Shown in pieces: positions 1 to 63,663 of a stretch of DNA of 63,663 bases. The stretch is taken from contig JBDRRP010000057.1 of assembly GCA_043825735.1 (NCBI GenBank), positions 124,001 to 187,663 of the forward strand. Reading direction: 5' to 3'. The stretch comes from Pseudomonadota bacterium (GTDB lineage: Bacteria; Desulfobacterota; Desulfobacteria; Desulfobacterales; JBDRRP01). Numbering within the stretch: the stretch's first letter is position 1; every line of letters begins with the position of its first letter. Position numbers and translations under genes: made by a program. The notes below the pieces were generated by a model. That model made no database searches. It was not told the origin of the DNA and was given only the letters and a program-made list of their open reading frames with translations.

Positions 1-193
1 TTTCGCAGATGGCGTAGTAAAGAATGTCCGCTGGCAGTCTGCGTTTGGCAGCGGTGACCATGCAGGCGCCGAGGATCAGGCCGGGCGCCGGGTATCCGTG
101 AAATTGCCTCGCGGTTTCGAGGAACTCCTCGAAGCGGTATCCATCGATGATGTCGCTGCCAGCCGGTGCGAGGTCGGTATCTTGTCGTATCAT
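1..193 (-). CDS. FmdE-family (formylmethanofuran dehydrogenase subunit E-like) protein, 5' part; runs off the window edge
   Basis: Not in the ORF track. Manual translation from ATG 193 gives MIRQDTDLAPAGSDIIDGYRFEEFLETARQFHGYPAPGLILGACMV...AICE. FHGxxxPGxxxG is the FmdE N-terminal motif. Lies directly downstream of fdhA. Confidence 0.8.
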   Translation of the reverse strand, partial: MIRQDTDLAPAGSDIIDGYRFEEFLETARQFHGYPAPGLILGACMVTAAKRRLPADILYYAICE

Positions 194-256
194 GGGAGCT
201 GTCTTTTTTTGGGATATACCGTTCGGTATCTGGCGGTCATGATGTCAGCCAGCTGG

Positions 257-3058
257 TCAATCAGGGCCAGGGCACGTTTTTTCGATCCGCACAGCGCAGG
301 CTTTGTACTCGGCCGTCAGGGTGTTCGGATCGAAAACGGCGTTCGTCAGCCAGTTGGCATTGGCCTCCCGGAAATGGAAGGCCATCCACACCAGCCCCTC
401 GGGGACCTCGGGCGTTACGTTGGCACGCACCGGCACCGAGCCCCGGCGCGAGCTGACGCGGATCATTTCGCCGTGTGCGATGTCGAGGCGCCGGGCGTCG
501 GCGAAGGAGATATCGGCGGTCTCCTCGCCAAGCAGATCGTTGAGGCCTTCGCATCGGCCGGTTTGGGTGCGGGTATGGTAGTGGTAGAGCCGGCGGCCGG
601 TGCTGAGTACCAGCGGGTACTCATCGTCGGGGACTTCCGCCGGCGGGGTCCACTCAACCGCCTGAAATCGGCCCTTGCCACAGGTGAACTGGCCGAAGCG
701 GTGCAGAATCGGGGTGCCGGGATGCTCCGGGGTGGGGCAGGGCCACTGGAGCCCGTCGCCCGCGATGCGTTGGTACTTGATGCCCCCCAGGCTCGGGGCC
801 AGCATGGAAATCTCGTTGTCCCAGATGTGCTGCGCGCTCTTGGATGCCCACTGGTAGCCGAAGCGCCGGGCGATCTCGCGGAAGATCCACCAGTTGGGCC
901 GGGCCGCGCCAGGCGGCGGGCTGGCGGTCCGCACCCGGCTGACCCGTCGTTCGCTGTTGGTGAAGGTGCCGTCGTTTTCACTCCAGGCCGCCGCGGGCAG
1001 CACCACATGGGCAAACCGGGTGGTTTCGGTGGGAAAGATATCCTGGCATACGAGAAACTCAGCCGAGGCCAATTCGTGTTCTACTTTGCGGATGTCGGGC
1101 TCGGTGTTGGCCAGGTTTTCGCCGAAGATGTAAAAGCCGCGGACGCTGCCATCGACCAGCCCCTCCATCATCTGGGGGATCATCAGCCCAGGCTTCTGGG
1201 ACAGACCGGTGGTCTGCCAGGCGGCGGCGAATTTCTCGGCGATGGTGAAGTCGGCCACCGTCTGATAGCCGGGGTAGACATTGGGCAGCGCTCCCATGTC
1301 GCAGGCCCCCTGCACGTTGTTCTGACCCCGCAGGGGGTTCACCCCGCCGCACTCAAGACCCATGTTGCCCAGGAGCATCTGCAGGTTGGCAACGGACATG
1401 ACGTTGTTCTTGCCGCAGGTGTGTTCGGTGATCCCCAGGGTGTAGCAAACCATTACCGGCTTCACGGAGGCCAGCAGCCGGGCCACTTCGCGGATCGTGC
1501 CGGCGTCGATGCCGCAGATATCGGCCACCGACTCCGGCGGGCAGGCCGCCACCGTATCCCTAAGCGCTTCGAAACCGGTGGTGTTGGCTTCCACGAAGTC
1601 CCTGTCATAGAGGTCTTCGGCGATCAGGACGTTCATGATGGCGTTGAGCAGGGCGATGTCGCTGCCCACCTTGAGCGGCAGGTGCACGTCTGCGAAATCC
1701 ACAAGGCGGTGGCGCCGGGGGTCCGCCACGATCAGCTTGGCCCCCTTCATCACCGCATTCTTCAGGAAGGTGGCCGCCACCGGGTGGGCCTCGGTCATGT
1801 TGGAGCCGATAACCAGAAACATCTTCGCCCTGGAAAACTCGTTGAAGGAGTTCGTCATGGCGCCCGAACCGAATGTTGTCGCCAGCCCGGCGACGGTCGG
1901 GGCATGTCATGTGCGGGCGCAGTGGTCGATGTTGTTGGTTTTGAACACCGCCCTGAAGAGCTTCTGCATCTGGTAGGAGTCTTCGTTGATGCTCCGGGCG
2001 CAGCTCACCCCGGCCAGGGCGTCGGGGCCGCTTTCGGCAATAATTTTCCGGAATCGATCCGCCACCAGGTCCAGGGCCTCGTCCCAGGAAGCCTTGCGGA
2101 ACCCGTTGTCTTCCCGGATCAGCGGCGTCTTGAGCCGGTCTTCCGAATAGATGAAGTCGTAGCCGAAACGACCTTTGACGCAGAGCCGCCCCTGGTTGGG
2201 CTCGGCGTCTTCGACGCCGGTAACCTTGACGATTTTGCCGTCAACGACATGCAGCCGCTGTTGGCAGCCGACCCCGCAGTAGGGGCAGGTGGTGCGCACG
2301 GTCTCTTCCTTCCACGGGCGCCAATGGTAACGGGCCTTTTTTTCCACCAGGGCGCCCACCGGGCAGGCCTGGACGCATTCGCCGCAAAACACGCAGTCCG
2401 ATTCGGCCAGCGTCCGGTCGCCGCCGGTGACAATCTTCGCCTTGGCCCCGCGATAGCCGAAACTGATGGCGCGGTTGACCTGAACCTCGTTGCAGGCCTG
2501 AACGCATCGGCCGCAGAGAATACATCTAGAAAAATCCCGGACGATGAGCGGGTTGTCCAGTTCGGGCGGATAGGCTGCTGCCGCCGCCGATTTTCCCGGG
2601 GCCGTCACCTGGTAGGCGTAGGCCAGGCTCTGGAGTTTGCAGTCCCCCCAGACCGGGCACAGTTCGTCTGCGCGGTCGTTTTCATGGACACCGAGCTGGA
2701 ACGCCGTCCAGTCGGCGTTGCCGGGATCGGCGATGGCGCAGTTGTGGTTGCCCGATGCCAGCATCAGTTCAAGTATGGCCTTTCTGGCCGAGATCACCAG
2801 CGGCGAGTGGGTCTGTACGATCATGCCGGCGGCTGCCGGCGTGCTGCAGGCCGCCAGCAGGCTCCGGGCGCCGGTCACTTCCACGACGCAGATGCGGCAG
2901 GCCCCGGTGGGACTGAGTCCCTTCAAATGGCACAACGTCGGGATGGCGATGCCGTTGTCCCGGGCAACGTGGAGAATTGTTTGCCCGGCGGTGAAGGTTA
3001 CCGTTCGGGCATCGATTGTCATGGTAGGTTCAGTCGTCACCGCCACAGTGCCACTCAT
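257..3058 (-). CDS. fdhA: Selenocysteine-containing formate dehydrogenase alpha subunit (NuoG-like Fe-S N-terminus + Mo/W-bisPGD domain), 933 aa
   Basis: ORFs 1907..3058 and 257..1858 are in one frame, joined through TGA 1907-1909: [29 protein letters not shown], the classic Fdh active site. Also 2Fe-2S motif CRIC, two ferredoxin CxxCxxCxxxC motifs and CPYCGVGC. Confidence 0.96.
1868..1906 (-). promoter_or_regulatory. Bacterial SECIS element of fdhA
   Basis: mRNA after the UGA reads CAUGCC-CCGAC-C-GUCGCC-GGGCU-GGCGAC-AACA-UUCGG: a 6-bp upper stem with a G-initial apical loop 18 nt from the UGA, plus a lower stem. Confidence 0.85.
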
Positions 3059-3334
3059 GATTAATGTTCCTCTGATATCAGTGATTTGCTTCCACCTTAC
3101 TTACAGACACGAAGTGCTCCTGGAAGGCCACGGCGCCGCTGGCTTTGTCGTAGATATCGAAGCCGTTGGGCATGAATTTATTGTCGGCAAGCCCGCGACC
3201 GAACGTCCGGCTCACAACCTGCAGCTGGTGTCCGAAACCGTGGATCCCTTTCTTACCAATGCGATCTTGCCGCGTTACAGGTGATTGTCGTCTGCCGGAA
3301 ATAGAATGCACGGCGGCTTGACAAAATATTGCAG

Positions 3335-3425
3335 ATATCATTTTTGATATATCGAAGTGCATTCTGGTTTTTAGGAAATACGGCAAATGCATAACGCAAA
3401 CGCCTTTTGATGTCAATTTTGATAT
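3335..3425. promoter_or_regulatory. Two palindromic operators AT(A/G)TCA-N4-TGATAT between the divergent fdhA and ModE-like genes
   Basis: ATATCAttttTGATAT at 3335-3350 and ATGTCAatttTGATAT at 3410-3425. Confidence 0.6.
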
Positions 3426-3581
3426 CATTGGCCGGTAAGCCAACTTGAAAAGTTTCTTGAAACCAACTCAAAATAACGATAGATTACACTTGCCTGGTCG
3501 ATTGCTGATTGTTTTTTGAGGGAGGATGGGGGGCGAGCATGCAGAAAAAGGGCAGGAAGACGCCTCAATCAGAGGGAAGAC

Positions 3582-3932
3582 ATGGATAACGATAAACGGC
3601 CGTTTTCCATTCGATCCAAAATATGGATCGAAGACAGCGACAAGGGGGTCGTCTTCGGGCTCGGGCGGTATAAAATACTCGAGGCCATCGGCAGATGTGG
3701 ATCGCTCCAGGCAGCGGCCAAAGATTTAAAAATGAGCTATCGTGCCGTCTGGATACGTGTGCGTTCTTCCGAGGAGCGCATCGGCAGACAACTGGTCGTG
3801 CGTGATGGCAAAGGCTCCCGCCTGACGTCGTTTGCAGAAGACCTGATGAAGCGATTCAAACGTCTCCAGACCATTGTGGAAACCGAGTCCGATGACGTTT
3901 ATGACAGTCTGATGTCCGATCGACTGGATTAA
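3582..3932 (+). CDS. ModE-like winged-helix regulator (N-terminal DNA-binding domain only, no TOBE domains)
   Basis: RSKIWIE...FGLGRYKILEAIGRCGSLQAAAKDLKMSYRAVW matches the ModE HTH. ATG 3582 follows GAGGGA. Confidence 0.85.
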   Translation: MDNDKRPFSIRSKIWIEDSDKGVVFGLGRYKILEAIGRCGSLQAAAKDLKMSYRAVWIRVRSSEERIGRQLVVRDGKGSRLTSFAEDLMKRFKRLQTIVETESDDVYDSLMSDRLD

Positions 3933-4021
3933 AGAGTGCTGGCAACACTGCCGGTGTATCACCGAGCAGCTAACTCGCGTAATCGCTCCAACTAATCGGG
4001 CGGTGGGCTATGAAAGTTTTT

Positions 4022-4037
4022 ATATCAAATATGATAT
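4022..4037. promoter_or_regulatory. Third ATATCA-N4-TGATAT palindrome
   Basis: ATATCAaataTGATAT upstream of the 4111 ORF. Confidence 0.55.
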
Positions 4038-4110
4038 GGATGGGATAAAATAGGTGTCAGTTTCCGTTTCTAATGAGAACTTCGCCAAACTCCGATCCGG
4101 GATTTCTTAA

Positions 4111-4311
4111 GTGTCTGAAATCAAGAGAGCGAAAATTGCCCTGTGCATTGAAGAAAAGGAAGCCAGGAGAGATTGCCCCGATCGCGTTCTATTCGAGCTG
4201 TGGGGTGAAGAGATGATCGAAAAGAAGGTAAAGCCTAGCGCCAACAGCGGACGGGTGTATTTGCCTCCGGGATGGGTTGGCCGGAAAGTAAAAATTATCC
4301 GAATCGATTAA
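4111..4311 (+). CDS. DUF2080-like small protein (AbrB-like fold)
   Basis: EKKVKPSANSGRVYLPPGWVGRKVKII resembles the DUF2080 signature. Start uncertain. Confidence 0.65.
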   Translation: MSEIKRAKIALCIEEKEARRDCPDRVLFELWGEEMIEKKVKPSANSGRVYLPPGWVGRKVKIIRID

Positions 4312-4322
4312 AACAATCCTGA

Positions 4323-4487
4323 CCAACGATTGAACCTCATCTCAAAAAGATCAAGGCAGCCTGCCTTATCCTTGCCGGGGGGCGGGGCAAAAGACTGACG
4401 CCGGAAAAGCCGCTTTTTGAGATCTGCGGGAGTCCGATCATTGAGCGCGAGGTAAGCACTGGGGCGCCTTTCTTCGAGGAAGCCTGA
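4323..4487 (+). pseudogene. mobA: N-terminal remnant of molybdenum cofactor guanylyltransferase
   Basis: Manual translation ACLILAGGRGKRLTPEKPLFEICGSPIIER matches the MobA LAGGxxxR...K motif. No ATG/GTG/TTG start; stop after about 54 codons. Confidence 0.65.
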
Positions 4488-4517
4488 TTCATCACCAAAA
4501 CTCAGGAAAAGACGAAG

Positions 4518-4979
4518 ATGCTCTTCGACTCGATTATGGTTTCTGGTCCTGATATCCTCAATTCAGTCTCCCAAAAAGTCCTGGAGGAAATCCGCCGGAC
4601 CTTGATTGAACAGGAGAGCGCATATCAGCACAAGTCCACCGTTAAAAGCTTTTCCAGCTTGTGGGCTCACAGCTCCCGAGTCGGGCGTATCGCCCATCGC
4701 CTTGCGCGTGCCGAGTCGCTTGAGCCGGAGCCGGCCCTGTTGGCCGGTCTTCTCCATGATGCCGGAAAATTTGCCCAGGGAAAATATCATAAAGACGACA
4801 TACCAGAGGAGGAGAACGCGGTTCGGTTCGTCGAGCGAATTCTTTCAGGAACCGAATACGAGCGATGGATCCCCACCGTCAACCAGGCTATTTTGCCCAT
4901 GTACTTGGCGGCGGAAGCCACCAGTGCCATTGGCCGTGCGGTCCACGACGCGGACAGTTTTGAAATGTTACCGCAATGA
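4518..4979 (+). pseudogene. HD-domain protein, probably C-terminally truncated
   Basis: H...RV, LLHDAGK and DAD motifs; the ORF ends just after DADS. Confidence 0.6.
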
Positions 4980-5438
4980 TACTGCCCGCGTTGCTTTTCT
5001 TGTCGTATTGACCCATGAGGCCGTATCCGCGCAGATGCGTAGCGTTATGCCGTGGGGCGCTTGAAGGCGGCACTTGGTGATGTGGCTGCCGCCGATAAGT
5101 GCTGTGCCCGACTTTCTGTACATGACCGGTTTTTAATCGCACCGCCATTTGCCACCCGTCCCTGCCATCAGTACTTTGCTTACAGGCGCAAACAGCTCAC
5201 ACCGTCGTGCGAAATTCAAAATGACGGAATTGACACCGTTGGCGGTTGCGACATATATTGAATTCAACCTTTCGACAGATGGACCGCATGCACCCATTCG
5301 GCCGCGCTTGCTTTCCACCCGTGCTCATGTGGCGTGTTTATGGCACCTCGGTTTTCCCCCATGTCCTCCCTCGGCGCCACCGACGGCGTGCGGCATCGGC
5401 TCAAAACGGTTTCAACCCCCATGTGAGAGGAGGATGCC

Positions 5439-6038
5439 ATGAAGCGCAAAGTCCGTAATTACCAGACGCTGCTCGATCTGACCGGGGCCATTGCCGCGGT
5501 GCGGGACCCGGAGCAGTTGTGTCATGTTACCGTGGAGCGGATTGCGGAAACCCTCGGGGTGAAAGGCTGCGCCCTTTTTCTCATCGATCGCAAGACAGAC
5601 GAGTTGGAAATTGCCGCCTCCTGCGGACTCAGTCAGGAATATCTCGACAAGGGGCCGGTGAGTGCGCTGCGCTCCATCGCCGACTCTTTCAAGGATGGGC
5701 CGGTGGCCATTTATGACGTGGCCGACGATCCGCGGATTCAGTACCCCGACGCCGCCGTGAAAGAGGGCATCGCCTCCATCATGAGCCTGCCCATGGTGTT
5801 TCACGGCAATGTGATGGGCGCCCTGCGGGTTTACACCGCCGAGCCGTGGGAGTTCACCCTCGATGACGTCAATTTCATCCAGGCCGTGGCCCAGCTTGTC
5901 GGACTGGCCCTGGATCGCTGCCGTCTGAGCCGGGGGCTGAAGACCAGCATAGAGATTTTAAAGTCCATGAAGGATACCCGAAAGCGCGCGGTGTTCAAAC
6001 CCGGAGGCGACCGCGCCGCGGTTCAGGGTATCGCGTAA
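5439..6038 (+). CDS. Stand-alone GAF domain protein
   Basis: GLSQEYLDKGP, DPRIQYP, EGIASIMSLPM, GALRVYT motifs; strong RBS GAGGAGG. Confidence 0.85.
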   Translation: MKRKVRNYQTLLDLTGAIAAVRDPEQLCHVTVERIAETLGVKGCALFLIDRKTDELEIAASCGLSQEYLDKGPVSALRSIADSFKDGPVAIYDVADDPRIQYPDAAVKEGIASIMSLPMVFHGNVMGALRVYTAEPWEFTLDDVNFIQAVAQLVGLALDRCRLSRGLKTSIEILKSMKDTRKRAVFKPGGDRAAVQGIA

Positions 6039-6877
6039 TGAGGCAGCGGCTGCCGGCAACGGTATGCATGATCCTGCTGGGGCTGTGGGGCGCCGGCTTT
6101 GTCCATGCGGCCGTCGCCGTTATCGCCGTTGATCACCTGGATGCCACATTCGTCCTTCCGCTCGCCCAGTCGCTGCTGTCGCCTGAAGGCCGGGTGAGTT
6201 TTGATCAGCGCACCCACGCCCTGGTAGTGGTGGATCGTCCCGATGCCATCGACCGGGTCCGCCACATGCTCGCCCGTCTGGACCGGTCGACCCCGCAGCT
6301 TTTGGTCCGGGTACGGACCCGCCGGCCGGGTGAGCTCCAGCGGCGATTGATCGGCGTCTCCGGGCAGGTGTCGGTGCCCAGCGGATCGGTTTCAGTGGGC
6401 GGCGGCGCGCCCGATGACGGGCTGCAGATGGCACTGAATGAGCGTGGCCTGTCGGTATCGACCGACGGGGAGCAACTGATCCGGGTCGCTTCGGGCAGCG
6501 CGGCCATCATCACACTGGGCGAGGACGTCCCTGCGCGCGCGCGGCGATCCGAAAAGTGCGGCGCCGGTCAGGACTGCCTGTCCACCGGTGAATATCATCG
6601 GGTTGCCTCCAGTCTGGAAGTAACCCCGGAACTGCGGGGCGATCAGGTCGTGATGCGGGTGGCCACGGTGGCCGCCGGGGCGCAAGCGGATGCCACCGGG
6701 GTCCGGCGCCAGAGCGCTGTCCACACGGAGCTGCGCCTGCCCCTGGGTCAATGGGTCGAGGTCGGCGCAGTGCTTGCCGAGGCCGGCAACGATATGGCCG
6801 CCATACTCGAACATTCAAATGGGCAGGAAAATACGCAAGAGGGATTCTGGCTGCGAGTGGACCGCGCGGAACCCTGA
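6038..6877 (+). CDS. Small secretin-like exported protein (NolW-like N domain + short secretin-type C-terminus)
   Basis: Signal peptide; DQRTHALVVVDRPDAIDRVRHMLARLD resembles the secretin N domain; TELRLPLGQWVEVG C-terminal motif; TAATG overlap with the GAF gene. Confidence 0.6.
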   Translation: MRQRLPATVCMILLGLWGAGFVHAAVAVIAVDHLDATFVLPLAQSLLSPEGRVSFDQRTHALVVVDRPDAIDRVRHMLARLDRSTPQLLVRVRTRRPGELQRRLIGVSGQVSVPSGSVSVGGGAPDDGLQMALNERGLSVSTDGEQLIRVASGSAAIITLGEDVPARARRSEKCGAGQDCLSTGEYHRVASSLEVTPELRGDQVVMRVATVAAGAQADATGVRRQSAVHTELRLPLGQWVEVGAVLAEAGNDMAAILEHSNGQENTQEGFWLRVDRAEP

Positions 6878-6918
6878 GGGCATGGGCTTTGCCAACAGAC
6901 GATCCTATGGAGAAGACA

Positions 6919-7233
6919 ATGACAAAACGAGTGGTGGTTCTTGGGGCACTTTTGTCGATTATCGCTGCTGTGGGTGTGGCTGGTGCAGCGACCATCCTGC
7001 GCTGTAACAACCAACTGGTTCAGGTGGGGGCGGAAAAGTTTGAAGTGTCTCAAAAGTGCGGTGAGCCCCTGTCCAAGGAAGTCGTCGGCGAGATCTCAGT
7101 GAAAAGTGCCAACGGCAAGGAGAAATCGACGGTGTCGGTGGAAAAATGGGTGTATGACCTGCAGCCGAGTTTTTACGATGTGCTCACTTTTCAAGGGGGC
7201 AGACTGAAAGCGATGGAGTGGCTGCGGAAGTAG
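6919..7233 (+). CDS. DUF2845-family exported protein
   Basis: Signal peptide, then LRCNNQLVQVG..EVSQKCGEP..VEKWVYD..LTFQGGRL; RBS GGAG before ATG 6919. Confidence 0.75.
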   Translation: MTKRVVVLGALLSIIAAVGVAGAATILRCNNQLVQVGAEKFEVSQKCGEPLSKEVVGEISVKSANGKEKSTVSVEKWVYDLQPSFYDVLTFQGGRLKAMEWLRK

Positions 7234-7238
7234 CCCGC

Positions 7239-7541
7239 TTATTTTTGCTTCAACTCCATCTTGATGAGGCGGTTGCCGCGGAAGGTGAGAATGTCGTAGA
7301 AGCCGTAGCGCATTTCGTAGATCCACTCTTCGATATAAACTTTCTGCTTTCTGTTGCCCTTGTAGTATGTGGTCTGGCCGACGAAGTCCTTGGACAACGG
7401 TGCGCCGCAGTATTCCTCCACGATGAATTTGGGATCGCCGACCTTGACGAGTTTGTGGTCGCAGCGCAGCGTGGTGGCACTCCATGCCGGTGTGACGACG
7501 ACTATAATCGCCAGCAGCAGGACAAAACCGAAAGCGGCCAT
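7239..7541 (-). CDS. DUF2845-family exported protein (second paralog)
   Basis: LRCDHKLVKVGD..CGAP..IEEWIYE..LTFRGNRL; start uncertain (7541 to 7643). Confidence 0.75.
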   Translation of the reverse strand: MAAFGFVLLLAIIVVVTPAWSATTLRCDHKLVKVGDPKFIVEEYCGAPLSKDFVGQTTYYKGNRKQKVYIEEWIYEMRYGFYDILTFRGNRLIKMELKQK

Positions 7542-7758
7542 TGCGGTGTTATGGGCCGTATCCGGTTGAGCGGTTTTGACGGTTGGTGAGTGAACCCGTT
7601 CGAGCATAAAGCGGGTTATACACCTTTTCATGACAAAGCGCATCCCTGGGCCCGAACATTGACAGTCCCGTACAAAGTCGGGATCTCTCTCAAAGCTAAC
7701 GCACTAATATTAATGAAGTTTATTTTGCACACGAGGGCTTTTTAACCCAAAAAGACGT

Positions 7759-7847
7759 TCTCGCGCAGAGGCGCGGAGACGCAGAGAACGGCGGGCAATT
7801 GAATTGCGCGAGTGCTTTTCCCTGCGTCTCTGCGCCTCTGCGGGAGA
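7759..7847. repeat. Palindromic element with 9-nt periodic CGCAGAG arms
   Basis: TCTCGCGCAGAGGCGCGGAGACGCAG ... CTGCGTCTCTGCGCCTCTGCGGGAGA inverted repeat. Confidence 0.8.
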
Positions 7848-7984
7848 TATGAATTACAAGATCTCCATGCCCTCCATGCTCCGTAGTTCAACATCACTGT
7901 GGGAAGAGACCTACTGGAGCATTATGCACACGCGTAAAAGTGATTTTGAACCACATGGAAACAAGTTGCCCGGGACCGGCGATG

Positions 7985-8365
7985 TTAGAGGCTGCGGGCG
8001 GGACCCACGAGGGCGCTGATAGCGCCCAGTAGTTCGGCGCGGGGGATGGGTTTACTGAAGCAGCGCTCTGCGCCGAGACTGTCCGCCAGTTGCAGGTAGG
8101 CTTCGGGGCCCATGCGCGCGCCTCCGGACATGGCGATAATCTTGACGTCCGGAAATTCAGACTTCAATTCGATGATCATCTCGATGCCTTCCTTTTCCGG
8201 CATGATCAGATCCGTCAGCACCAGATCGTAGGGCTGCTTCCGAAAGCGGGAGATCCCTTCGGCGCCGTCTGCCGCATCATCCACTGCGTAGCCTTCTTGC
8301 GTCAGCATACGGCACAGCATCCGCCGAATCTGGTCGTCGTCATCAATTATCAGTATGCGCGTCAT
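7985..8365 (-). CDS. Single-domain response regulator (receiver)
   Basis: ILIIDDD, DLVLTDLIMP and KP motifs. Confidence 0.93.
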   Translation of the reverse strand: MTRILIIDDDDQIRRMLCRMLTQEGYAVDDAADGAEGISRFRKQPYDLVLTDLIMPEKEGIEMIIELKSEFPDVKIIAMSGGARMGPEAYLQLADSLGAERCFSKPIPRAELLGAISALVGPARSL

Positions 8366-11300
8366 GTTGTGGTCCGTGATGAAGGGGTTGGCCTCTCAAG
8401 CAATCAATGGTCGCCAGTAGATCCTGTTTGACGACCGGCTTGGGCAGGAATTTCCGATGTGCCGACAAGCGTGTTTTTTGTATCATGTTACGAAACCCAG
8501 TGCAAATAATTACAGGGATATCTGGGCGTATCCGTTCGATGGCGTCGGCGAGCGCATCGCCGGTCATTTCGGGCATGGTCAGATCGGTGATGACCAGGCA
8601 AAAGTCCTGGGCGCTGGCTTCAAACGCTTCCAGGGCGGTTTTCGGTCTGGTGAAGGCCGAAACGCGAAAGCCTTCGTGTTCGAGCATGCCGGTGAGCATC
8701 CGCACAATGGACGGTTCGTCGTCTACCACGAGCAGACGGTCATTGTTGCCTTTGATGCGCAAGACGGGCATGGGGACCACAACGGTCGGCTTTTCGCTCA
8801 ACAGGGGCAGGTAGACGTTCACCTGGGTTCCCATTCCCGGTTGGGAATCGAGCGTGATCCGGCCGGCGTGCGCTGCCACGATGCCGTGGACGATGGACAA
8901 CCCCATGCCGGTGCCTGATCCGGGGCCCTTGGTGGTGAAAAAGGGGTCGAAGACCCGATCTATGTTGTGGGGGGAAATCCCGGTGCCCGTGTCGGTGACC
9001 TGCAAGCGCACGTAGCTGCCGACATCCGGTGAAGGCGCCAGGTCGGCATCCGCCGGCAGTGACGTGACCACTTCGGTTGAAATGGTGAGCACGCCACCGC
9101 TGCCCTCCATCGCCTGCAGGGCATTGCTGCCCAGGTTGATGATGACCTGGTAGAGTTGAGTGGCATCGGCCAGTACAGTCAGATCTGCGTCTGTCAGGTG
9201 ATCTTCGATTTCAATGGTGGCCGGAAGGGTCGCCCTCAGAAACCGCATGGCCTCCAGGATGATCGGGGTGATCAGCACCGGTTCACGCCGGGTTTCCTTC
9301 TGCCGGCTGAACATTAAAATCTGCTGAACCAGGTCCCTGGCCCGAAGGGCGGCCGTGAAAATCTCCTTGAGGCTCTCTTTGGCTGGACTGTTCGCCGGCA
9401 GTTGCTCCTGGGCCATTTCGGCAAAACCGATGATGGGAAACAGGATGTTGTTGAAATCGTGTGCGATGCCGCCGGCAAGCGTTCCGATGGCCTCCATTTT
9501 GCGCCGCTGGCGCAGCTGGGTTTCGAGGGCGTTTTCGTGACTGACGTCCCTCAGGGTGGCCACATGGTTGATAATGTTTCCCCGGTTGTCCATGATCGGC
9601 GAGACTGTGGCATCCACCCGGTACGGGGGGCTTTCGTCGTCACCCTCAACGATAATGAGGTTGCGCCAGATGCTGCCTTTTTCAATGGTGGCCATGAGAT
9701 CTTCGGCGGCGGGAGTGATTGCGGCGCTGCCATTTTGGATGATGGCCAGGGGCTGACCGATCGTTTCTATCGCCTGTTTTGCCGTGATGCGGTAAAAGGC
9801 CGGGTTGGTGTAGATGATGCGGCCGGTCCGGTCGGTGATGACCACCGCGTCGGTGGACTGCTCGATGGCGGAAGCGAGAATGAGTCGTTCGGTCTCGGCG
9901 GCATTGCGCTCTCGGAAGAGATCGTCCAGATCCCCTTTGATGAGCGCAATGGCGTCGTACACCGGTTGCAGCGGGTGATGGACGTCGGGTGCTTCACCGG
10001 TCCGGTCCATTCCGTCCGATTCCCAGTTGATGCTTGCGAGAAATCCCAGTAGTTCATCAATGTAAGGCTGAATGCCGGCATCGGCGACCGTCGGCGGCGC
10101 TGCGGGAGGGCGCGCCGCCAACGACGGTGTTTTTACCTGGACCGCCAGTTGGCGCGCCGCCGCCATGTCCTCCACAATGCGAACGTCCATGGAGACCAGT
10201 GGCCGCAACAGATTGATGGTGGCCCGGGTCATGCGATCGGCGCCGAAGAAGACATGAAGGCGAAAGGCTGGCCGCTCCGCGAACCATCGGCTGATGGCCT
10301 CCATGTGGGCTTTTCGGGCCTTGCGTGCGGTGCCGGTCAATCGGCTTACGTCGATGGCCACAATGCACGGCTGAATGCCGGGAGGCATACTGTCGGCGGC
10401 CCGGGACAGCGCGGCCATGCTGGGTGCGACATCCTTCAAGGTGTAATGCCCGCTGCAGACACCCAGAAGGATCGTGTCATCGACGATGTCGAACCGAACC
10501 TGGTAATTGGGTGCACTATGGGACCAATTGGTTGCATCCAGACAGGTGCTTTCGGGGGGTGTGTCCCAGGCGGCTGTCTCTTTGATCTGACTGGCGGCCA
10601 GGGTGATTGCCTGGTGGTGGCTGCCTCTCACGGTTACCGGAATTGGGGCGGGTGCCAGCAGCCTTTTGAGCCAGAGGCCCGCGTTGATGCCGGCCGACGC
10701 GTTAAAGACCACAAGGCCGCAGCAGTGGCAGCCGGCCGGCGCGGGCGCGGCGGCCAGTGCTGCTATCTGGTGCAGCGCGGCGCGTACACCGGTATGGGCC
10801 ACATTCAGAAGCTCAATGTAAGCGCCGCCATGGGGCAGCATTTGGGCGAGCACGGCATTTCGGGTGGCGATCCAGCGGGAAACGGCGGCTTCTTCCATGG
10901 GATGGGCCCCGGTGACCCGGGAGGTGATGAGGCGGGCGCCGGTGCATGTCACCGTGGCGTGAAGCCCGTTACCAAGAGCCACCGCTGTCCACTGGGGCCG
11001 CTGGGTGATCGGAAGCCCCGTGGACGGGCATCGCAAGTCCTCAGCCGCCGGCGCCGCCGGCCAATCTATGTTGAGCGCCGTCCAGGCGCGCTTCAGCGCA
11101 TCGGCGGTGTCATCGGCCACCGCCACTGTGAAGTGGTAGCGCGTCACCCGCATGGCCATGCGGATGTTGACTTTGAACAGCGGCGACACATGGCAGCAGA
11201 TCAGAGCGGCAAGGTTCGGGCGGGCAATGATATCTTTGATGAAAAACCGCCGGGCTTCGAATGTCGCCCGCTGCAGATCACGGTAGTCCTCGATCTGGGC

Positions 11301-11555
11301 GTAGGGGACGCCGTCACCGATGTTCTCACAAATGACCTTGCGCACCAAAGGAATGACAACCTTCAGCGCGTCGATGGTCACATACCCTTTGACGCGGGTG
11401 TAGATCACATGGTCACCGATGACACTGATCTGGGCCTGATAATATGGGGCATCGTGGGTGTAGGTCCAGGCCGCGGACGTGCGTATCGGCAAACCTGAAA
11501 CAGGGCAGGTCGAGGTCTGTATATCATCAGCTATCTGTGTCGAGGTGCTCGTCAT
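8343..11555 (-). CDS. Hybrid sensor histidine kinase (repeated N-terminal STAS/SEC14-like modules, PAS, HisKA, HATPase, receiver)
   Basis: GIAHDFNN H-box, NLGSNA, DTGTGI, FDPFFTTK, GTGMGL and a C-terminal receiver. Confidence 0.93.
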   Translation of the reverse strand: MTSTSTQIADDIQTSTCPVSGLPIRTSAAWTYTHDAPYYQAQISVIGDHVIYTRVKGYVTIDALKVVIPLVRKVICENIGDGVPYAQIEDYRDLQRATFEARRFFIKDIIARPNLAALICCHVSPLFKVNIRMAMRVTRYHFTVAVADDTADALKRAWTALNIDWPAAPAAEDLRCPSTGLPITQRPQWTAVALGNGLHATVTCTGARLITSRVTGAHPMEEAAVSRWIATRNAVLAQMLPHGGAYIELLNVAHTGVRAALHQIAALAAAPAPAGCHCCGLVVFNASAGINAGLWLKRLLAPAPIPVTVRGSHHQAITLAASQIKETAAWDTPPESTCLDATNWSHSAPNYQVRFDIVDDTILLGVCSGHYTLKDVAPSMAALSRAADSMPPGIQPCIVAIDVSRLTGTARKARKAHMEAISRWFAERPAFRLHVFFGADRMTRATINLLRPLVSMDVRIVEDMAAARQLAVQVKTPSLAARPPAAPPTVADAGIQPYIDELLGFLASINWESDGMDRTGEAPDVHHPLQPVYDAIALIKGDLDDLFRERNAAETERLILASAIEQSTDAVVITDRTGRIIYTNPAFYRITAKQAIETIGQPLAIIQNGSAAITPAAEDLMATIEKGSIWRNLIIVEGDDESPPYRVDATVSPIMDNRGNIINHVATLRDVSHENALETQLRQRRKMEAIGTLAGGIAHDFNNILFPIIGFAEMAQEQLPANSPAKESLKEIFTAALRARDLVQQILMFSRQKETRREPVLITPIILEAMRFLRATLPATIEIEDHLTDADLTVLADATQLYQVIINLGSNALQAMEGSGGVLTISTEVVTSLPADADLAPSPDVGSYVRLQVTDTGTGISPHNIDRVFDPFFTTKGPGSGTGMGLSIVHGIVAAHAGRITLDSQPGMGTQVNVYLPLLSEKPTVVVPMPVLRIKGNNDRLLVVDDEPSIVRMLTGMLEHEGFRVSAFTRPKTALEAFEASAQDFCLVITDLTMPEMTGDALADAIERIRPDIPVIICTGFRNMIQKTRLSAHRKFLPKPVVKQDLLATIDCLRGQPLHHGPQHDAHTDN

Positions 11556-11664
11556 TTAGCGTCGTTCCATCGTCAGCTGTATGAACTCCACCTTATGAAC
11601 TGGAAAGCTATAGCGTTCGGCGGTGATACTTGTCAAACGTCGGCAGGCGCCGGTGCTCGAGACG

Positions 11665-12717
11665 TTAGCGCGTCCAGCTGAACAAACTGGCCCCGATGCC
11701 CAGAAACACGATGGTCATGACACCCAGAATGGCAAGCTCAGGGAAGACGTCCCACAGACCGGCCCCGTCATTCATGACCCGGCGCACGGCGGTGAGCATG
11801 TGGGTCAACGGGAAGATCTTGGCCGCGGCGCGGAGCCATTCCGGCGCGCCTTCCAGAGAGAACCAGACTTCGGAGAGAAACATCATGGGCCAGGAGATGA
11901 AGTTGAGCACCCCGGAAGTGAACTCTTCACTGGTGCCCCGTGCGGCCAGAATCAGCCCCAGACCGGTCATACTGAGGCTGCCAAGAAGGAAGATTAAGAA
12001 GATGTCACCATAACGGCCCACGACATGGAAAGAAAAGAGCATGTCGCTGCCCAGCCACACCACCGTCAGTGTGAACATTAACAAAAAGACTCTGGACAGG
12101 AGTTGGGCGCCGAGATACTCGACGGCGGTCAGCGGCGTGGCCTTGAACCGCCTGAGAACGCCGTTTTTCCGGTATCGGACCACCACATAGCCCACCCCCC
12201 ATAGCGCGCTGAACATCATGTTCATACCCAGGATCCCGGGAAACAGCCAGTCGATATACCGAATCTCACGGCCGTGGATTTCCTCTTTGACCGCGGTGGC
12301 GGCGGTGCCTTGCAGGCTGTCACGAAACAGGGCCGCCATCAGGTACCCGTTGGGGGAGGCGTCGCTGACCCAGTAGCGATAGGGCGGGGGACCGGTGGCG
12401 ATCAGCAAATCGATCTTATGATGCCGCAACCGGTCCACGGCGACGCTCATGTCGTCAAAACCGATGAACTCGGTATACCGGATGGATTTCAATCCTTCCG
12501 GGATGTCTGCCCGGGCCGGGTCCATCACTCCACCCGGGGAAACGGGCGCAACGCCGATCTTATACGTCTTCTGACTGCCGCCGCTGAAAATCAAGGCGAA
12601 ACCGGCAACGATCAGAAACGGAAACAGAAAGTTCCATCCGAAGGCCGCGCGGTCCCGGAAGAATTCCCGGTTGCGGGCACGAAACATGGCCCAGAAACGT
12701 CTGAACGATATGCCCAT
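11665..12717 (-). CDS. ABC-2 type exporter permease
   Basis: N-terminal TM, periplasmic loop, YIDWLFPGILGM motif and further TM helices. Confidence 0.9.
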   Translation of the reverse strand: MGISFRRFWAMFRARNREFFRDRAAFGWNFLFPFLIVAGFALIFSGGSQKTYKIGVAPVSPGGVMDPARADIPEGLKSIRYTEFIGFDDMSVAVDRLRHHKIDLLIATGPPPYRYWVSDASPNGYLMAALFRDSLQGTAATAVKEEIHGREIRYIDWLFPGILGMNMMFSALWGVGYVVVRYRKNGVLRRFKATPLTAVEYLGAQLLSRVFLLMFTLTVVWLGSDMLFSFHVVGRYGDIFLIFLLGSLSMTGLGLILAARGTSEEFTSGVLNFISWPMMFLSEVWFSLEGAPEWLRAAAKIFPLTHMLTAVRRVMNDGAGLWDVFPELAILGVMTIVFLGIGASLFSWTR

Positions 12718-12765
12718 GACGGCAGTGTCCCCTTTTTTGGATCTTTTCCCATTTAGTTGGAGAAA

Positions 12766-12966
12766 AGGGTTCGAGGATTCAAGGGTTCAAGGGTTCAAGC
12801 GACGGCATTGGGCGTCATGCGGTATTCAGGCGGCTGGCAGCCGGCCAGGACTGCATGATAGTGACACGCGCAAAATGCAAACCCACTGAGGGCGGTGCAA
12901 AGGTCTACGGTTCGAAGTCATATTGTGACGTTTTCCTTCACTCGGACCCTCGACCCCTTGAACCCT
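12766..12966. repeat. Inverted-repeat element with 8-nt periodic arms inserted between the ABC genes
   Basis: AGGGTTCG AGGATTCA AGGGTTCA AGGGTTCA ... CGGACCCT CGACCCCT TGAACCCT. Confidence 0.7.
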
Positions 12967-13013
12967 ATCTTTCGCGTTCTCTACCGTCGCTCCCGGTGAA
13001 ACCGGTTTTCTCC

Positions 13014-13904
13014 TCAGTCGCGCAACTGGCGGCCGGTCAAATGGAGAAACACGTCTTCGAGGTTCGGCGACCGGATGATCATGCCCGCCAGATCCACGCC
13101 TAGGGCGATGAGCGCCTGGAGGCAGGCGTTGACGTCTTCGGTCTGGATTTCCACGCGCTCGCCGACCTCACGGACCGGCAGGCCGATCCCGTCGATGCCA
13201 TCGCGGAAATTTACCCGGGGCAGGGTGACCGTCACCCCTTTCCGGTATTGCGTGATCAACACTTCCGGAGAGCCTTCCGCGATGATGCGCCCCCCGTCCA
13301 TGATGGCGATCCGATCGCACAGATACTGCGCTTCTTCCATGTAGTGCGTCGTGAGAATAATGGTCTTGCCTTCCGCCTTGATGTCGCGAATGATCTTCCA
13401 GAGGTCATGGCGCGCCTGGGGGTCCAGCCCGGTGGATGGCTCGTCCAGGAACAGCAGGCGGGGCCGGTTCACCAGTGCCAGGGCCAGCAGCAGGCGCTGG
13501 CGCTGGCCGCCGGAGATGCGATCGTTGTAGCTGTGGCGGATGCCCTCAAGGTGGCACCGGGCGATGAGGGTGTCGACGGCTTCGGCGTCGGTGTACAGTG
13601 CCGAAAACGTCTCCAGGGTCTCCCTGACGGTGAGAAAGCTCAAAAGCGCGGTGTGCTGGAACTGAATCCCGATTTCAGCATGGAAAGCGCCATCGCGGGG
13701 GCGGCCGCGGTACATCACCTCACCGGCCGTGGGGGGGGTGATCCCTTCGGCGATTTCGATGGTGGTGGTCTTCCCGGCGCCGTTAGGTCCAAGAAGGCCG
13801 AAACAGATGCCTTCGGGGACGGCAAAGTTCACACCGTCAACGGCGGCGAGCGCGCCGTAGCGTTTTACCAGATGCGCGACTTCCAGAACGGGGGGTGTCG
13901 ACAT
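13014..13904 (-). CDS. ABC exporter ATP-binding protein
   Basis: GPNGAGKTT, ISGGQRQR, FLDEP and TTH motifs; start may be 13922. Confidence 0.93.
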   Translation of the reverse strand: MSTPPVLEVAHLVKRYGALAAVDGVNFAVPEGICFGLLGPNGAGKTTTIEIAEGITPPTAGEVMYRGRPRDGAFHAEIGIQFQHTALLSFLTVRETLETFSALYTDAEAVDTLIARCHLEGIRHSYNDRISGGQRQRLLLALALVNRPRLLFLDEPSTGLDPQARHDLWKIIRDIKAEGKTIILTTHYMEEAQYLCDRIAIMDGGRIIAEGSPEVLITQYRKGVTVTLPRVNFRDGIDGIGLPVREVGERVEIQTEDVNACLQALIALGVDLAGMIIRSPNLEDVFLHLTGRQLRD

Positions 13905-14207
13905 GGCCAGCACTTCTCCCAAGGGGGCCCTTATCTGCGTTCACCCGGCAGGGGCCGGGCGAACCATTGCGGTTCGTTTGACGATGCGATATCGGCACAC
14001 CGTTTCACCGGCGCGGCGGCTCTGGTGAAACGTCGCGAAGAATATACGCACCGCCGGCGCCAGTGCAAGTCGTTTCCTGCAGCCGCGGGACGTGGGTGCC
14101 GGGCGCGGCGTCTTGACAATCCCGGTCTGCGGGAATAGGTTTGCCTGCATTCACGGCTGCCCTGCAGCCGAGCGCGTGGTTTTTACCCCTTGCAGCGAGA
14201 ACGGCAC

Positions 14208-14732
14208 ATGCCGCCGGTCATTGCCATCGTCGGGCATTCCGACGCCGGAAAAACGACACTCATCGAGAAACTGCTCCCGGAGCTCTCCCGGCGGGGGTAC
14301 CGTGTGGCTACGGTAAAACACGCCCACCACGGTTTTCAGATGGATAAACCCGGCAAGGACAGCTGGCGCCATCAGGCCGCAGGGGCGGCCACCGTCATCC
14401 TCATCGGTCCCGAGCAGGTGGCCGTCGTGAAATCCCAGCCCGGTGCTTCGCTGGAGGACGCACTGCCGTTTGCCGGAGACTGCGATCTGGTCATCGTTGA
14501 GGGATTCAAAAAAGCGGCCGTACCCAAGATCGAGGTCTTTCGCAGCGGCACCCGTCCGGCGCCCATCTGTCTGGATGACCCGCATCTTGCCGCGCTGGTC
14601 ACCGACGCGGCCATCGCATCGCTTTCCATCCCCGTGATCGGCCTAGATGACATTGCCCGCCTGGCCGATGTCATCGCCGCCCGTTTGTTCGGCCCCCTTG
14701 CCATCGGCAAGGAGCGCGCCGACGGGTGTTAA
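14208..14732 (+). CDS. mobB: Molybdopterin-guanine dinucleotide biosynthesis protein B
   Basis: GHSDAGKTTLIE, VATVKHAHH, DKPGKDSWRH and VEGFK motifs. Confidence 0.92.
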   Translation: MPPVIAIVGHSDAGKTTLIEKLLPELSRRGYRVATVKHAHHGFQMDKPGKDSWRHQAAGAATVILIGPEQVAVVKSQPGASLEDALPFAGDCDLVIVEGFKKAAVPKIEVFRSGTRPAPICLDDPHLAALVTDAAIASLSIPVIGLDDIARLADVIAARLFGPLAIGKERADGC

Positions 14733-14826
14733 GGCGTCTTTTGTAACCGACCTTCCTTGCCGGGCTCTTTATCAAAAAGCAGTGGACAATTTTCCATTTC
14801 GGGGCATATACCCCACCGGAGGAAAC

Positions 14827-14991
14827 ATGAACGAAATGTTGCTGTTTCTCATCGTTATCGGCGTTTGGTTCCTGCTGCAGGCCGTGATCCTGCCGCGTCT
14901 GGGTGTACCCACTTGAATGAGCGACGCCTGCCAGGTGGCGGGCAAGAAGGAAGATGATTCCGGAACAGAGCCCAAGGACCGTCACGGATGA
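14827..14991 (+). CDS. Putative small membrane selenoprotein, 54 aa (Sec30); 29 aa if the UGA is a stop
   Basis: RBS GGAGGA, ATG 14827, MNEMLLFLIVIGVWFLLQAVILPRLGVPT, TGA 14914-16, then in-frame MSDACQVAGKKEDDSGTEPKDRHG*. Hairpin GCCTGCC-AGGT-GGCGGGC at 14926-14943. Confidence 0.65.
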
Positions 14992-15568
14992 AGATGCTGA
15001 AGTGATCCGGGCCATCAACGATGGCCGCCCGGATCGCTTTCAGGAGATTGTGCAGCGCTATGAAGGCCGGCTGTACAATTTCGGTTTGAAAATGTGCGGG
15101 CACGTCCAGGATGCGGAAGACCTCGTGCAGGAGACCTTCCTCAATGCCTTTCGCTACATGGGCGGCTTCCGCTTTGAAACCAAGTTCAGGAACTGGCTTT
15201 ACCGGGTGGCCACCAGCGTCTGCCTCAAAAAACGGCGGCGCTCCAAGTTTGCCCCGGAAAAAGAGCTTTCCCTGGAAGAATTTCTTCCCGCCGAGGGAGA
15301 ATCCCCACCGGATGCGGTGCCGGAGTGGGCGGCCCAGCCGCTGGATCAGCTGCTCACCAGCGAACTCTCGAAGGTGATTCGGGATGCTATCGTCGATTTG
15401 CCCGAGAGCTACCGCCTGGTGGTGGTGCTTCGGGACCTGGAGGGATTTTCCACCGAGGAGACGGCGCAGATGCTGAGTCTGACGCCGACCAATGTCAAGG
15501 TCAGGCTCCACCGGGGCCGACTGTTTCTCCGGGAAAAGCTGAAAGGATATTTTCTCGATGCCCCATGA
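14954..15568 (+). CDS. ECF (sigma-70 family) RNA polymerase sigma factor
   Basis: DAEDLVQETFL, FRNWLYRVA and region 4 EGFSTEETAQML..NVKVRLHRGR. Confidence 0.93.
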   Translation: MIPEQSPRTVTDEDAEVIRAINDGRPDRFQEIVQRYEGRLYNFGLKMCGHVQDAEDLVQETFLNAFRYMGGFRFETKFRNWLYRVATSVCLKKRRRSKFAPEKELSLEEFLPAEGESPPDAVPEWAAQPLDQLLTSELSKVIRDAIVDLPESYRLVVVLRDLEGFSTEETAQMLSLTPTNVKVRLHRGRLFLREKLKGYFLDAP

Positions 15569-15821
15569 CCATCATTCCCGCGAAGACTGCGTGGCCCTGT
15601 TCGATAAACTTTCAGCCTATCTCGACAACGAACTGGACGCGGCCACCTGTGCTGAAATCCGGGCCCATGCGGAGGGCTGCGTTGCCTGCAAGGCCTGCAT
15701 CGACACCCTCAAGCAGACCGTTGCCCTGTGCCACGGTCTCAAGGCCGAGAGGCCCTCTCCTGAATTTTCCCGACAGCTCAAGACCCTCATCGCTCAGATG
15801 ACCCGCTCGGCCCGATCCTGA
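15558..15821 (+). CDS. Soluble zinc-finger (zf-HC2) anti-sigma factor
   Basis: C..LSAYLDNELD..C..HAEGCVAC (HxxxCxxC); overlaps the end of the sigma gene; no TM. Confidence 0.88.
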   Translation: MPHDHHSREDCVALFDKLSAYLDNELDAATCAEIRAHAEGCVACKACIDTLKQTVALCHGLKAERPSPEFSRQLKTLIAQMTRSARS

Positions 15822-15915
15822 TCCATGCGTGTTGGCCGGAAAGCAATTTCTCCGGCTCGGCCCGGGAGCATCGACTCGGCATGGTCAAATACCTCAAATG
15901 AAATCCAACAATCAA

Positions 15916-17139
15916 TTACAGCGCTGCAAACGGCAGTGCCGTCACCCCGGAACCCAGGGGCAGGCGGATATCGCCGGGATGGACGACGTAACCGGGTTGG
16001 ACCCGCGTGCCGTAATCTTCCCGAAATTTTCGGATGGCGCCGGCCATGGCCGGGCGCGGCGTTGCGGAAAGCTTCACCTCGATGGGGATCAGTCGGCCAT
16101 CGGTGTCGATGACGATGTCCACTTCCGTTCCTGTGGCGGTCCGCCAGAAATACACCTGGGGATCGATACCAGTATGCGTCAGGGTTTTATAGATTTCGGA
16201 AAGCACGGCCGTTTCCATGATCGTGCCGCCCATTGGGCCAGCGGCCGCATGGCGGGGATCTTTAAGACCGGTCAGGTAGCATAGCGTTCCCACATCGGTG
16301 AAATAGGCCTTGGGCGTCTTGACGAGCCGCTTGCCCACGTTGGCAAAGTAGGGCCTGAGCACAATGACCTGATAGGTGGCCTCCAGGACGGAAAGCCAGG
16401 CCTTGATCGTGTTGACGGCCACACCGATATCACGGGCCAGTTCGGTGAGGCTGAGCAGCTGCGCGCTGCGCGCTGCCAGGGCTCTGAGAAAAATCTGGAA
16501 CTGGGACAGATCGCCCACCTGTCGCAGGGTGCGGACATCGCGCTCAAGGTAGGTCTGGACATATCCGGCATGCCACAGTGAGGCATCCCGCTGTGGATTG
16601 GAAACAAGCTCGGGATAGCTTCCCCTCAGAAATCCCTTCCAGATATCAGCCTGCGAAGCTGTTGATGCGTCCCGAAGCGATTCGCCGGGCATCCAGGGCA
16701 GCGGCGCCAGAGGGCACCCCTCGGCCTCCCGGCGTGAGAAGGGCAGCAGGCGCAGCATCGCCACGCGTCCGGCCAGCGACTCGGTGATTTTTTCCACCAG
16801 CAGGAGGTTCTGGGGGCCTGTGAGGAGGTACTGTCCGGCCTGGTTCCGATCCGCGTCGATTTTTTCCTTGATATAGGGCAACAGATCGGGTGCGTGCTGC
16901 ACTTCATCAAAAATCACCGGCGGCGGGTGCATATCGAGAAAACCACGGGGGTCTTCATTTGCGGCCACCCGGACGTCCGGAGGCTCAAGAGACACATAGC
17001 CGTACTGCTGACTAAAGAGCTCCCGCAGGAGTGTTGTTTTCCCCGATTGACGGGGACCTGTCAGGACCACGGCGGGAAACTCACGGGCAGCTTTCTTGAG
17101 AACCGGTTCCAAGGATCTTTGGATATAATTTTTTATCAT
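15916..17139 (-). CDS. AAA_14 ATPase with DUF4143 domain
   Basis: GPRQSGKTT, FDEVQ, ESLAGR, KRLVKTPK and YFWR..EVD..IEVK motifs. Confidence 0.9.
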   Translation of the reverse strand: MIKNYIQRSLEPVLKKAAREFPAVVLTGPRQSGKTTLLRELFSQQYGYVSLEPPDVRVAANEDPRGFLDMHPPPVIFDEVQHAPDLLPYIKEKIDADRNQAGQYLLTGPQNLLLVEKITESLAGRVAMLRLLPFSRREAEGCPLAPLPWMPGESLRDASTASQADIWKGFLRGSYPELVSNPQRDASLWHAGYVQTYLERDVRTLRQVGDLSQFQIFLRALAARSAQLLSLTELARDIGVAVNTIKAWLSVLEATYQVIVLRPYFANVGKRLVKTPKAYFTDVGTLCYLTGLKDPRHAAAGPMGGTIMETAVLSEIYKTLTHTGIDPQVYFWRTATGTEVDIVIDTDGRLIPIEVKLSATPRPAMAGAIRKFREDYGTRVQPGYVVHPGDIRLPLGSGVTALPFAAL

Positions 17140-17593
17140 GGCGGTATCTGCAATTATGCATTGCAAATGCAAAATTGCAAGGCAAAAATCGGCAAGCCAT
17201 ATATAAACGCTGACGATCGATATTGATTTGAGTGAGGCCCGGACCGGTTTTCTGGAGGTGCTTTCGGTGAGGAAATCAAGCGTTTCTTAGCATGCGGTAT
17301 TTCCGGCCCTTGCCGGCGCAGGGCATGTTCTGATCTTCGGCGCCGGAGCAGAGATGCCGATTCCGTCGGAGGAAGCTGAAAACATCCAGTCTAATCGGCC
17401 GCTTCCCCGCCCCGGCGCCCCCTCCGGCGCGCCGCCCCTCCCCGGGAACCAGAATTGTGGATTCCGCTTTTCTCAAGAAAATATACTATATCTATAAATT
17501 ACAATGACATACGACCATGGCCCATAAGTTGCTATGTCCATGATGCCGAACCGCACCGGTTTGCCGGTGTGTTCTGAAACGAGGATGCACCCC

Positions 17594-19396
17594 ATGATAC
17601 CGGCACCGATTCGCAAAAAGGTCGCCCTGCTGGCCGTGGCCAGTATCACCGCCGTACTGATGACCGCCGTCGCCGTATTGCCGTGGTTTGCCGGGCTGAG
17701 GCAGTCCACCTTCCCGGGCCTCGCTCTGAAACTCGGGCTCGATCTCCAGGGCGGACTGCACCTGGTCCTCAAGGTCGACCTGAACCGCGCCGTTCAAAAC
17801 CAGCTGGAAAGAAGTGTCGATGATCTCGGTGACGCGCTGAAAAGCGCGCAGCTTTACTGGCAGCGAACGGCGCCCGTCGGAGAAAACGCGCGGCGTCTGT
17901 ATTATGCCACGCGGGCTACCGCGGACGCCGCCCTTGAAAAGATACACGCCGGCTATCCTTACCTCAGCGCCGCCATCGCGGCCGCCGAAGATGCCGGTGC
18001 GGCCATCGACGTGAGCCTATCCCCAAAAGAAGCCGCCGCCATTGAAGACCGGGCCGTGGTCCAGACGCTGGAAGTCATGCGCAACCGCATCGATCAGTTC
18101 GGTGTGGCCGAACCCCTCATCGTGCGCCAGGGACGCGATGAAATCGTGATCCAGTTGCCGGGGCTCGCGGATACCTCGCGGGCCATGGCCCTGATCGGCA
18201 AGACCGCCCAACTGGAATTCAAGCTCGTGGCCGCCGAACAGCCCGGCGCCCTGGCCCAGTGGGTCAGCCGGATCGCCGCCGGTGGTAAAGGCGGCACCAT
18301 CGGGCACCGGGAGCTCAACGCCGCGCTCAAGGACCGGATTCCGGTCGGCACCGAAGTGTATTTGAACCGCGACGACGGCCGGACCACCGGCGACGCGGCG
18401 CCTCGCCCGATCCTGGTCAACAGCCACGTCCTGATGACCGGGGCCTATATCCGCACCGCCCAGGTGGGTTTTGACGACCGGTTCAACACACCATCGGTCC
18501 ATCTGGACTTCAACAGCGCCGGCGCCCGGCTCTTCGAGCGCATCACCACCGAACACACGGGAAGCCGGCTGGCCATCATTCTCGACGATGTCGTCCACTC
18601 GGCGCCGCTCATCCAGGAGTCGATCGCCGGCGGCAAGGCCCGCATCACCGGCGCGTTCACGGCAGAGGAAGCCAGCGACCTGGCGATTGTCCTGCGGGCC
18701 GGCGCTCTGCCCGCACCCGTGCGGATCGTCCAGAATCTCACCGTGGGGCCGTCCCTCGGGCAGGACTCCATCAACCAGGGCATCAACGCCTCGGTGCTGG
18801 GCACCGCGCTGGTCATCGGGTTTATGCTGATGGTGTATCGCCGGTCGGGGATGATCGCCAACATTGCCCTAGTGCTCAATGTGGTCTTCATGCTCGCGGC
18901 TATGGCCCTGATGAAGGCGACGCTTTCCCTGCCGGGGATCGCCGGCATCGTGCTGTCCATCGGCATGAGAAAAGCCGCCTTTTTGTGTTCCGGTGTGCTT
19001 GTCGCCGGCGGTATCCTCGCCCTGGTCCAGATCCAGCGGGGACGGGCCAATCTGGGCGGCTACTCGCTGACCGACACCGTGGTGGTGTTCGACCGCATCC
19101 GTGAAAACATGCGTCATAAGGATGCGCGGGAAATGGGGCCTCTTATCGACCGCAGCATCAACGAAGTGATGGGACGAACCATCATGACCTCGGCAACCGT
19201 CTTCCTGGTCCTGGCGGCCCTGCTGGCCGCCGGCGGTCCCTTGCTGAGGGATTTTGCCTTTGCCCTAATGGTGGGTGTCGTCGTCGGCACCTACTCCTCC
19301 ATTTTCGTTGCCGCCCCGATCGTTTACGTCTGGCCGCGCAGCGCGCGCCGGCAGGCGGCCCGGCGGCATCGGCGTAAACCGGCGGGTGCCCAGTGA
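17594..19396 (+). pseudogene. secDF: Fused SecD-SecF with two in-frame internal deletions (open frame, function doubtful)
   Basis: LGLDLQGG, RNRIDQFGVAEP, LRAGALP and GPSLG (SecD). SIGM joins directly to SecF TM1 (RKAAFLCS..RANLG), which joins directly to GYSLTDTVVVFDRIRE. Confidence 0.75.
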
Positions 19397-20373
19397 CGAT
19401 CCACCCGCCAGCGCACGGAGCGATCACTGCGCGCACCGCCCGGATCATCGACCTGATGGAGGCGCAGCGGATGCGCCTGGTCCGGATCGGGGTGGGTCTC
19501 GTGGTCTGCGCTGCGGCCGCTTATCCGGTGGCCGACGATGTGCTGTACTGGTTTCAGGCGCGCGCAGCCACGCCGCTGGCCGCTTTCGGTCTTCCCGACA
19601 TCTTCTTTGCCCTAGTCACCGTGGCGCTGGCCATGGGGGCGATCGCCGTGCTGCCCTACGCCGCCTGGCAGGTGCTGGCCGGTGCGGCCGACGTGTATCC
19701 GGCCCTGCGCCTTTCGTCACGCGGTCTGTTCTGGGGGGTGTCGGTGCTGATGTTTTTTGCCGGCGTGGGATTCTGCCTCGGGATTACGCTCCCCTACGGC
19801 ACCCGGTTTCTCATGAGCTTTGAGTCCGAAAGATACCAGGCACTGATCTCCGTCCGGCAGTTCGTCTCTTTTTGCATCATCCTTCTCATCGGCTTCGGGG
19901 TGCTGTTCGAGCTTCCCGTGCTCATGACCCTGCTGTCCTTTATAGGTGTGCTCAGCGCGGCAGCCCTCGTCCCTTACCGGCGTTACGCCGTTGTCGTCAT
20001 CGCCATTGTCGCCGCCGTTGTGACGCCGACGCCGGACATCGTCAACATGATGCTGCTGGCCGTTCCCCTGTACGTGCTCTTCGAGATGGGCATCCTCGGC
20101 ATGCGGATGAGCGAGCGCCGACAAGGGCGGGCGCACCGCCCGGCCGCGCCGCCGCCGCTGGCCGTTTCGCGCTCCGGGCCGCCGGGGGGGGGGGGGCTTT
20201 TGTGGATGGGCGCTAAATACTGCCCGGCGCTTTCCAGCAGCGCACCAGACTGTGCGCCAGGAGCAGGGCTCGCCGGGGGAGGCTGTCACGGAGCATGTAT
20301 TCCCGGTCGCTGTGGTCGTTTTCGCCCAGCGGCCCCAGGCCATCCAGCACCGGGACACCCTCTGCGGCAATGA
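19393..20373 (+). CDS. tatC: Twin-arginine translocase subunit TatC; 3' end uncertain because of a G13 run
   Basis: FGVLFELP, RRYAVV, AAVVTPTPD and LYVLFE motifs; GTGA overlap with the secDF stop. Confidence 0.85.
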   Translation: MTIHPPAHGAITARTARIIDLMEAQRMRLVRIGVGLVVCAAAAYPVADDVLYWFQARAATPLAAFGLPDIFFALVTVALAMGAIAVLPYAAWQVLAGAADVYPALRLSSRGLFWGVSVLMFFAGVGFCLGITLPYGTRFLMSFESERYQALISVRQFVSFCIILLIGFGVLFELPVLMTLLSFIGVLSAAALVPYRRYAVVVIAIVAAVVTPTPDIVNMMLLAVPLYVLFEMGILGMRMSERRQGRAHRPAAPPPLAVSRSGPPGGGGLLWMGAKYCPALSSSAPDCAPGAGLAGGGCHGACIPGRCGRFRPAAPGHPAPGHPLRQ

Positions 20374-21382
20374 TGTTGGCGTCCGACACGCCGAACCGGA
20401 ACTCTTCGGTAACCGGCATGCCCAGTTCATCGGCCACCGCCGCCACGAGTTGAAACAATCGCCGGTTGCCGTCGGTGGGCGGCATGGGCGGGCGGCGGCT
20501 GACCGTTTCCAACCGGCAGTGTACGCCGGTAACTGCCGTGGCGGCGACGGTCTTTTCAATGACGGCAAGAAGGCGCGCTTCATCGTCGGGGTCGGTGAAC
20601 CGGGTGTCGATGCGGGCCGCCGCCTTTTCAGCGACAGTGTTAGGACCGATGCCGCCGGTTATTTGGCCCACGTTGACGCTGATCCCCCGCGCCGGATCGT
20701 TGAGCGCCTCCAGGGTCAGGGTATGATGAGCGAGCGCCAGGATAGCACTGGCCTTGTCGGGGCCGGCCGCGGCCGCGTGTCCGGCCCTTCCGAAGCATTC
20801 CAGACGAAACGAGCGGTTTCCCTTGCGACCGGTGACGATGCTGCCGGTCATGCCGCCGCATTCCATGACGAAGGCGAACCGGCTTTTGGCGGCCTCGGCG
20901 CGGATCAGGGGGCGAGAACTGTGGGAGCCGATTTCCTCGTCTGAGTTGAAGATGAATGTAATGGGGATGTCTGCCAGTAGTCCGGCATCGTTGAGGGCTT
21001 CCAGGGCAAAGATTCCCGCCACCAGCCCCCCCTTCATGTCGATGATTCCCGGACCGTAGCAGCAGCGCCCGTCTTCGCGGTAGTCGGTGAACTCGGTGCC
21101 CACGGGAAAGACCGTATCCATGTGCCCCACCATGAGCACCTGGCGCGGGTGGTTGCCCACCGCGGCCGTTCGCACCACCAGGTGGTCACCCATATCACAT
21201 TGGGCCGCGGCGGTGATTGTCACCGGCAGCCGGGAGAGATGGGCCCGAATACGCGCGCCCACCCGGTCCACCCCGGCCTTGTGATGGCTGCCGCTGTGAA
21301 TACCCACCAGTTCTGCCAGCAGGGAAAACATGGACGGTTCCCGGTCGGCAACAGCGGTAGCAAGGGCGTCGTCCATGTTCAT
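20213..21382 (-). CDS. M20 family metallopeptidase (glutamate carboxypeptidase-like)
   Basis: GHMDTV, GPGIIDMKGG, SDEEIGS, GRAGHA and DGLGP..H motifs. Confidence 0.92.
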   Translation of the reverse strand: MNMDDALATAVADREPSMFSLLAELVGIHSGSHHKAGVDRVGARIRAHLSRLPVTITAAAQCDMGDHLVVRTAAVGNHPRQVLMVGHMDTVFPVGTEFTDYREDGRCCYGPGIIDMKGGLVAGIFALEALNDAGLLADIPITFIFNSDEEIGSHSSRPLIRAEAAKSRFAFVMECGGMTGSIVTGRKGNRSFRLECFGRAGHAAAAGPDKASAILALAHHTLTLEALNDPARGISVNVGQITGGIGPNTVAEKAAARIDTRFTDPDDEARLLAVIEKTVAATAVTGVHCRLETVSRRPPMPPTDGNRRLFQLVAAVADELGMPVTEEFRFGVSDANIIAAEGVPVLDGLGPLGENDHSDREYMLRDSLPRRALLLAHSLVRCWKAPGSI

Positions 21383-21407
21383 GACCCTTTACGGTTTAAG
21401 TACAATT

Positions 21408-21538
21408 GATGAATCCGTAAAAAAGCAATTTTCTCGCAAAGACGCCAAGCACGCAAAGAAATTTATTTTTAATATCAATGTGTTAACTTTGCGATCTCTG
21501 CGGCTTTGCGAGAGATTCGGACTTTTTACGGGCGCATC
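21408..21538. mobile_element. MITE-like element with terminal inverted repeats GATG-N3-CCGTAAAAA
   Basis: GATGAATCCGTAAAAAAG ... CTTTTTACGGGCGCATC enclosing a CGCAAAG periodic hairpin. Confidence 0.7.
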
Positions 21539-21964
21539 ACAATTTAAGTGCAAAAAATGGGAATCCGCTTCTCTATTAAGCGCCAGTTCAGCGTCAAAGA
21601 ACGGTGTTCCCGCTGCCATCGGGATCACCACGAGTCACGGAGGGCACGGGGAAAATCAAAAGCAGTTGATTTTTGTATAGCAATACCTCCGTGTCCTGGT
21701 TCAGCATCAGTGCGGCAAGAGACCCGCTGGCGCTTTCTGCATTAGCGCATCCGCTAGCCCGGAAAGCTCAAGTTGACGTTATCTGAATCATTTTGCAACC
21801 CATTTTCAATGGTCGCGGCGCGTCCCTGGCGCCGCGTTGACATCACCCGGCTTTTTGATTAGCATCCCCGTGCGGCTTCCAGCGGTCCAGCCCGGCAGTT
21901 ATGACGTTTGTCCAATGCCTGACCACACCACGAGGCCCCTTTACTTTTACGGCGGATGACTATC

Positions 21965-23647
21965 ATGATTCTTGGCCTGGATGTCGGCGGCACCAACACC
22001 GATGTCGTTCTGTTGGGCGATGCGGGGCTCGTGGCCGCTGTGAAAGTTCCCACCCGCCACGACGATCTTTTCGAAACGGTTCTGGGCGGCATCGACGCCG
22101 TCATGGCCGACAGAGCGCCCGATACCATCGCGCGCATGGTGCTGAGCACCACACTGACGACCAACGCCGTGGTCCAGGGAAAGATCCCACCCGTGGGGGT
22201 TATCGTCACCGGGGGGCCGGGTGTCGATCCGGCCAATTACCGGCTCTGCGACCACTACTACCATGCCCGCGGCGCCATCGATCACCGCGGACGGGAGCGC
22301 GAGCCCGTCGACGCCGACGAAATCGGCCGGATCGCCCGGGAGATGACCGCCCAGGGGGTGCGTCACGCGGCCGTGGTCGGCAAATTCTCCACCCGAAACC
22401 CATCCCACGAACTGGCCATCGAGAAACTGCTGGCTGAGACCTGTGACGTCGTTTTTCTGGGCCACCGACTCTCGGGCATGCTGAGTTTTCCGCGCCGCAT
22501 TGCCACCACTTTCCTCAACGCCGCCGTTTATCCGACACACATGGCGTTTTACAGCGCTGTGAAGCGCTCCCTGGCCAAACGCGGACTGACCATGCCCATC
22601 CGTATTTTAAAGGCCGATGGCGGCAACATGAACTTTGAAGCGTCTGTGAGTGCGCCGGCGCAGACCATCAACTCGGGCCCGGCGGCCAGTGTCATGGGCT
22701 CGCTGGTCTTTTCCTCGGAGACCGAGGAGGCGCTGGTCATGGATATCGGCGGGACCACCACGGACATGGCCATCCTGGTGAATGACGCGCCGCTGCTGGA
22801 CCCTGTGGGTATTTCCCTGGGCGGCTACCGGACGCTGATCCGTTCCCTCAATACCTATTCGGTGGGCCTTGGCGGGGACAGTGCGGTGCGGATGGACGGT
22901 GAGCAGCTGCTCATCGGCCCCGAGCGCCAAGGGATCGCCATGGGCTTCGGAGGGCCGGTACCCACCCCCACCGATGCCATGATGATCCTTGGCCTGATGG
23001 ATCATTCCGGAGACCGTGACGCGGCCCGAACCGGTTTTCAACCCCTGGCAGATGCCTTGCACATGAGCGTCGATGACGCCGCCCGTCATGTTTTCGACGA
23101 AACCTGCCGGCGCATCCTGACGCATGCCGGCCTTATGATCGACAGCGTCAACAGCCGCCCGGTTTACACCGTCCACGAGATGCTGGATGGCTACCGGGTT
23201 GACCCGAAACTGATCACGGTGCTCGGCGGGCCGGCACTGCCCTTTGCCCGGCGCATCGAGGAGATCTCCGATTTCAGGGTGGGGGTGGTCCCCAAAAGTG
23301 GGGTGGCCAATGCCATCGGCGCGGCGCTGGCGCGCACTACCTCCGATGTAACCCTGTTTGTGGATACCCAGCAGGGGTTCGCCGTGGCACCGGAAGAAGG
23401 GGTCCGCCAGCAGGTGGGCGGCGATTTTACCCTCGCCGAGGCCAGAGCGTTATCCCTGTCGCTGCTAAAGGACAAAGCCATCAGAAACGGCGCCAATCCC
23501 GACCACCTGGAAATGGAAGTGGTCGAAGAGCAGGCCTTCAACATGGTCCGCGGCTTTCGCACCACGGGTAAGAACATACGGATTCGCGCCCAGATCAAAC
23601 CCGGTTTGATTTATGGGTATGAGAACATCAGCAGCACATTCATCTAA
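21965..23647 (+). CDS. Hydantoinase/oxoprolinase family protein
   Basis: GLDVGGTNTD, SGPAAS, DIGGTTTD, GLGGDS, PTPTDA and ANAIGAA motifs. Confidence 0.9.
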   Translation: MILGLDVGGTNTDVVLLGDAGLVAAVKVPTRHDDLFETVLGGIDAVMADRAPDTIARMVLSTTLTTNAVVQGKIPPVGVIVTGGPGVDPANYRLCDHYYHARGAIDHRGREREPVDADEIGRIAREMTAQGVRHAAVVGKFSTRNPSHELAIEKLLAETCDVVFLGHRLSGMLSFPRRIATTFLNAAVYPTHMAFYSAVKRSLAKRGLTMPIRILKADGGNMNFEASVSAPAQTINSGPAASVMGSLVFSSETEEALVMDIGGTTTDMAILVNDAPLLDPVGISLGGYRTLIRSLNTYSVGLGGDSAVRMDGEQLLIGPERQGIAMGFGGPVPTPTDAMMILGLMDHSGDRDAARTGFQPLADALHMSVDDAARHVFDETCRRILTHAGLMIDSVNSRPVYTVHEMLDGYRVDPKLITVLGGPALPFARRIEEISDFRVGVVPKSGVANAIGAALARTTSDVTLFVDTQQGFAVAPEEGVRQQVGGDFTLAEARALSLSLLKDKAIRNGANPDHLEMEVVEEQAFNMVRGFRTTGKNIRIRAQIKPGLIYGYENISSTFI

Positions 23648-23662
23648 TATGCACCCACAAAC

Positions 23663-23880
23663 GGCATCTTTTGGCCCAGCGCGGCGTTTTTAAGCCCCTG
23701 AACACCGTGGGGCTTACCAGTAAGGAAAGGAGCTATTTCAGATGCGCTCGCGTTCGCTCGCTGAAGCTGGCCCGCACTTTTCGAAATCCTCGGGCTGTTC
23801 GTCTGGAACCCGGTGCGAAGCACTGGGTTTCCAAGACAAATAGCTCCGCTATTCCTCCGGTTTCGAAAAAGAGGATGCCT
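23663..23880. repeat. Nested palindromic intergenic element
   Basis: Hairpins AAGCCCC..GGGGCTT and GAACCCGGTGC-GAA-GCACTGGGTTT, the latter nested within TTTTCGAAA..TTTCGAAAA. Confidence 0.55.
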
Positions 23881-23969
23881 GCGACGCCAACGGCCGCTGA
23901 AAATATTATTTATCGTCGATAATACCGAAACGTTTTAACGGGTTCCAAAGCCCGATGGGATGAAAAATC

Positions 23970-25313
23970 ATGATGTTTGAGGCGAAAAACAAAACAGGCC
24001 TGGTGTTCTTTCCGGCCTTCGACTGGGCCATCAGCCCCACCCATCCGGAGCGTGAGGAGCGGCTGCTCTATACGCAGGACCAGGTGATGGAGGAGGGTAT
24101 CTTCGACATCCCGGGAATCGTGGAGCTAAAGCCCGACCTGGTCACGATCAAGGACATCCAGCGGGTGCATTTTTGCGTACCCGACCCTTGGCAGGTGACC
24201 ACGGAGAGCCACTTCATCAGTGCCGGCGGCGCGAAAACCGTCGGCATGGCCGTCATGGACGGCCAGGTGCAGCGCGGTTTTGCCCTGGTGCGCCCTCCCG
24301 GGCACCATGCCATGCGCGTGGTCCACGGTAACCGGGGCTTTTGCAACATCAACATCGAAGCCATCATGATCGAATACCTGCGCGCGGCGTACGGCATCCG
24401 GCGGGTGGCCATCGTGGACACCGACTGCCATCACGGCGACGGCACCCAGGACATCTATTGGCACGACCCCGACACGCTGTTTATCTCCATCCACCAGGAC
24501 GGTCGCACGCTGTATCCGGGAACCGGGTTCACCCATGAAGCCGGCGGCCCGACGGCTTACGGCACCACGGTGAACATCCCGCTGCCGCCGAATACTTCCG
24601 ACGAGGGGGTTCTCTATGCCGTGGAGCATATCGTCAGACCCATTCTTGATGACTTCAAGCCGGATATCGTGGTCAATTCCGCGGGCCAGGACAACCATTA
24701 CTCCGACCCCATCACCAACATGAATTTTTCTGCCCAGGGCTATGCCCGGCTGACCGAACTGCTTGCCGCCGACATTGCCGTGCTGGAGGGCGGCTACGCC
24801 ATCGAAGGGGCGCTGCCCTATGTCAATCTCGCCATTATTCTCGCCATGGCCGGTCTCGACTACGGGGCGGTGCGTGAGCCGGATTTCGACCCCGAGCGTA
24901 TCCGCCAGAAGCCGGCGGTCACCGCTTATATCAAGGACCTGGGGGGGCGTATCCTGGAGAACTGGCAGCGCCGGGATCTGCTGCGTCAGATGGCCTGCCA
25001 GGACAAGACGGTGGCCGAGCGGGAGCGGGATATCTACTATGACACCGACCAGATCATGGAGCACCAGAAGGAGCGCCTGGTGGTCTGTCCCGACTGCGCC
25101 GGCGCCCTTCGGATCGACTCGGCGGCAGGCAACGGGGCACGCGTGCTGTGTGTGCACATTCCCAGCCACGCCTGCCCATCGTGCCGGGAAAAGGGCGATG
25201 CCTGGTTTGAGGGTGCCGATAAAAACAAGTATGATCGTGTCTTTCTCCAGGACCGGCCTAATGACCTGTTTCGGGAAAAGAAACAGAAACTGGAAACCGG
25301 CGACCGGTTTTAG
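23970..25313 (+). CDS. Histone deacetylase family amidohydrolase with C-terminal Cys motifs
   Basis: HPE, RPPGHHA, GFC, DCHHGDGTQ, SAGQD and LEGGY motifs; CPDC and CPSC near the C-terminus. Confidence 0.92.
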   Translation: MMFEAKNKTGLVFFPAFDWAISPTHPEREERLLYTQDQVMEEGIFDIPGIVELKPDLVTIKDIQRVHFCVPDPWQVTTESHFISAGGAKTVGMAVMDGQVQRGFALVRPPGHHAMRVVHGNRGFCNINIEAIMIEYLRAAYGIRRVAIVDTDCHHGDGTQDIYWHDPDTLFISIHQDGRTLYPGTGFTHEAGGPTAYGTTVNIPLPPNTSDEGVLYAVEHIVRPILDDFKPDIVVNSAGQDNHYSDPITNMNFSAQGYARLTELLAADIAVLEGGYAIEGALPYVNLAIILAMAGLDYGAVREPDFDPERIRQKPAVTAYIKDLGGRILENWQRRDLLRQMACQDKTVAERERDIYYDTDQIMEHQKERLVVCPDCAGALRIDSAAGNGARVLCVHIPSHACPSCREKGDAWFEGADKNKYDRVFLQDRPNDLFREKKQKLETGDRF

Positions 25314-25347
25314 CGCGCCCGGCCTCAGTCCGGCACCTTGATACGAG

Positions 25348-26271
25348 ATGCATTCCAATCGACAGTCCCAAATTGAGCCCCGCCTGCGGTCCCGCCACCG
25401 AATGATGACGGCGATCCGCTCCTTTTTTGACAGCCTGGGCTACCTCGAGGTGGAAACCCCGGTCAGGATTCCCGCGCCGGCGCCGGAGGCCCACATCGAG
25501 CCGGTGCCCTCATCGGGCTGGTACCTTCAGACATCCCCGGAACTGTGTATGAAGCGCCTTTTGGCCGCCGGCCATTCCCGCATCTACCAGATCTGCCGCT
25601 GCTTCCGGCAGGGTGAACGGGGAGGGCGCCACCTGCCCGAGATGACCTTGCTGGAGTGGTACACCGCCCACGCGGACTACCGCGACATGATGGCCCAGAC
25701 CGAGGCGCTGATACTTGCGGTGGCAGACGTCCTGCTGGACGGGGGGCGAACGCTTGTCTACCAGGGCCGATCGGTCGATCTCAACCCGCCGTGGGAGCGT
25801 GTGAGCGTGGCCGAGGCCTTTGCGCGGCATACCGGCGTATCCATGCGCCGCGCAGTGGTGCGCGGCGATTTCGATCTGCACATGGGGCTGGACATCGAAC
25901 CGCGGTTAGGGCTGCCGCGTCCGGTGTTTCTGATGGATTATCCGGCGGCCCACGGCGCCCTGGCGCGGCGAAAGGCGGATCAGCCTGAGCTGGTGGAGCG
26001 CTTTGAACTCTACATCGCCGGGCTGGAACTGTGCAACGCATTCAGCGAACTGATCGATGCCGGTGAGCAGCGCCGTCGTTTTGATGCAGAGCGCGACGCC
26101 CGGCAGGCTGCCGGCAAGACGCTCGCCCCCATGCCCGAGCCATTTTTAAAAGATCTCCCGGATCTGCCGCCCTCAACCGGCAACGCTCTGGGGCTGGACC
26201 GTCTGGCCATGCTCTTCACCGATGCGGCCGACATCGATGCCGTCTCGGCATTCGTCCCCGAAGAGCTATAG
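25348..26271 (+). CDS. epmA: EF-P lysine aminoacylase
   Basis: LEVETP, YLQTSPELCMKRLLAAG, FRQGE..HLPE, ERFELY, ELCNAFSEL and ALGLDRL motifs; no anticodon-binding domain. Confidence 0.92.
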   Translation: MHSNRQSQIEPRLRSRHRMMTAIRSFFDSLGYLEVETPVRIPAPAPEAHIEPVPSSGWYLQTSPELCMKRLLAAGHSRIYQICRCFRQGERGGRHLPEMTLLEWYTAHADYRDMMAQTEALILAVADVLLDGGRTLVYQGRSVDLNPPWERVSVAEAFARHTGVSMRRAVVRGDFDLHMGLDIEPRLGLPRPVFLMDYPAAHGALARRKADQPELVERFELYIAGLELCNAFSELIDAGEQRRRFDAERDARQAAGKTLAPMPEPFLKDLPDLPPSTGNALGLDRLAMLFTDAADIDAVSAFVPEEL

Positions 26272-26297
26272 CGCTGCTCCCTGTGGCGGTATGGATT

Positions 26298-26380
26298 ACC
26301 ACGAAGAACACGAAGTGCACGAAGAAAAAACAACTACAATATTTTTTGCTTTTCTTCGTGGACTTCGTGTTCTTCGTGGT
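26298..26380. repeat. Palindrome with 9-nt periodic CACGAAG arms
   Basis: ACCACGAAGAACACGAAGTGCACGAAG ... CTTCGTGGACTTCGTGTTCTTCGTGGT between convergent genes. Confidence 0.85.
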
Positions 26381-26388
26381 TCCTTCCC

Positions 26389-27213
26389 CTAACCGAACCG
26401 GCCGGTGATGTAGTCTTCGGTGAGCTGGTGGCGGGGGCGGGTGAAGATTTGTTTGGTGGCGCCCACTTCGATGAGATCGCCCAGGTGAAAGTACGCGGTG
26501 CGCTGGGAAACGCGGGAGGCCTGCTGCATGGAGTGGGTGACGATAACGATGGTGAACTGCTCGCGCAGCTCGTCGATCAAATCTTCGATCCGGGCGGTGG
26601 CGATAGGGTCCAGCGCCGAGCACGGCTCGTCCATGAGGATGACTTCCGGGCTGACGGCGATGGTGCGGGCAATGCACAGTCGCTGCTGCTGACCGCCCGA
26701 AAGACTGGTGCCCGGCTGCCCCAGCTGATCTTTGACCTCGCCCCAAAGCCCCGCCTTTTTAAGCGATATTTCCACGATGTCGTCCAGCTCGGACTTGGTA
26801 CCGGCCAGACCGTGAATTTTCGGGCCGTAAGCGACGTTGTCGTAGATGGACTTGGGAAAGGGGTTGGGTTTTTGAAACACCATGCCGACCTGAGCCCGCA
26901 GCAGCACAACGTCCAGGTCATTGTCATAGATATTAACGCCGTCCAGCAGGATGTCACCGGCGACCCGGCACCCGTCGATGGTGTCGTTCATCCGGTTCAG
27001 GCAGCGGATAAAGGTCGATTTGCCGCACCCGGACGGGCCGATCATGGCGATGACTTCATTGGAGCCGATGTCGAGGGTGATATTGCGCAGGGCCTGCTTT
27101 TCGCCGTAGTAGACATTGACGTTCCGGCAGGACAGGCGCGGGTTGTCCAGCAGGGTTTCTCCCACGGTTTTGCGGTCTTCACGGTCGACGAGTTTTTCGC
27201 TTCCTTCTAACAT
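26389..27213 (-). CDS. pstB: Phosphate ABC transporter ATP-binding protein
   Basis: [32 protein letters not shown] and YITGRFG motifs. Confidence 0.96.
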
Positions 27214-27340
27214 CGTGCTCCCAGATCCTTCTCGTTGTGCTGGCGAAACAGAATACCACGCCGGAAACATGCGGCGCAATAGTCAGGCGGAACCGCGGGC
27301 CGGAGACCATCGACCCGCGGTATTGGGTGTCCGCTGCGAC

Positions 27341-28390
27341 TTACATGCTGAGCGGTTTCAGCGTCACGGCGTCCTGGCGGAACTGCTTGCGCTCGGTATC
27401 GGGCATGGGGATCATGCCCTTTTCCGGCAGGTACCCGTCGGGGCCCCAGGCCTTTTCGCTGGTGAACTCATCGACGTATTCCTTGATTCCCGGGATCACG
27501 CCCGTGTGGGCTTTCTTGACGTAGAAGAACAGCGGGCGGGACAGGGGGTAGGTGCCGGCGGCGATATTGTCGAATGTCGGCGCGGCCCCTTCAACATAAG
27601 ACCCATGCAGTTTGTCGGCATTCTGGTCCAGAAAGCTGAATCCGAAAATACCTAATGCATCCGGGTTGGCATTGAGCTTTTGAACGATCAGGTTGTCGTT
27701 TTCGCCGGCCTCGATGTAGGCGCCGTCTTCGCGGACGGATTCGGTGATCTCTTTGAATTTTTTCTTGTCGCTTTTAGCCATGGCCTTGATTGCCGGAAAG
27801 GTCTCGGCGCCTTCCACCATGGCCAGCTCAACAAAAGCGTCGCGGGTGCCGGAGGTGGGCGGCGGGCCGAGCACTTCGATTTTGATGTCGGGCAGGGAGG
27901 GGTTGACGTCTTTCCAGGTCTTGTAGGGATTGGCGACGAAGGTGTCGCCGCCCTTGGGGTCGGGCACTTCTTTGGCCAGGGCCAGGAAAAGGTCTTTGCG
28001 GGTCAGTTTGAAAACCGTTGCCTTTTTGGCATTGGCGACCACGATGCCGTCGTAGCCGATTTTGACCTCGACAATGTCTTTGATACCGTTGGCAGCGCAT
28101 TTTTCGATCTCGCTGCTCTTGATGCGGCGGCTGGCATTGGTGATGTCCGGGTGCTCGACGCCGACGCCCGCGCAGAAGAGTTTCAACCCGCCGCCGGAAC
28201 CGGTGGATTCGATTTTCGGTGTCTTAAAGGCCGTGGTCTTACCGAACTGCTCGGCCACCACTGTGGCAAAGGGGTAGACCGTGGACGAACCGACAATGGC
28301 GATGTAGTCCCTTGCCGAGGCGGCGAGGGCCGGTCCCGAGCTCAGGATCGCGACTGCCGCCGCTGCACTGATAATGGTTTTTTTAAACAT
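27341..28390 (-). CDS. pstS: Phosphate ABC transporter substrate-binding protein
   Basis: Signal peptide, GSSTVYP, STGSGGG, SGTRDAF and YPLSRPLF motifs; RBS AGGAGG before ATG 28390. Confidence 0.95.
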   Translation of the reverse strand: MFKKTIISAAAAVAILSSGPALAASARDYIAIVGSSTVYPFATVVAEQFGKTTAFKTPKIESTGSGGGLKLFCAGVGVEHPDITNASRRIKSSEIEKCAANGIKDIVEVKIGYDGIVVANAKKATVFKLTRKDLFLALAKEVPDPKGGDTFVANPYKTWKDVNPSLPDIKIEVLGPPPTSGTRDAFVELAMVEGAETFPAIKAMAKSDKKKFKEITESVREDGAYIEAGENDNLIVQKLNANPDALGIFGFSFLDQNADKLHGSYVEGAAPTFDNIAAGTYPLSRPLFFYVKKAHTGVIPGIKEYVDEFTSEKAWGPDGYLPEKGMIPMPDTERKQFRQDAVTLKPLSM

Positions 28391-28459
28391 GAACTGTCCT
28401 CCTTGATGATGATTGTCAAAACGGTGCCCGCGTTTCGGGCTTGCCTCACTGTGGGGGTG

Positions 28460-28513
28460 TAAGTACGCCCCATAAGTTAGCGTGCCATGAGGGGCCGGTG
28501 AGGTTTTTATAAA
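28460..28513 (-). promoter_or_regulatory. Pho-box-like internal promoter of pstS
   Basis: 11-bp periodic units (plus strand GTTAG 28476, ATGAG 28487, GTGAG 28498, ATAAA 28509) and a -10-like TACTTA 10 nt downstream on the minus strand. Confidence 0.55.
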
Positions 28514-28610
28514 CCCGGTGTTATTGGGGGACCCAAGCCGCAGCGGAAGATGCCATAAAGCGTTACCCGTATCGGCAGTGCGGTACTCTGCTGCCAGCAG
28601 CCAGTCGGGT

Positions 28611-29912
28611 TTACCAGCGTTTTTCAAATTTGCGCCGTAATACCACCGCGGTGCCGTTCATGGCGATGAGAAATGCCAAAAGGACGAGCGTGGCGGCCGA
28701 CGTGCGCTCCACAAATGCCCTTTCCGGGCTGTCCGCCCATAGATAGATCTGGACGGGCAGCACCGTCGACGGGTCGGTAAATCCGGTGGGGGGATCGACG
28801 ATAAAGGCCACCATCCCGATCATCAGCAGCGGGGCCGATTCGCCCAAAGCGCGGGCCATGCCGATGATAGTGCCCGTGAGCATGCCCGGCAGGGCCAGGG
28901 GCAGCACGTGGTGGATTACCGTCTGCATTTTCGAGGCGCCGATGCCCAGGGCCGCCTCTCGGATCGACGGCGGTACCGATTGCAGCGAGGCCCGACTGGC
29001 GATGATGATGGTGGGCAGGGTCATGAGGGTCAGGACCAGGCCGCCCACCAGCGGCGCCGACCGGGGCAGTCCGAAAAAATTCAAAAAAACAGCCAGCCCC
29101 AGCAGTCCGAAAACGATGGACGGCACGGCAGCCAGGTTGTTGATGTTGACTTCGATCAGATCGGTCCACCGGTTGGTGGGGGCGAATTCTTCCATGTAAA
29201 TGGCGGCGGCCACGCCGATGGGAAAGGACAGCACCAGTGTCACCAGCAGGGTGTAGAAAGACCCCAGTGCAGCGCCGAGGATGCCGGCCATTTCAGGTTC
29301 GCGCGAGTCGCCGGCGGTAAAAAAAACGGCGTTGAACCGTTTTTCGATTTTCTGTTCACCGATGAGCCGGTCGATCCAGCCCAACTGCAGATCGGAAAGC
29401 CGGCGTTGGTCTTCGGAGAGGCTGCGATCCAGATGCCCTTTCATCAGCATATCCACATCGTCGTCGGCAAGGACCCAAACCGAGCGGGTTTTACCGATGA
29501 TGCTCGGATCGGCCATGGCCATTCGCTGAAGCTGGAATCCCGCATCCGAGCTGACCAGTGAATAGAGTTCGCGCAGCGTATTGCGGCCGCTGGCCTCCGG
29601 GAACATGGCCCGCAGGGATTTTTTCACTAAAGCGGGGAAATTGGATCCGGGGATATCGAGCGCGTTGATGTCATCGCTGCCGAAGGTGACGTCCATTTTG
29701 ATGTAGGTCTGAAAAAAAGCGGTGTAGCCTTTGAGGAATATCCCGGTGAACAGAATCAGAAGAAAGGCGATACTGAGCCCTATGGCCGAAATGCCAAGGC
29801 GCCGGAAACGACGCTCGGCGCGGTATCGCCGGGTCAGGCCGGCCTTGACGATGTCGATGGTTTTTTTCCCCGAAGCATCCGCGGCAACGGTTGTGGATAA
29901 GGGTTTATTCAT
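28611..29912 (-). CDS. pstA: Phosphate ABC transporter permease PstA
   Basis: NLAAVPSIVFG, REAALGIGAS and RALGESAPL motifs. Confidence 0.95.
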   Translation of the reverse strand: MNKPLSTTVAADASGKKTIDIVKAGLTRRYRAERRFRRLGISAIGLSIAFLLILFTGIFLKGYTAFFQTYIKMDVTFGSDDINALDIPGSNFPALVKKSLRAMFPEASGRNTLRELYSLVSSDAGFQLQRMAMADPSIIGKTRSVWVLADDDVDMLMKGHLDRSLSEDQRRLSDLQLGWIDRLIGEQKIEKRFNAVFFTAGDSREPEMAGILGAALGSFYTLLVTLVLSFPIGVAAAIYMEEFAPTNRWTDLIEVNINNLAAVPSIVFGLLGLAVFLNFFGLPRSAPLVGGLVLTLMTLPTIIIASRASLQSVPPSIREAALGIGASKMQTVIHHVLPLALPGMLTGTIIGMARALGESAPLLMIGMVAFIVDPPTGFTDPSTVLPVQIYLWADSPERAFVERTSAATLVLLAFLIAMNGTAVVLRRKFEKRW

Positions 29913-31293
29913 ACTGCTCCTTGTATTTACGGACCACATGCAGGGCGATCACGTTGAGCATCAGCGTAATGACAAACAGCAGGAGACCCAAGGCGAAGGC
30001 TGCCAGGGTCTTGGGGCTGTCGAATTCCTGGTCGCCGACCAGCAGGGTGACGATCTGGACGGTCACCGTCGTGACCATTTTCAGCGGATTCAGCGTCAGG
30101 TTGGCCGCCAGGCCTGCGGCCATGACGACGATCATGGTCTCACCGATGGCCCGGGAAATGGCCAGCATGACCCCGCCGACGATGCCCGGCAGCGCGGCCG
30201 GCAGAACCACCTGGCGGATGGTCTCCGACTTGGTGGCGCCCAGGCCGTAGGCCCCGTCGCGCAGCGACTGGGGCACCGCGTTGATGACGTCGTCCGAGAG
30301 CGAGGAGACGAAGGGGATGATCATGACGCCCATGACCAGGCCTGCCGCCAGCGCGCTCTCCGAGCTCACCTCGAGGCCGAGGGTCACCCCTGCACTGCGG
30401 ATGGACGGCGCTACGATGAGGGCGGCGAAAAAGCCGTAAACCACGGTGGGAATGCCGGCCAGGATTTCCATGAGCGGTTTGACCACGGTCCGCAGGCGGC
30501 GATCGGCGTACTCTGACATGTAGATGGCCGAGAAAAGGCCGATGGGGACGGCCACCATCATGGCAAGAGCCGAAATGAGCAGGGTGCCGGTGAAAACCGG
30601 AATTGCACCAAAAGCACCCGAAGAGCCCACCTGATCCGCTCGGATGGCCATCTGGGGGCTCCAGGACAGCCCGAAAAGAAAATCGGTGATGGGGATGATC
30701 TTGAAAAAACGGATGGCCTCGAACAGCACCGAGAGCACGATGCCCACCGTGGTGATGATGGCGATGGTGGCGCAAAACACCAGGACAGCGGTGGCGGCTT
30801 TTTCGACATGGTTGCGGGCGCGCAGTTTCGGGGAGATGAATCTGAGCACCGCCGCAGCGCCGATAATGGCCATGACCATCATGATGACGGCCAGTGCGCC
30901 CAGACTGACGGTCTGAAGGTGGCGATAGTGGGCGGCGGCCGCTTCCATGACGGCGCTGCTTTCACCCGACAGGATGTTGCCGGCCATGAGGTTTCGGATG
31001 TCGTTGACCAGCAGGTTCAGGCGGGAGGCCGGTAGGGCTTTGAGGTCAGCGGGCAGCCCATCGATGACCATGCGGGTGATGATGCTAGTGTCTATCATCT
31101 GCCACAGGGCAAATAGCACCAGCGCCGGGATGCCGCACCAGGCGGCGGTGAGCAGGCCGTAGTAGACTGGCCGGGAATGCAGGTTTTTGAGACCAGCATT
31201 TCCGCCGGCCACTGCGTGGGAACGCCGCAAACCGGCATAGTACGCTCCGGTGCAGAGCAACAGCAGAAGAAACAGCAGCATTGTCGGTGTCAT
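29905..31293 (-). CDS. pstC: Phosphate ABC transporter permease PstC
   Basis: EILAGIPTVVYG, YGLGATKSET and SRAIGETM motifs. Confidence 0.95.
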   Translation of the reverse strand: MTPTMLLFLLLLLCTGAYYAGLRRSHAVAGGNAGLKNLHSRPVYYGLLTAAWCGIPALVLFALWQMIDTSIITRMVIDGLPADLKALPASRLNLLVNDIRNLMAGNILSGESSAVMEAAAAHYRHLQTVSLGALAVIMMVMAIIGAAAVLRFISPKLRARNHVEKAATAVLVFCATIAIITTVGIVLSVLFEAIRFFKIIPITDFLFGLSWSPQMAIRADQVGSSGAFGAIPVFTGTLLISALAMMVAVPIGLFSAIYMSEYADRRLRTVVKPLMEILAGIPTVVYGFFAALIVAPSIRSAGVTLGLEVSSESALAAGLVMGVMIIPFVSSLSDDVINAVPQSLRDGAYGLGATKSETIRQVVLPAALPGIVGGVMLAISRAIGETMIVVMAAGLAANLTLNPLKMVTTVTVQIVTLLVGDQEFDSPKTLAAFALGLLLFVITLMLNVIALHVVRKYKEQYE

Positions 31294-31305
31294 CGCCAAA
31301 ATCCT

Positions 31306-31381
31306 ATCGGGGTCGGGATCGAAATCGGAATCGAAATCGATGCTTTCCAAGGCCGATTCCGATACCGATAGCGATTTCGAT
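31306..31381. repeat. Palindrome with 6-nt periodic ATCGNN arms in the pstC leader
   Basis: ATCGGGGTCGGGATCGAAATCGGAATCG ... CGATTCCGATACCGATAGCGATTTCGAT. Confidence 0.75.
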
Positions 31382-31429
31382 GTTCACTGTGCGCCGTTGT
31401 GCAAACGGAACGTATTTATGACAACGGCT

Positions 31430-31483
31430 ATAGTACAACCGCACCGTTAGCGCCGTGTTAGTTCTGAATTCAGGTTGTGTTGT
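31430..31483 (-). promoter_or_regulatory. Pho-box-like promoter of pstC
   Basis: GTTAG at 31446 and 31457 (11-bp period) with two degenerate units upstream; -10-like TACTAT 10 nt downstream on the minus strand. Confidence 0.55.
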
Positions 31484-31498
31484 TAAGCGGCCGGGTCT

Positions 31499-32710
31499 TT
31501 ACAGAAAGTCTGGATCTGCGGTGGCGGCGGTGGCGGTCGTTTTAGGTTCGCTGGCATGAAGGAGGATAAAGGCCGCTAGCGCCGCCGCCATTATGACACT
31601 GCCGAAGGGGAAGGCCGCGCGCAGCGACAGCACGTCCATCAGGCCGCCGGCCAGAACGGCGCCGGCCAGCATACCGAGGCTGTGGGCCAGCGTGAGCACT
31701 CCCATGACGGCCCCCATGGCTTTGGTGCGGCTGCCGGCGGCGACCGCCAGCGCCATCTGGGCCGGCATGGCGATGCCGCCGCCCACACCGAATACCAGGC
31801 TTGCCGCAAGCATCTGGTTAAAGGTGTGGGCCCCGTAAAAAGCCGCTACCGCCATAACGATGATGCCACTGCCGACCAGGACCATGCCCCGCCGGCTCAC
31901 GCGATCCGCAAGAAATCCCATGGGAACGTGCATGATGCCGCTCACCAGAACCCCCAATGTTACCAGAAATCCGATGTGGGCGCTGGTCAGTTTCAGTTCG
32001 GCTGCCGCCAGCACGGGCAAGAAACCCCAGATGATGCCGATGCAGGCCGCATAGGCACCGCGAATCGCAAACAGTGCGATGATGGATCGATCCATCATCA
32101 GAGAGCGCCAGGTGACCACCGCTCTCGCCTGCCGGCGGACGTTCTCCGTGCTGACCGCCGGCAAAAAATACAGGCTCATGAAAAAGCCGGCCACCGACAA
32201 AAGACCCATGGCGGCAAAGGCTGCATCGAGACTGAAACGGTCGTTGATGAGACCGCCGAGCACCGGGCCGATGCTGAGTCCGGTGAACATGGCCACATTG
32301 AACAGCCCCATGACCGTGCCTTCCCGCCCCGGCGGGGTGATGTCGCCGATATAGGCCTGGCACACGGGCATGAGCATGGCCGAGGCGATGCCCTGGAAGA
32401 ACCGGATGGTGATGAGTCCGCCAACGGTCTCCGAAAACATGAAGGCAAAGGAGACCGCCGCGTAGGCGATGAGGCCGGTGACGATGAAAGGCTTTCGTCC
32501 CTTTCGGTCTGAAAGACGGCCGAAATAGGGTAAAAAGATCGAGCGAGAAATTGAAAACGCACCGAAAATCAAACCGATATACAGTCCGCCGGCACCCAGG
32601 TGCAGGGCATAAACCGGCAGCAGGGGCACGACGATACCGACACCGGTCACCGCCGTGAAAAGGGAGAAAAACAGGGTTGTGAAAATGCGTTTGTCGATGA
32701 CCGTCATCAT
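31499..32710 (-). CDS. MFS transporter
   Basis: GRLSDRKGRK motif A and about 12 TM helices. Confidence 0.92.
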   Translation of the reverse strand: MMTVIDKRIFTTLFFSLFTAVTGVGIVVPLLPVYALHLGAGGLYIGLIFGAFSISRSIFLPYFGRLSDRKGRKPFIVTGLIAYAAVSFAFMFSETVGGLITIRFFQGIASAMLMPVCQAYIGDITPPGREGTVMGLFNVAMFTGLSIGPVLGGLINDRFSLDAAFAAMGLLSVAGFFMSLYFLPAVSTENVRRQARAVVTWRSLMMDRSIIALFAIRGAYAACIGIIWGFLPVLAAAELKLTSAHIGFLVTLGVLVSGIMHVPMGFLADRVSRRGMVLVGSGIIVMAVAAFYGAHTFNQMLAASLVFGVGGGIAMPAQMALAVAAGSRTKAMGAVMGVLTLAHSLGMLAGAVLAGGLMDVLSLRAAFPFGSVIMAAALAAFILLHASEPKTTATAATADPDFL

Positions 32711-33041
32711 GACCCCTCAGATCGCTCATCTTTATCATCCGGATTGTCGGGGCCACAAGGATAAACCCGGTAATTGGCTCACGCCGGCCTTTCGTGGGCC
32801 GGAAAAACGCCGCCGCGGAGCGTGCTGCCGAATTACCGGGTCGGAAATTGATCATTTCTTGAATCCTGTTGCAGGAAGGTCCCTCGTTTGAACCGCTGGT
32901 TCATGGCCGGAGGGCTTCTGGCCGTGTGCTGGAACGTCACCAGTCGTTGAGACGCCGCCTGCCGGACGTTGTCATCGTCATCTTTTTCACTGATCTGTTT
33001 CAGCAGTTTCGGGTCGTCGAGGTGCGCCGTTGTCGAAAGCT

Positions 33042-34502
33042 TCAGGCGGCCGCGGCGGTCCACCGGTCAAGAATGGCGCGGTCCTGGGCAGGGATGGCCG
33101 TGATCCTCAGATCGAGCAGGCATCGTTCGGCGGTAGCGTCGTTTTCAACGGAAATGATTTTGGCGTAAATATCGCCGAAACAATGGGCTTCGGTGCAAAA
33201 CACAAACTGCAGCTTGACATTGTCCAATGGGGCAAAGCCCGCTGCCGCAGTGAGGCTTACGAGTATCTGCTGCCCGCTGATGCGCAGGGTTTCACCTTCA
33301 ACCTTGGTGTCGTCGATTTTTTTATCGGTCACCAGCCAACACTGCACGGGCAGGTTCAGAGCGACGCCCTCGCCCCGTCCCTGGGCAGGGGACGGCAGCG
33401 TCAGGTTGAAGGGGCTGCCCACCGCCTTCACCGGGTAAACCACCAGCGGATGAACCAGGCCCTTCATCATGGCGGTTTCGGGCGAAGACACCTGGACGAT
33501 GTCCTTTACAGCGGCATAAGTGGACTCACCAATGAGCACCTGGCCGCCGATGGTCAGTGCCTCGATCCGCGATGCGGTGTTAACGGTGGGGCCGATGATG
33601 CCGTACTTCATGCGCAGCTCGGAACCGATGTTGCCAACGATCACATCGCCGGTGTTGATACCGATGCCCATTTCAAGCGCGGGGAGTCCTTCCTTTTCGA
33701 GTTCCAGGTTGAGCATGTCTAACGTGGACTGCATCGCCACCGCGCAGGCCACTGCACGCAGCGCGTCGTCGCCGTGGGGGTCCGGCACGCCGAAAATGGC
33801 GAGAATGCCGTCGCCCAGAAATTCGTCAATGACGCCGTCATATGAGACGATCACCTGGCTCATTCGGCTCAGATACCGGTTGAGCAGTTGAACGGTCTCC
33901 TGGGGATCCTTTTCGGCGGCCAGCCCGGTAAACCCCCTGAGATCCGCCATCAGGACACTGACCGTCGCGCGACGACCGCCGATTTTCTGCCCTTCGGGGG
34001 ATTCGAGGATCTCATCCACCACCTTTTGCGACAGGTAGCGCCCGAACGTTTCCCGAATGACGGTCACCAGCCGGAGTCGATCGCGCGATTCCTTGAGCAC
34101 GTCGGCCAGCATCTGCATGCGTGTGCTGGCAATATCCCTGATTTCAGACGGGACGTTGTCGGGCAGCTCGACCGCGTTGGCCTCGAGATTTTCAGAATCG
34201 ATATGCTTGTTGGCCCGGCTGATGGCTTCCAGCGGCTGGATGATGCGTTTTTTCAGGAAGGTGCTGAGCGTGATCATCATGAACGTAAGGATAATTACAA
34301 CCAGCGTAACGATTCGCAGAATATACCACAGCAGGGTCGGCACGTCGGGCATTTCCAAGAAAATGCGGTAGCCCACCGACCAGATAAGAAGAATGGTCTC
34401 GATGATGAGAATCCGCCAGAATACCCCGCTCAGCAACACGTCGCGCGTGGTTCGGGCCGGCGGGGCCGGGGTCGGTGTATTTTCAGATGGCGGTGTCGGC
34501 AT
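33042..34502 (-). CDS. Membrane-bound class III adenylate/guanylate cyclase with extra C-terminal domain
   Basis: Two TMs; MADLRGFT, DEFLGDG, GIGINTG and GPTVNTASRIE motifs. Confidence 0.9.
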   Translation of the reverse strand: MPTPPSENTPTPAPPARTTRDVLLSGVFWRILIIETILLIWSVGYRIFLEMPDVPTLLWYILRIVTLVVIILTFMMITLSTFLKKRIIQPLEAISRANKHIDSENLEANAVELPDNVPSEIRDIASTRMQMLADVLKESRDRLRLVTVIRETFGRYLSQKVVDEILESPEGQKIGGRRATVSVLMADLRGFTGLAAEKDPQETVQLLNRYLSRMSQVIVSYDGVIDEFLGDGILAIFGVPDPHGDDALRAVACAVAMQSTLDMLNLELEKEGLPALEMGIGINTGDVIVGNIGSELRMKYGIIGPTVNTASRIEALTIGGQVLIGESTYAAVKDIVQVSSPETAMMKGLVHPLVVYPVKAVGSPFNLTLPSPAQGRGEGVALNLPVQCWLVTDKKIDDTKVEGETLRISGQQILVSLTAAAGFAPLDNVKLQFVFCTEAHCFGDIYAKIISVENDATAERCLLDLRITAIPAQDRAILDRWTAAAA

Positions 34503-34603
34503 GCGTTACAACCCTTGGTATGGGGATAACGGCAATATCAACAGCATTATAGCGCGGTGGCTGTGTATTGTAGCATCGGTCGTACGGCAACGCGAATCCT
34601 TTC

Positions 34604-34667
34604 ATGATCGGGCCGGCATAGAGCAGGGCGGTGATGGTGTTGAGCAGGCGGTGGCCGCTTGGCAGGG
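34604..34667. repeat. 64-bp diverged direct copy of 36035-36098
   Basis: 59 of 64 positions identical by manual alignment. Confidence 0.85.
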
Positions 34668-34911
34668 GCCTTCATATTTCTTTATTACTGGTGGGTAATG
34701 TTAAATTTGAAGTAATTATTACCGCTTGAAGTCAATAACGTTCCAAGATATGACCTATAAAATTGAAGGGTTAAGTAATCGTTACGCTCCAATATGGCAA
34801 TTCTTGAATCTTTGTAAGGAAAGAAGCAACCATCCGCCCAACATTAGTAACATTAGGTATGAACATCACTATCAGCAAGAGGAATAATGGTTTCTGTGAT
34901 TAGGGTTCCTT

Positions 34912-36471
34912 TCAAGAACCGGCAGAAAAGGACTCGGCGGGGGGCTCCGCCGCGGTGCTTGCGAGGTCGCCACGCGGGGCAGGTTGGCGCACGTCGACGA
35001 CGTGGTACATGTCGATTTTACCCTTACCCTTGACGGCGATCTTGCCGCGGTATTCGCAGGCGATGTCATTTCGGATCAGATCGTAGGTGTAGGCGGACAC
35101 GTTGATGCGCCCCGCCTGGGCGGCGCTTTCAAGGCGGGCGGCGATGTTCACCGTATCGCCCCAGATGTCGTAGGTGAATTTACGGCGCCCCACCACACCA
35201 GCCACCACCGCCCCCGAGTGAATCCCCACCCGCATGCGCCACTTGATGGCGTTTTCCCTGTTTTGTGTTTCGATGAAGGAGAGCATGCCCAGCGCCGCCC
35301 TGACACAGGCCGTGGCATGGTCCGGGCGTTCGTGCGGCACGCCGGCCGCGGCGAGGTAGGCATCGCCGATGGTTTTGATCTTTTCGATACCGCAGACTTC
35401 CACGATGCCATCGAAAGCGCTGAAGATACGGTTGAGTTCGTCCACCAGCTTGCGGGCGGGGATGGTGCCGACCGTGGTGGTAAACCCTTCGAAATCGGTG
35501 AACAGAATACTCGTGGACGCATGTCGGCGGGGCGCGGCCGAACCGCAGCGGCGTAGTTCCCGGGCAACCTCTACAGGCAAAATATTGTAGAGCAGTCGCT
35601 CGGTTTCCTCTTTTTCCGACTGCAGTTCGGCGGTCCGCTCGGCGATGCGTGCCTCGAGGAGCCGGTTCTGCCCGTGGATGAGTTGTTTTTCAAACCGCGC
35701 TTTTTCCATGGCCTGCCGGTTCAGGTCTGCCTTCATGCGGATCAATCGCTCTGCCACACCCATCGAGAAAAAAGCGCTCTGGAAGACGATCCCCAAAACG
35801 ACCATATCTGCAAAAAAATCATACGGCGGAACGATTCCGAGAAAACCCAGTCCGTAAAGCACGCCCCCGGCGCAGAAGAAAATGTTTCCTGACAAGTAAA
35901 CGCGTGCCGGGTCAAATCCGGCCCGGTGGCGTTTGAGGGCCAGTGCGACAACCACTCCGAAGGTCGCCAGGGCCGCAGCGCTGTTGAAGACGAAGCCGGC
36001 CTTGCGCAAGCCGAATCCGATCACCGGGGCCCCGATGATCGGGCCGGCATAGAGCAGGGCGGCGATGGCGTTGAGCAGCCGGTGGCCGCGCGGCAGGGAT
36101 TCCCCGGTTTGTAGAAATTCCTGGGAAAAGCGGATAAAGCCCCGGATGGTGAGCATGATAAGGCACCATGAGAGAATGCTGTCGATGGTGGGACAAGACG
36201 GCCAGAGAAAGGAAAGGAAGTAATCCTTGACACTGAACACATAGAGCCCGGCTGCCAGGCTGTAGCAGGCGAAGCGCAGATACCCTTTGTCGCGAACAAA
36301 GAAGTGAAGCGCCAGGTTGTAGAGGCTGAGTCCGAGGATGGCGCCGGTGGTAAGCCCGTCGAAGAGCAGGCGGGCCGGCGTCCCCGTCGGCGGCAGCCCC
36401 TGCGTGCTCCCGGATGCCGCCGCAGCGAATGCGAAACCGGCAGAAATGATCCAAAGCCACGTCGACGGCAT
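34912..36471 (-). CDS. Class III adenylate cyclase with 7TM-DISM-like membrane region
   Basis: YNLALHFFVRDKGYL 7TM start; FTDFEGFT, EKIKTIGDAY and YDIWGDTVNIAARLE motifs. Start uncertain (up to 36552). Confidence 0.88.
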   Translation of the reverse strand: MPSTWLWIISAGFAFAAAASGSTQGLPPTGTPARLLFDGLTTGAILGLSLYNLALHFFVRDKGYLRFACYSLAAGLYVFSVKDYFLSFLWPSCPTIDSILSWCLIMLTIRGFIRFSQEFLQTGESLPRGHRLLNAIAALLYAGPIIGAPVIGFGLRKAGFVFNSAAALATFGVVVALALKRHRAGFDPARVYLSGNIFFCAGGVLYGLGFLGIVPPYDFFADMVVLGIVFQSAFFSMGVAERLIRMKADLNRQAMEKARFEKQLIHGQNRLLEARIAERTAELQSEKEETERLLYNILPVEVARELRRCGSAAPRRHASTSILFTDFEGFTTTVGTIPARKLVDELNRIFSAFDGIVEVCGIEKIKTIGDAYLAAAGVPHERPDHATACVRAALGMLSFIETQNRENAIKWRMRVGIHSGAVVAGVVGRRKFTYDIWGDTVNIAARLESAAQAGRINVSAYTYDLIRNDIACEYRGKIAVKGKGKIDMYHVVDVRQPAPRGDLASTAAEPPAESFSAGS

Positions 36472-36757
36472 CGGGCGACGCTGTTCAGCGGTCCGGCTAT
36501 CGGAACGGGTGTGATCGATGCGTGGTTCGGGCACGAAGTTTCTCCGGGGCATTGAGTGACTTACAGCGGGGCAGGTTTGGGGCGCCCTGAAGGTCGCGAC
36601 GGGGACCGCGGGGAGGGGGGGGGCGGCAGGGCGCCAACGGCAGCCTGTCTTCAGTACCCTTTAGCACAGCCGGCGTGGGTCGGCAAGCGTTTGGCAACGC
36701 CGACCGATGCCGGCCACTGAGGGCCGGTCCGCGTGATGATGAATTCAAAGACGATTT

Positions 36758-37417
36758 TTACAGGCGCAGGCCGGCCACCTTCACCGCCCCCCGGTGGTAG
36801 CCGTCAGGGAACAGGTCGGCCAGCGATTCCAGATCGATACCCGTGTCCTCGCAGGTGCGGTAAACCGTCGGGATAACGCCGGTGTCCCGGTAGGTGTCCC
36901 GAAGGTATCGGACAATCGTCCAGTGCCGCTCGGTCAGCGCGCCACCCGGCAGCTTTAGTTCGACGGCTTTGTTGATGGCAAAGTGGATATCCCATTTTTC
37001 CGGGTCCATGAGAAACCCCTGGGCATCGACCAGGTATGTCTTGTCGCAGATACCGGCCTCGGTGGCATCGGCCAGCCCGTCCATGGTTCTGGACGGGGCC
37101 ACAAAACCCGGGTGATAGGGCATGCCGGCAAGGCGGCAGGCACCCCGGTGGTACCCCTCGGGAAAGAGGCGCTTCAAATCGGAAGGCTGCATTCGGAACG
37201 CCCGGCAGGTTTCGTAAATCGTGGGAATTCGACCCTGCTCGGTGAAGCGTTCGCGGATAAAGGTGATGACCTGCCAGTGTTCCGGGTTCAAGGGACCGAC
37301 GATGCCGGTCTCCAACCCCGTCAGCTCTGCAAAACGCGGGTCCCAGGCGGCCTCATTTGTCAGAAACCCGTGGTGGTCGACGGGGTAGTCATGCTTGCCT
37401 CGGGTGATCTCGTTCAT
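36758..37417 (-). CDS. Tandem two-domain TusE/DsrC/DsvC-family protein
   Basis: Two copies of VDxxGFL..W..HW...LFPxGYHRGA; RBS AAGGAGG before ATG 37417. Confidence 0.88.
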   Translation of the reverse strand: MNEITRGKHDYPVDHHGFLTNEAAWDPRFAELTGLETGIVGPLNPEHWQVITFIRERFTEQGRIPTIYETCRAFRMQPSDLKRLFPEGYHRGACRLAGMPYHPGFVAPSRTMDGLADATEAGICDKTYLVDAQGFLMDPEKWDIHFAINKAVELKLPGGALTERHWTIVRYLRDTYRDTGVIPTVYRTCEDTGIDLESLADLFPDGYHRGAVKVAGLRL

Positions 37418-37967
37418 GATAAGCCTCCTTTTCCCTGGGCGCGAATTTTTCCTAATGGCTCCGGTGCGCAATGACCGTTTTGACCATTGTGCAATCAATT
37501 CGTTCTCGAATTTACGAATCGATGGACTAAGGCATAGGCAATTCAAGTGCCAGCCGTCGCAGGAGATGACTTTTCGCCGGATGGATGAATAACAGACTAA
37601 TAATAAAAGATAATTGATTGAAGTTGGGGTGGGGTCGGTCGCTTCAGCGCCAATGCTGCCGGTGCCGGAGTGCAAATGTCTTTGACACTGCCTGTCGGTT
37701 TTTTTTCCCTTTTACCCGTCGCCATCAAGCGGGGGGGCGCTGGTTTCGGGGAAAATACAGATTGGCCTCCGGCTTGTCAACGCAGCGCGGTTGGTTTGTC
37801 GCACGCGGTGCGAATTGTTTTTATTTCAGCGCAATAAAATAAATGCATGCGAAGGGCCGCCACCCAAAAGCCGGAAACAATAAGGCGCTTTGCGGAAAAC
37901 GACGTAACTATAAGAAATTGAACCAATATGAGTGTTCTTAGCCGATGCGGATGAGGGGCCACGTGGG

Positions 37968-37983
37968 TGGCATGCGTTTTGCT
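37968..37983 (+). promoter_or_regulatory. Sigma54 (-24/-12) promoter
   Basis: TGGCATGCGTTTTGCT: GG-N10-GC, close to the TGGCAC-N5-TTGC consensus; AT-rich DNA upstream. Confidence 0.7.
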
Positions 37984-37994
37984 CTATCTAACTG

Positions 37995-38070
37995 TGCCCT
38001 TTCAACGCGTAGTACCATCGTTATACCTCCTGTGATGTCCCCCCTGCCCCGGGGGGGCATCCCCTCCTTT
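37995..38070 (+). ncRNA. Putative sigma54-dependent small RNA
   Basis: No credible plus-strand gene follows the promoter. Contains CCATCGTTATACCTCCT, then an 11-bp hairpin (38034-38061) and CCCTCCTTT. Confidence 0.5.
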
Positions 38071-38079
38071 GCGGATAAA

Positions 38080-38565
38080 TCAGCCGGTGACGTCATTTGG
38101 CCCTGAATCTTCATTTTCGATCGAGGACAGCGTCGCGGTTGAAACGACGGCCATGGTCAGCAGTGCCTTGGACACCAGCGTGGTCTTCTCATCGGCAATA
38201 CTGAAGACCTCGGCTTCCACCACGCTCAAGGTGCGGCCGGGTTTGATGACCACCGCCCGGCACTCCAGGGCGGCACCCTGGGCGGCCCGGAGGAAGTTGA
38301 TCTTGTATTCCGCCGTGAGGATGATTTCGCCTTCCCCGATAAGGGAGGCTGCAGCCGCGCCGGCGGTGTGGTCGGCCATGGTGGCGATGACCCCGGCATG
38401 GACGAAGCCGTCTTGTTGCCGGTGGCGAGCCGCCAGAGTGAGTCGGCTCCGGCAGCGTCCCGGTGCGTAATCGGCCAGTTCGAGGCCCAGATCAGAAATG
38501 AAGGGCGTACTGGAAAACAGCCGGTTGACTTCTTTATGGTAATCAGGAGTCCTGGGTTGCATCAT
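38080..38565 (-). CDS. PaaI family thioesterase
   Basis: QQDGFVHAGVIATMADH and EYKINFLRAA hotdog-fold motifs. Confidence 0.9.
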   Translation of the reverse strand: MMQPRTPDYHKEVNRLFSSTPFISDLGLELADYAPGRCRSRLTLAARHRQQDGFVHAGVIATMADHTAGAAAASLIGEGEIILTAEYKINFLRAAQGAALECRAVVIKPGRTLSVVEAEVFSIADEKTTLVSKALLTMAVVSTATLSSIENEDSGPNDVTG

Positions 38566-38574
38566 CGTTTCCGG

Positions 38575-40518
38575 TCATGCCTCTTTTTGGATGAATACGC
38601 GCGTCGCGTTGAAAGTGGCGCCGCCGCCGATACGCTGGGGCACGGCGCTCGTCAGCGCATTCTGGGCGGCGCCGTCGCCGTTCTCGAACTGGCGCGGCGT
38701 CCAAACGACCCCTTTCTGGACCATATCGGATACGACGGCCGTGGCCGCTACGCAGCCGTCGGTGTTGGAAAGCCTGACCCGATCACCACCTTCGATGTCT
38801 AAAACGGCGGCGTCCTCAGGGTGGATCGTCACCACGGCCGGAATGGAGCCGTAGATTTCCTGAAACTGGGTGTGGGTGTAGGCGGGCAGTGCGCTGCTGA
38901 GCATCACCCAGCCCGCGCCGCCGTTGTCGACGACCTCCGGCAGCGGGCTACCGCCAAGGGCCGCGGCGTGCGAGGAAACAAACTCGATTTTTCCGGACGC
39001 CGTGGGGTAGCGATCTAACGGTTTTCTTGTGAGATAGAGTGGCTTTCCCGCTAGCAGATCTTGGATGCCGCCGTCTCGAATATTTCCCGCCACGGCATCC
39101 TCAACGGCCTTCCAGGGGTCGGCGTAAAGCCAGGAGGCACTGAGGCCGAGGCGCCTTGCCAGGGTCCGCATCAGGGTGACCTCGTCCCAGCCGTCGGTGG
39201 CCGGTGGTGCGATCCGGCGGCTGACGCGGATGCGGCTGTGGCTCCAGGGGATCACCAGATCGTCTTTTTCAAGATAGGTGAGGGCCGGCAGGACCACGTC
39301 GGCGAAATCGGTGGTGCGGGTCCAGTGCGTGTCGTGAACAGTGACAAAGACATCGGAGCGCGCGAGACCTTTCCGGAAGAGCGCCTGCCCGGGAAGGGTC
39401 AAGGCCGGGTTCATGCAGGTGACGAAGATAACGCCGAAATCGCCTCGGGCCACCCGGGGCGACAGCCCCACCTGACTGACCACAGGTGCAGGGACCGCGG
39501 TGAGGGATTTGCCGGAGAGCCGGGCCGTATCCACGCCGTGCGCATCACCGCTGCTGTAGAAAAACCCCCGGTGCTGTCCCAGCACGGCCGGAATCAGTGA
39601 AACGGCCCGTGCCTGGTCTGCACCGGCAGTATTTTTTTGAAGACCGATGCCGATCAGGGTGGCTGACGGGCGGTGGCGAGCATAGGCTTCGGCAAGCTGT
39701 TGAAGGACCGGGGCGCCCACACCGGTGTGCGCCTCAACGGCGGCCGGCGTCCAGGGGGCGGCCGCCGCAGCCAGGGCCTCGAACCCGGTGGTCCATTCAC
39801 CGATGAACGCTTTCTGGTGGGCGCCCATGCCGATAATGGCCTTGATCAGCCCGTAGGCCAGTGCCACATCGGTTCCCGGACGTGGCCGAAGCCAGATATC
39901 GGCGGCGGCAGCCGTTGGGGTGCGAACCGGATCCACGGCGGCGATGACGGCCCCGCGCTGTTTTCTGGCCAAAAGCGCCATGCGCCACAGGTGGGGGGCG
40001 CTGACCGCGGTGTTGAATCCCCAGAATACCTGGAGCGGATGCGCGGGCAGATCGATGGGGTCGATGCCGTGGCACTCACCGTAATGCAGGCGTATGCCGG
40101 CCTTGCCCGAAGCGCTGCAGATGGTGCCGTCGGTCATGGCGGCCCCCAGCGCATACCACAGGCGGCGGGGAAAACTCGTTGTCAGCAGCCCCATGTTGCC
40201 GGCATAGTCCAGGCACAGGATGCGCTCCGGGTGTCCGGCGGTCAGTTCCGCTTGAAGCCGCTCGCAGATAATATCCAGGGCGGCATCCCAGCTTGCCGGT
40301 GCCAGTCGCCCGTTTGTGCGGATATGGGGCGCCTGGATTCTGTTTTTTTTGAGGCGCTCCAGATCCGCCGCGCCCCGGGGGCAGACCGTTCCCCGCGTTA
40401 TGGGGTCGGCCGGATCGCCCGTGATGCGCACGGGCCGGCCGGCCGCGTCGGTGGCTACCAGCAGGGCGCAGGTATCGTAGCAGTCTCTGGCGCAGACGGT
40501 GGGGATGGTCTTTCCCAT
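38575..40518 (-). CDS. Molybdopterin-dependent oxidoreductase
   Basis: CARDCYDTC..C Fe-S motif, TICS, PRPGTDVALA, ADVVLPA and C-terminal molybdopterin-dinucleotide domain. Confidence 0.9.
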   Translation of the reverse strand: MGKTIPTVCARDCYDTCALLVATDAAGRPVRITGDPADPITRGTVCPRGAADLERLKKNRIQAPHIRTNGRLAPASWDAALDIICERLQAELTAGHPERILCLDYAGNMGLLTTSFPRRLWYALGAAMTDGTICSASGKAGIRLHYGECHGIDPIDLPAHPLQVFWGFNTAVSAPHLWRMALLARKQRGAVIAAVDPVRTPTAAAADIWLRPRPGTDVALAYGLIKAIIGMGAHQKAFIGEWTTGFEALAAAAAPWTPAAVEAHTGVGAPVLQQLAEAYARHRPSATLIGIGLQKNTAGADQARAVSLIPAVLGQHRGFFYSSGDAHGVDTARLSGKSLTAVPAPVVSQVGLSPRVARGDFGVIFVTCMNPALTLPGQALFRKGLARSDVFVTVHDTHWTRTTDFADVVLPALTYLEKDDLVIPWSHSRIRVSRRIAPPATDGWDEVTLMRTLARRLGLSASWLYADPWKAVEDAVAGNIRDGGIQDLLAGKPLYLTRKPLDRYPTASGKIEFVSSHAAALGGSPLPEVVDNGGAGWVMLSSALPAYTHTQFQEIYGSIPAVVTIHPEDAAVLDIEGGDRVRLSNTDGCVAATAVVSDMVQKGVVWTPRQFENGDGAAQNALTSAVPQRIGGGATFNATRVFIQKEA

Positions 40519-40850
40519 GGTATGCTCGCAGTGGCTTTCTTCCGAAGATGATTTCCCAGCCATCCCATAGACGGCGGCTCGGGGCAGTGAAGCGCCCGCC
40601 GCAGCGCCACTTTAAGCAATCCCGGCGCCTGCCGTCAACCGCCCACCGGAAAACCGGTTTTCAGATATCCGCTTCATGGCTTGTCAGGATGCAGACCTCC
40701 CTGAAGGGGCAAGCCGGCGAAAGGGGGACCGCATCGTGTCGCGCGTTGTGGGTGGGCGCTCTTTTCGCCTTGCGGTAAAGACTCCAATCCTATAGCCAAA
40801 CGTTTTCAAAACCGATAAGGTCATGGGCCAAGGCGCGGGCCCAAAAAATT

Positions 40851-40983
40851 GATGAAACCGTAAAAAGTGATTTTGAACCGCAGAGAGCGCAGAGGCGCGC
40901 AGAGAATATGTTTAATGACTAATAGCTTATCTCTGTGGTCTCTGCGTCCTCTGTGGTGATTTCAGACTTTTTACATGGCCATC
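40851..40983. mobile_element. MITE-like element (GATG-N3-CCGTAAAAAG family)
   Basis: GATGAAACCGTAAAAAGT ... ACTTTTTACATGGCCATC; 133 bp; reverse-oriented homolog of 61252-61384. Confidence 0.75.
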
Positions 40984-41030
40984 AAAATTGAATTGTGAGC
41001 GCGCCACCTTCTAAAACAACGATATCCTCT

Positions 41031-42269
41031 ATGGAAAATCAGGATAAAAAATATCAAATCCTTTTTACCGGAGAACTGCTGCCGGGGCAGGATTGTGACA
41101 TCGTAAAGCAAAATATTCGGGATCGATTTAAAAATGGAGACCGGCTTATCCGCCTAATCTCTGATGGCCGCGCGTCGGTTCTGAAAAAAAATGCTGATTA
41201 CAAGACGGCGTGCCAGTTGAAATCCATTGGTGAAACATGCGGCATTGTACTGGTTATTCAACCAATGGGGCAGCGCGGCGCCGGCCAGCCTGAAAAGTCA
41301 GATGCCCCGTCGCAGGAAAAGGCACTCGCGCCCGGTGAGATGATAACATGCCCCTGGTGCGGGTTCTGGCAGCTCTCTTCACAAAATTGCGCTCAGTGCG
41401 GAAAACAGTTGTCCGGGGCACCATCCAGAAAGAAGGCATCCGTTGATCATAAGACGATCCCCCCCGTTTCAAATCAAACACCGAAAAAATCTTTTGCGGC
41501 AAAATTTGAAAATCTTCGAATCGCTATCCTGCTGTGTATATTACTGCTGGTCGGTCTCGCAACCTGGATGAATCAAAAGAGCATTGCCAGCTGGAAACGG
41601 TCACTGCATGTCGTCATTTACCCGATCAATGGCGATGGCAGCCATGAAATTTCGAATTTTATCGCAAGCCTTGTCGAAGATGATTTTAACGTGGTCGAGG
41701 AATTTTTCTCGGAAGAGGCTGAATCTTACGGCGTCCCGCTATCGGTACCCCTGGTGGTTTCACTGGCTTCGGAAGTAAAAGACCAGCCGCCGCCGCCACC
41801 GATAGCGCGCAGCCGTTTCAGCATCATGTGGTGGAGTCTAAGGCTTCGCTACTGGGTTTTTGCCTCGGATCACTATAAGGGGCCGACGCCTGACATCAGA
41901 GCATATATCGTCTATCATGATGCAATTAAAAACAGGGTCCTTGAGGATTCGCTGGGGATAGAGAAGAGCCGAACCGGAATTGTTCATGCATTCGCAGATC
42001 TTAAAATGGCGGATCAAAACAAAGTCGTTTTAGCCCATGAGCTATTGCATACACTTGGCGCTACCGACAAATATGACATGCGCACTTTGAAACCCGACTT
42101 TCCCGATGGTTTCGCAGACCCGGATCGGACACCGCTGTATCCGCAAACTCATGCCGAAATCATGGCAAGCAGAATCCCCGAGTCCGACAACCGCTGGGAA
42201 ATGCCGCGGAGTTTGGATTTCGTGGTCATCGGCAGAAAAACCGCACAGGAAATAAAATGGTTGAAATAG
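41031..42269 (+). CDS. Membrane-anchored putative zinc metallopeptidase with N-terminal zinc ribbon
   Basis: CPWC..CAQC, one TM, HELLHTLGATDKY (HExxH); visibly lower GC than its neighbours. Confidence 0.65.
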   Translation: MENQDKKYQILFTGELLPGQDCDIVKQNIRDRFKNGDRLIRLISDGRASVLKKNADYKTACQLKSIGETCGIVLVIQPMGQRGAGQPEKSDAPSQEKALAPGEMITCPWCGFWQLSSQNCAQCGKQLSGAPSRKKASVDHKTIPPVSNQTPKKSFAAKFENLRIAILLCILLLVGLATWMNQKSIASWKRSLHVVIYPINGDGSHEISNFIASLVEDDFNVVEEFFSEEAESYGVPLSVPLVVSLASEVKDQPPPPPIARSRFSIMWWSLRLRYWVFASDHYKGPTPDIRAYIVYHDAIKNRVLEDSLGIEKSRTGIVHAFADLKMADQNKVVLAHELLHTLGATDKYDMRTLKPDFPDGFADPDRTPLYPQTHAEIMASRIPESDNRWEMPRSLDFVVIGRKTAQEIKWLK

Positions 42270-42288
42270 GGGCTGCCGATTGTTGACA

Positions 42289-42322
42289 AAAAGGGCGGAG
42301 CGCCTGGCGCTCCGCCCTTTTT
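42289..42322. terminator. Bidirectional intrinsic terminator
   Basis: AAAAGGGCGGAGCGCC-T-GGCGCTCCGCCCTTTT between convergent genes. Confidence 0.85.
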
Positions 42323-42346
42323 CGAAATCGATCTCGCCAGAGGCGA

Positions 42347-42670
42347 TCAGCGCTGCGCTGAGCGGGGTGCCTTTCCGGCCAACGGGTTGTAGATTTTCAT
42401 GATGGCAAACTTCATGACGTCCACGGTCTTCATCTCGCAGACAAAGCCAAAAAGCTTTGCCTCGGCATCGGCCGGCAGGATGCAGGCGTTGGCGGCGTCA
42501 AAGGTCAGGCCCGCAAACCCTTTGACCAGCTTTTTTTGTTCCTTGGCGGTAACGGGCACGGAAATCGCCTTTTTGCCGCCAACGGTAACGGCGGAGGCGC
42601 CCAACCCGGCTGCTGCCAGCTTGGCTTCCTTGTCGGCATCCAGAAAGATGGTGACGGTAAAATCGGACAT
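42347..42670 (-). CDS. Hypothetical protein, 107 aa
   Basis: RBS AAGGAG, natural protein composition, terminator downstream. Confidence 0.75.
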   Translation of the reverse strand: MSDFTVTIFLDADKEAKLAAAGLGASAVTVGGKKAISVPVTAKEQKKLVKGFAGLTFDAANACILPADAEAKLFGFVCEMKTVDVMKFAIMKIYNPLAGKAPRSAQR

Positions 42671-42767
42671 CGTTTGGCTCCTTCCTATTGAAACAGTCGG
42701 TTTTAAATGAATGAAGCGGCTTCAGGTTGATATAAATTCCGCTTTTAAGCCAGATTCGCGCCGACTG

Positions 42768-43655
42768 TCAAGTCTTGACGCAGGTCTCCCGCACCAGCGC
42801 CATGAAGGCCTCCAGCATCGGCGGCCGCCATTTGTCCTTGTGCCAGATCATCAGTAGTCCGGTTTCCAGTGCGTCCACCCACCGCACCGCGGCCATGCGA
42901 CCCTGGTCAAGTTCCCTCTCTATGGCGATACGCGGGATCACCGTTACACCCAGGCCCGCCATAATGGCCTGTTTGATGGCCTCGATGCTGTTCATCTCGA
43001 TCACGGTGGCCGGCGTCACTTTTTCAGCGGCCAACGCCTGCTCGAATACCATCCGGTAGCCGCAGTCGCTTTTGGGTAAAAGCAACACCTGACCGTCAAG
43101 ATCCGTGAAATCGGCACGGTTGAAGGCGGCTAATGGATGGCGCGGGTGAGCGGCAACGACCAGGGGCTCGATACGCAGCAGTTCTGATTCAAGGTTTTTG
43201 GCGCCGATGCTGTCGGCAAACAAAAAGGCCAGGTCCACCATGCCGATCAGAAGTTCGTGCTCCAGCGAATGGAGGGCGCAACTGGTGATATCCAGCCGTA
43301 TCCCGGGAAACCGCGGCTGGTACGCGCAGAGAATGGGCGGCAAATAATGGGTGGCCATGGTCTGAGGCATCCGCACCGTCAACAGGCCGGATGTTTTGTC
43401 GCTGCCGGTCAGATCGGCCAGGGCCTCCTCCCGGATGGCCAGCAGTTTGTCGGCGTAGGTGAGCATCTTTGCCCCCGCCTCGGTGAGTTGAACCGATTTG
43501 CCGATTCTTTTGAAGAGCAAAATTCCCAGTTCGGTCTCAAGGGTCTTGATCTGGGCGGAGATGGTCGACTGGGAGTAGTTCAGGACCCTGGCCGCATGAT
43601 TGAAGTTCATCAACGTCGCCACCGTACGGAAGGTTTTGAGGCGCTGCAGGTCCAT
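42768..43655 (-). CDS. LysR family transcriptional regulator
   Basis: NFNHAARVLNYSQSTISAQIKTLE HTH and substrate-binding domain. Confidence 0.95.
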   Translation of the reverse strand: MDLQRLKTFRTVATLMNFNHAARVLNYSQSTISAQIKTLETELGILLFKRIGKSVQLTEAGAKMLTYADKLLAIREEALADLTGSDKTSGLLTVRMPQTMATHYLPPILCAYQPRFPGIRLDITSCALHSLEHELLIGMVDLAFLFADSIGAKNLESELLRIEPLVVAAHPRHPLAAFNRADFTDLDGQVLLLPKSDCGYRMVFEQALAAEKVTPATVIEMNSIEAIKQAIMAGLGVTVIPRIAIERELDQGRMAAVRWVDALETGLLMIWHKDKWRPPMLEAFMALVRETCVKT

Positions 43656-43822
43656 GGGCGAGTCTCCATCTTTAATCGAAAATAGTGATAAGTATATCTA
43701 AACTAATCGTTGGACTATCAATTAAGCATTTTGTAGCGTCATCGATATTGAGAGCTTCGAGTGAAGCGGCCATTAATCAGGATATGTGATCAATAACACG
43801 CTTTATTTAAAGGAGGAAGATC

Positions 43823-44293
43823 ATGACTGCAAAAGAAACTTCGAGGACGGATCAAATGGAAACGATCGCTATCTCAACGATCCTCGCTGCAGGGCCGAAC
43901 CGGCAGATGATCGCCAGCGCACGGGATCATGACATCGTCATGGACGTGAGAAAGGAATGGGGCGGCGACAACGCCGGGCCCACCCCGCCGGAGCTGATGG
44001 CCATAGCGCTGGGCGGGTGCGTTTTCAACATCTGCCGCATCATGGTCCAGCAGCGGCAGATTGTGCTCGATGATCTGCGGGTATCGGTTTCCGGCGAGAT
44101 CGATCCGACCCGGGCCTTCGGCTTGGAAACCAACGCCAGGGCCGGGTTTTCTGAGATGCGCGTCGAAGTGACACTGGCCCCGGCCCTGTCCGCCGAAGCG
44201 AAAGCCGACTTTCACGGCGAACTGATGGCGCGCTGCCCCCTGTGCGACACCATCGAAAATTCGACGCCGTTACAGATTACAATGGCTGAATGA
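43823..44293 (+). CDS. OsmC family protein
   Basis: GGDNAGPTPPEL..ALGGC and RCPLCDT motifs; divergent from the LysR gene; RBS AAGGAGG. Confidence 0.9.
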   Translation: MTAKETSRTDQMETIAISTILAAGPNRQMIASARDHDIVMDVRKEWGGDNAGPTPPELMAIALGGCVFNICRIMVQQRQIVLDDLRVSVSGEIDPTRAFGLETNARAGFSEMRVEVTLAPALSAEAKADFHGELMARCPLCDTIENSTPLQITMAE

Positions 44294-44339
44294 CCCTTTC
44301 GGGAACTTGCGGTGGTGCATCCGGCAATGCCGCCGGCTT

Positions 44340-46325
44340 TTATTCTTTTTTCGCATCGCCTGCCTTTGCTGCAGGCTTTCGGTCTCGGGGTTTGAGCGGA
44401 ATCGGCGAGATGGTTTTCCCGGATTGAGCATTCACTAACGGTCCCGGGTGGAGGATGCCATGCTCATCCTCGAAGATCTCGAAAATCCGCGTGACGTGCG
44501 GGGCGCAAAAACGCGCGTCGTCATGGAAAAGTTCCACCGTGTCACGGATCAAGGACGACTTGTTGCTCATGGTCTGCTTTTTCACGCCGAACCAGGATGC
44601 CAGTTCGCCGACCGTGAGATGGTTCGGTGTCTCCGGATCTAACAGGAAATTGAGTTGAGCGATGGCGTGTACGATGGCCGCCGACCAGATTTCGGGACGC
44701 CCCCGGTGAAGATTCAGGCCTTCGGTACCGGCGATGGTGTCGCAAAGGCGCAGGCAATATGCGGTGTAGATCTCGTGAAGCCGTTTGCCGCCGAAAACGG
44801 AAATCTGGTTTTTTACCCGTTCGATTTGAACGGCCAGATTTTCCGGGTCAACCGTGCCCTTTACGCCGGCCGGTGATACGTCCAGCTTCAACCGTCGGCG
44901 GACGTCGGCGATCATTTCCATTTCAAAGGATGCGCGCACCGGATCGGCGATGGCCAGTTTCTCTGCGTCCAGCAGCAGCGCCGCCACAGACTCACGGCCG
45001 TCTGCCGTTTTCACCGCCTGCCGGGGAGTCTTGTAGTCCAGGGCCGGGAGTTTTTCATCGACCCATCCATTCCAGTGCATCCGGAGCATCTGGGCCAGGT
45101 GTTCCAGAACCTGCGGATTTGCCATGAGGTCGTCTTCGTCGCCGCGTTGACCACCCCTGCTTTCCTCCGCCTGGCTGATGACAGACGTCATGTCGCTGAT
45201 TTCATCGAAACGAAAACGTGCCGCAGGGCCGAGACAACGGTCGATTTCATCTCGTATGGTTCGTGCGCGCTGAGCGGAATTTACGGAAACGGTGAGGCGT
45301 GTGCCCGCGATCTCGATGTTGCCCAAAACCGTATTGGGCATCCCCTGATTCGTGCGGTTGCCTTTTCGGCTCCAGCAAAACGCGGCCCGCGCAATGTCCC
45401 CGGTTTTATTTTTTTCGGCGTTTTCGAAAATCTCATTGATGGATTCTGTGGCGCAAAGGGGGGCCAACTTACTGACGGCCATTTCCGTTGAATCGATGTC
45501 GTAGACCAGTTTGTGAAATTCCATGGGATCGCCGTCCGTGTTGACCATGGTCGGCATGGCGTGCAGCGTACGGTCCATTTCCAGGAACACCTGGCGGATT
45601 TCAAGGTCCCCATCATAGAGGTCTTCATGGGTGAGCCGGTTTTTGTTTTTGATCATTTCGCGCCGCAGCCGGATAAGTTCCGGTTTCATGCGCGGGGGCA
45701 GCACAAAGGCGCTCAATCCCAGAAACATGCCCACGCCGTCCACCGCGATGGCCCGGCCGAAGATGATGTCCCCCGTTTTCATGCTCTCCGATCCGCGCCG
45801 CTCCTGTACCAGCATTTCGGCACCGGTGAGCACATCGCGAATGGTCACGGTGTGCCCGACGTCCACTGCCAGGATCTCGTGAAAGCTGTAAGGGACCCTG
45901 TTTGCGGCGAGGATGAATTTTCCCTCCAGCGATGCCGGATCGGTCTTTTTGTGCTGCATGAACAGTTCGGCGATGGTCTTGTCTTCAGGGCCGCTCACCA
46001 GGCCTTCCTCATCCTCGATGGGCACGTATTCCCAGTTGAACAGGAACCACGGCCAGAACGGCGCTTCGGCGCGCTCGATGGCCGCCGCGTCGGGTGCCGC
46101 ATCCGGCTCGGGCCATGCCAGGAACTCGGCCATCGCCAACTCGACGACCCTTTTGCCGAAAACCGACACCCCGTGTTCAATGAGTTTCGGAAAAAGTTTG
46201 TCGTACACCTCAGACAGGCGCCGGTATTGGAGGTCTTCAGGCGGCGTCACTTTTTTCCTGAGACAGCATTTCTTGTACTTTTTCCCGCTGCCGCAGGGGC
46301 AGGGATCGTTTCGTCCGATTTTCAT
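44340..46325 (-). CDS. SEC-C motif multidomain protein
   Basis: [21 protein letters not shown]; internal [18 protein letters not shown]-terminal [15 protein letters not shown] domain. Confidence 0.85.
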
Positions 46326-46374
46326 GATGCCCTCGTTAGTGTATTCAAAGACACGCGGGGTAACAACGGTAGGC

Positions 46375-46770
46375 TCAGTACGCATTCATAGAGTGTTTCT
46401 CCCCGCGGCGAATATGCCAGATGCCATTGGGCCCGCGGCCGGACCAATGCGGGACCAGCATCATACCGATGTACAGCCGGACATCCCGGGCTCGGTTCAC
46501 CAGCGCCCGCCGAATGGCGCTTTCCACGGGCATGGTGCCGTCGACCAGGGAAATGTCGGCCATGAGGTCAAGATCTCCACAGTCCGGTGCACCTCTGACC
46601 CAGGACCCGAACGCCCACAGGGCCGCCACCCGCACCACCGAACGGTGCTGTTTGTATAGTATGGGATTGAAATAAGTGATCTCGAAACAATCGTGCGAGT
46701 CGATCCGCCCGGCGATTCTTTTCAGAGCGCGTGTAAATGACTGCCTTGGACGGCGGCGTTCTTCTTGCAA
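46375..46770 (-). pseudogene. Pol-beta-like nucleotidyltransferase fragment
   Basis: LWAFGSWVRGAPDCGDLDL (GS..DxD). The 5' end abuts a MITE end at 46775. Confidence 0.55.
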
Positions 46771-46809
46771 ACTTGATGGCTCCGTAAAGTCTTCAGAACC
46801 TGCTTTGTC

Positions 46810-46955
46810 ATTCCGAGGAGCTTGCGACGAGGAATCTCAGCCCTTAATTATCGACAACGCTCTTTATCTGTCATCCCAGCGGCTTGTCGTGCGTATTGTC
46901 CGGCGTAGCCTTGAAGCTCAGCGGGCGAAGGCTGAAGGCCGGGATCCAGTGTTTT
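46810..46955. repeat. REP-like GTCAT hairpin cluster
   Basis: GTCATTCCGAGGAG..CGAGGAATCTC and GTCATCCCAGC...GGCCGGGATCCAG. Confidence 0.65.
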
Positions 46956-47475
46956 CGCCAGTATGCATTCCGGTGGTGGAAAGATCAACCATGAGAACAA
47001 CTCACGTTTCACTGCAGTGATAGGCCCCGGGGAGCAAGAGGGGTGCGGGGCGTAAGAGGGACACCGGCCATATAGCAGTATGAAAATCCCAGACGTGGTC
47101 TGGGAAATTGACCGGAGCCAGAAAAAGCAAGAAGCTGTCTGGCAAATTGGCCTCTTCGAATCCCTCATTTTGTGTCCAAGTTGATTTGATCACAGGATTT
47201 AAGCAGGTGGAATATCGGAAATCAGGCATTTTCAAAAAAACGCAGACAGCGTCTGCGCAATTCACCCTGAGTTGACCGCCAATATCATTGGATGTTGACG
47301 ATAAATTTACTGCTACGGGCGATGCAGGTAACGTTTTTAACGATAAAACACTCGATACAGTGTTTTCCGGTGTAGGCGGATTTTGGCATAAAGAAAGACG
47401 CGTCTGGTACGCCTACAGATCTCCAATGGGGTACTATGAAGAGCCCATCTTATATTATTTTTGGGCCACAGATGA

Positions 47476-47578
47476 AAGTCGCCCCGCAAGTCACCCCGCA
47501 AGTCGCCCCGCAAGTCACCCCGCAAGTCGCCCCGCAAGTCACCCCGCAAGTCGCCCCGTAAGTCACCCCGCAAGTCAC
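47476..47578 (+). repeat. 12-bp tandem repeat AAGTC(G/A)CCCCGC x8.5
   Basis: Units alternate strictly G/A; encodes (A/T)PQV in one frame. Confidence 0.92.
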
Positions 47579-47788
47579 ACAGGTGAAGTCGCCGGGCAAG
47601 TCACCGGGGCAGTCGCCGGGGATGTTACCGGGGATGTCGGATGCTCATTGAAAGCGTAAACGTCAGATTCCCACTTGGATTTCGCCGATATTGACCGTGG
47701 ACAGCGTTCTTTTGTATACCGGAGCCGCTGATGTTGCGTGGGCTTGAGGGCGGGAGATTTGATGGCCTCATAAAAAGCCCTAAAGCTC

Positions 47789-47926
47789 GTCACCCCGGCG
47801 ATCTGTCCGCCATTTTATCCGCCATAGCGCAGCGGCGGCGGAAGCGCAGCGACGGAGGAAGGCCGGGGGCCCGCAGTGCTTGAAATCACTGGATCCCGGA
47901 TCTCGTTTCACTCGTCCGGGATGACG
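47789..47926. repeat. REP/REPIN-like element
   Basis: GTCACCCCGGCG..GGCCGGGGGCCC..CTGGATCCCGG..CCGGGATGAC; similar to 52757-52856. Confidence 0.7.
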
Positions 47927-48030
47927 GGAAAAGAAAAAAACCGGCTTTTTACGGTTTCATCAGATTTTAACCCGTAACGGATTTACTTGGCGGGCGTGTC
48001 TACCGTTGGATCGCGAAGGGAGAAGAACCG

Positions 48031-49401
48031 ATGACCCGAAAACCCCGCGCCGAAATCGATCCGGTGGAGCAGGAGATCGAGGTGGCGCTCAACCCTGATG
48101 CGTTCATTTCATACCATGCCTGCGAGTCGTTCGTCAGCGACCTTGAAGAGGTCGCTGACAGCATCGGCAAGCTCACCGTCAGTGACGCGGCACGGGTTGT
48201 CCCGTTGTACGAAACCTTCCTTGCCGGCTGCTACGAGAAGGTCGAAGCGATCGATGATTCGGGCGGCAGCTTCGGCGCGTTTGTCGGTGAGCTGTTCTGT
48301 GGCTGGATAAAGGCCCGGCAGGCAGCGGGTGCCGATCCAGAGGAAACCGCCACTCGCTTGGTCGCGTGGATGGACGAAGATGATTACGGCTTTTGCCATG
48401 ACCTTGAAAAGGCAGCGGTAAAGGTTTTCGACAAGGCCAATTTCGCCGCCTTTGTGAAACTGGCCCGCGTCAAATTCGACGCTGCGGCAGTGGCAAGCCC
48501 CAAGACGGGTGCCAGCTACAACGATCAGCCGGAATACATCCGGCGTCGCTGGGGCGATGCCCTGCGCACGCTTTACGCCGCGCAAAAGGATGTCGCGGCC
48601 TACGTCGCACTTGCCGAGGAGACCGGCCTTACGGCGCAGGATTGCCTCGTCATCGCGACATTGATAGCCGGCCGGCGCAAACCGGAGGAAGCCCTGGCGT
48701 GGGCGGATCGGGGGATAGATCTTGCCGGAAAGACGCTCCGCGGGCCGATGGCCGGGTTCGAGCTCGCCAGACTGCGGCGCGAACTGCTGACCCGGCTGGA
48801 CCGCGGCAGTGAGGCGCTTGCCGAGGCCTGGACCGGTTTCCGGGAACGCCCTGACACGTTTACATACGACGAGCTGATGAAGTTCGTGCCCAAGACCGAG
48901 CGTGCCGCGTGGCATGAGAAGGCCATCGCGGCGACCGGCGGGGCTGACCTCCGTTCCGTCTTGGAGCTTCTTTTAAAGACCAAGGAGATGGACCGGCTCG
49001 CCGAGCGCGTGCGACAGTCCACGGACGATGAGCTGGAGGGTTTGAGCCACTATGGCGCCGAGCCCGTGGCTGAAGCGCTCGAAAAGTCCCATCCCGATCT
49101 TGCGGCGCGCCTCTGGTGCGCCCAGGGGATGCGGATCGTCAATGCAAAGAAAAGCAAATACTACGATGCTGCATTGTTGAATTTCGAGAGCGCCAAGCGC
49201 TGCTTTGAGGATGCGCCCCTTCGTACGGTGAATCTGCCATTGCCGGGGAGCGCCCGTCTCTACAGATTCAGTCCCCCTCACACAACTAACGCAATTGTCG
49301 CGGGTTACGCGACCCCCGCCATGCGGCGGATCAGGGCACCGGCAAGGCGGGTCATGGGCTTGAATGCGGTAATGGTGAGTGCGGACAGATCGGTGGGGTA
49401 G
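48031..49401 (+). CDS. Alpha-helical repeat hypothetical protein (DUF6880-like); natural C-terminus probably lost
   Basis: RBS, coherent sequence up to KKSKYYDAAL..AKRCFEDA (about 49215), then an atypical tail overlapping the convergent gene by 97 bp. Confidence 0.6.
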   Translation: MTRKPRAEIDPVEQEIEVALNPDAFISYHACESFVSDLEEVADSIGKLTVSDAARVVPLYETFLAGCYEKVEAIDDSGGSFGAFVGELFCGWIKARQAAGADPEETATRLVAWMDEDDYGFCHDLEKAAVKVFDKANFAAFVKLARVKFDAAAVASPKTGASYNDQPEYIRRRWGDALRTLYAAQKDVAAYVALAEETGLTAQDCLVIATLIAGRRKPEEALAWADRGIDLAGKTLRGPMAGFELARLRRELLTRLDRGSEALAEAWTGFRERPDTFTYDELMKFVPKTERAAWHEKAIAATGGADLRSVLELLLKTKEMDRLAERVRQSTDDELEGLSHYGAEPVAEALEKSHPDLAARLWCAQGMRIVNAKKSKYYDAALLNFESAKRCFEDAPLRTVNLPLPGSARLYRFSPPHTTNAIVAGYATPAMRRIRAPARRVMGLNAVMVSADRSVG

Positions 49402-50489
49402 GCGGTGAGGTGTTCGAATCCGTCTTCGGTAACGCGTGTGGTGTCGCTGTGGCGGATGCCGCCCACGCCGGGCAGATAGATGCCCGGTTCGATGCTGATG
49501 AGCATGTTTTTTTCAAGCACGTCGCGGCTGCCCTCGGCCATCCAGGGGCCTTCGTGGCTGCCCAGGCCGAAGCCGTGGCCCGTGCGGTGGAGCAGGTATT
49601 GCCCGTATCCTTCGGCAGTGAGAAAGTCCTTGGCTGCCAGATCGATCTCGGCACAGGGGGCGCCGGGGCGGATCAGGGCGCAGGCGCGGCGGCGGGCTTC
49701 CATCATGGCATTGAATGCCGCCAGCGCTTCGGGTGCCGGCGGTTCCAGAAAAAAGGTGCGCTCGCATTCGGCGGCGTAGCCGTTGGCGCGAACCAGGCCC
49801 AGGGCGATGTGGGGGCCGGCCGTGAGCCGGTCGGCCACGCCGGGCACCCCATGGGGTTGGGCGCTCAGCGGGGCGGGCCAGGCGGCCGCCAGCACATCGG
49901 TGGCCAGGGGCTCGTAGTCGGTATCGCGGATGATGTTTAGCAGCACTTTGCGTCCCTGGCTGAAGAGCTCCACTTCAGATACACCGCTGTAGGATGCGTC
50001 GATGACTTTTTGGACGCACTGGTCCGCATACCGGGATGCCTTCCGGAGCATGGCGATTTCCGCCGGCGATTTGATCAGCCGCAGCCCTTCCACCAGTGGT
50101 GCGACCACGGGGCTGATCGACGACAGGGCCTGGGCGATCTCCATGGGCATCGCGGGCTCGATGCCCACGGCGCCGGCCCCGGCGATGACATCATGGAGCC
50201 GCTCGGGCCATCCCTGACCCGACGGGGACGGATAGTCCCAGTAGTGCTTGACGGCAGCGACGTTGGGCGCGGCTTTCAAGTGGTCCTGCTCCAGCGCCGG
50301 CACCAGCAGCACCGGGGCGGCCGCCGGTCGTACGATCATGAAAAAGGGGCGCTCCAGCGGACGGTAGGAGACGCCGGTGAGGTAGTAGATGCTTTCTTCG
50401 GCCGAGACGATGAAGACATCGAAGCCGCTGGCGGCGACGGCGGTCTGCAGCCGGGACAATCGCTCGGCAAATTCTTCCTTTTCGATCAT
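49305..50489 (-). CDS. Xaa-Pro peptidase (M24 family)
   Basis: LRLIKSPAEI, HRTGHGFGLGSHE and IEPGIY motifs; likely start MIEKEEF. Confidence 0.9.
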   Translation of the reverse strand: MIEKEEFAERLSRLQTAVAASGFDVFIVSAEESIYYLTGVSYRPLERPFFMIVRPAAAPVLLVPALEQDHLKAAPNVAAVKHYWDYPSPSGQGWPERLHDVIAGAGAVGIEPAMPMEIAQALSSISPVVAPLVEGLRLIKSPAEIAMLRKASRYADQCVQKVIDASYSGVSEVELFSQGRKVLLNIIRDTDYEPLATDVLAAAWPAPLSAQPHGVPGVADRLTAGPHIALGLVRANGYAAECERTFFLEPPAPEALAAFNAMMEARRRACALIRPGAPCAEIDLAAKDFLTAEGYGQYLLHRTGHGFGLGSHEGPWMAEGSRDVLEKNMLISIEPGIYLPGVGGIRHSDTTRVTEDGFEHLTAYPTDLSALTITAFKPMTRLAGALIRRMAGVA

Positions 50490-50534
50490 GGCGAAGCCTT
50501 TCAGCGATGGGGCAGGGCAGCGATGTTTTTGACC

Positions 50535-50593
50535 ACCACGAAGTTCACGAAGGTTTTCTACCCCGCTTGGTTTTTCTTCGTGCACTTCATGGT
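50535..50593. repeat. CACGAAG periodic palindrome
   Basis: ACCACGAAGTTCACGAAG ... CTTCGTGCACTTCATGGT. Confidence 0.75.
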
Positions 50594-50737
50594 TTACATG
50601 CAGTGCTGCCGGTAACGTCAATTTGAGAATTGTGCAACAGCAGGTATCAGGATTTGGACGCGATTTCAAACGAGATCGGCCGCACTCCGGTGGAGCGCGG
50701 CCGATGGTTGTTTCAATTTGTCCTGACGCGATTTCGG

Positions 50738-51775
50738 CTACATGGCGGCGCCGCGCGCGGCCTCGAGCCAGCCGTCCCATTTCGCCTTGTTTTTGGAAAT
50801 CCACGCGTCCACGTGGCGTTCGATATCCTTCTGAGATTTTTCCCCTTCGCTCATGCGGGTGTTCTGCTCGTTGATGTCGATCAGCGGCAGGGTGAACACC
50901 TCAAAGAATTTTTTGGCTGCCGGGTTTTTGGCCAGAAACTTCTTGTTGGCCACGATCTGGATGTCGGAAACGACAAACCCGAGCTTGGCAGGATCGGTCA
51001 CGGCCCCTTCGAGACCCGACACGGTCATGCGGTCAACGGCGGACTTCTGGGATTCCTTGGGAACAATCTTGGGCACGTTGATCCACATGACGTCAATGCC
51101 CGGCTTCAGTTTGAAGATGGTCCAGTTGGGGGCCCAGGTGTAAAAGAAGATCGGCTCGCCGGCTTGGTACGCGCCCAGCGCCGAGGCCATGCCGGCTTCA
51201 TAGGAGGCCTTCACCGGGTTGATGGCGTCATCGAGATCGTAGGTTTTCATGTGCCAGGCGATGACGTTTTCGCAGCCCCAGCCGGGCGGGCAGGCGGTGA
51301 GATCGGCCTTGCCGTCGCCGTTTTTGTCGAACGCCTTTTTGACCTCGGGGCGTTTGAAATCGTCCAGGCTCTTGATGTTGAACTTGTCGACATCTCTTTT
51401 AGAGACTAAATATCCCTGAAGGCCACCGGCTTTGGCTACATAACCGACCTTTTCGGCCTTGTCGTAAAACCCCTTGGGCAGCTGGCTGTCATGGTTCGGA
51501 AACCAACCGTTGGTCCAGTAGTCCACGTCTCCCAAGGCAACTGAACTATAAAAAAGAGGATTGGCGAGATCCTTGGGTTTTTTCACGGTGTAGCCCAGCG
51601 TCTCCAGGCCGCGGCGCACCAGTGCTTCCTGGAAAAAACCGGTGTTCCAGGTGGCGCGGGCCGGTTTGGCCGTGACGCCCTTGCCGGGCAGGTCTGTTTT
51701 GGCGATGACCGGCGGGGCGGCCAGAGCGATGCACGCTGCGGCGATGATGATGATTGCGGTTTTAAATGTCTTCAT
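50738..51775 (-). CDS. proX: Glycine betaine/proline ABC transporter substrate-binding protein
   Basis: Signal peptide; LQGYLV, CPPGWGC and YTWAP motifs. Confidence 0.93.
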   Translation of the reverse strand: MKTFKTAIIIIAAACIALAAPPVIAKTDLPGKGVTAKPARATWNTGFFQEALVRRGLETLGYTVKKPKDLANPLFYSSVALGDVDYWTNGWFPNHDSQLPKGFYDKAEKVGYVAKAGGLQGYLVSKRDVDKFNIKSLDDFKRPEVKKAFDKNGDGKADLTACPPGWGCENVIAWHMKTYDLDDAINPVKASYEAGMASALGAYQAGEPIFFYTWAPNWTIFKLKPGIDVMWINVPKIVPKESQKSAVDRMTVSGLEGAVTDPAKLGFVVSDIQIVANKKFLAKNPAAKKFFEVFTLPLIDINEQNTRMSEGEKSQKDIERHVDAWISKNKAKWDGWLEAARGAAM

Positions 51776-51836
51776 TCTTCCTCCTTGCGGTTAATGACAG
51801 GGTCGGCGGGGTGGGGTTGGCGGCGCCGTTGCGGTG

Positions 51837-52682
51837 CTACCCCTGACCCGGTTGTTTTTTTCCGGCCATGGACTGGGTGATCCGGTCCAGCACCATGGCC
51901 ATCAATACGATGCTTAGGCCGCCGACGACGGCGCGGCCGATGTCAAGGGTGTTGAGCCCCAGAATTACCGGTGAGCCAAGGCCGCCGGCCCCGATGAGGG
52001 CAGCGATGACCACCATCGACAGGGCCATCATTATGGTCTGGTTAAGGCCGGCCAGGATGGTTGGCATTGCCAGTGGCACCTGGACGCGGCGCAGCACCTG
52101 CCAGTCGGTCGCACCGAAGGCCTGGGCCGCTTCCACCAGTTCCGGGTGCACTCCGCGAATGCCCAGGCTGGTCAGGCGGATGATGGGGGGCAGGGCAAAA
52201 ACGATGGTGGCCAGCACCCCGGCCACGTTGCCCACGGAAAAGAGCATAACGATGGGTACCAGGTAGACAAAGGCGGGCGTGGTCTGCATGGCGTCGAGCA
52301 CCGGCCGAAGGCTCGCCTCGACTCGGTTGCTGCGTCCGGACCAGATCCCGAGAGGGATGCCCGCCAAGGCGCAGAAGACGACAGCCGAGAGCACCATGGC
52401 CAGGGTGGTCATGGTATCGGCCCACATGCCCAAAAGTCCGATAAGGACCAAGGTGACGGCCGAAAAGAGCGCCAGTCCCTTTCCCGAAAACCGCCATGCA
52501 GCGAAGACGACGACGGCGATGATCAGCAGCGGCGGCAGGGCGTTGAGGCCGCGGTCGAAACCGTTCAGCGTTTGCTCCACCGGCCATTTGATGGCCTGGA
52601 AGATGTGGCGGTAGTTTTCCACCAGCATGTCCACGAACTGCGATACCCATACATCCAGCGGTATGACGCTTTCTTCAAACAT
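51837..52682 (-). CDS. proW: Glycine betaine/proline ABC transporter permease
   Basis: LDAMQTTPAFVYLVP and GLNQTIMMALSMVV motifs. Confidence 0.95.
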   Translation of the reverse strand: MFEESVIPLDVWVSQFVDMLVENYRHIFQAIKWPVEQTLNGFDRGLNALPPLLIIAVVVFAAWRFSGKGLALFSAVTLVLIGLLGMWADTMTTLAMVLSAVVFCALAGIPLGIWSGRSNRVEASLRPVLDAMQTTPAFVYLVPIVMLFSVGNVAGVLATIVFALPPIIRLTSLGIRGVHPELVEAAQAFGATDWQVLRRVQVPLAMPTILAGLNQTIMMALSMVVIAALIGAGGLGSPVILGLNTLDIGRAVVGGLSIVLMAMVLDRITQSMAGKKQPGQG

Positions 52683-52756
52683 ATTGTCGATCTCCCTATT
52701 TTCTTGCGGCCTTTCAGTTTGATGTCGCCGCTCAAGGTCGAGTTCTTCTCTTTTCT

Positions 52757-52856
52757 GTCATCCCGGCGACCTGTCCGCCGAAGCCTTGGCGAAGGTGGAA
52801 GGCCGGGATCCAGTGCTTTTGGGGATTTCTGGACCCCGGCCTTCGCCGGGGTGACG
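52757..52856. repeat. REP/REPIN-like element inside the proVWX operon
   Basis: GTCATCCCGGCG..GGCCGGGATCCAG..CTGGACCCCGGCCTTCGCCGGGGTGAC. Confidence 0.8.
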
Positions 52857-52879
52857 AACCTTGGGACTATTTACTGGTT

Positions 52880-54130
52880 TCAGGCGGCTTCGGTGCTGCG
52901 TTCATTGGCGGCGTCCACCTGCTCCTGGGCCGACTGCTCCGCCCGGTAGAGAGTTCTCAGGAACCGGTTTTTGGAGACGACGCCCTTGTAGACACCCTTT
53001 TCGTCCACCACGGGTACCGGCCAGCTCTTGGATGCCACAACGGGCAGGATGTCCTGCATGGAGTCGGTGAGCAGCGCCGGCGCGGCATCCTTGATATAGG
53101 CCTGATCGATGGGCGAGTCCCGGAGGCCGGCGTCTTTGGCTTCTCTGAGGCTGTCGGCAGAGACGATGCCCAGGAACCGGTGCTGGGGATCGAGTACATA
53201 CCCGTGGTCGCGGTCGGAGCTGCTGAGCAGTTCGTGTGCGGCGCGGATGCTGCCGACTTTTGATTTGACGATGGTGGGGTGGGAATCGCGCACGATATCG
53301 CCGGCGCTGATGACGTTGGTGGGGTCGACACCCCGAAAAAACGCCCGCACGTAGTCGTCGGCCGGGTTCTGCAAAATTTCCTCGGGTGATCCCACCTGCA
53401 CGATGCGGCCGCCCTCCATGATGGCGATGCGATCGCCGATGCGCAGCGCTTCGTCCAGATCGTGGGAGATGAACACGATGGTGCGCTGGTGCTGTTCCTG
53501 CAGTTTGAGCAGCTCGTCCTGCATTTCCGTTCGAATCAGCGGGTCCAAGGCGGAAAAGGCCTCGTCCATGAGCAGGATGCCGGGATCCACGGCCAGGCCC
53601 CGGGCCAGTCCGACACGCTGTTGCATGCCGCCGGATAGCTGCGCCGGGTAGGACCCCTCCCATCCTTTCAAGCCCACCTGGTCCAGTGCCTGCAGGGCCC
53701 TCTCATGCCGCTTGGTTTTTTCCACCTTGGCCAGTTCCAGCCCGAAAGCGGCGTTTTCCAGTACGGTGAGGTGCGGCATCAAGGCGAAGGACTGAAAGAC
53801 CATGCTCATGTTGTGCAGGCGAAACTTGACCAAGCTGTCGTGGGACATTTTGGAGACGTTTTCGCCGTCCACGATGACGTCTCCGGCCGTGGGCTCAATG
53901 AGTCGGTTGAGCATGCGCACCAGGGTGGACTTGCCGGACCCCGAAAGGCCCATGACGACGAAAATCTCACCGGATTCAATGGATAGATTGGCATTCTGGA
54001 CACCGACGGTCAGGCCGGTTTCTCCGAATATGTCATCTTTTGAGAGCCCTTTGTCGAGCATGCCAAGGGCTCTTTTCGGGTTGGGGCCGAATATCTTGTA
54101 AAGATTTTTGATAACGACTTTTTCCGTCAT
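52880..54130 (-). CDS. proV: Glycine betaine/proline ABC transporter ATP-binding protein with CBS domains
   Basis: GLSGSGKST, LSGGMQQRVGLAR and DEAFSALDPLIR motifs; RBS GGAG before ATG 54130. Confidence 0.95.
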   Translation of the reverse strand: MTEKVVIKNLYKIFGPNPKRALGMLDKGLSKDDIFGETGLTVGVQNANLSIESGEIFVVMGLSGSGKSTLVRMLNRLIEPTAGDVIVDGENVSKMSHDSLVKFRLHNMSMVFQSFALMPHLTVLENAAFGLELAKVEKTKRHERALQALDQVGLKGWEGSYPAQLSGGMQQRVGLARGLAVDPGILLMDEAFSALDPLIRTEMQDELLKLQEQHQRTIVFISHDLDEALRIGDRIAIMEGGRIVQVGSPEEILQNPADDYVRAFFRGVDPTNVISAGDIVRDSHPTIVKSKVGSIRAAHELLSSSDRDHGYVLDPQHRFLGIVSADSLREAKDAGLRDSPIDQAYIKDAAPALLTDSMQDILPVVASKSWPVPVVDEKGVYKGVVSKNRFLRTLYRAEQSAQEQVDAANERSTEAA

Positions 54131-54829
54131 GAGCTTCTCCGCTGGAGTATGGTTTTCATTGGGGCCCTGAACCTGCGCGGTGCGGTGGCGGTCGTCTGGC
54201 AGAATCTGTAGCGGTGTCCTTCCGGGGGCTTCAGCAGGGCCCGATGCTACGGCGACTGGCAAGAAGTCTGAGGCCAAGGGCAAATACATCATGTACAGAA
54301 ATCATTTTTAGTAAATTTATATTTTCTATACAAATTAAAAAACCGTTAAAACTATAGTCGACGGCCCGTTCATTCGGGATCAGTATCATCATGGCCGCGC
54401 TACGGTCAACGGTATAACTATGCTTTATATTTAGCATATTACATATTTTTTTTCTTCTCCAATTCCAGTTCGATGGGCATAGTATAGGGGAATAAACGCT
54501 TTGTTGTCAAGCCTGCGCCATTCGTAATATCATTTGTCTACAAACAATATAGTTATCATTTTTAAAAAAACCGGCGGGGATGGGCGATCCGCACGCGCCC
54601 GGAGGCTGGAACCGACCCCGACGTCGGCGTACCCAGGGGGCTATCGGCAAGTTGTCTCCGATGGTCGGCTGTGATAGGCCTATCGCGCAGGATTCTGATA
54701 AACCGCTACTTTCCGAAGTGCCGGGAGCGATGCGGCTGCTGCTGATGCAGCGCCGCTGGCCGCGGCCGACATATACCATTCACAGCTGCGGTTGAGAGTG
54801 GCTGTCGTTGCCGGAACAAGGAGTCGTCA

Positions 54830-55339
54830 ATGAAATCCGTCCAAAACGGGGTGCCGCTCAGCGATGCCGTGCTCATCAACCTGCGACGCATCATTCAGTC
54901 CATTGATCTTCATTCCCGCGATCTGATGAAACGCTTCGGGTTGACGATTCCCCAACTCATGATTCTCAATGAAATCGAAAGGGCGCACGATATCTCGGCC
55001 AGTGATCTGGCCCGGGCGGTCAGCCTCAGCCAGGCGACGGTGACCGGGATTTTGGAGCGTCTTGAAAACCGGGGATTGATCACCCGCAAGCGCAGCGAAT
55101 CGGACCGCCGGCGCATCCATGTCAGGGCGACCGACCCCGGACGGGCGTTGCTGGACGCCGCGCCGCCACTGATGCAGGAATCGTTTACGCACCAGTTCAG
55201 CATGCTGGCGTCATGGGAGCAGCATATGATCCTTGCGGCCGTGGAGCGGATTGCCGTGATGATGAATGCCCGGCGGATCGATGCTGCGCCGGTATTGGCC
55301 ACCGGCCCCATTGATCCGCCGGCCGGAGGCCACTGTTAA
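54830..55339 (+). CDS. MarR family regulator (EctR/CosR-like) divergent from proVWX
   Basis: LRRIIQSIDLHSR, GLTIPQL, LSQATVTGILERLE, DRRR and IDAAPVL motifs. Confidence 0.9.
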   Translation: MKSVQNGVPLSDAVLINLRRIIQSIDLHSRDLMKRFGLTIPQLMILNEIERAHDISASDLARAVSLSQATVTGILERLENRGLITRKRSESDRRRIHVRATDPGRALLDAAPPLMQESFTHQFSMLASWEQHMILAAVERIAVMMNARRIDAAPVLATGPIDPPAGGHC

Positions 55340-56091
55340 AACAGATAGTGGATCGCCAGCACTACGATCAGCACTCTAAAGACAATCCGCAGGGTCCGGT
55401 TTTCACGGTTGACGGCCAGACGGGCGCCGAGGGCGGCGCCGGCGGCGGTGGCCAGGGTGAGCGGGACGGCCACCATCCAGTCCACGTATCCGGCAGCCAC
55501 GAAGACCGGCAAACTGGCGGCGGTGATGACGAGGTTGGGCAGCTTGCTGTTGGCCACCGCGCCGAGAAACGTCTCGCCGGAAATATACACCAGTGCGAAA
55601 ACGATGAGCACGTTGGCGCCGCCGCCGAAGATTCCCGTGTAAAAACCGATGAGAATGCCGGCGAAAGCATTTTTCACCATGCCGCCACCAGGCAAGGGTT
55701 TGGATGGCGACAGGCCGGCGTCCGCATTCAGAAGCGTCGCACCGGCCATGAGCAGCATGCACAGACCGACGATGCGCTCCAGCGCGGCGGCGTTGACCCA
55801 GGTCGCACACAGTGCCCCTGCCTGTGCGGCGGCCACGGCAGTGATCGTCAGCACCAGCCCGGATCGCAGGTTCACCAGGCCCCTGCTGCGAAAATACGCC
55901 AGCGGCGCCATTTCCCGACCGACCACCGATACCTTGGCGGTGCCAATGGCGCTATGGATGGGCATGCCGAAAGCGCTGAGCAGCGGCACCAGGACGAACA
56001 GGGTGCTGCCCAGAACGGCGCCGAAGATGCCCACGCCGAAACCGACAGCGCAGATGACGGCAGTGGCGGCTATGGACAGTTCCGGATTCAT
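55336..56091 (-). CDS. TSUP (TauE/SafE) family transporter
   Basis: GFYTGIFGGG and GAALGARLA motifs; ATGA overlap with the upstream gene. Confidence 0.85.
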   Translation of the reverse strand: MNPELSIAATAVICAVGFGVGIFGAVLGSTLFVLVPLLSAFGMPIHSAIGTAKVSVVGREMAPLAYFRSRGLVNLRSGLVLTITAVAAAQAGALCATWVNAAALERIVGLCMLLMAGATLLNADAGLSPSKPLPGGGMVKNAFAGILIGFYTGIFGGGANVLIVFALVYISGETFLGAVANSKLPNLVITAASLPVFVAAGYVDWMVAVPLTLATAAGAALGARLAVNRENRTLRIVFRVLIVVLAIHYLF

Positions 56092-57017
56092 GAGCCGGAC
56101 GGGGCCGGCGGCAGCGCCTGCGGCCCGCGCAAGCCGTTGATGGTCGTCATGGCGATGCCGGTGAAGATGAGCGCCATGCCCACCAGGTGAAATCCGGCCA
56201 GCCGCTCGCCCAGCAGGCCGAATGCCAGCAGGATGGAAAACACCGGCATGAGATGGAAAAAGATGCCGGCCTTTGCGGCGCCGATCATGGCCACGCCCCG
56301 GTTGTAGAAGATGTAGGCGAGCACCGAGGGAAACACCGCCACATACGTCAGGCTGGCTGAGGCGCGCCAATCGATGGGAAAGCTGCCGGCGCGGACCACT
56401 TCCCACAGGTAGAATGGCAACAGGACCACCAGCCCGGCCATGACGATGGCTGTCAGAAAAACGATGGGGTCCATCTCCGGCGGCCTGCGGCGCAGCATTA
56501 CCGAGTAAAGGGCCCACGACACCCCCGCGCCCAGGGTCCACAGATCTCCCGAGGAAAACTGCAGTGCCAGCAGCATGGTCAGGTGCCCCCGGGTGATGAT
56601 GAAGGCCAGGCCGGTCAGTGATATCAGCACGCCCATCATCTGGCGGAGCGTGAGGCGTTCACCGAATCCGGCCCACGCCATGACTACGATGAAGATGGGG
56701 ATCATGGCATTGACCAGCACGGTGTTGGTGGTGCTGGCGGTTTGCAGCGCCTTGTAGATGAAGGCGTTGAAGATGGCAATGGACGGGATGCTCATGAACA
56801 CCAGAAAGGCCCAGTGGCGGCGTACCAGGGGCCATTGGCGCCAGAGGCGCGGCAAACCGATGGGCAGCAGGATCGTCAGCGCGCCGGCCCAGCGCCAGAA
56901 ATTAAGGCTCACCGGTGGAATCAACTCCCGGATGCCCCGCCCGAGGACGAAGTTGCCAGACCAGAACAGGACAGTCAGGGTCAGCAGGAGATAGGGCAGA
57001 AATCTGCGATCGGTCAC
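56088..57017 (-). CDS. DMT/EamA family transporter
   Basis: FWSGNFVLGR, about 10 TMs, LLGERL; start uncertain. Confidence 0.9.
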   Translation of the reverse strand: MTDRRFLPYLLLTLTVLFWSGNFVLGRGIRELIPPVSLNFWRWAGALTILLPIGLPRLWRQWPLVRRHWAFLVFMSIPSIAIFNAFIYKALQTASTTNTVLVNAMIPIFIVVMAWAGFGERLTLRQMMGVLISLTGLAFIITRGHLTMLLALQFSSGDLWTLGAGVSWALYSVMLRRRPPEMDPIVFLTAIVMAGLVVLLPFYLWEVVRAGSFPIDWRASASLTYVAVFPSVLAYIFYNRGVAMIGAAKAGIFFHLMPVFSILLAFGLLGERLAGFHLVGMALIFTGIAMTTINGLRGPQALPPAPSGS

Positions 57018-57214
57018 GAAGTTTTTTCCCGGTGAAGGTAATGGCCATTGACGGCGCCGCAAACAACCCGCCGACTCTAAAAGAGCCCCACGCCCCTGTC
57101 AAGCCGCGTGCCGGATTGACCTGAGCGACAGAAGCGAATACAACCCTGCCATAGAAAACGGCAACCGGCTTTCGCGCAATGCTCAAGTTGGTTTTGGTCG
57201 CTGCGTTGAATGTG

Positions 57215-57298
57215 CACTACGAAGGCCACCAAGTGCACGAAGAAAATCCTAAAACAGGTAAGCCATAAAATCTTCGTGTTCTTCGTGTACTCGTGGTG
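57215..57298. repeat. CACGAAG periodic palindrome upstream of rlmN
   Basis: CACTACGAAGGCCACCAAGTGCACGAAG ... CTTCGTGTTCTTCGTGTACTCGTGGTG. Confidence 0.75.
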
Positions 57299-57387
57299 GC
57301 AAATCATAGCATGGGGCAAAGAGGCGCTGGCAGTGTTGCAGGGATTTTTTGCATACCCAGAAACCGCAATGGGGAACGGCAATCAAG

Positions 57388-58464
57388 ATGGACCCCCCGT
57401 GTGACATGCTGGCACTGACCTTTGATGAATCGGTGGCCGCTTTCAAGCGGCACTTCGGGCGAGGCCGTTTCCATGCCGCCGCCGCTTTTCGGGCGCTGTA
57501 TCGGGAGTTCAACCTGTCGTTCTGGGAGGCCGAGGAGTTTCGCAGCACCGCGGGGCTGGCGCAGGCGGTGGCCCGGGGGACGGTCGCGGCCCCCGGCGAG
57601 ATCGTGGATGAGGGGGCAGTGGACGGGGTGGTCAAGTTCATTACCCGGCTTGCCGACGGGGAAGAGATCGAATCGGTCCTGCTGCCCATGAAGACCCACC
57701 GGACCCTGTGCGTATCCAGTCAGGTGGGCTGCCGGATGGGCTGCCGGTTTTGCGAGACGGCCAAGATGGGGCTGCGCCGGCAGCTGTCGGTGGCGGAGAT
57801 CGTCGGTCAGGTATTCAATGCCCGGCGGCGATACGGAGAAAACATCCGCAACGTCGTATTCATGGGGATGGGGGAGCCCTTCGACAATTTCGATACCGTG
57901 GTGCAGGCGATCCGGGTGCTCAACGATCAGCGGGGCCTGGATATCGCCCTCAAATTCATCACGGTATCCACCGTGGGCCGGGTCGATGGGATCCGGCGAC
58001 TGGCGGCCTTGGGCATGCCGCTTTTAAAGCTGGCTGTTTCCCTCAACGCCGCCCGCGACGACTTAAGATCCCATCTTATGCCCGTGAACCGGTCGGTACC
58101 GCTCGCCGCGCTGCAGCGGGCCCTCGTGGAATACCCGATGCGCAGCGATTACACATTGATGGTGGGCTATGTGCTGATCCCCGGTGTCAACGACACCCCT
58201 GAAGATGCGGTCGCGCTGGCTGACTTTGTGGCGCCCTTGCCGGTCAAGGTCAATCTGATTGCCTTCAATCCGGGAACCAGCGCCCCATACCGGGCTCCTG
58301 ATGATGACGAGATCACCGCATTCAGAAACCGGTTGATCGCCGCCCGGGTGCAGGTGCAGCCGCGTCCTCCCCGGGGGCGCGATCTCATGGCCGCCTGCGG
58401 TCAACTGGGCGCCCTGCGCCGTCCGGACCGCTTTGCCGGCACGCTCAATGACAACCGATCTTAA
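57388..58464 (+). CDS. rlmN: 23S rRNA m2A2503 radical SAM methyltransferase
   Basis: CVSSQVGCRMGCRFC, MGMGEP, SLNA, VNLI and AACGQL motifs. Confidence 0.92.
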   Translation: MDPPCDMLALTFDESVAAFKRHFGRGRFHAAAAFRALYREFNLSFWEAEEFRSTAGLAQAVARGTVAAPGEIVDEGAVDGVVKFITRLADGEEIESVLLPMKTHRTLCVSSQVGCRMGCRFCETAKMGLRRQLSVAEIVGQVFNARRRYGENIRNVVFMGMGEPFDNFDTVVQAIRVLNDQRGLDIALKFITVSTVGRVDGIRRLAALGMPLLKLAVSLNAARDDLRSHLMPVNRSVPLAALQRALVEYPMRSDYTLMVGYVLIPGVNDTPEDAVALADFVAPLPVKVNLIAFNPGTSAPYRAPDDDEITAFRNRLIAARVQVQPRPPRGRDLMAACGQLGALRRPDRFAGTLNDNRS

Positions 58465-58522
58465 AAACAATACGCTTGTTAAGAAAGCGCCAGCCGACGT
58501 TATCCGAACCGTTGGATAATTT

Positions 58523-58588
58523 ACCACGAAGGACGCGAAGAAAACCTTAAAAACAGGTCGGTTATAAAATCTTCGTGTTCTTCGTGGT
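58523..58588. repeat. CACGAAG periodic palindrome downstream of rlmN
   Basis: ACCACGAAGGACGCGAAG ... CTTCGTGTTCTTCGTGGT. Confidence 0.75.
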
Positions 58589-58659
58589 GATTAAAAATCG
58601 GTTATCGGCGCGGCCGTTGAGATGGCACTGGATCAACAGATGCCGCTTATCCGCGATCA

Positions 58660-59580
58660 CTACGCGGCGGGTGCTACGCCTATGGGATGCCCGAGCCGCT
58701 GGGCGTTGGCCATGGCCTTGCCGGCGTCGTTAAACATGGCCATCTGGTCGCTTTTATGCCCGGCGATGCCACATGAAATGCCTACCTTACCCATGGACTG
58801 CCCGCTTTTGTTTTTGAATGAATAGGATGAGATGGCCGTGGACAGGGCGTGCGTTGTGCGTGCGGCGATCTTGCCGTCCACTTCGGAGATGATCACCGCA
58901 AATTCGTTTCTGCCGATCCGGAAGGGGAGTGCCGCTTCGGGCAATGTTTTGCGAACGATATGGCCGATCTCTTTGAGCAGGTGATCAGCATCCTTGTCGC
59001 TGAGATGGGAAAGGTGCTCGACCTCGAAGCGTATCAGCCATGCCGAGTGCCCCAGTCGGTCGGCGCGGCGGGCGATTTCTGTGAACTTCTGCCGGAAATG
59101 GCGGCGGTTGAAGAGCTGGGTAAGGTCATCGGTGCAGGCCAGGGTCGTCATCTTCTGGGTCAGTGCCTGCATTTGCCGAGCGTTTTCGCCGGCTTGCTGC
59201 ATTCGGTTTTGAAGCTCCTTGTGAAGTTGTTCGAAGATCCGGCTAAGTTTGGTCAGTTCATTGCCGGCGGTCTCGGCATCCGGCTCTGCGTTTCCTAGCG
59301 CCTGGCTGCTGATGTGGGTCATTTGCTGGGTGAATTTTTCCAGGGCCAGGGTCCACCAAAAGAGAAGCGAAAATCCCAGGACCTCGATCAACAGAATGGA
59401 AATGGTGCCGATGTTGAACATCCCGGAAAGTTGTTCCAGCTGGTAGGGCGTTAACGCCGGGACGGCATACTGGTAGACGATAAACAGCATGATCAGCATG
59501 GGAAGCAAGCAGGAAAGAAGGTAGAAGCTAAGGAAAATACGGCGGAAATTTTCGTTGGTCAGCGAAACGAACATATTCAT
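58660..59580 (-). CDS. Membrane protein with degenerate GGDEF domain
   Basis: Two TMs, coiled coil, TDDLTQLFNRR; RIGRNEF in place of GG(D/E)EF. Confidence 0.8.
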   Translation of the reverse strand: MNMFVSLTNENFRRIFLSFYLLSCLLPMLIMLFIVYQYAVPALTPYQLEQLSGMFNIGTISILLIEVLGFSLLFWWTLALEKFTQQMTHISSQALGNAEPDAETAGNELTKLSRIFEQLHKELQNRMQQAGENARQMQALTQKMTTLACTDDLTQLFNRRHFRQKFTEIARRADRLGHSAWLIRFEVEHLSHLSDKDADHLLKEIGHIVRKTLPEAALPFRIGRNEFAVIISEVDGKIAARTTHALSTAISSYSFKNKSGQSMGKVGISCGIAGHKSDQMAMFNDAGKAMANAQRLGHPIGVAPAA

Positions 59581-59917
59581 GACGGCCTCCTCGTATGCCC
59601 GTTTCGCCCGTACGCATCTGAAGAGAAGGGTGATACCTTACGATAGCGCAACGGTATAAGTCAAGATGTTTTGGTGATAAGTGTACTCACCCGCCATCGG
59701 GATGCGCACGGGGTATCCAGCGCCGTGAAAAGGTACTATCTTATCCGGCGGTTGTTAAACGCTGCTCAATGTGCTGGGCCTGCATTTATTCACGATTGAC
59801 CAAGGCTTCAGCGAAAACGTGCACGAGATGGTTTATAGCCGCTGAACTTCGGTTCGGTGGCACGGCGTCAGACGCCATTTCGGCAGTGTTTCAAGGGACC
59901 ATGCAAAGGAGGGTGAG

Positions 59918-60844
59918 ATGCCTCAATATGAAACCTATGATGTCGTGATTTTGGGTTCTGGACCTGCCGGGCTGCAGGCGGCCATTCATGCGGCCCGCAA
60001 GCGGGTCAGGGTGCTGGTGCTGGGACGCACCGAGAAGAGCAGCCTCTTTCATGCCCACATCGAGAACATCTGCTGCGTGTTCAACGTGGCCGGTGAAGAG
60101 ATGCTCAAAGTGGGGCGGGAGCAGGCAGCACTGTTTGGCGCAGAAATGGCCGGGGAAGACGTGCTGGGACTGACACAGGACGCGGCCGGCTTTCGGGTGC
60201 GTCTGGAGGGCGGCCAGGAAATCGTCGGAAAGAGCCTCATACTCGCCACGGGTACCAGCCGCCACCGTCTTAATGTCGACGGCGAAAGGGCCCTCCTGGG
60301 CAAAGGTGTGAGCTATTGCGTGGATTGTGACGGCAATTTTTTCCGCCAGCAGCCGGTGTGTATCGTGGGCGGCGAAAGCGCCGCCGCGGATGGGGCGCTG
60401 AGCCTGATCAAAATTGCCAGCGCGGTGCATCTGGTCTGTGAAAAACTGTCGGTCTCACCGGCCATGATGGCCGAGCTTGATGCCAGCGATGTCACGGTTC
60501 ACACCGGAGAGGCCATTGCCGCCATCATGGGAGACACCGCAGTGACGGGCGTCCGGCTCAGGGGCGGCGCAGCGCTTTCCGTGAAGGGTGTTTTCATCGA
60601 GCTTGGGGCCAAGGGTGTGATGGAGCTGGCCGCGAGTCTGGGGTTGATGATGGACGATGAAATGAAGTTTCTCCAGACCGATAAGCAGCAGGCCACCACC
60701 GTGCCCGGCGTGTTCGCAGCCGGTGACATCTGCGGGCCGCCCTGGCAGATGGCCAAGGCCATCGGTGAGGGGTGCGTGGCAGGCATCAATGCGGCCAGCT
60801 ATGCCAAAAAACAGAATGCCGATATTCATAAAGCCGAAGAGTAG
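59918..60844 (+). CDS. trxB: Thioredoxin reductase family FAD-dependent oxidoreductase
   Basis: GSGPAG, GKGVSYCVDCDG and GVFAAGD motifs. Confidence 0.85.
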   Translation: MPQYETYDVVILGSGPAGLQAAIHAARKRVRVLVLGRTEKSSLFHAHIENICCVFNVAGEEMLKVGREQAALFGAEMAGEDVLGLTQDAAGFRVRLEGGQEIVGKSLILATGTSRHRLNVDGERALLGKGVSYCVDCDGNFFRQQPVCIVGGESAAADGALSLIKIASAVHLVCEKLSVSPAMMAELDASDVTVHTGEAIAAIMGDTAVTGVRLRGGAALSVKGVFIELGAKGVMELAASLGLMMDDEMKFLQTDKQQATTVPGVFAAGDICGPPWQMAKAIGEGCVAGINAASYAKKQNADIHKAEE

Positions 60845-60859
60845 TGGCGATCGAAGCTC

Positions 60860-61165
60860 TCAGTGGCCGCCGCACCCGCACCCGCAGCCCTCGTCATCCG
60901 CGTTAAGGCGCGACGAAAACCGCAGACCGATGGCGTCGCGGTCGATGCGGATGGGGTGGATCTCTTCGAGCAGTTTCCGGTCCACCAGGTAGGTGAGTCC
61001 GTCCACTACGTAGACGCTGTCGCCATCGGTCTGAGTGTCGAACCTCATGGCCAGGGAAGGTCCGTCTGTGATGGACGGCTTAACATGAATGCGGATGGGC
61101 TCAGGCTGCCGTCCGGACATAAATTCGCGGATTCGCGTGCTGGCTGCCGGGGTAATCTCGAACAT
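60860..61165 (-). CDS. IscA/HesB family protein
   Basis: ITPAA..IRI..GPSLAM..D..DGLTYLVD; C-terminal GCGCGCGG; RBS AAGGAG. Confidence 0.8.
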   Translation of the reverse strand: MFEITPAASTRIREFMSGRQPEPIRIHVKPSITDGPSLAMRFDTQTDGDSVYVVDGLTYLVDRKLLEEIHPIRIDRDAIGLRFSSRLNADDEGCGCGCGGH

Positions 61166-61251
61166 GGCGGCTCCTTGTCATTCGATGCGAATATTCTCAG
61201 GGTCGGGAATAATTTATTACGCTTGTGCGGAAAGCTCAAGCTGACAATATT

Positions 61252-61384
61252 GATAGCCCCGTAAAAAGTCAGAAATCACCACAGAGGACGCAGAGAGCGC
61301 AGAGGCAACCCAATAATAACCCAATATTTTCTCTGTGGCCCTCTGCGATCTCTGCGGTTTAAAAACACTTTTTACGGATTCATC
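61252..61384. mobile_element. MITE-like element (CCGTAAAAAG family)
   Basis: GATAGCCCCGTAAAAAGT ... ACTTTTTACGGATTCATC, 133 bp, with an internal CGCAGAG periodic hairpin. Confidence 0.75.
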
Positions 61385-61447
61385 TGACGTGGTCGTTGAG
61401 ACGACACTGTAATTGCGAATCGAAGCACTTAGCGTGAAGGCATTGCC

Positions 61448-61975
61448 ATGAAACCCGTCACGTACCGTTATTGTCCGCTGTGTGCCGAAGAGATCGGGCC
61501 TCAGGGGCCTTCTGGCCAGAACCGTCACGGCTGCCCGGCCTGCGGGTTCGTCCACTTCCAGGATCCCAAGGTGGCCGTCGTGGCGGTGATCCCGTGGCAG
61601 AACCGGGTGCTGTTGATACAGCGGCGATTCGGACCTGCCAAAGGCAGATGGGCGCTGCCCGGCGGATTCATGGACGCCTGGGAGATGCCCCGTGATGCCC
61701 TGGCCCGGGAAGTCCGTGAAGAGGTGGGCCTGGCGGTTTCTCCGGGCGCCCTTTTGGACATTCTGTCCATGGACGACCCCGACGTGGGCCCCATCGGCAT
61801 CGTGATCGCCTACACGGCCCTGCCGATTTCAGTCCCTTCCGAGATGCTGACCGTTGCCGACGATGCCGCCGCGGCCCGGTGGTTTTACCCCGAAGCCCTT
61901 CCAGAGGGCCTGGCGTTCAGGGGGACACGCCGTCTGATCAGGCTGTGGCAGCGCGGCGTGATTGTACCGGCTTGA
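61448..61975 (+). CDS. NUDIX hydrolase with N-terminal zinc ribbon
   Basis: CPLC..CPAC; WALPGG..AREVREEVG Nudix box. Confidence 0.92.
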   Translation: MKPVTYRYCPLCAEEIGPQGPSGQNRHGCPACGFVHFQDPKVAVVAVIPWQNRVLLIQRRFGPAKGRWALPGGFMDAWEMPRDALAREVREEVGLAVSPGALLDILSMDDPDVGPIGIVIAYTALPISVPSEMLTVADDAAAARWFYPEALPEGLAFRGTRRLIRLWQRGVIVPA

Positions 61976-62004
61976 AAAGTCCGGTTCAGGGCCTGTTTGG
62001 GTTT

Positions 62005-63138
62005 TCAGGGCGCCGGCATTTTCTGAACGACGATGCTGCCGGCCGAATACCCGGCGCCAAAGGAGCAGATGACCCCAGTATCACCGGGCTTCAGATCGTC
62101 CCGGTGGCGGTGGAAGGCGATGATGGCACCCGCCGATGCCGTGTTGCCGAATTCACTTAGAACCAGGGGGGCGTCACCGTTGCTGGGTTCATGACCCAGA
62201 ACTCTGGTGGCCACCAGGTGGTTCATGTTGATATTGGCCTGATGGAGCCAGAGGCGTCGGACGTCGGCAATGGGGATGCCCAACTGCGCCAGATGGCCGG
62301 TGATGAGCTGGGTGGCCAGGGGGACCACCTCTTTAAAGACGCGGCGGCCGTTTTGATAGAAGAGGGTGTCGCGGTTTTCGAGAGCCTCGGTGTTCCACCG
62401 GTTAATAAAGCTGAAATTGTTTCTCACGTTGCTGGAAAACCGGCTCGTCAAGCGAGCGCCGCGGATCTGGAAAGGGGCCGGCGCACGGCAGGTGTCGGCC
62501 CGCTCGATCACGGTGGCCGTGGCAATGTCGCCGAAGATGAAATGGCTGTCTCGGTCTCTGAAGTTGCAATGGCCGGTGTTGATTTCCGGATTGACCGTGA
62601 CCACGCACCGTGCCGACCCGGCGGCAATCATGTCCGCCGCGATCTTGATGGCATACGTGGCCGCCGAGCAGGCCACGTTCATATCGAAGGCAAAGCCCTC
62701 GATGCCCAATGCGGTCTGCACCTCGATGGCTATGGCCGGGTAGGGGCGCTGGAGGCTCGAGCAGGAGACGATGACCGCATCCACGTCTTCAGGCGTTCTG
62801 GCGGCAGTTTCCAGGGCACTGCTGACAGCGGCGGCAGCCATTTCGCTTTGCATCGACGGCTCATCGTCCGAGCGCGCCGCAAACTCCGGATGCATCCGGT
62901 CGATGTCGAGAATCCCCGCCTTATCCATGACGTAGCGGTTTTCTATGCCCGAGGCTTTGACGATAAACGCTTCACTCGATTCCTGAAGAGGTGCTTTCTG
63001 GCCGGCGTCGATATCGCTCCGGTGGGTATCGTTGAAACGCCGCACATAGGCATTGTAGGATGCCACGAGTTCAGCAGTGGTGATTTTTTGCGGAGGAATA
63101 AACATCCCCGTTGCACTGATGACGACTTCCGGCTGCAT
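62005..63138 (-). CDS. fabH: Beta-ketoacyl-ACP synthase III family protein
   Basis: FDMNVACS, HQAN, GNTASA and SFGAG motifs (Cys-His-Asn triad). Confidence 0.9.
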   Translation of the reverse strand: MQPEVVISATGMFIPPQKITTAELVASYNAYVRRFNDTHRSDIDAGQKAPLQESSEAFIVKASGIENRYVMDKAGILDIDRMHPEFAARSDDEPSMQSEMAAAAVSSALETAARTPEDVDAVIVSCSSLQRPYPAIAIEVQTALGIEGFAFDMNVACSAATYAIKIAADMIAAGSARCVVTVNPEINTGHCNFRDRDSHFIFGDIATATVIERADTCRAPAPFQIRGARLTSRFSSNVRNNFSFINRWNTEALENRDTLFYQNGRRVFKEVVPLATQLITGHLAQLGIPIADVRRLWLHQANINMNHLVATRVLGHEPSNGDAPLVLSEFGNTASAGAIIAFHRHRDDLKPGDTGVICSFGAGYSAGSIVVQKMPAP

Positions 63139-63382
63139 ATTGCCTTTCTCCTGAATGTGCGAGATGAACCCATGCATCCTTTCAATCTTCGTGCCACTGA
63201 GACGGCTGGCCGTATGTGACGTGATTCCAGAGGGTTGATTTTTACGGCGCGAGGTATCGACGATTGTGGCGGCCCGGTGCTGTCCAAATTGTGTATGCTT
63301 CCTGGACAAAATCAGCATGGGGCAATTGCCAACAAACCGGTTGACAACCGCCGCGCAACCTTATAGGAATCTGCCCCGTTGA

Positions 63383-63457
63383 GCGGGAATAACTCAGTGG
63401 TAGAGTGCGACCTTGCCAAGGTCGAAGTCGCGGGTTCAAATCCCGTTTCCCGCTCCA
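63383..63457 (+). tRNA. tRNA-Gly(GCC)
   Basis: GCGGGAA acceptor stem, anticodon arm CGACC-TTGCCAA-GGTCG, T-loop TTCAAAT, encoded CCA; TTGACA at 63341. Confidence 0.97.
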
Positions 63458-63617
63458 TCCCCTTTTTTTCATCATCCGGGACACCGACCTAAACGATTTC
63501 TCAAGTCATCGACCGGCGGTTCGGCGGGCGCCTGCCTTGACATCCCCTCGGCGAGCACTAATCTCTATCCGTTCGGCGCCGGGCCATGCCCGCGTCAATA
63601 AACGAAGGAGAATCGCT

Positions 63618-63663
63618 ATGGCAACAACTGCGTCAGTCCCATCGAAAAACATTTACGCCAGTG
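63618..63663 (+). CDS. 5' end of an unidentified gene, cut by the window edge
   Basis: AAGGAG RBS followed by ATG GCA ACA ACT (MATTASVPSKNIYA). Confidence 0.55.
   Translation, partial: MATTASVPSKNIYAS

Follow-up and report, generated by a model that had tools for sequence, protein, structure and literature searches.

A short gene at 14827–14991 of the window (the whole stretch analysed here, 63,663 nucleotides of a Desulfobacterota genome) almost certainly encodes a 54-residue, single-pass inner-membrane selenoprotein, one of a family that was predicted earlier and never characterised. The selenoprotein itself is thus no discovery; what is worth following is the breadth of the family, the thiol- and persulfide-related neighbourhoods of its Cys orthologues and a cross-phylum promoter link to ECF sigma factors and zinc-binding anti-sigma (ZAS) proteins. 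Our best reading as a whole, to which we assign a probability of roughly 0.55, is that of a membrane-anchored thiol/persulfide redox effector of an ECF/ZAS regulon. It draws computational support from the coding signal, the exchange of Sec for Cys, covariation in the SECIS element, dependence on the Sec machinery, the neighbouring genes and a promoter-like motif.

The open reading frame starts at the ATG at 14827, runs for 29 codons to a TGA at 14914–14916 and then continues in frame for 24 codons to a second TGA at 14989–14991 (Table 1). A sequence-only reading of this DNA had described the ribosome-binding site, the 29-codon one-helix frame, the TGA at 14914 and the continuation to 14991, and these coordinates proved exact. 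Most of the 31 copies inspected have, ahead of the start codon, a purine-rich stretch that resembles a Shine-Dalgarno sequence.

Table 1 Features of the peptide locus and its neighbours, in positions of the window.
Feature	Position	Strand	Basis
mobB, upstream neighbour, outside the reach of the putative promoter	14190..14732	+	TIGR00176
Putative ECF-type promoter, TGTAACC (14742-14748)-N14-GGCTC (14763-14767)	14742..14767	+	Enrichment in sigma-linked loci, which suggests the function
Shine-Dalgarno GGAGG of the peptide gene	14818..14822	+	Sequence
Gene for the 54-aa single-pass membrane selenoprotein (Sec30, Cys35, charged disordered tail)	14827..14991	+	
Transmembrane helix, residues 2-24, probably N-out/C-in	14830..14898	+	AlphaFold2; positive-inside rule
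In-frame UGA, Sec30	14914..14916	+	TGA in 73 of 74 loci
bSECIS hairpin containing the Cys35 codon (14929-14931)	14926..14943	+	Folding, covariation, published model
Purine-rich Shine-Dalgarno-like stretch and sigma ATG, behind the SECIS, within the read-through tail	14944..14956	+	
ECF sigma factor, 204 aa	14954..15568	+	PF04542, PF08281 and TIGR02937 above cut-off
Soluble zinc-binding anti-sigma (ZAS), 87 aa, H-x3-C-x2-C, 6 Cys	15558..15821	+	PF13490 above cut-off

Read through the UGA, the peptide was compared with 61 genomes, namely the host and 60 others from the same order; 50 of them match, and all 53 matches carry one internal TGA. Profile matches extend to 138 of 301 genomes sampled across the phylum. 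From these we assembled 74 Sec loci in three sets: the 30 highest-ranking of the 53 order-level matches; 26 of the top 30 at phylum level, four repeats being dropped; and 18 weak matches out of 20 picked by hand, the other two (L079 and L080) having been left out because they could not be anchored. Codon 30 is TGA in 73 of the 74 and TAA in one weak match, and beyond the UGA both Cys35 and Gln36 are invariant in the 31 order-level copies.

The hairpin at 14926–14943 has seven pairs (one G-U) and an AGGT loop that lies 16 nt after the UGA with G at its second position, at −14.3 kcal/mol. In PMC13188914, the bSECIS model is given as a loop of 3–9 nt, a stem of 4–16 bp, G in the first two loop positions, a spacing of 16–37 nt and an energy of at most −7.5, and the hairpin satisfies all four constraints of that model with its 4-nt loop and 7-bp stem, its G at the second loop position, its spacing of 16 nt and its energy of −14.3. 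A loop G placed 15–25 nt downstream in such a hairpin occurs in 67 of the 74 Sec loci; among Cys loci it is found in 8 of 34, and among control stops, the ordinary TGA ends of long frames, in 52 of 400. Across the 31 order-level copies, 89% of cells are paired compared with 32–64% in slid controls, and two-sided changes fall in 16 cells versus 4.8 in shuffles, a count that kinship inflates; distant families have a hairpin of different sequence at similar spacing. The SECIS-like geometry that had been proposed from the letters is therefore borne out by energy, recurrence and covariation.

Cysteine replaces selenocysteine elsewhere in the family. Among 63 library representatives, position 30 is Cys in 33, Trp in 17, Gly in 3 and Ser in 1, and nine proteins end there; the Trp and Gly residues presumably reflect UGA translated under other genetic codes. 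In the public gene calls (P0013–P0075), the peptide gene seems to provoke the wrong choice of genetic code on short contigs. We also collected 34 genomic loci of the Cys form, all with TGC or TGT at codon 30 (the search pattern required Cys), which record titles place in Deltaproteobacteria/Myxococcales/Polyangia, Planctomycetota, Acidobacteriota, Omnitrophota, Nitrospirota and unnamed bacteria; selA is present in 12 of these 34 genomes.

The host genome encodes SelA, two SelB, two SelD with an internal TGA and two tRNA-Sec, and the window itself holds, on the minus strand, a Sec-type fdhA (UGA at 1909), the gene from which a Sec-decoding host had correctly been deduced. The SelB, SelD and tRNA-Sec pairs (contigs C88, C107 and C73 of the host assembly, G000) may reflect duplication or contamination, which stands at 3.69% for the assembly. 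In the phylum sample, selA is found in 282 of the 301 genomes, and the six gene-positive genomes with no selA match all have SelB and a tRNA-Sec that scores 70 bits or higher; the peptide gene is absent from 10 of the 10 genomes in this sample that lack selA, SelB and tRNA-Sec. A generic scan of the host genome for selenoprotein motifs returned mostly noise, its credible entries being the two selD genes, fdhA, a hesB-like and an mvhD-like gene. Separately, behind a gene for an AhpF-domain/thioredoxin-reductase fusion (L136:3111-4427, G000:C144), an Fe-S oxidoreductase-like frame stops at a TGA and a later open reading frame resumes the same frame, which is probably another selenoprotein.

These results bear on the simplest alternative, by which the UGA is a plain stop that leaves a 29-residue membrane peptide, and an RNA element or re-initiation of a mini-peptide would account for the downstream conservation. 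An ATG directly follows the UGA in most copies, gene callers terminate the protein there, TAA occurs in one weak match and third positions are more constrained after the UGA than before (entropy 0.86 versus 1.45), but we judge a plain stop extremely improbable given that TGA has hardly drifted to TAA or TAG (73 of 74), that Cys orthologues retain the same Met and the Cys at +5, that Cys35 persists where the hairpin has moved away (see below) and that the 10 Sec-negative genomes lack the gene. On these genomic grounds, selenium would be incorporated in vivo at codon 30. The 54-residue membrane selenopeptide of the sequence-only reading thus finds its homologues with TGA or Cys at position 30, together with conservation after the UGA, covariation and synteny with a sigma gene.

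That reading had labelled the motif UxxxxC, which describes the common form and is not universal. The next Cys lies at +5 from Sec in 54 of the 74 loci, at +6 in 3 and elsewhere in 12, and there is none in 5. Because Cys35 is invariant in the alignment of Cys forms (C-x4-C) and persists in 14 Sec loci with a hairpin loop at least 19 nt downstream, the SECIS element alone does not explain its presence. Since 17 of the 74 loci have no Cys at +5 or +6, an intramolecular Sec30–Cys35 pair is not general; Sec30/Cys30 is the constant residue and Cys35 is dispensable. The gene directly upstream of some Cys forms (L081–L086 and L088; L092, L093 and L096) encodes another small Cys-bearing membrane protein, of which there are two kinds: one has a C-x2-G-x-CPI motif, and the other is YgaP-like with an NFCP motif.

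AlphaFold2 models the peptide as a single helix over residues 2–24, with a pLDDT of about 90 for residues 1–20 and of 52–59 beyond residue 30, and its best 19-residue segment has a hydropathy of 2.81. Over the 74 loci, Lys and Arg average 0.6 on the N-terminal side of the helix and 4.2 on the C-terminal side, an asymmetry that, by the positive-inside rule, suggests an N-out/C-in orientation and hence a cytoplasmic Sec. The tail behind the hairpin varies in sequence and in length (11–43 residues). The peptide, one helix and one reactive residue, is about the smallest selenoprotein possible. A tblastn search found no paralogue in the host genome (best other E value 0.36) and a plasmid search gave no match. 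Two copies in tandem, each with its TGA and hairpin, precede the sigma gene in another genome (L004:1276-1662, G044), and L080 and weak matches in family f77 (G075, G115, G148 and G178) represent a second, divergent copy, which in L080 has additional residues, including a Cys, before the stop. Contigs of relatives in one sediment metatranscriptome (0.07 share) span 14818–15027, carrying neither strand nor level information and possibly originating from DNA, and were given no weight.

Neither Pfam nor NCBIfam matched any of 47 family members. Matches below cut-off to Pfam DMAC1/Dmo2 (3 of 47 members, best E value 0.004) and to a Pfam arabinan-synthesis family (5 of 47) were taken as hydrophobic noise, and the ESM Atlas offered only an unnamed cluster of 123 members (score 0.91). 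The family, which the sequence-only reading did not recognise, has no model in Pfam or NCBIfam and had been predicted before. Compared by eye with 6 entries of Data S1 and 14 GOS entries of the earlier prediction, the peptide agrees in length, within a range of 50–70 residues, in its N-terminal helix, in LP[KR][LM]G[IV]xT-U-[ML]-x3-C and in a short charged tail. Those files hold sequences only, and the accessible text gives no function, topology, gene context or promoter; the family is missing from the predicting paper's Table S1, and also from the 119-family table of a 2026 review. The deep-Sep families DW and DF are other proteins, and DG is excluded by its listed motif and NCBIfam model only. 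Neither a function nor a gene context for the family turned up in the accessible text of PMC13188914, PMC12013277, PMC2398784, PMC13326102, PMC9312934, PMC7826278 and PMC1976440, and OS_HP1 and OS_HP2 of PMC1976440, or the supplements, could bear on novelty.

The sigma gene that starts inside the read-through tail carries Sigma70_r2 and Sigma70_r4_2 domains. Its neighbour matches zf-HC2 (PF13490) at 39.9 bits against a cut-off of 22.2, has Cys and His residues that are invariant in 21 aligned homologues and shows no hydrophobic stretch by inspection, in agreement with the earlier description of an ECF sigma factor followed by a Cys-rich anti-sigma devoid of a transmembrane segment. A sigma gene lies downstream in 21 of the 74 Sec loci (19 of the best 30 at order level), with an anti-sigma in 20, and a zf-HC2 anti-sigma lies upstream in 10 of the 34 Cys loci, all of Planctomycetota; in most of these 10 a sigma gene was not found nearby. 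Counted at peptide loci, linkage to sigma or anti-sigma is thus partial rather than obligate (21 of 74 Sec, 10 of 34 Cys). On the upstream side, mobB is present in 11 of 30 loci at order level, and a Tat-exported 4Fe-4S protein together with a membrane protein in 13–14 of the 74 Sec loci; in many Sec loci the neighbours are unrelated housekeeping genes. The 4Fe-4S pair is joined to the peptide operon in other genomes and lies on a separate contig in the host, where it consists of a Tat-type 4Fe-4S protein (HybA/HmcB-like, below cut-offs) and a 166-residue membrane protein with no Pfam or NCBIfam family, behind the same promoter motif (L135:756-2232, G000:C22).

Around the Cys forms, 17 of 34 loci lie within about 2 kb of genes for thioredoxin, DsbD/CcdA, CoA-disulfide-reductase-rhodanese, MBL-rhodanese/TauE or SQR-like proteins, by Pfam labels assigned to representatives and extended by cluster; one locus falls both in this set and among the 10 linked to an anti-sigma. 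In L110, the order thioredoxin, anti-sigma, peptide, thioredoxin and a fused anti-sigma/sigma gene stands behind the promoter motif. Further along the window, an AAA_14/DUF4143 ATPase gene at 15916–17172 on the minus strand is convergent with the anti-sigma gene, and a 620-residue frame at 17534–19396 is followed by another; we take the former, by inspection, to resemble SecD running into the end of SecF with the middle apparently missing, and the latter to be TatC-like.

A promoter-like motif connects these loci. It was discovered by enrichment among sigma-linked loci, and its first pattern occurs in 8 of 21 sigma-linked loci and in none of the 53 other Sec loci or the 34 Cys loci; a promoter scan with a spacer of 15–16 missed the window's own site. 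A relaxed pattern on wider loci finds it in 16 of the 21 sigma-linked Sec loci (one of the five misses was examined to 1.5 kb only), and in operons that begin with the 4Fe-4S gene it sits ahead of that gene. The anti-sigma–peptide pair of Planctomycetota is preceded by the same −35 and, at equal distance, by a −10 of the GCATC type, and the relaxed motif occurs in 10 of 10 ZAS-linked Cys loci, 0 of 24 unlinked Cys loci and 3 of 53 unlinked Sec loci, with antisense controls at 2 of 34, 2 of 21 and 6 of 53. Because the patterns were built from linked loci, the positive counts are partly circular and the negatives carry the weight; related loci are, moreover, not independent.

Genome-wide, five planctomycete genomes have 14 sites compared to 0 in the control. 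Four of these lie at the anti-sigma–peptide pair by construction, others precede genes for thioredoxin (two), DsbD, YeeE/YedE, a YgaP-type membrane domain and an FmdB-type ribbon, and the remainder comprise one probably within a secretin gene and three with no clear target. Fifteen relatives of the host have 13 sites versus 4 in the control, ahead of the peptide (3), the 4Fe-4S gene (3), a rhodanese (1), a DUF4405 protein (1), a methyltransferase (1) and no clear target (4). The host genome itself is not enriched in GTAACC-N14/15-GG[CT]TC (9 sites versus 11 in the reversed control); three of its sites have a leading T, a feature picked afterwards, and these precede the peptide, the 4Fe-4S operon and the AhpF-domain/thioredoxin-reductase fusion, the last a link seen in the host only and not among the 13 sites of the relatives. 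ECF sigma factors commonly regulate their own genes, and on this basis the motif would be the promoter of this sigma factor. A sigma-70 promoter scan gave 0 sites; TGGACA-N18-TATACC at 14783–14812, just upstream of the ribosome-binding site, is a weak sigma-70-like site that the scan did not score, and TGGACA is found upstream in 11 of the 21 sigma-linked loci. The GTAAC motif does not occur in the accessible text of PMC7826278.

For the redox effector that we favour, we infer the topology, the inducing signal and the chemistry of the peptide as follows. SelB acting on the SECIS within the frame would insert Sec at codon 30, just behind the helix and probably on the cytoplasmic side, where Sec30, usually with Cys35, would form an exposed reactive centre outside any thioredoxin fold. 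The peptide may work at the membrane surface by capturing oxidant or sulfane sulfur, with Cys35 or the thiol of a partner joining Sec30 in a selenenylsulfide or persulfide, and thioredoxin-type systems would re-reduce it. In the host order, the peptide gene would head an autoregulated operon with the ECF sigma and ZAS genes, so that oxidation of the zinc anti-sigma would induce the peptide; some lineages may likewise induce it through an oxidation-sensing ZAS/ECF pair, and others may use different regulators, as ArsR-type genes nearby would suggest.

The peptide could instead be a membrane co-sensor that controls the release of sigma by direct exchange between its own Sec or Cys centre and the zinc thiolates of the soluble anti-sigma, a relay that the sequence-only reading had also proposed and that we consider unlikely. 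The adjacency on which that proposal stood is real: a zf-HC2 anti-sigma is a neighbour in two phyla in different gene order (sigma and ZAS downstream in 21 of 74 Sec loci, ZAS upstream in 10 of 34 Cys loci), it has six Cys and no membrane anchor, and a C-in topology would place both partners on the same side. Against this, no such neighbour exists within the locus stretch examined in 53 of 74 Sec and 24 of 34 Cys loci, a common promoter accounts for the linkage equally well with no need of contact, and RsrA-type anti-sigmas sense disulfide stress unaided. A complex prediction for a Planctomycetota Cys-form peptide (residues 1–48) with its neighbouring anti-sigma scored 0.00 against a mark of 0.32, controls not having been folded, and so speaks on neither side of the question of binding. 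With linkage partial (21 of 74, 10 of 34) and Cys35 dispensable, a dedicated anti-sigma relay is thus a minority reading. Extended to its full scope, and just as unlikely in our view, a tethered Sec/Cys sensor would pass membrane thiol/polysulfide oxidation to the zinc anti-sigma in a three-part ECF system that reaches from Desulfobacterota (Sec) to Planctomycetota (Cys), with UGA and SECIS tying sigma synthesis to selenium in the host order. The word 'sigma' has 0 occurrences in both selenoprotein reviews, and the catalogues consulted list no selenoprotein in sigma-factor signalling.

We find it quite improbable that the peptide is a membrane-anchored ligand for soft metals (Cu, Hg, Zn or As), with Sec or Cys as the ligand, or the small subunit of a membrane complex. 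Genes for RND efflux (CusB/HlyD) follow the ZAS–peptide pair in several Planctomycetota loci, ArsR regulators lie near other loci and some tails have extra Cys, but neighbours and promoter targets include more thiol and persulfide enzymes than metal genes; the 4Fe-4S and membrane protein genes that precede the peptide in 13–14 of 74 Sec loci would fit a complex subunit, but in the host that pair is on another contig with its own copy of the motif.

Selenium-sensing translational coupling, in which the output of the sigma gene would depend on events at the UGA (decoding, stalling or termination) and on SelB bound to the hairpin, appears very improbable as the main function and at best a secondary feature in one order. 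The sigma ATG lies at +40 from the UGA in 16 of 21 linked loci, 20 of the 21 have it in the +1 frame, and the tail behind the hairpin is variable, but such fixed spacing could reflect common descent of overlapping frames, the Shine-Dalgarno stretch is mostly outside the hairpin, the next frame is on the opposite strand in 25 of the 53 loci with no sigma, and Cys forms retain C-x4-C where there is no UGA. The varied neighbours and that opposite-strand gene, along with residues conserved in the Cys forms, likewise argue against a mere leader peptide or attenuator.

The peptide has counterparts among known systems. With the bacterial thioredoxin-fold selenoproteins (UxxC, CxxU) it shares Sec/Cys exchange, a bSECIS within the frame and a nearby second Cys; unlike them, it has no folded redox domain but a single helix and a disordered tail, with x4 spacing and a dispensable second Cys, and neither its one helix nor the searches of Pfam and NCBIfam place it among them. 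SigR–RsrA and SigH–RshA are disulfide-stress ECF systems of Actinobacteria, and the system described here resembles them in pairing an ECF sigma with a soluble zf-HC2 anti-sigma, in apparent autoregulation and in thioredoxin-type genes behind the motif. Orthology to SigR–RsrA is not indicated (TIGR03988 at 32.3 bits against a cut-off of 62.5), the motif differs from the SigR consensus, and we know of no small membrane selenoprotein in those operons. Eukaryotic SELENOK and SELENOS are selenoproteins that also cross the membrane once and carry Sec in a cytoplasmic tail that is disordered; the likeness is one of analogy only, as no sequence homology was found and the Sec of the peptide lies five residues behind the helix rather than at the C terminus.

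The family is present in 138 of the 301 genomes of the phylum sample, yet gene callers cut it at 29 residues or read its UGA as Trp or Gly; it lacks an HMM and has dropped out of current catalogues. The conserved promoter motif, which also marks thioredoxin, DsbD and sulfur-transport genes, and the link to the anti-sigma together offer a first function that can be tested, and the evidence points to an ECF regulon of thiol/persulfide stress, common to sulfate reducers and planctomycetes, with named target genes.
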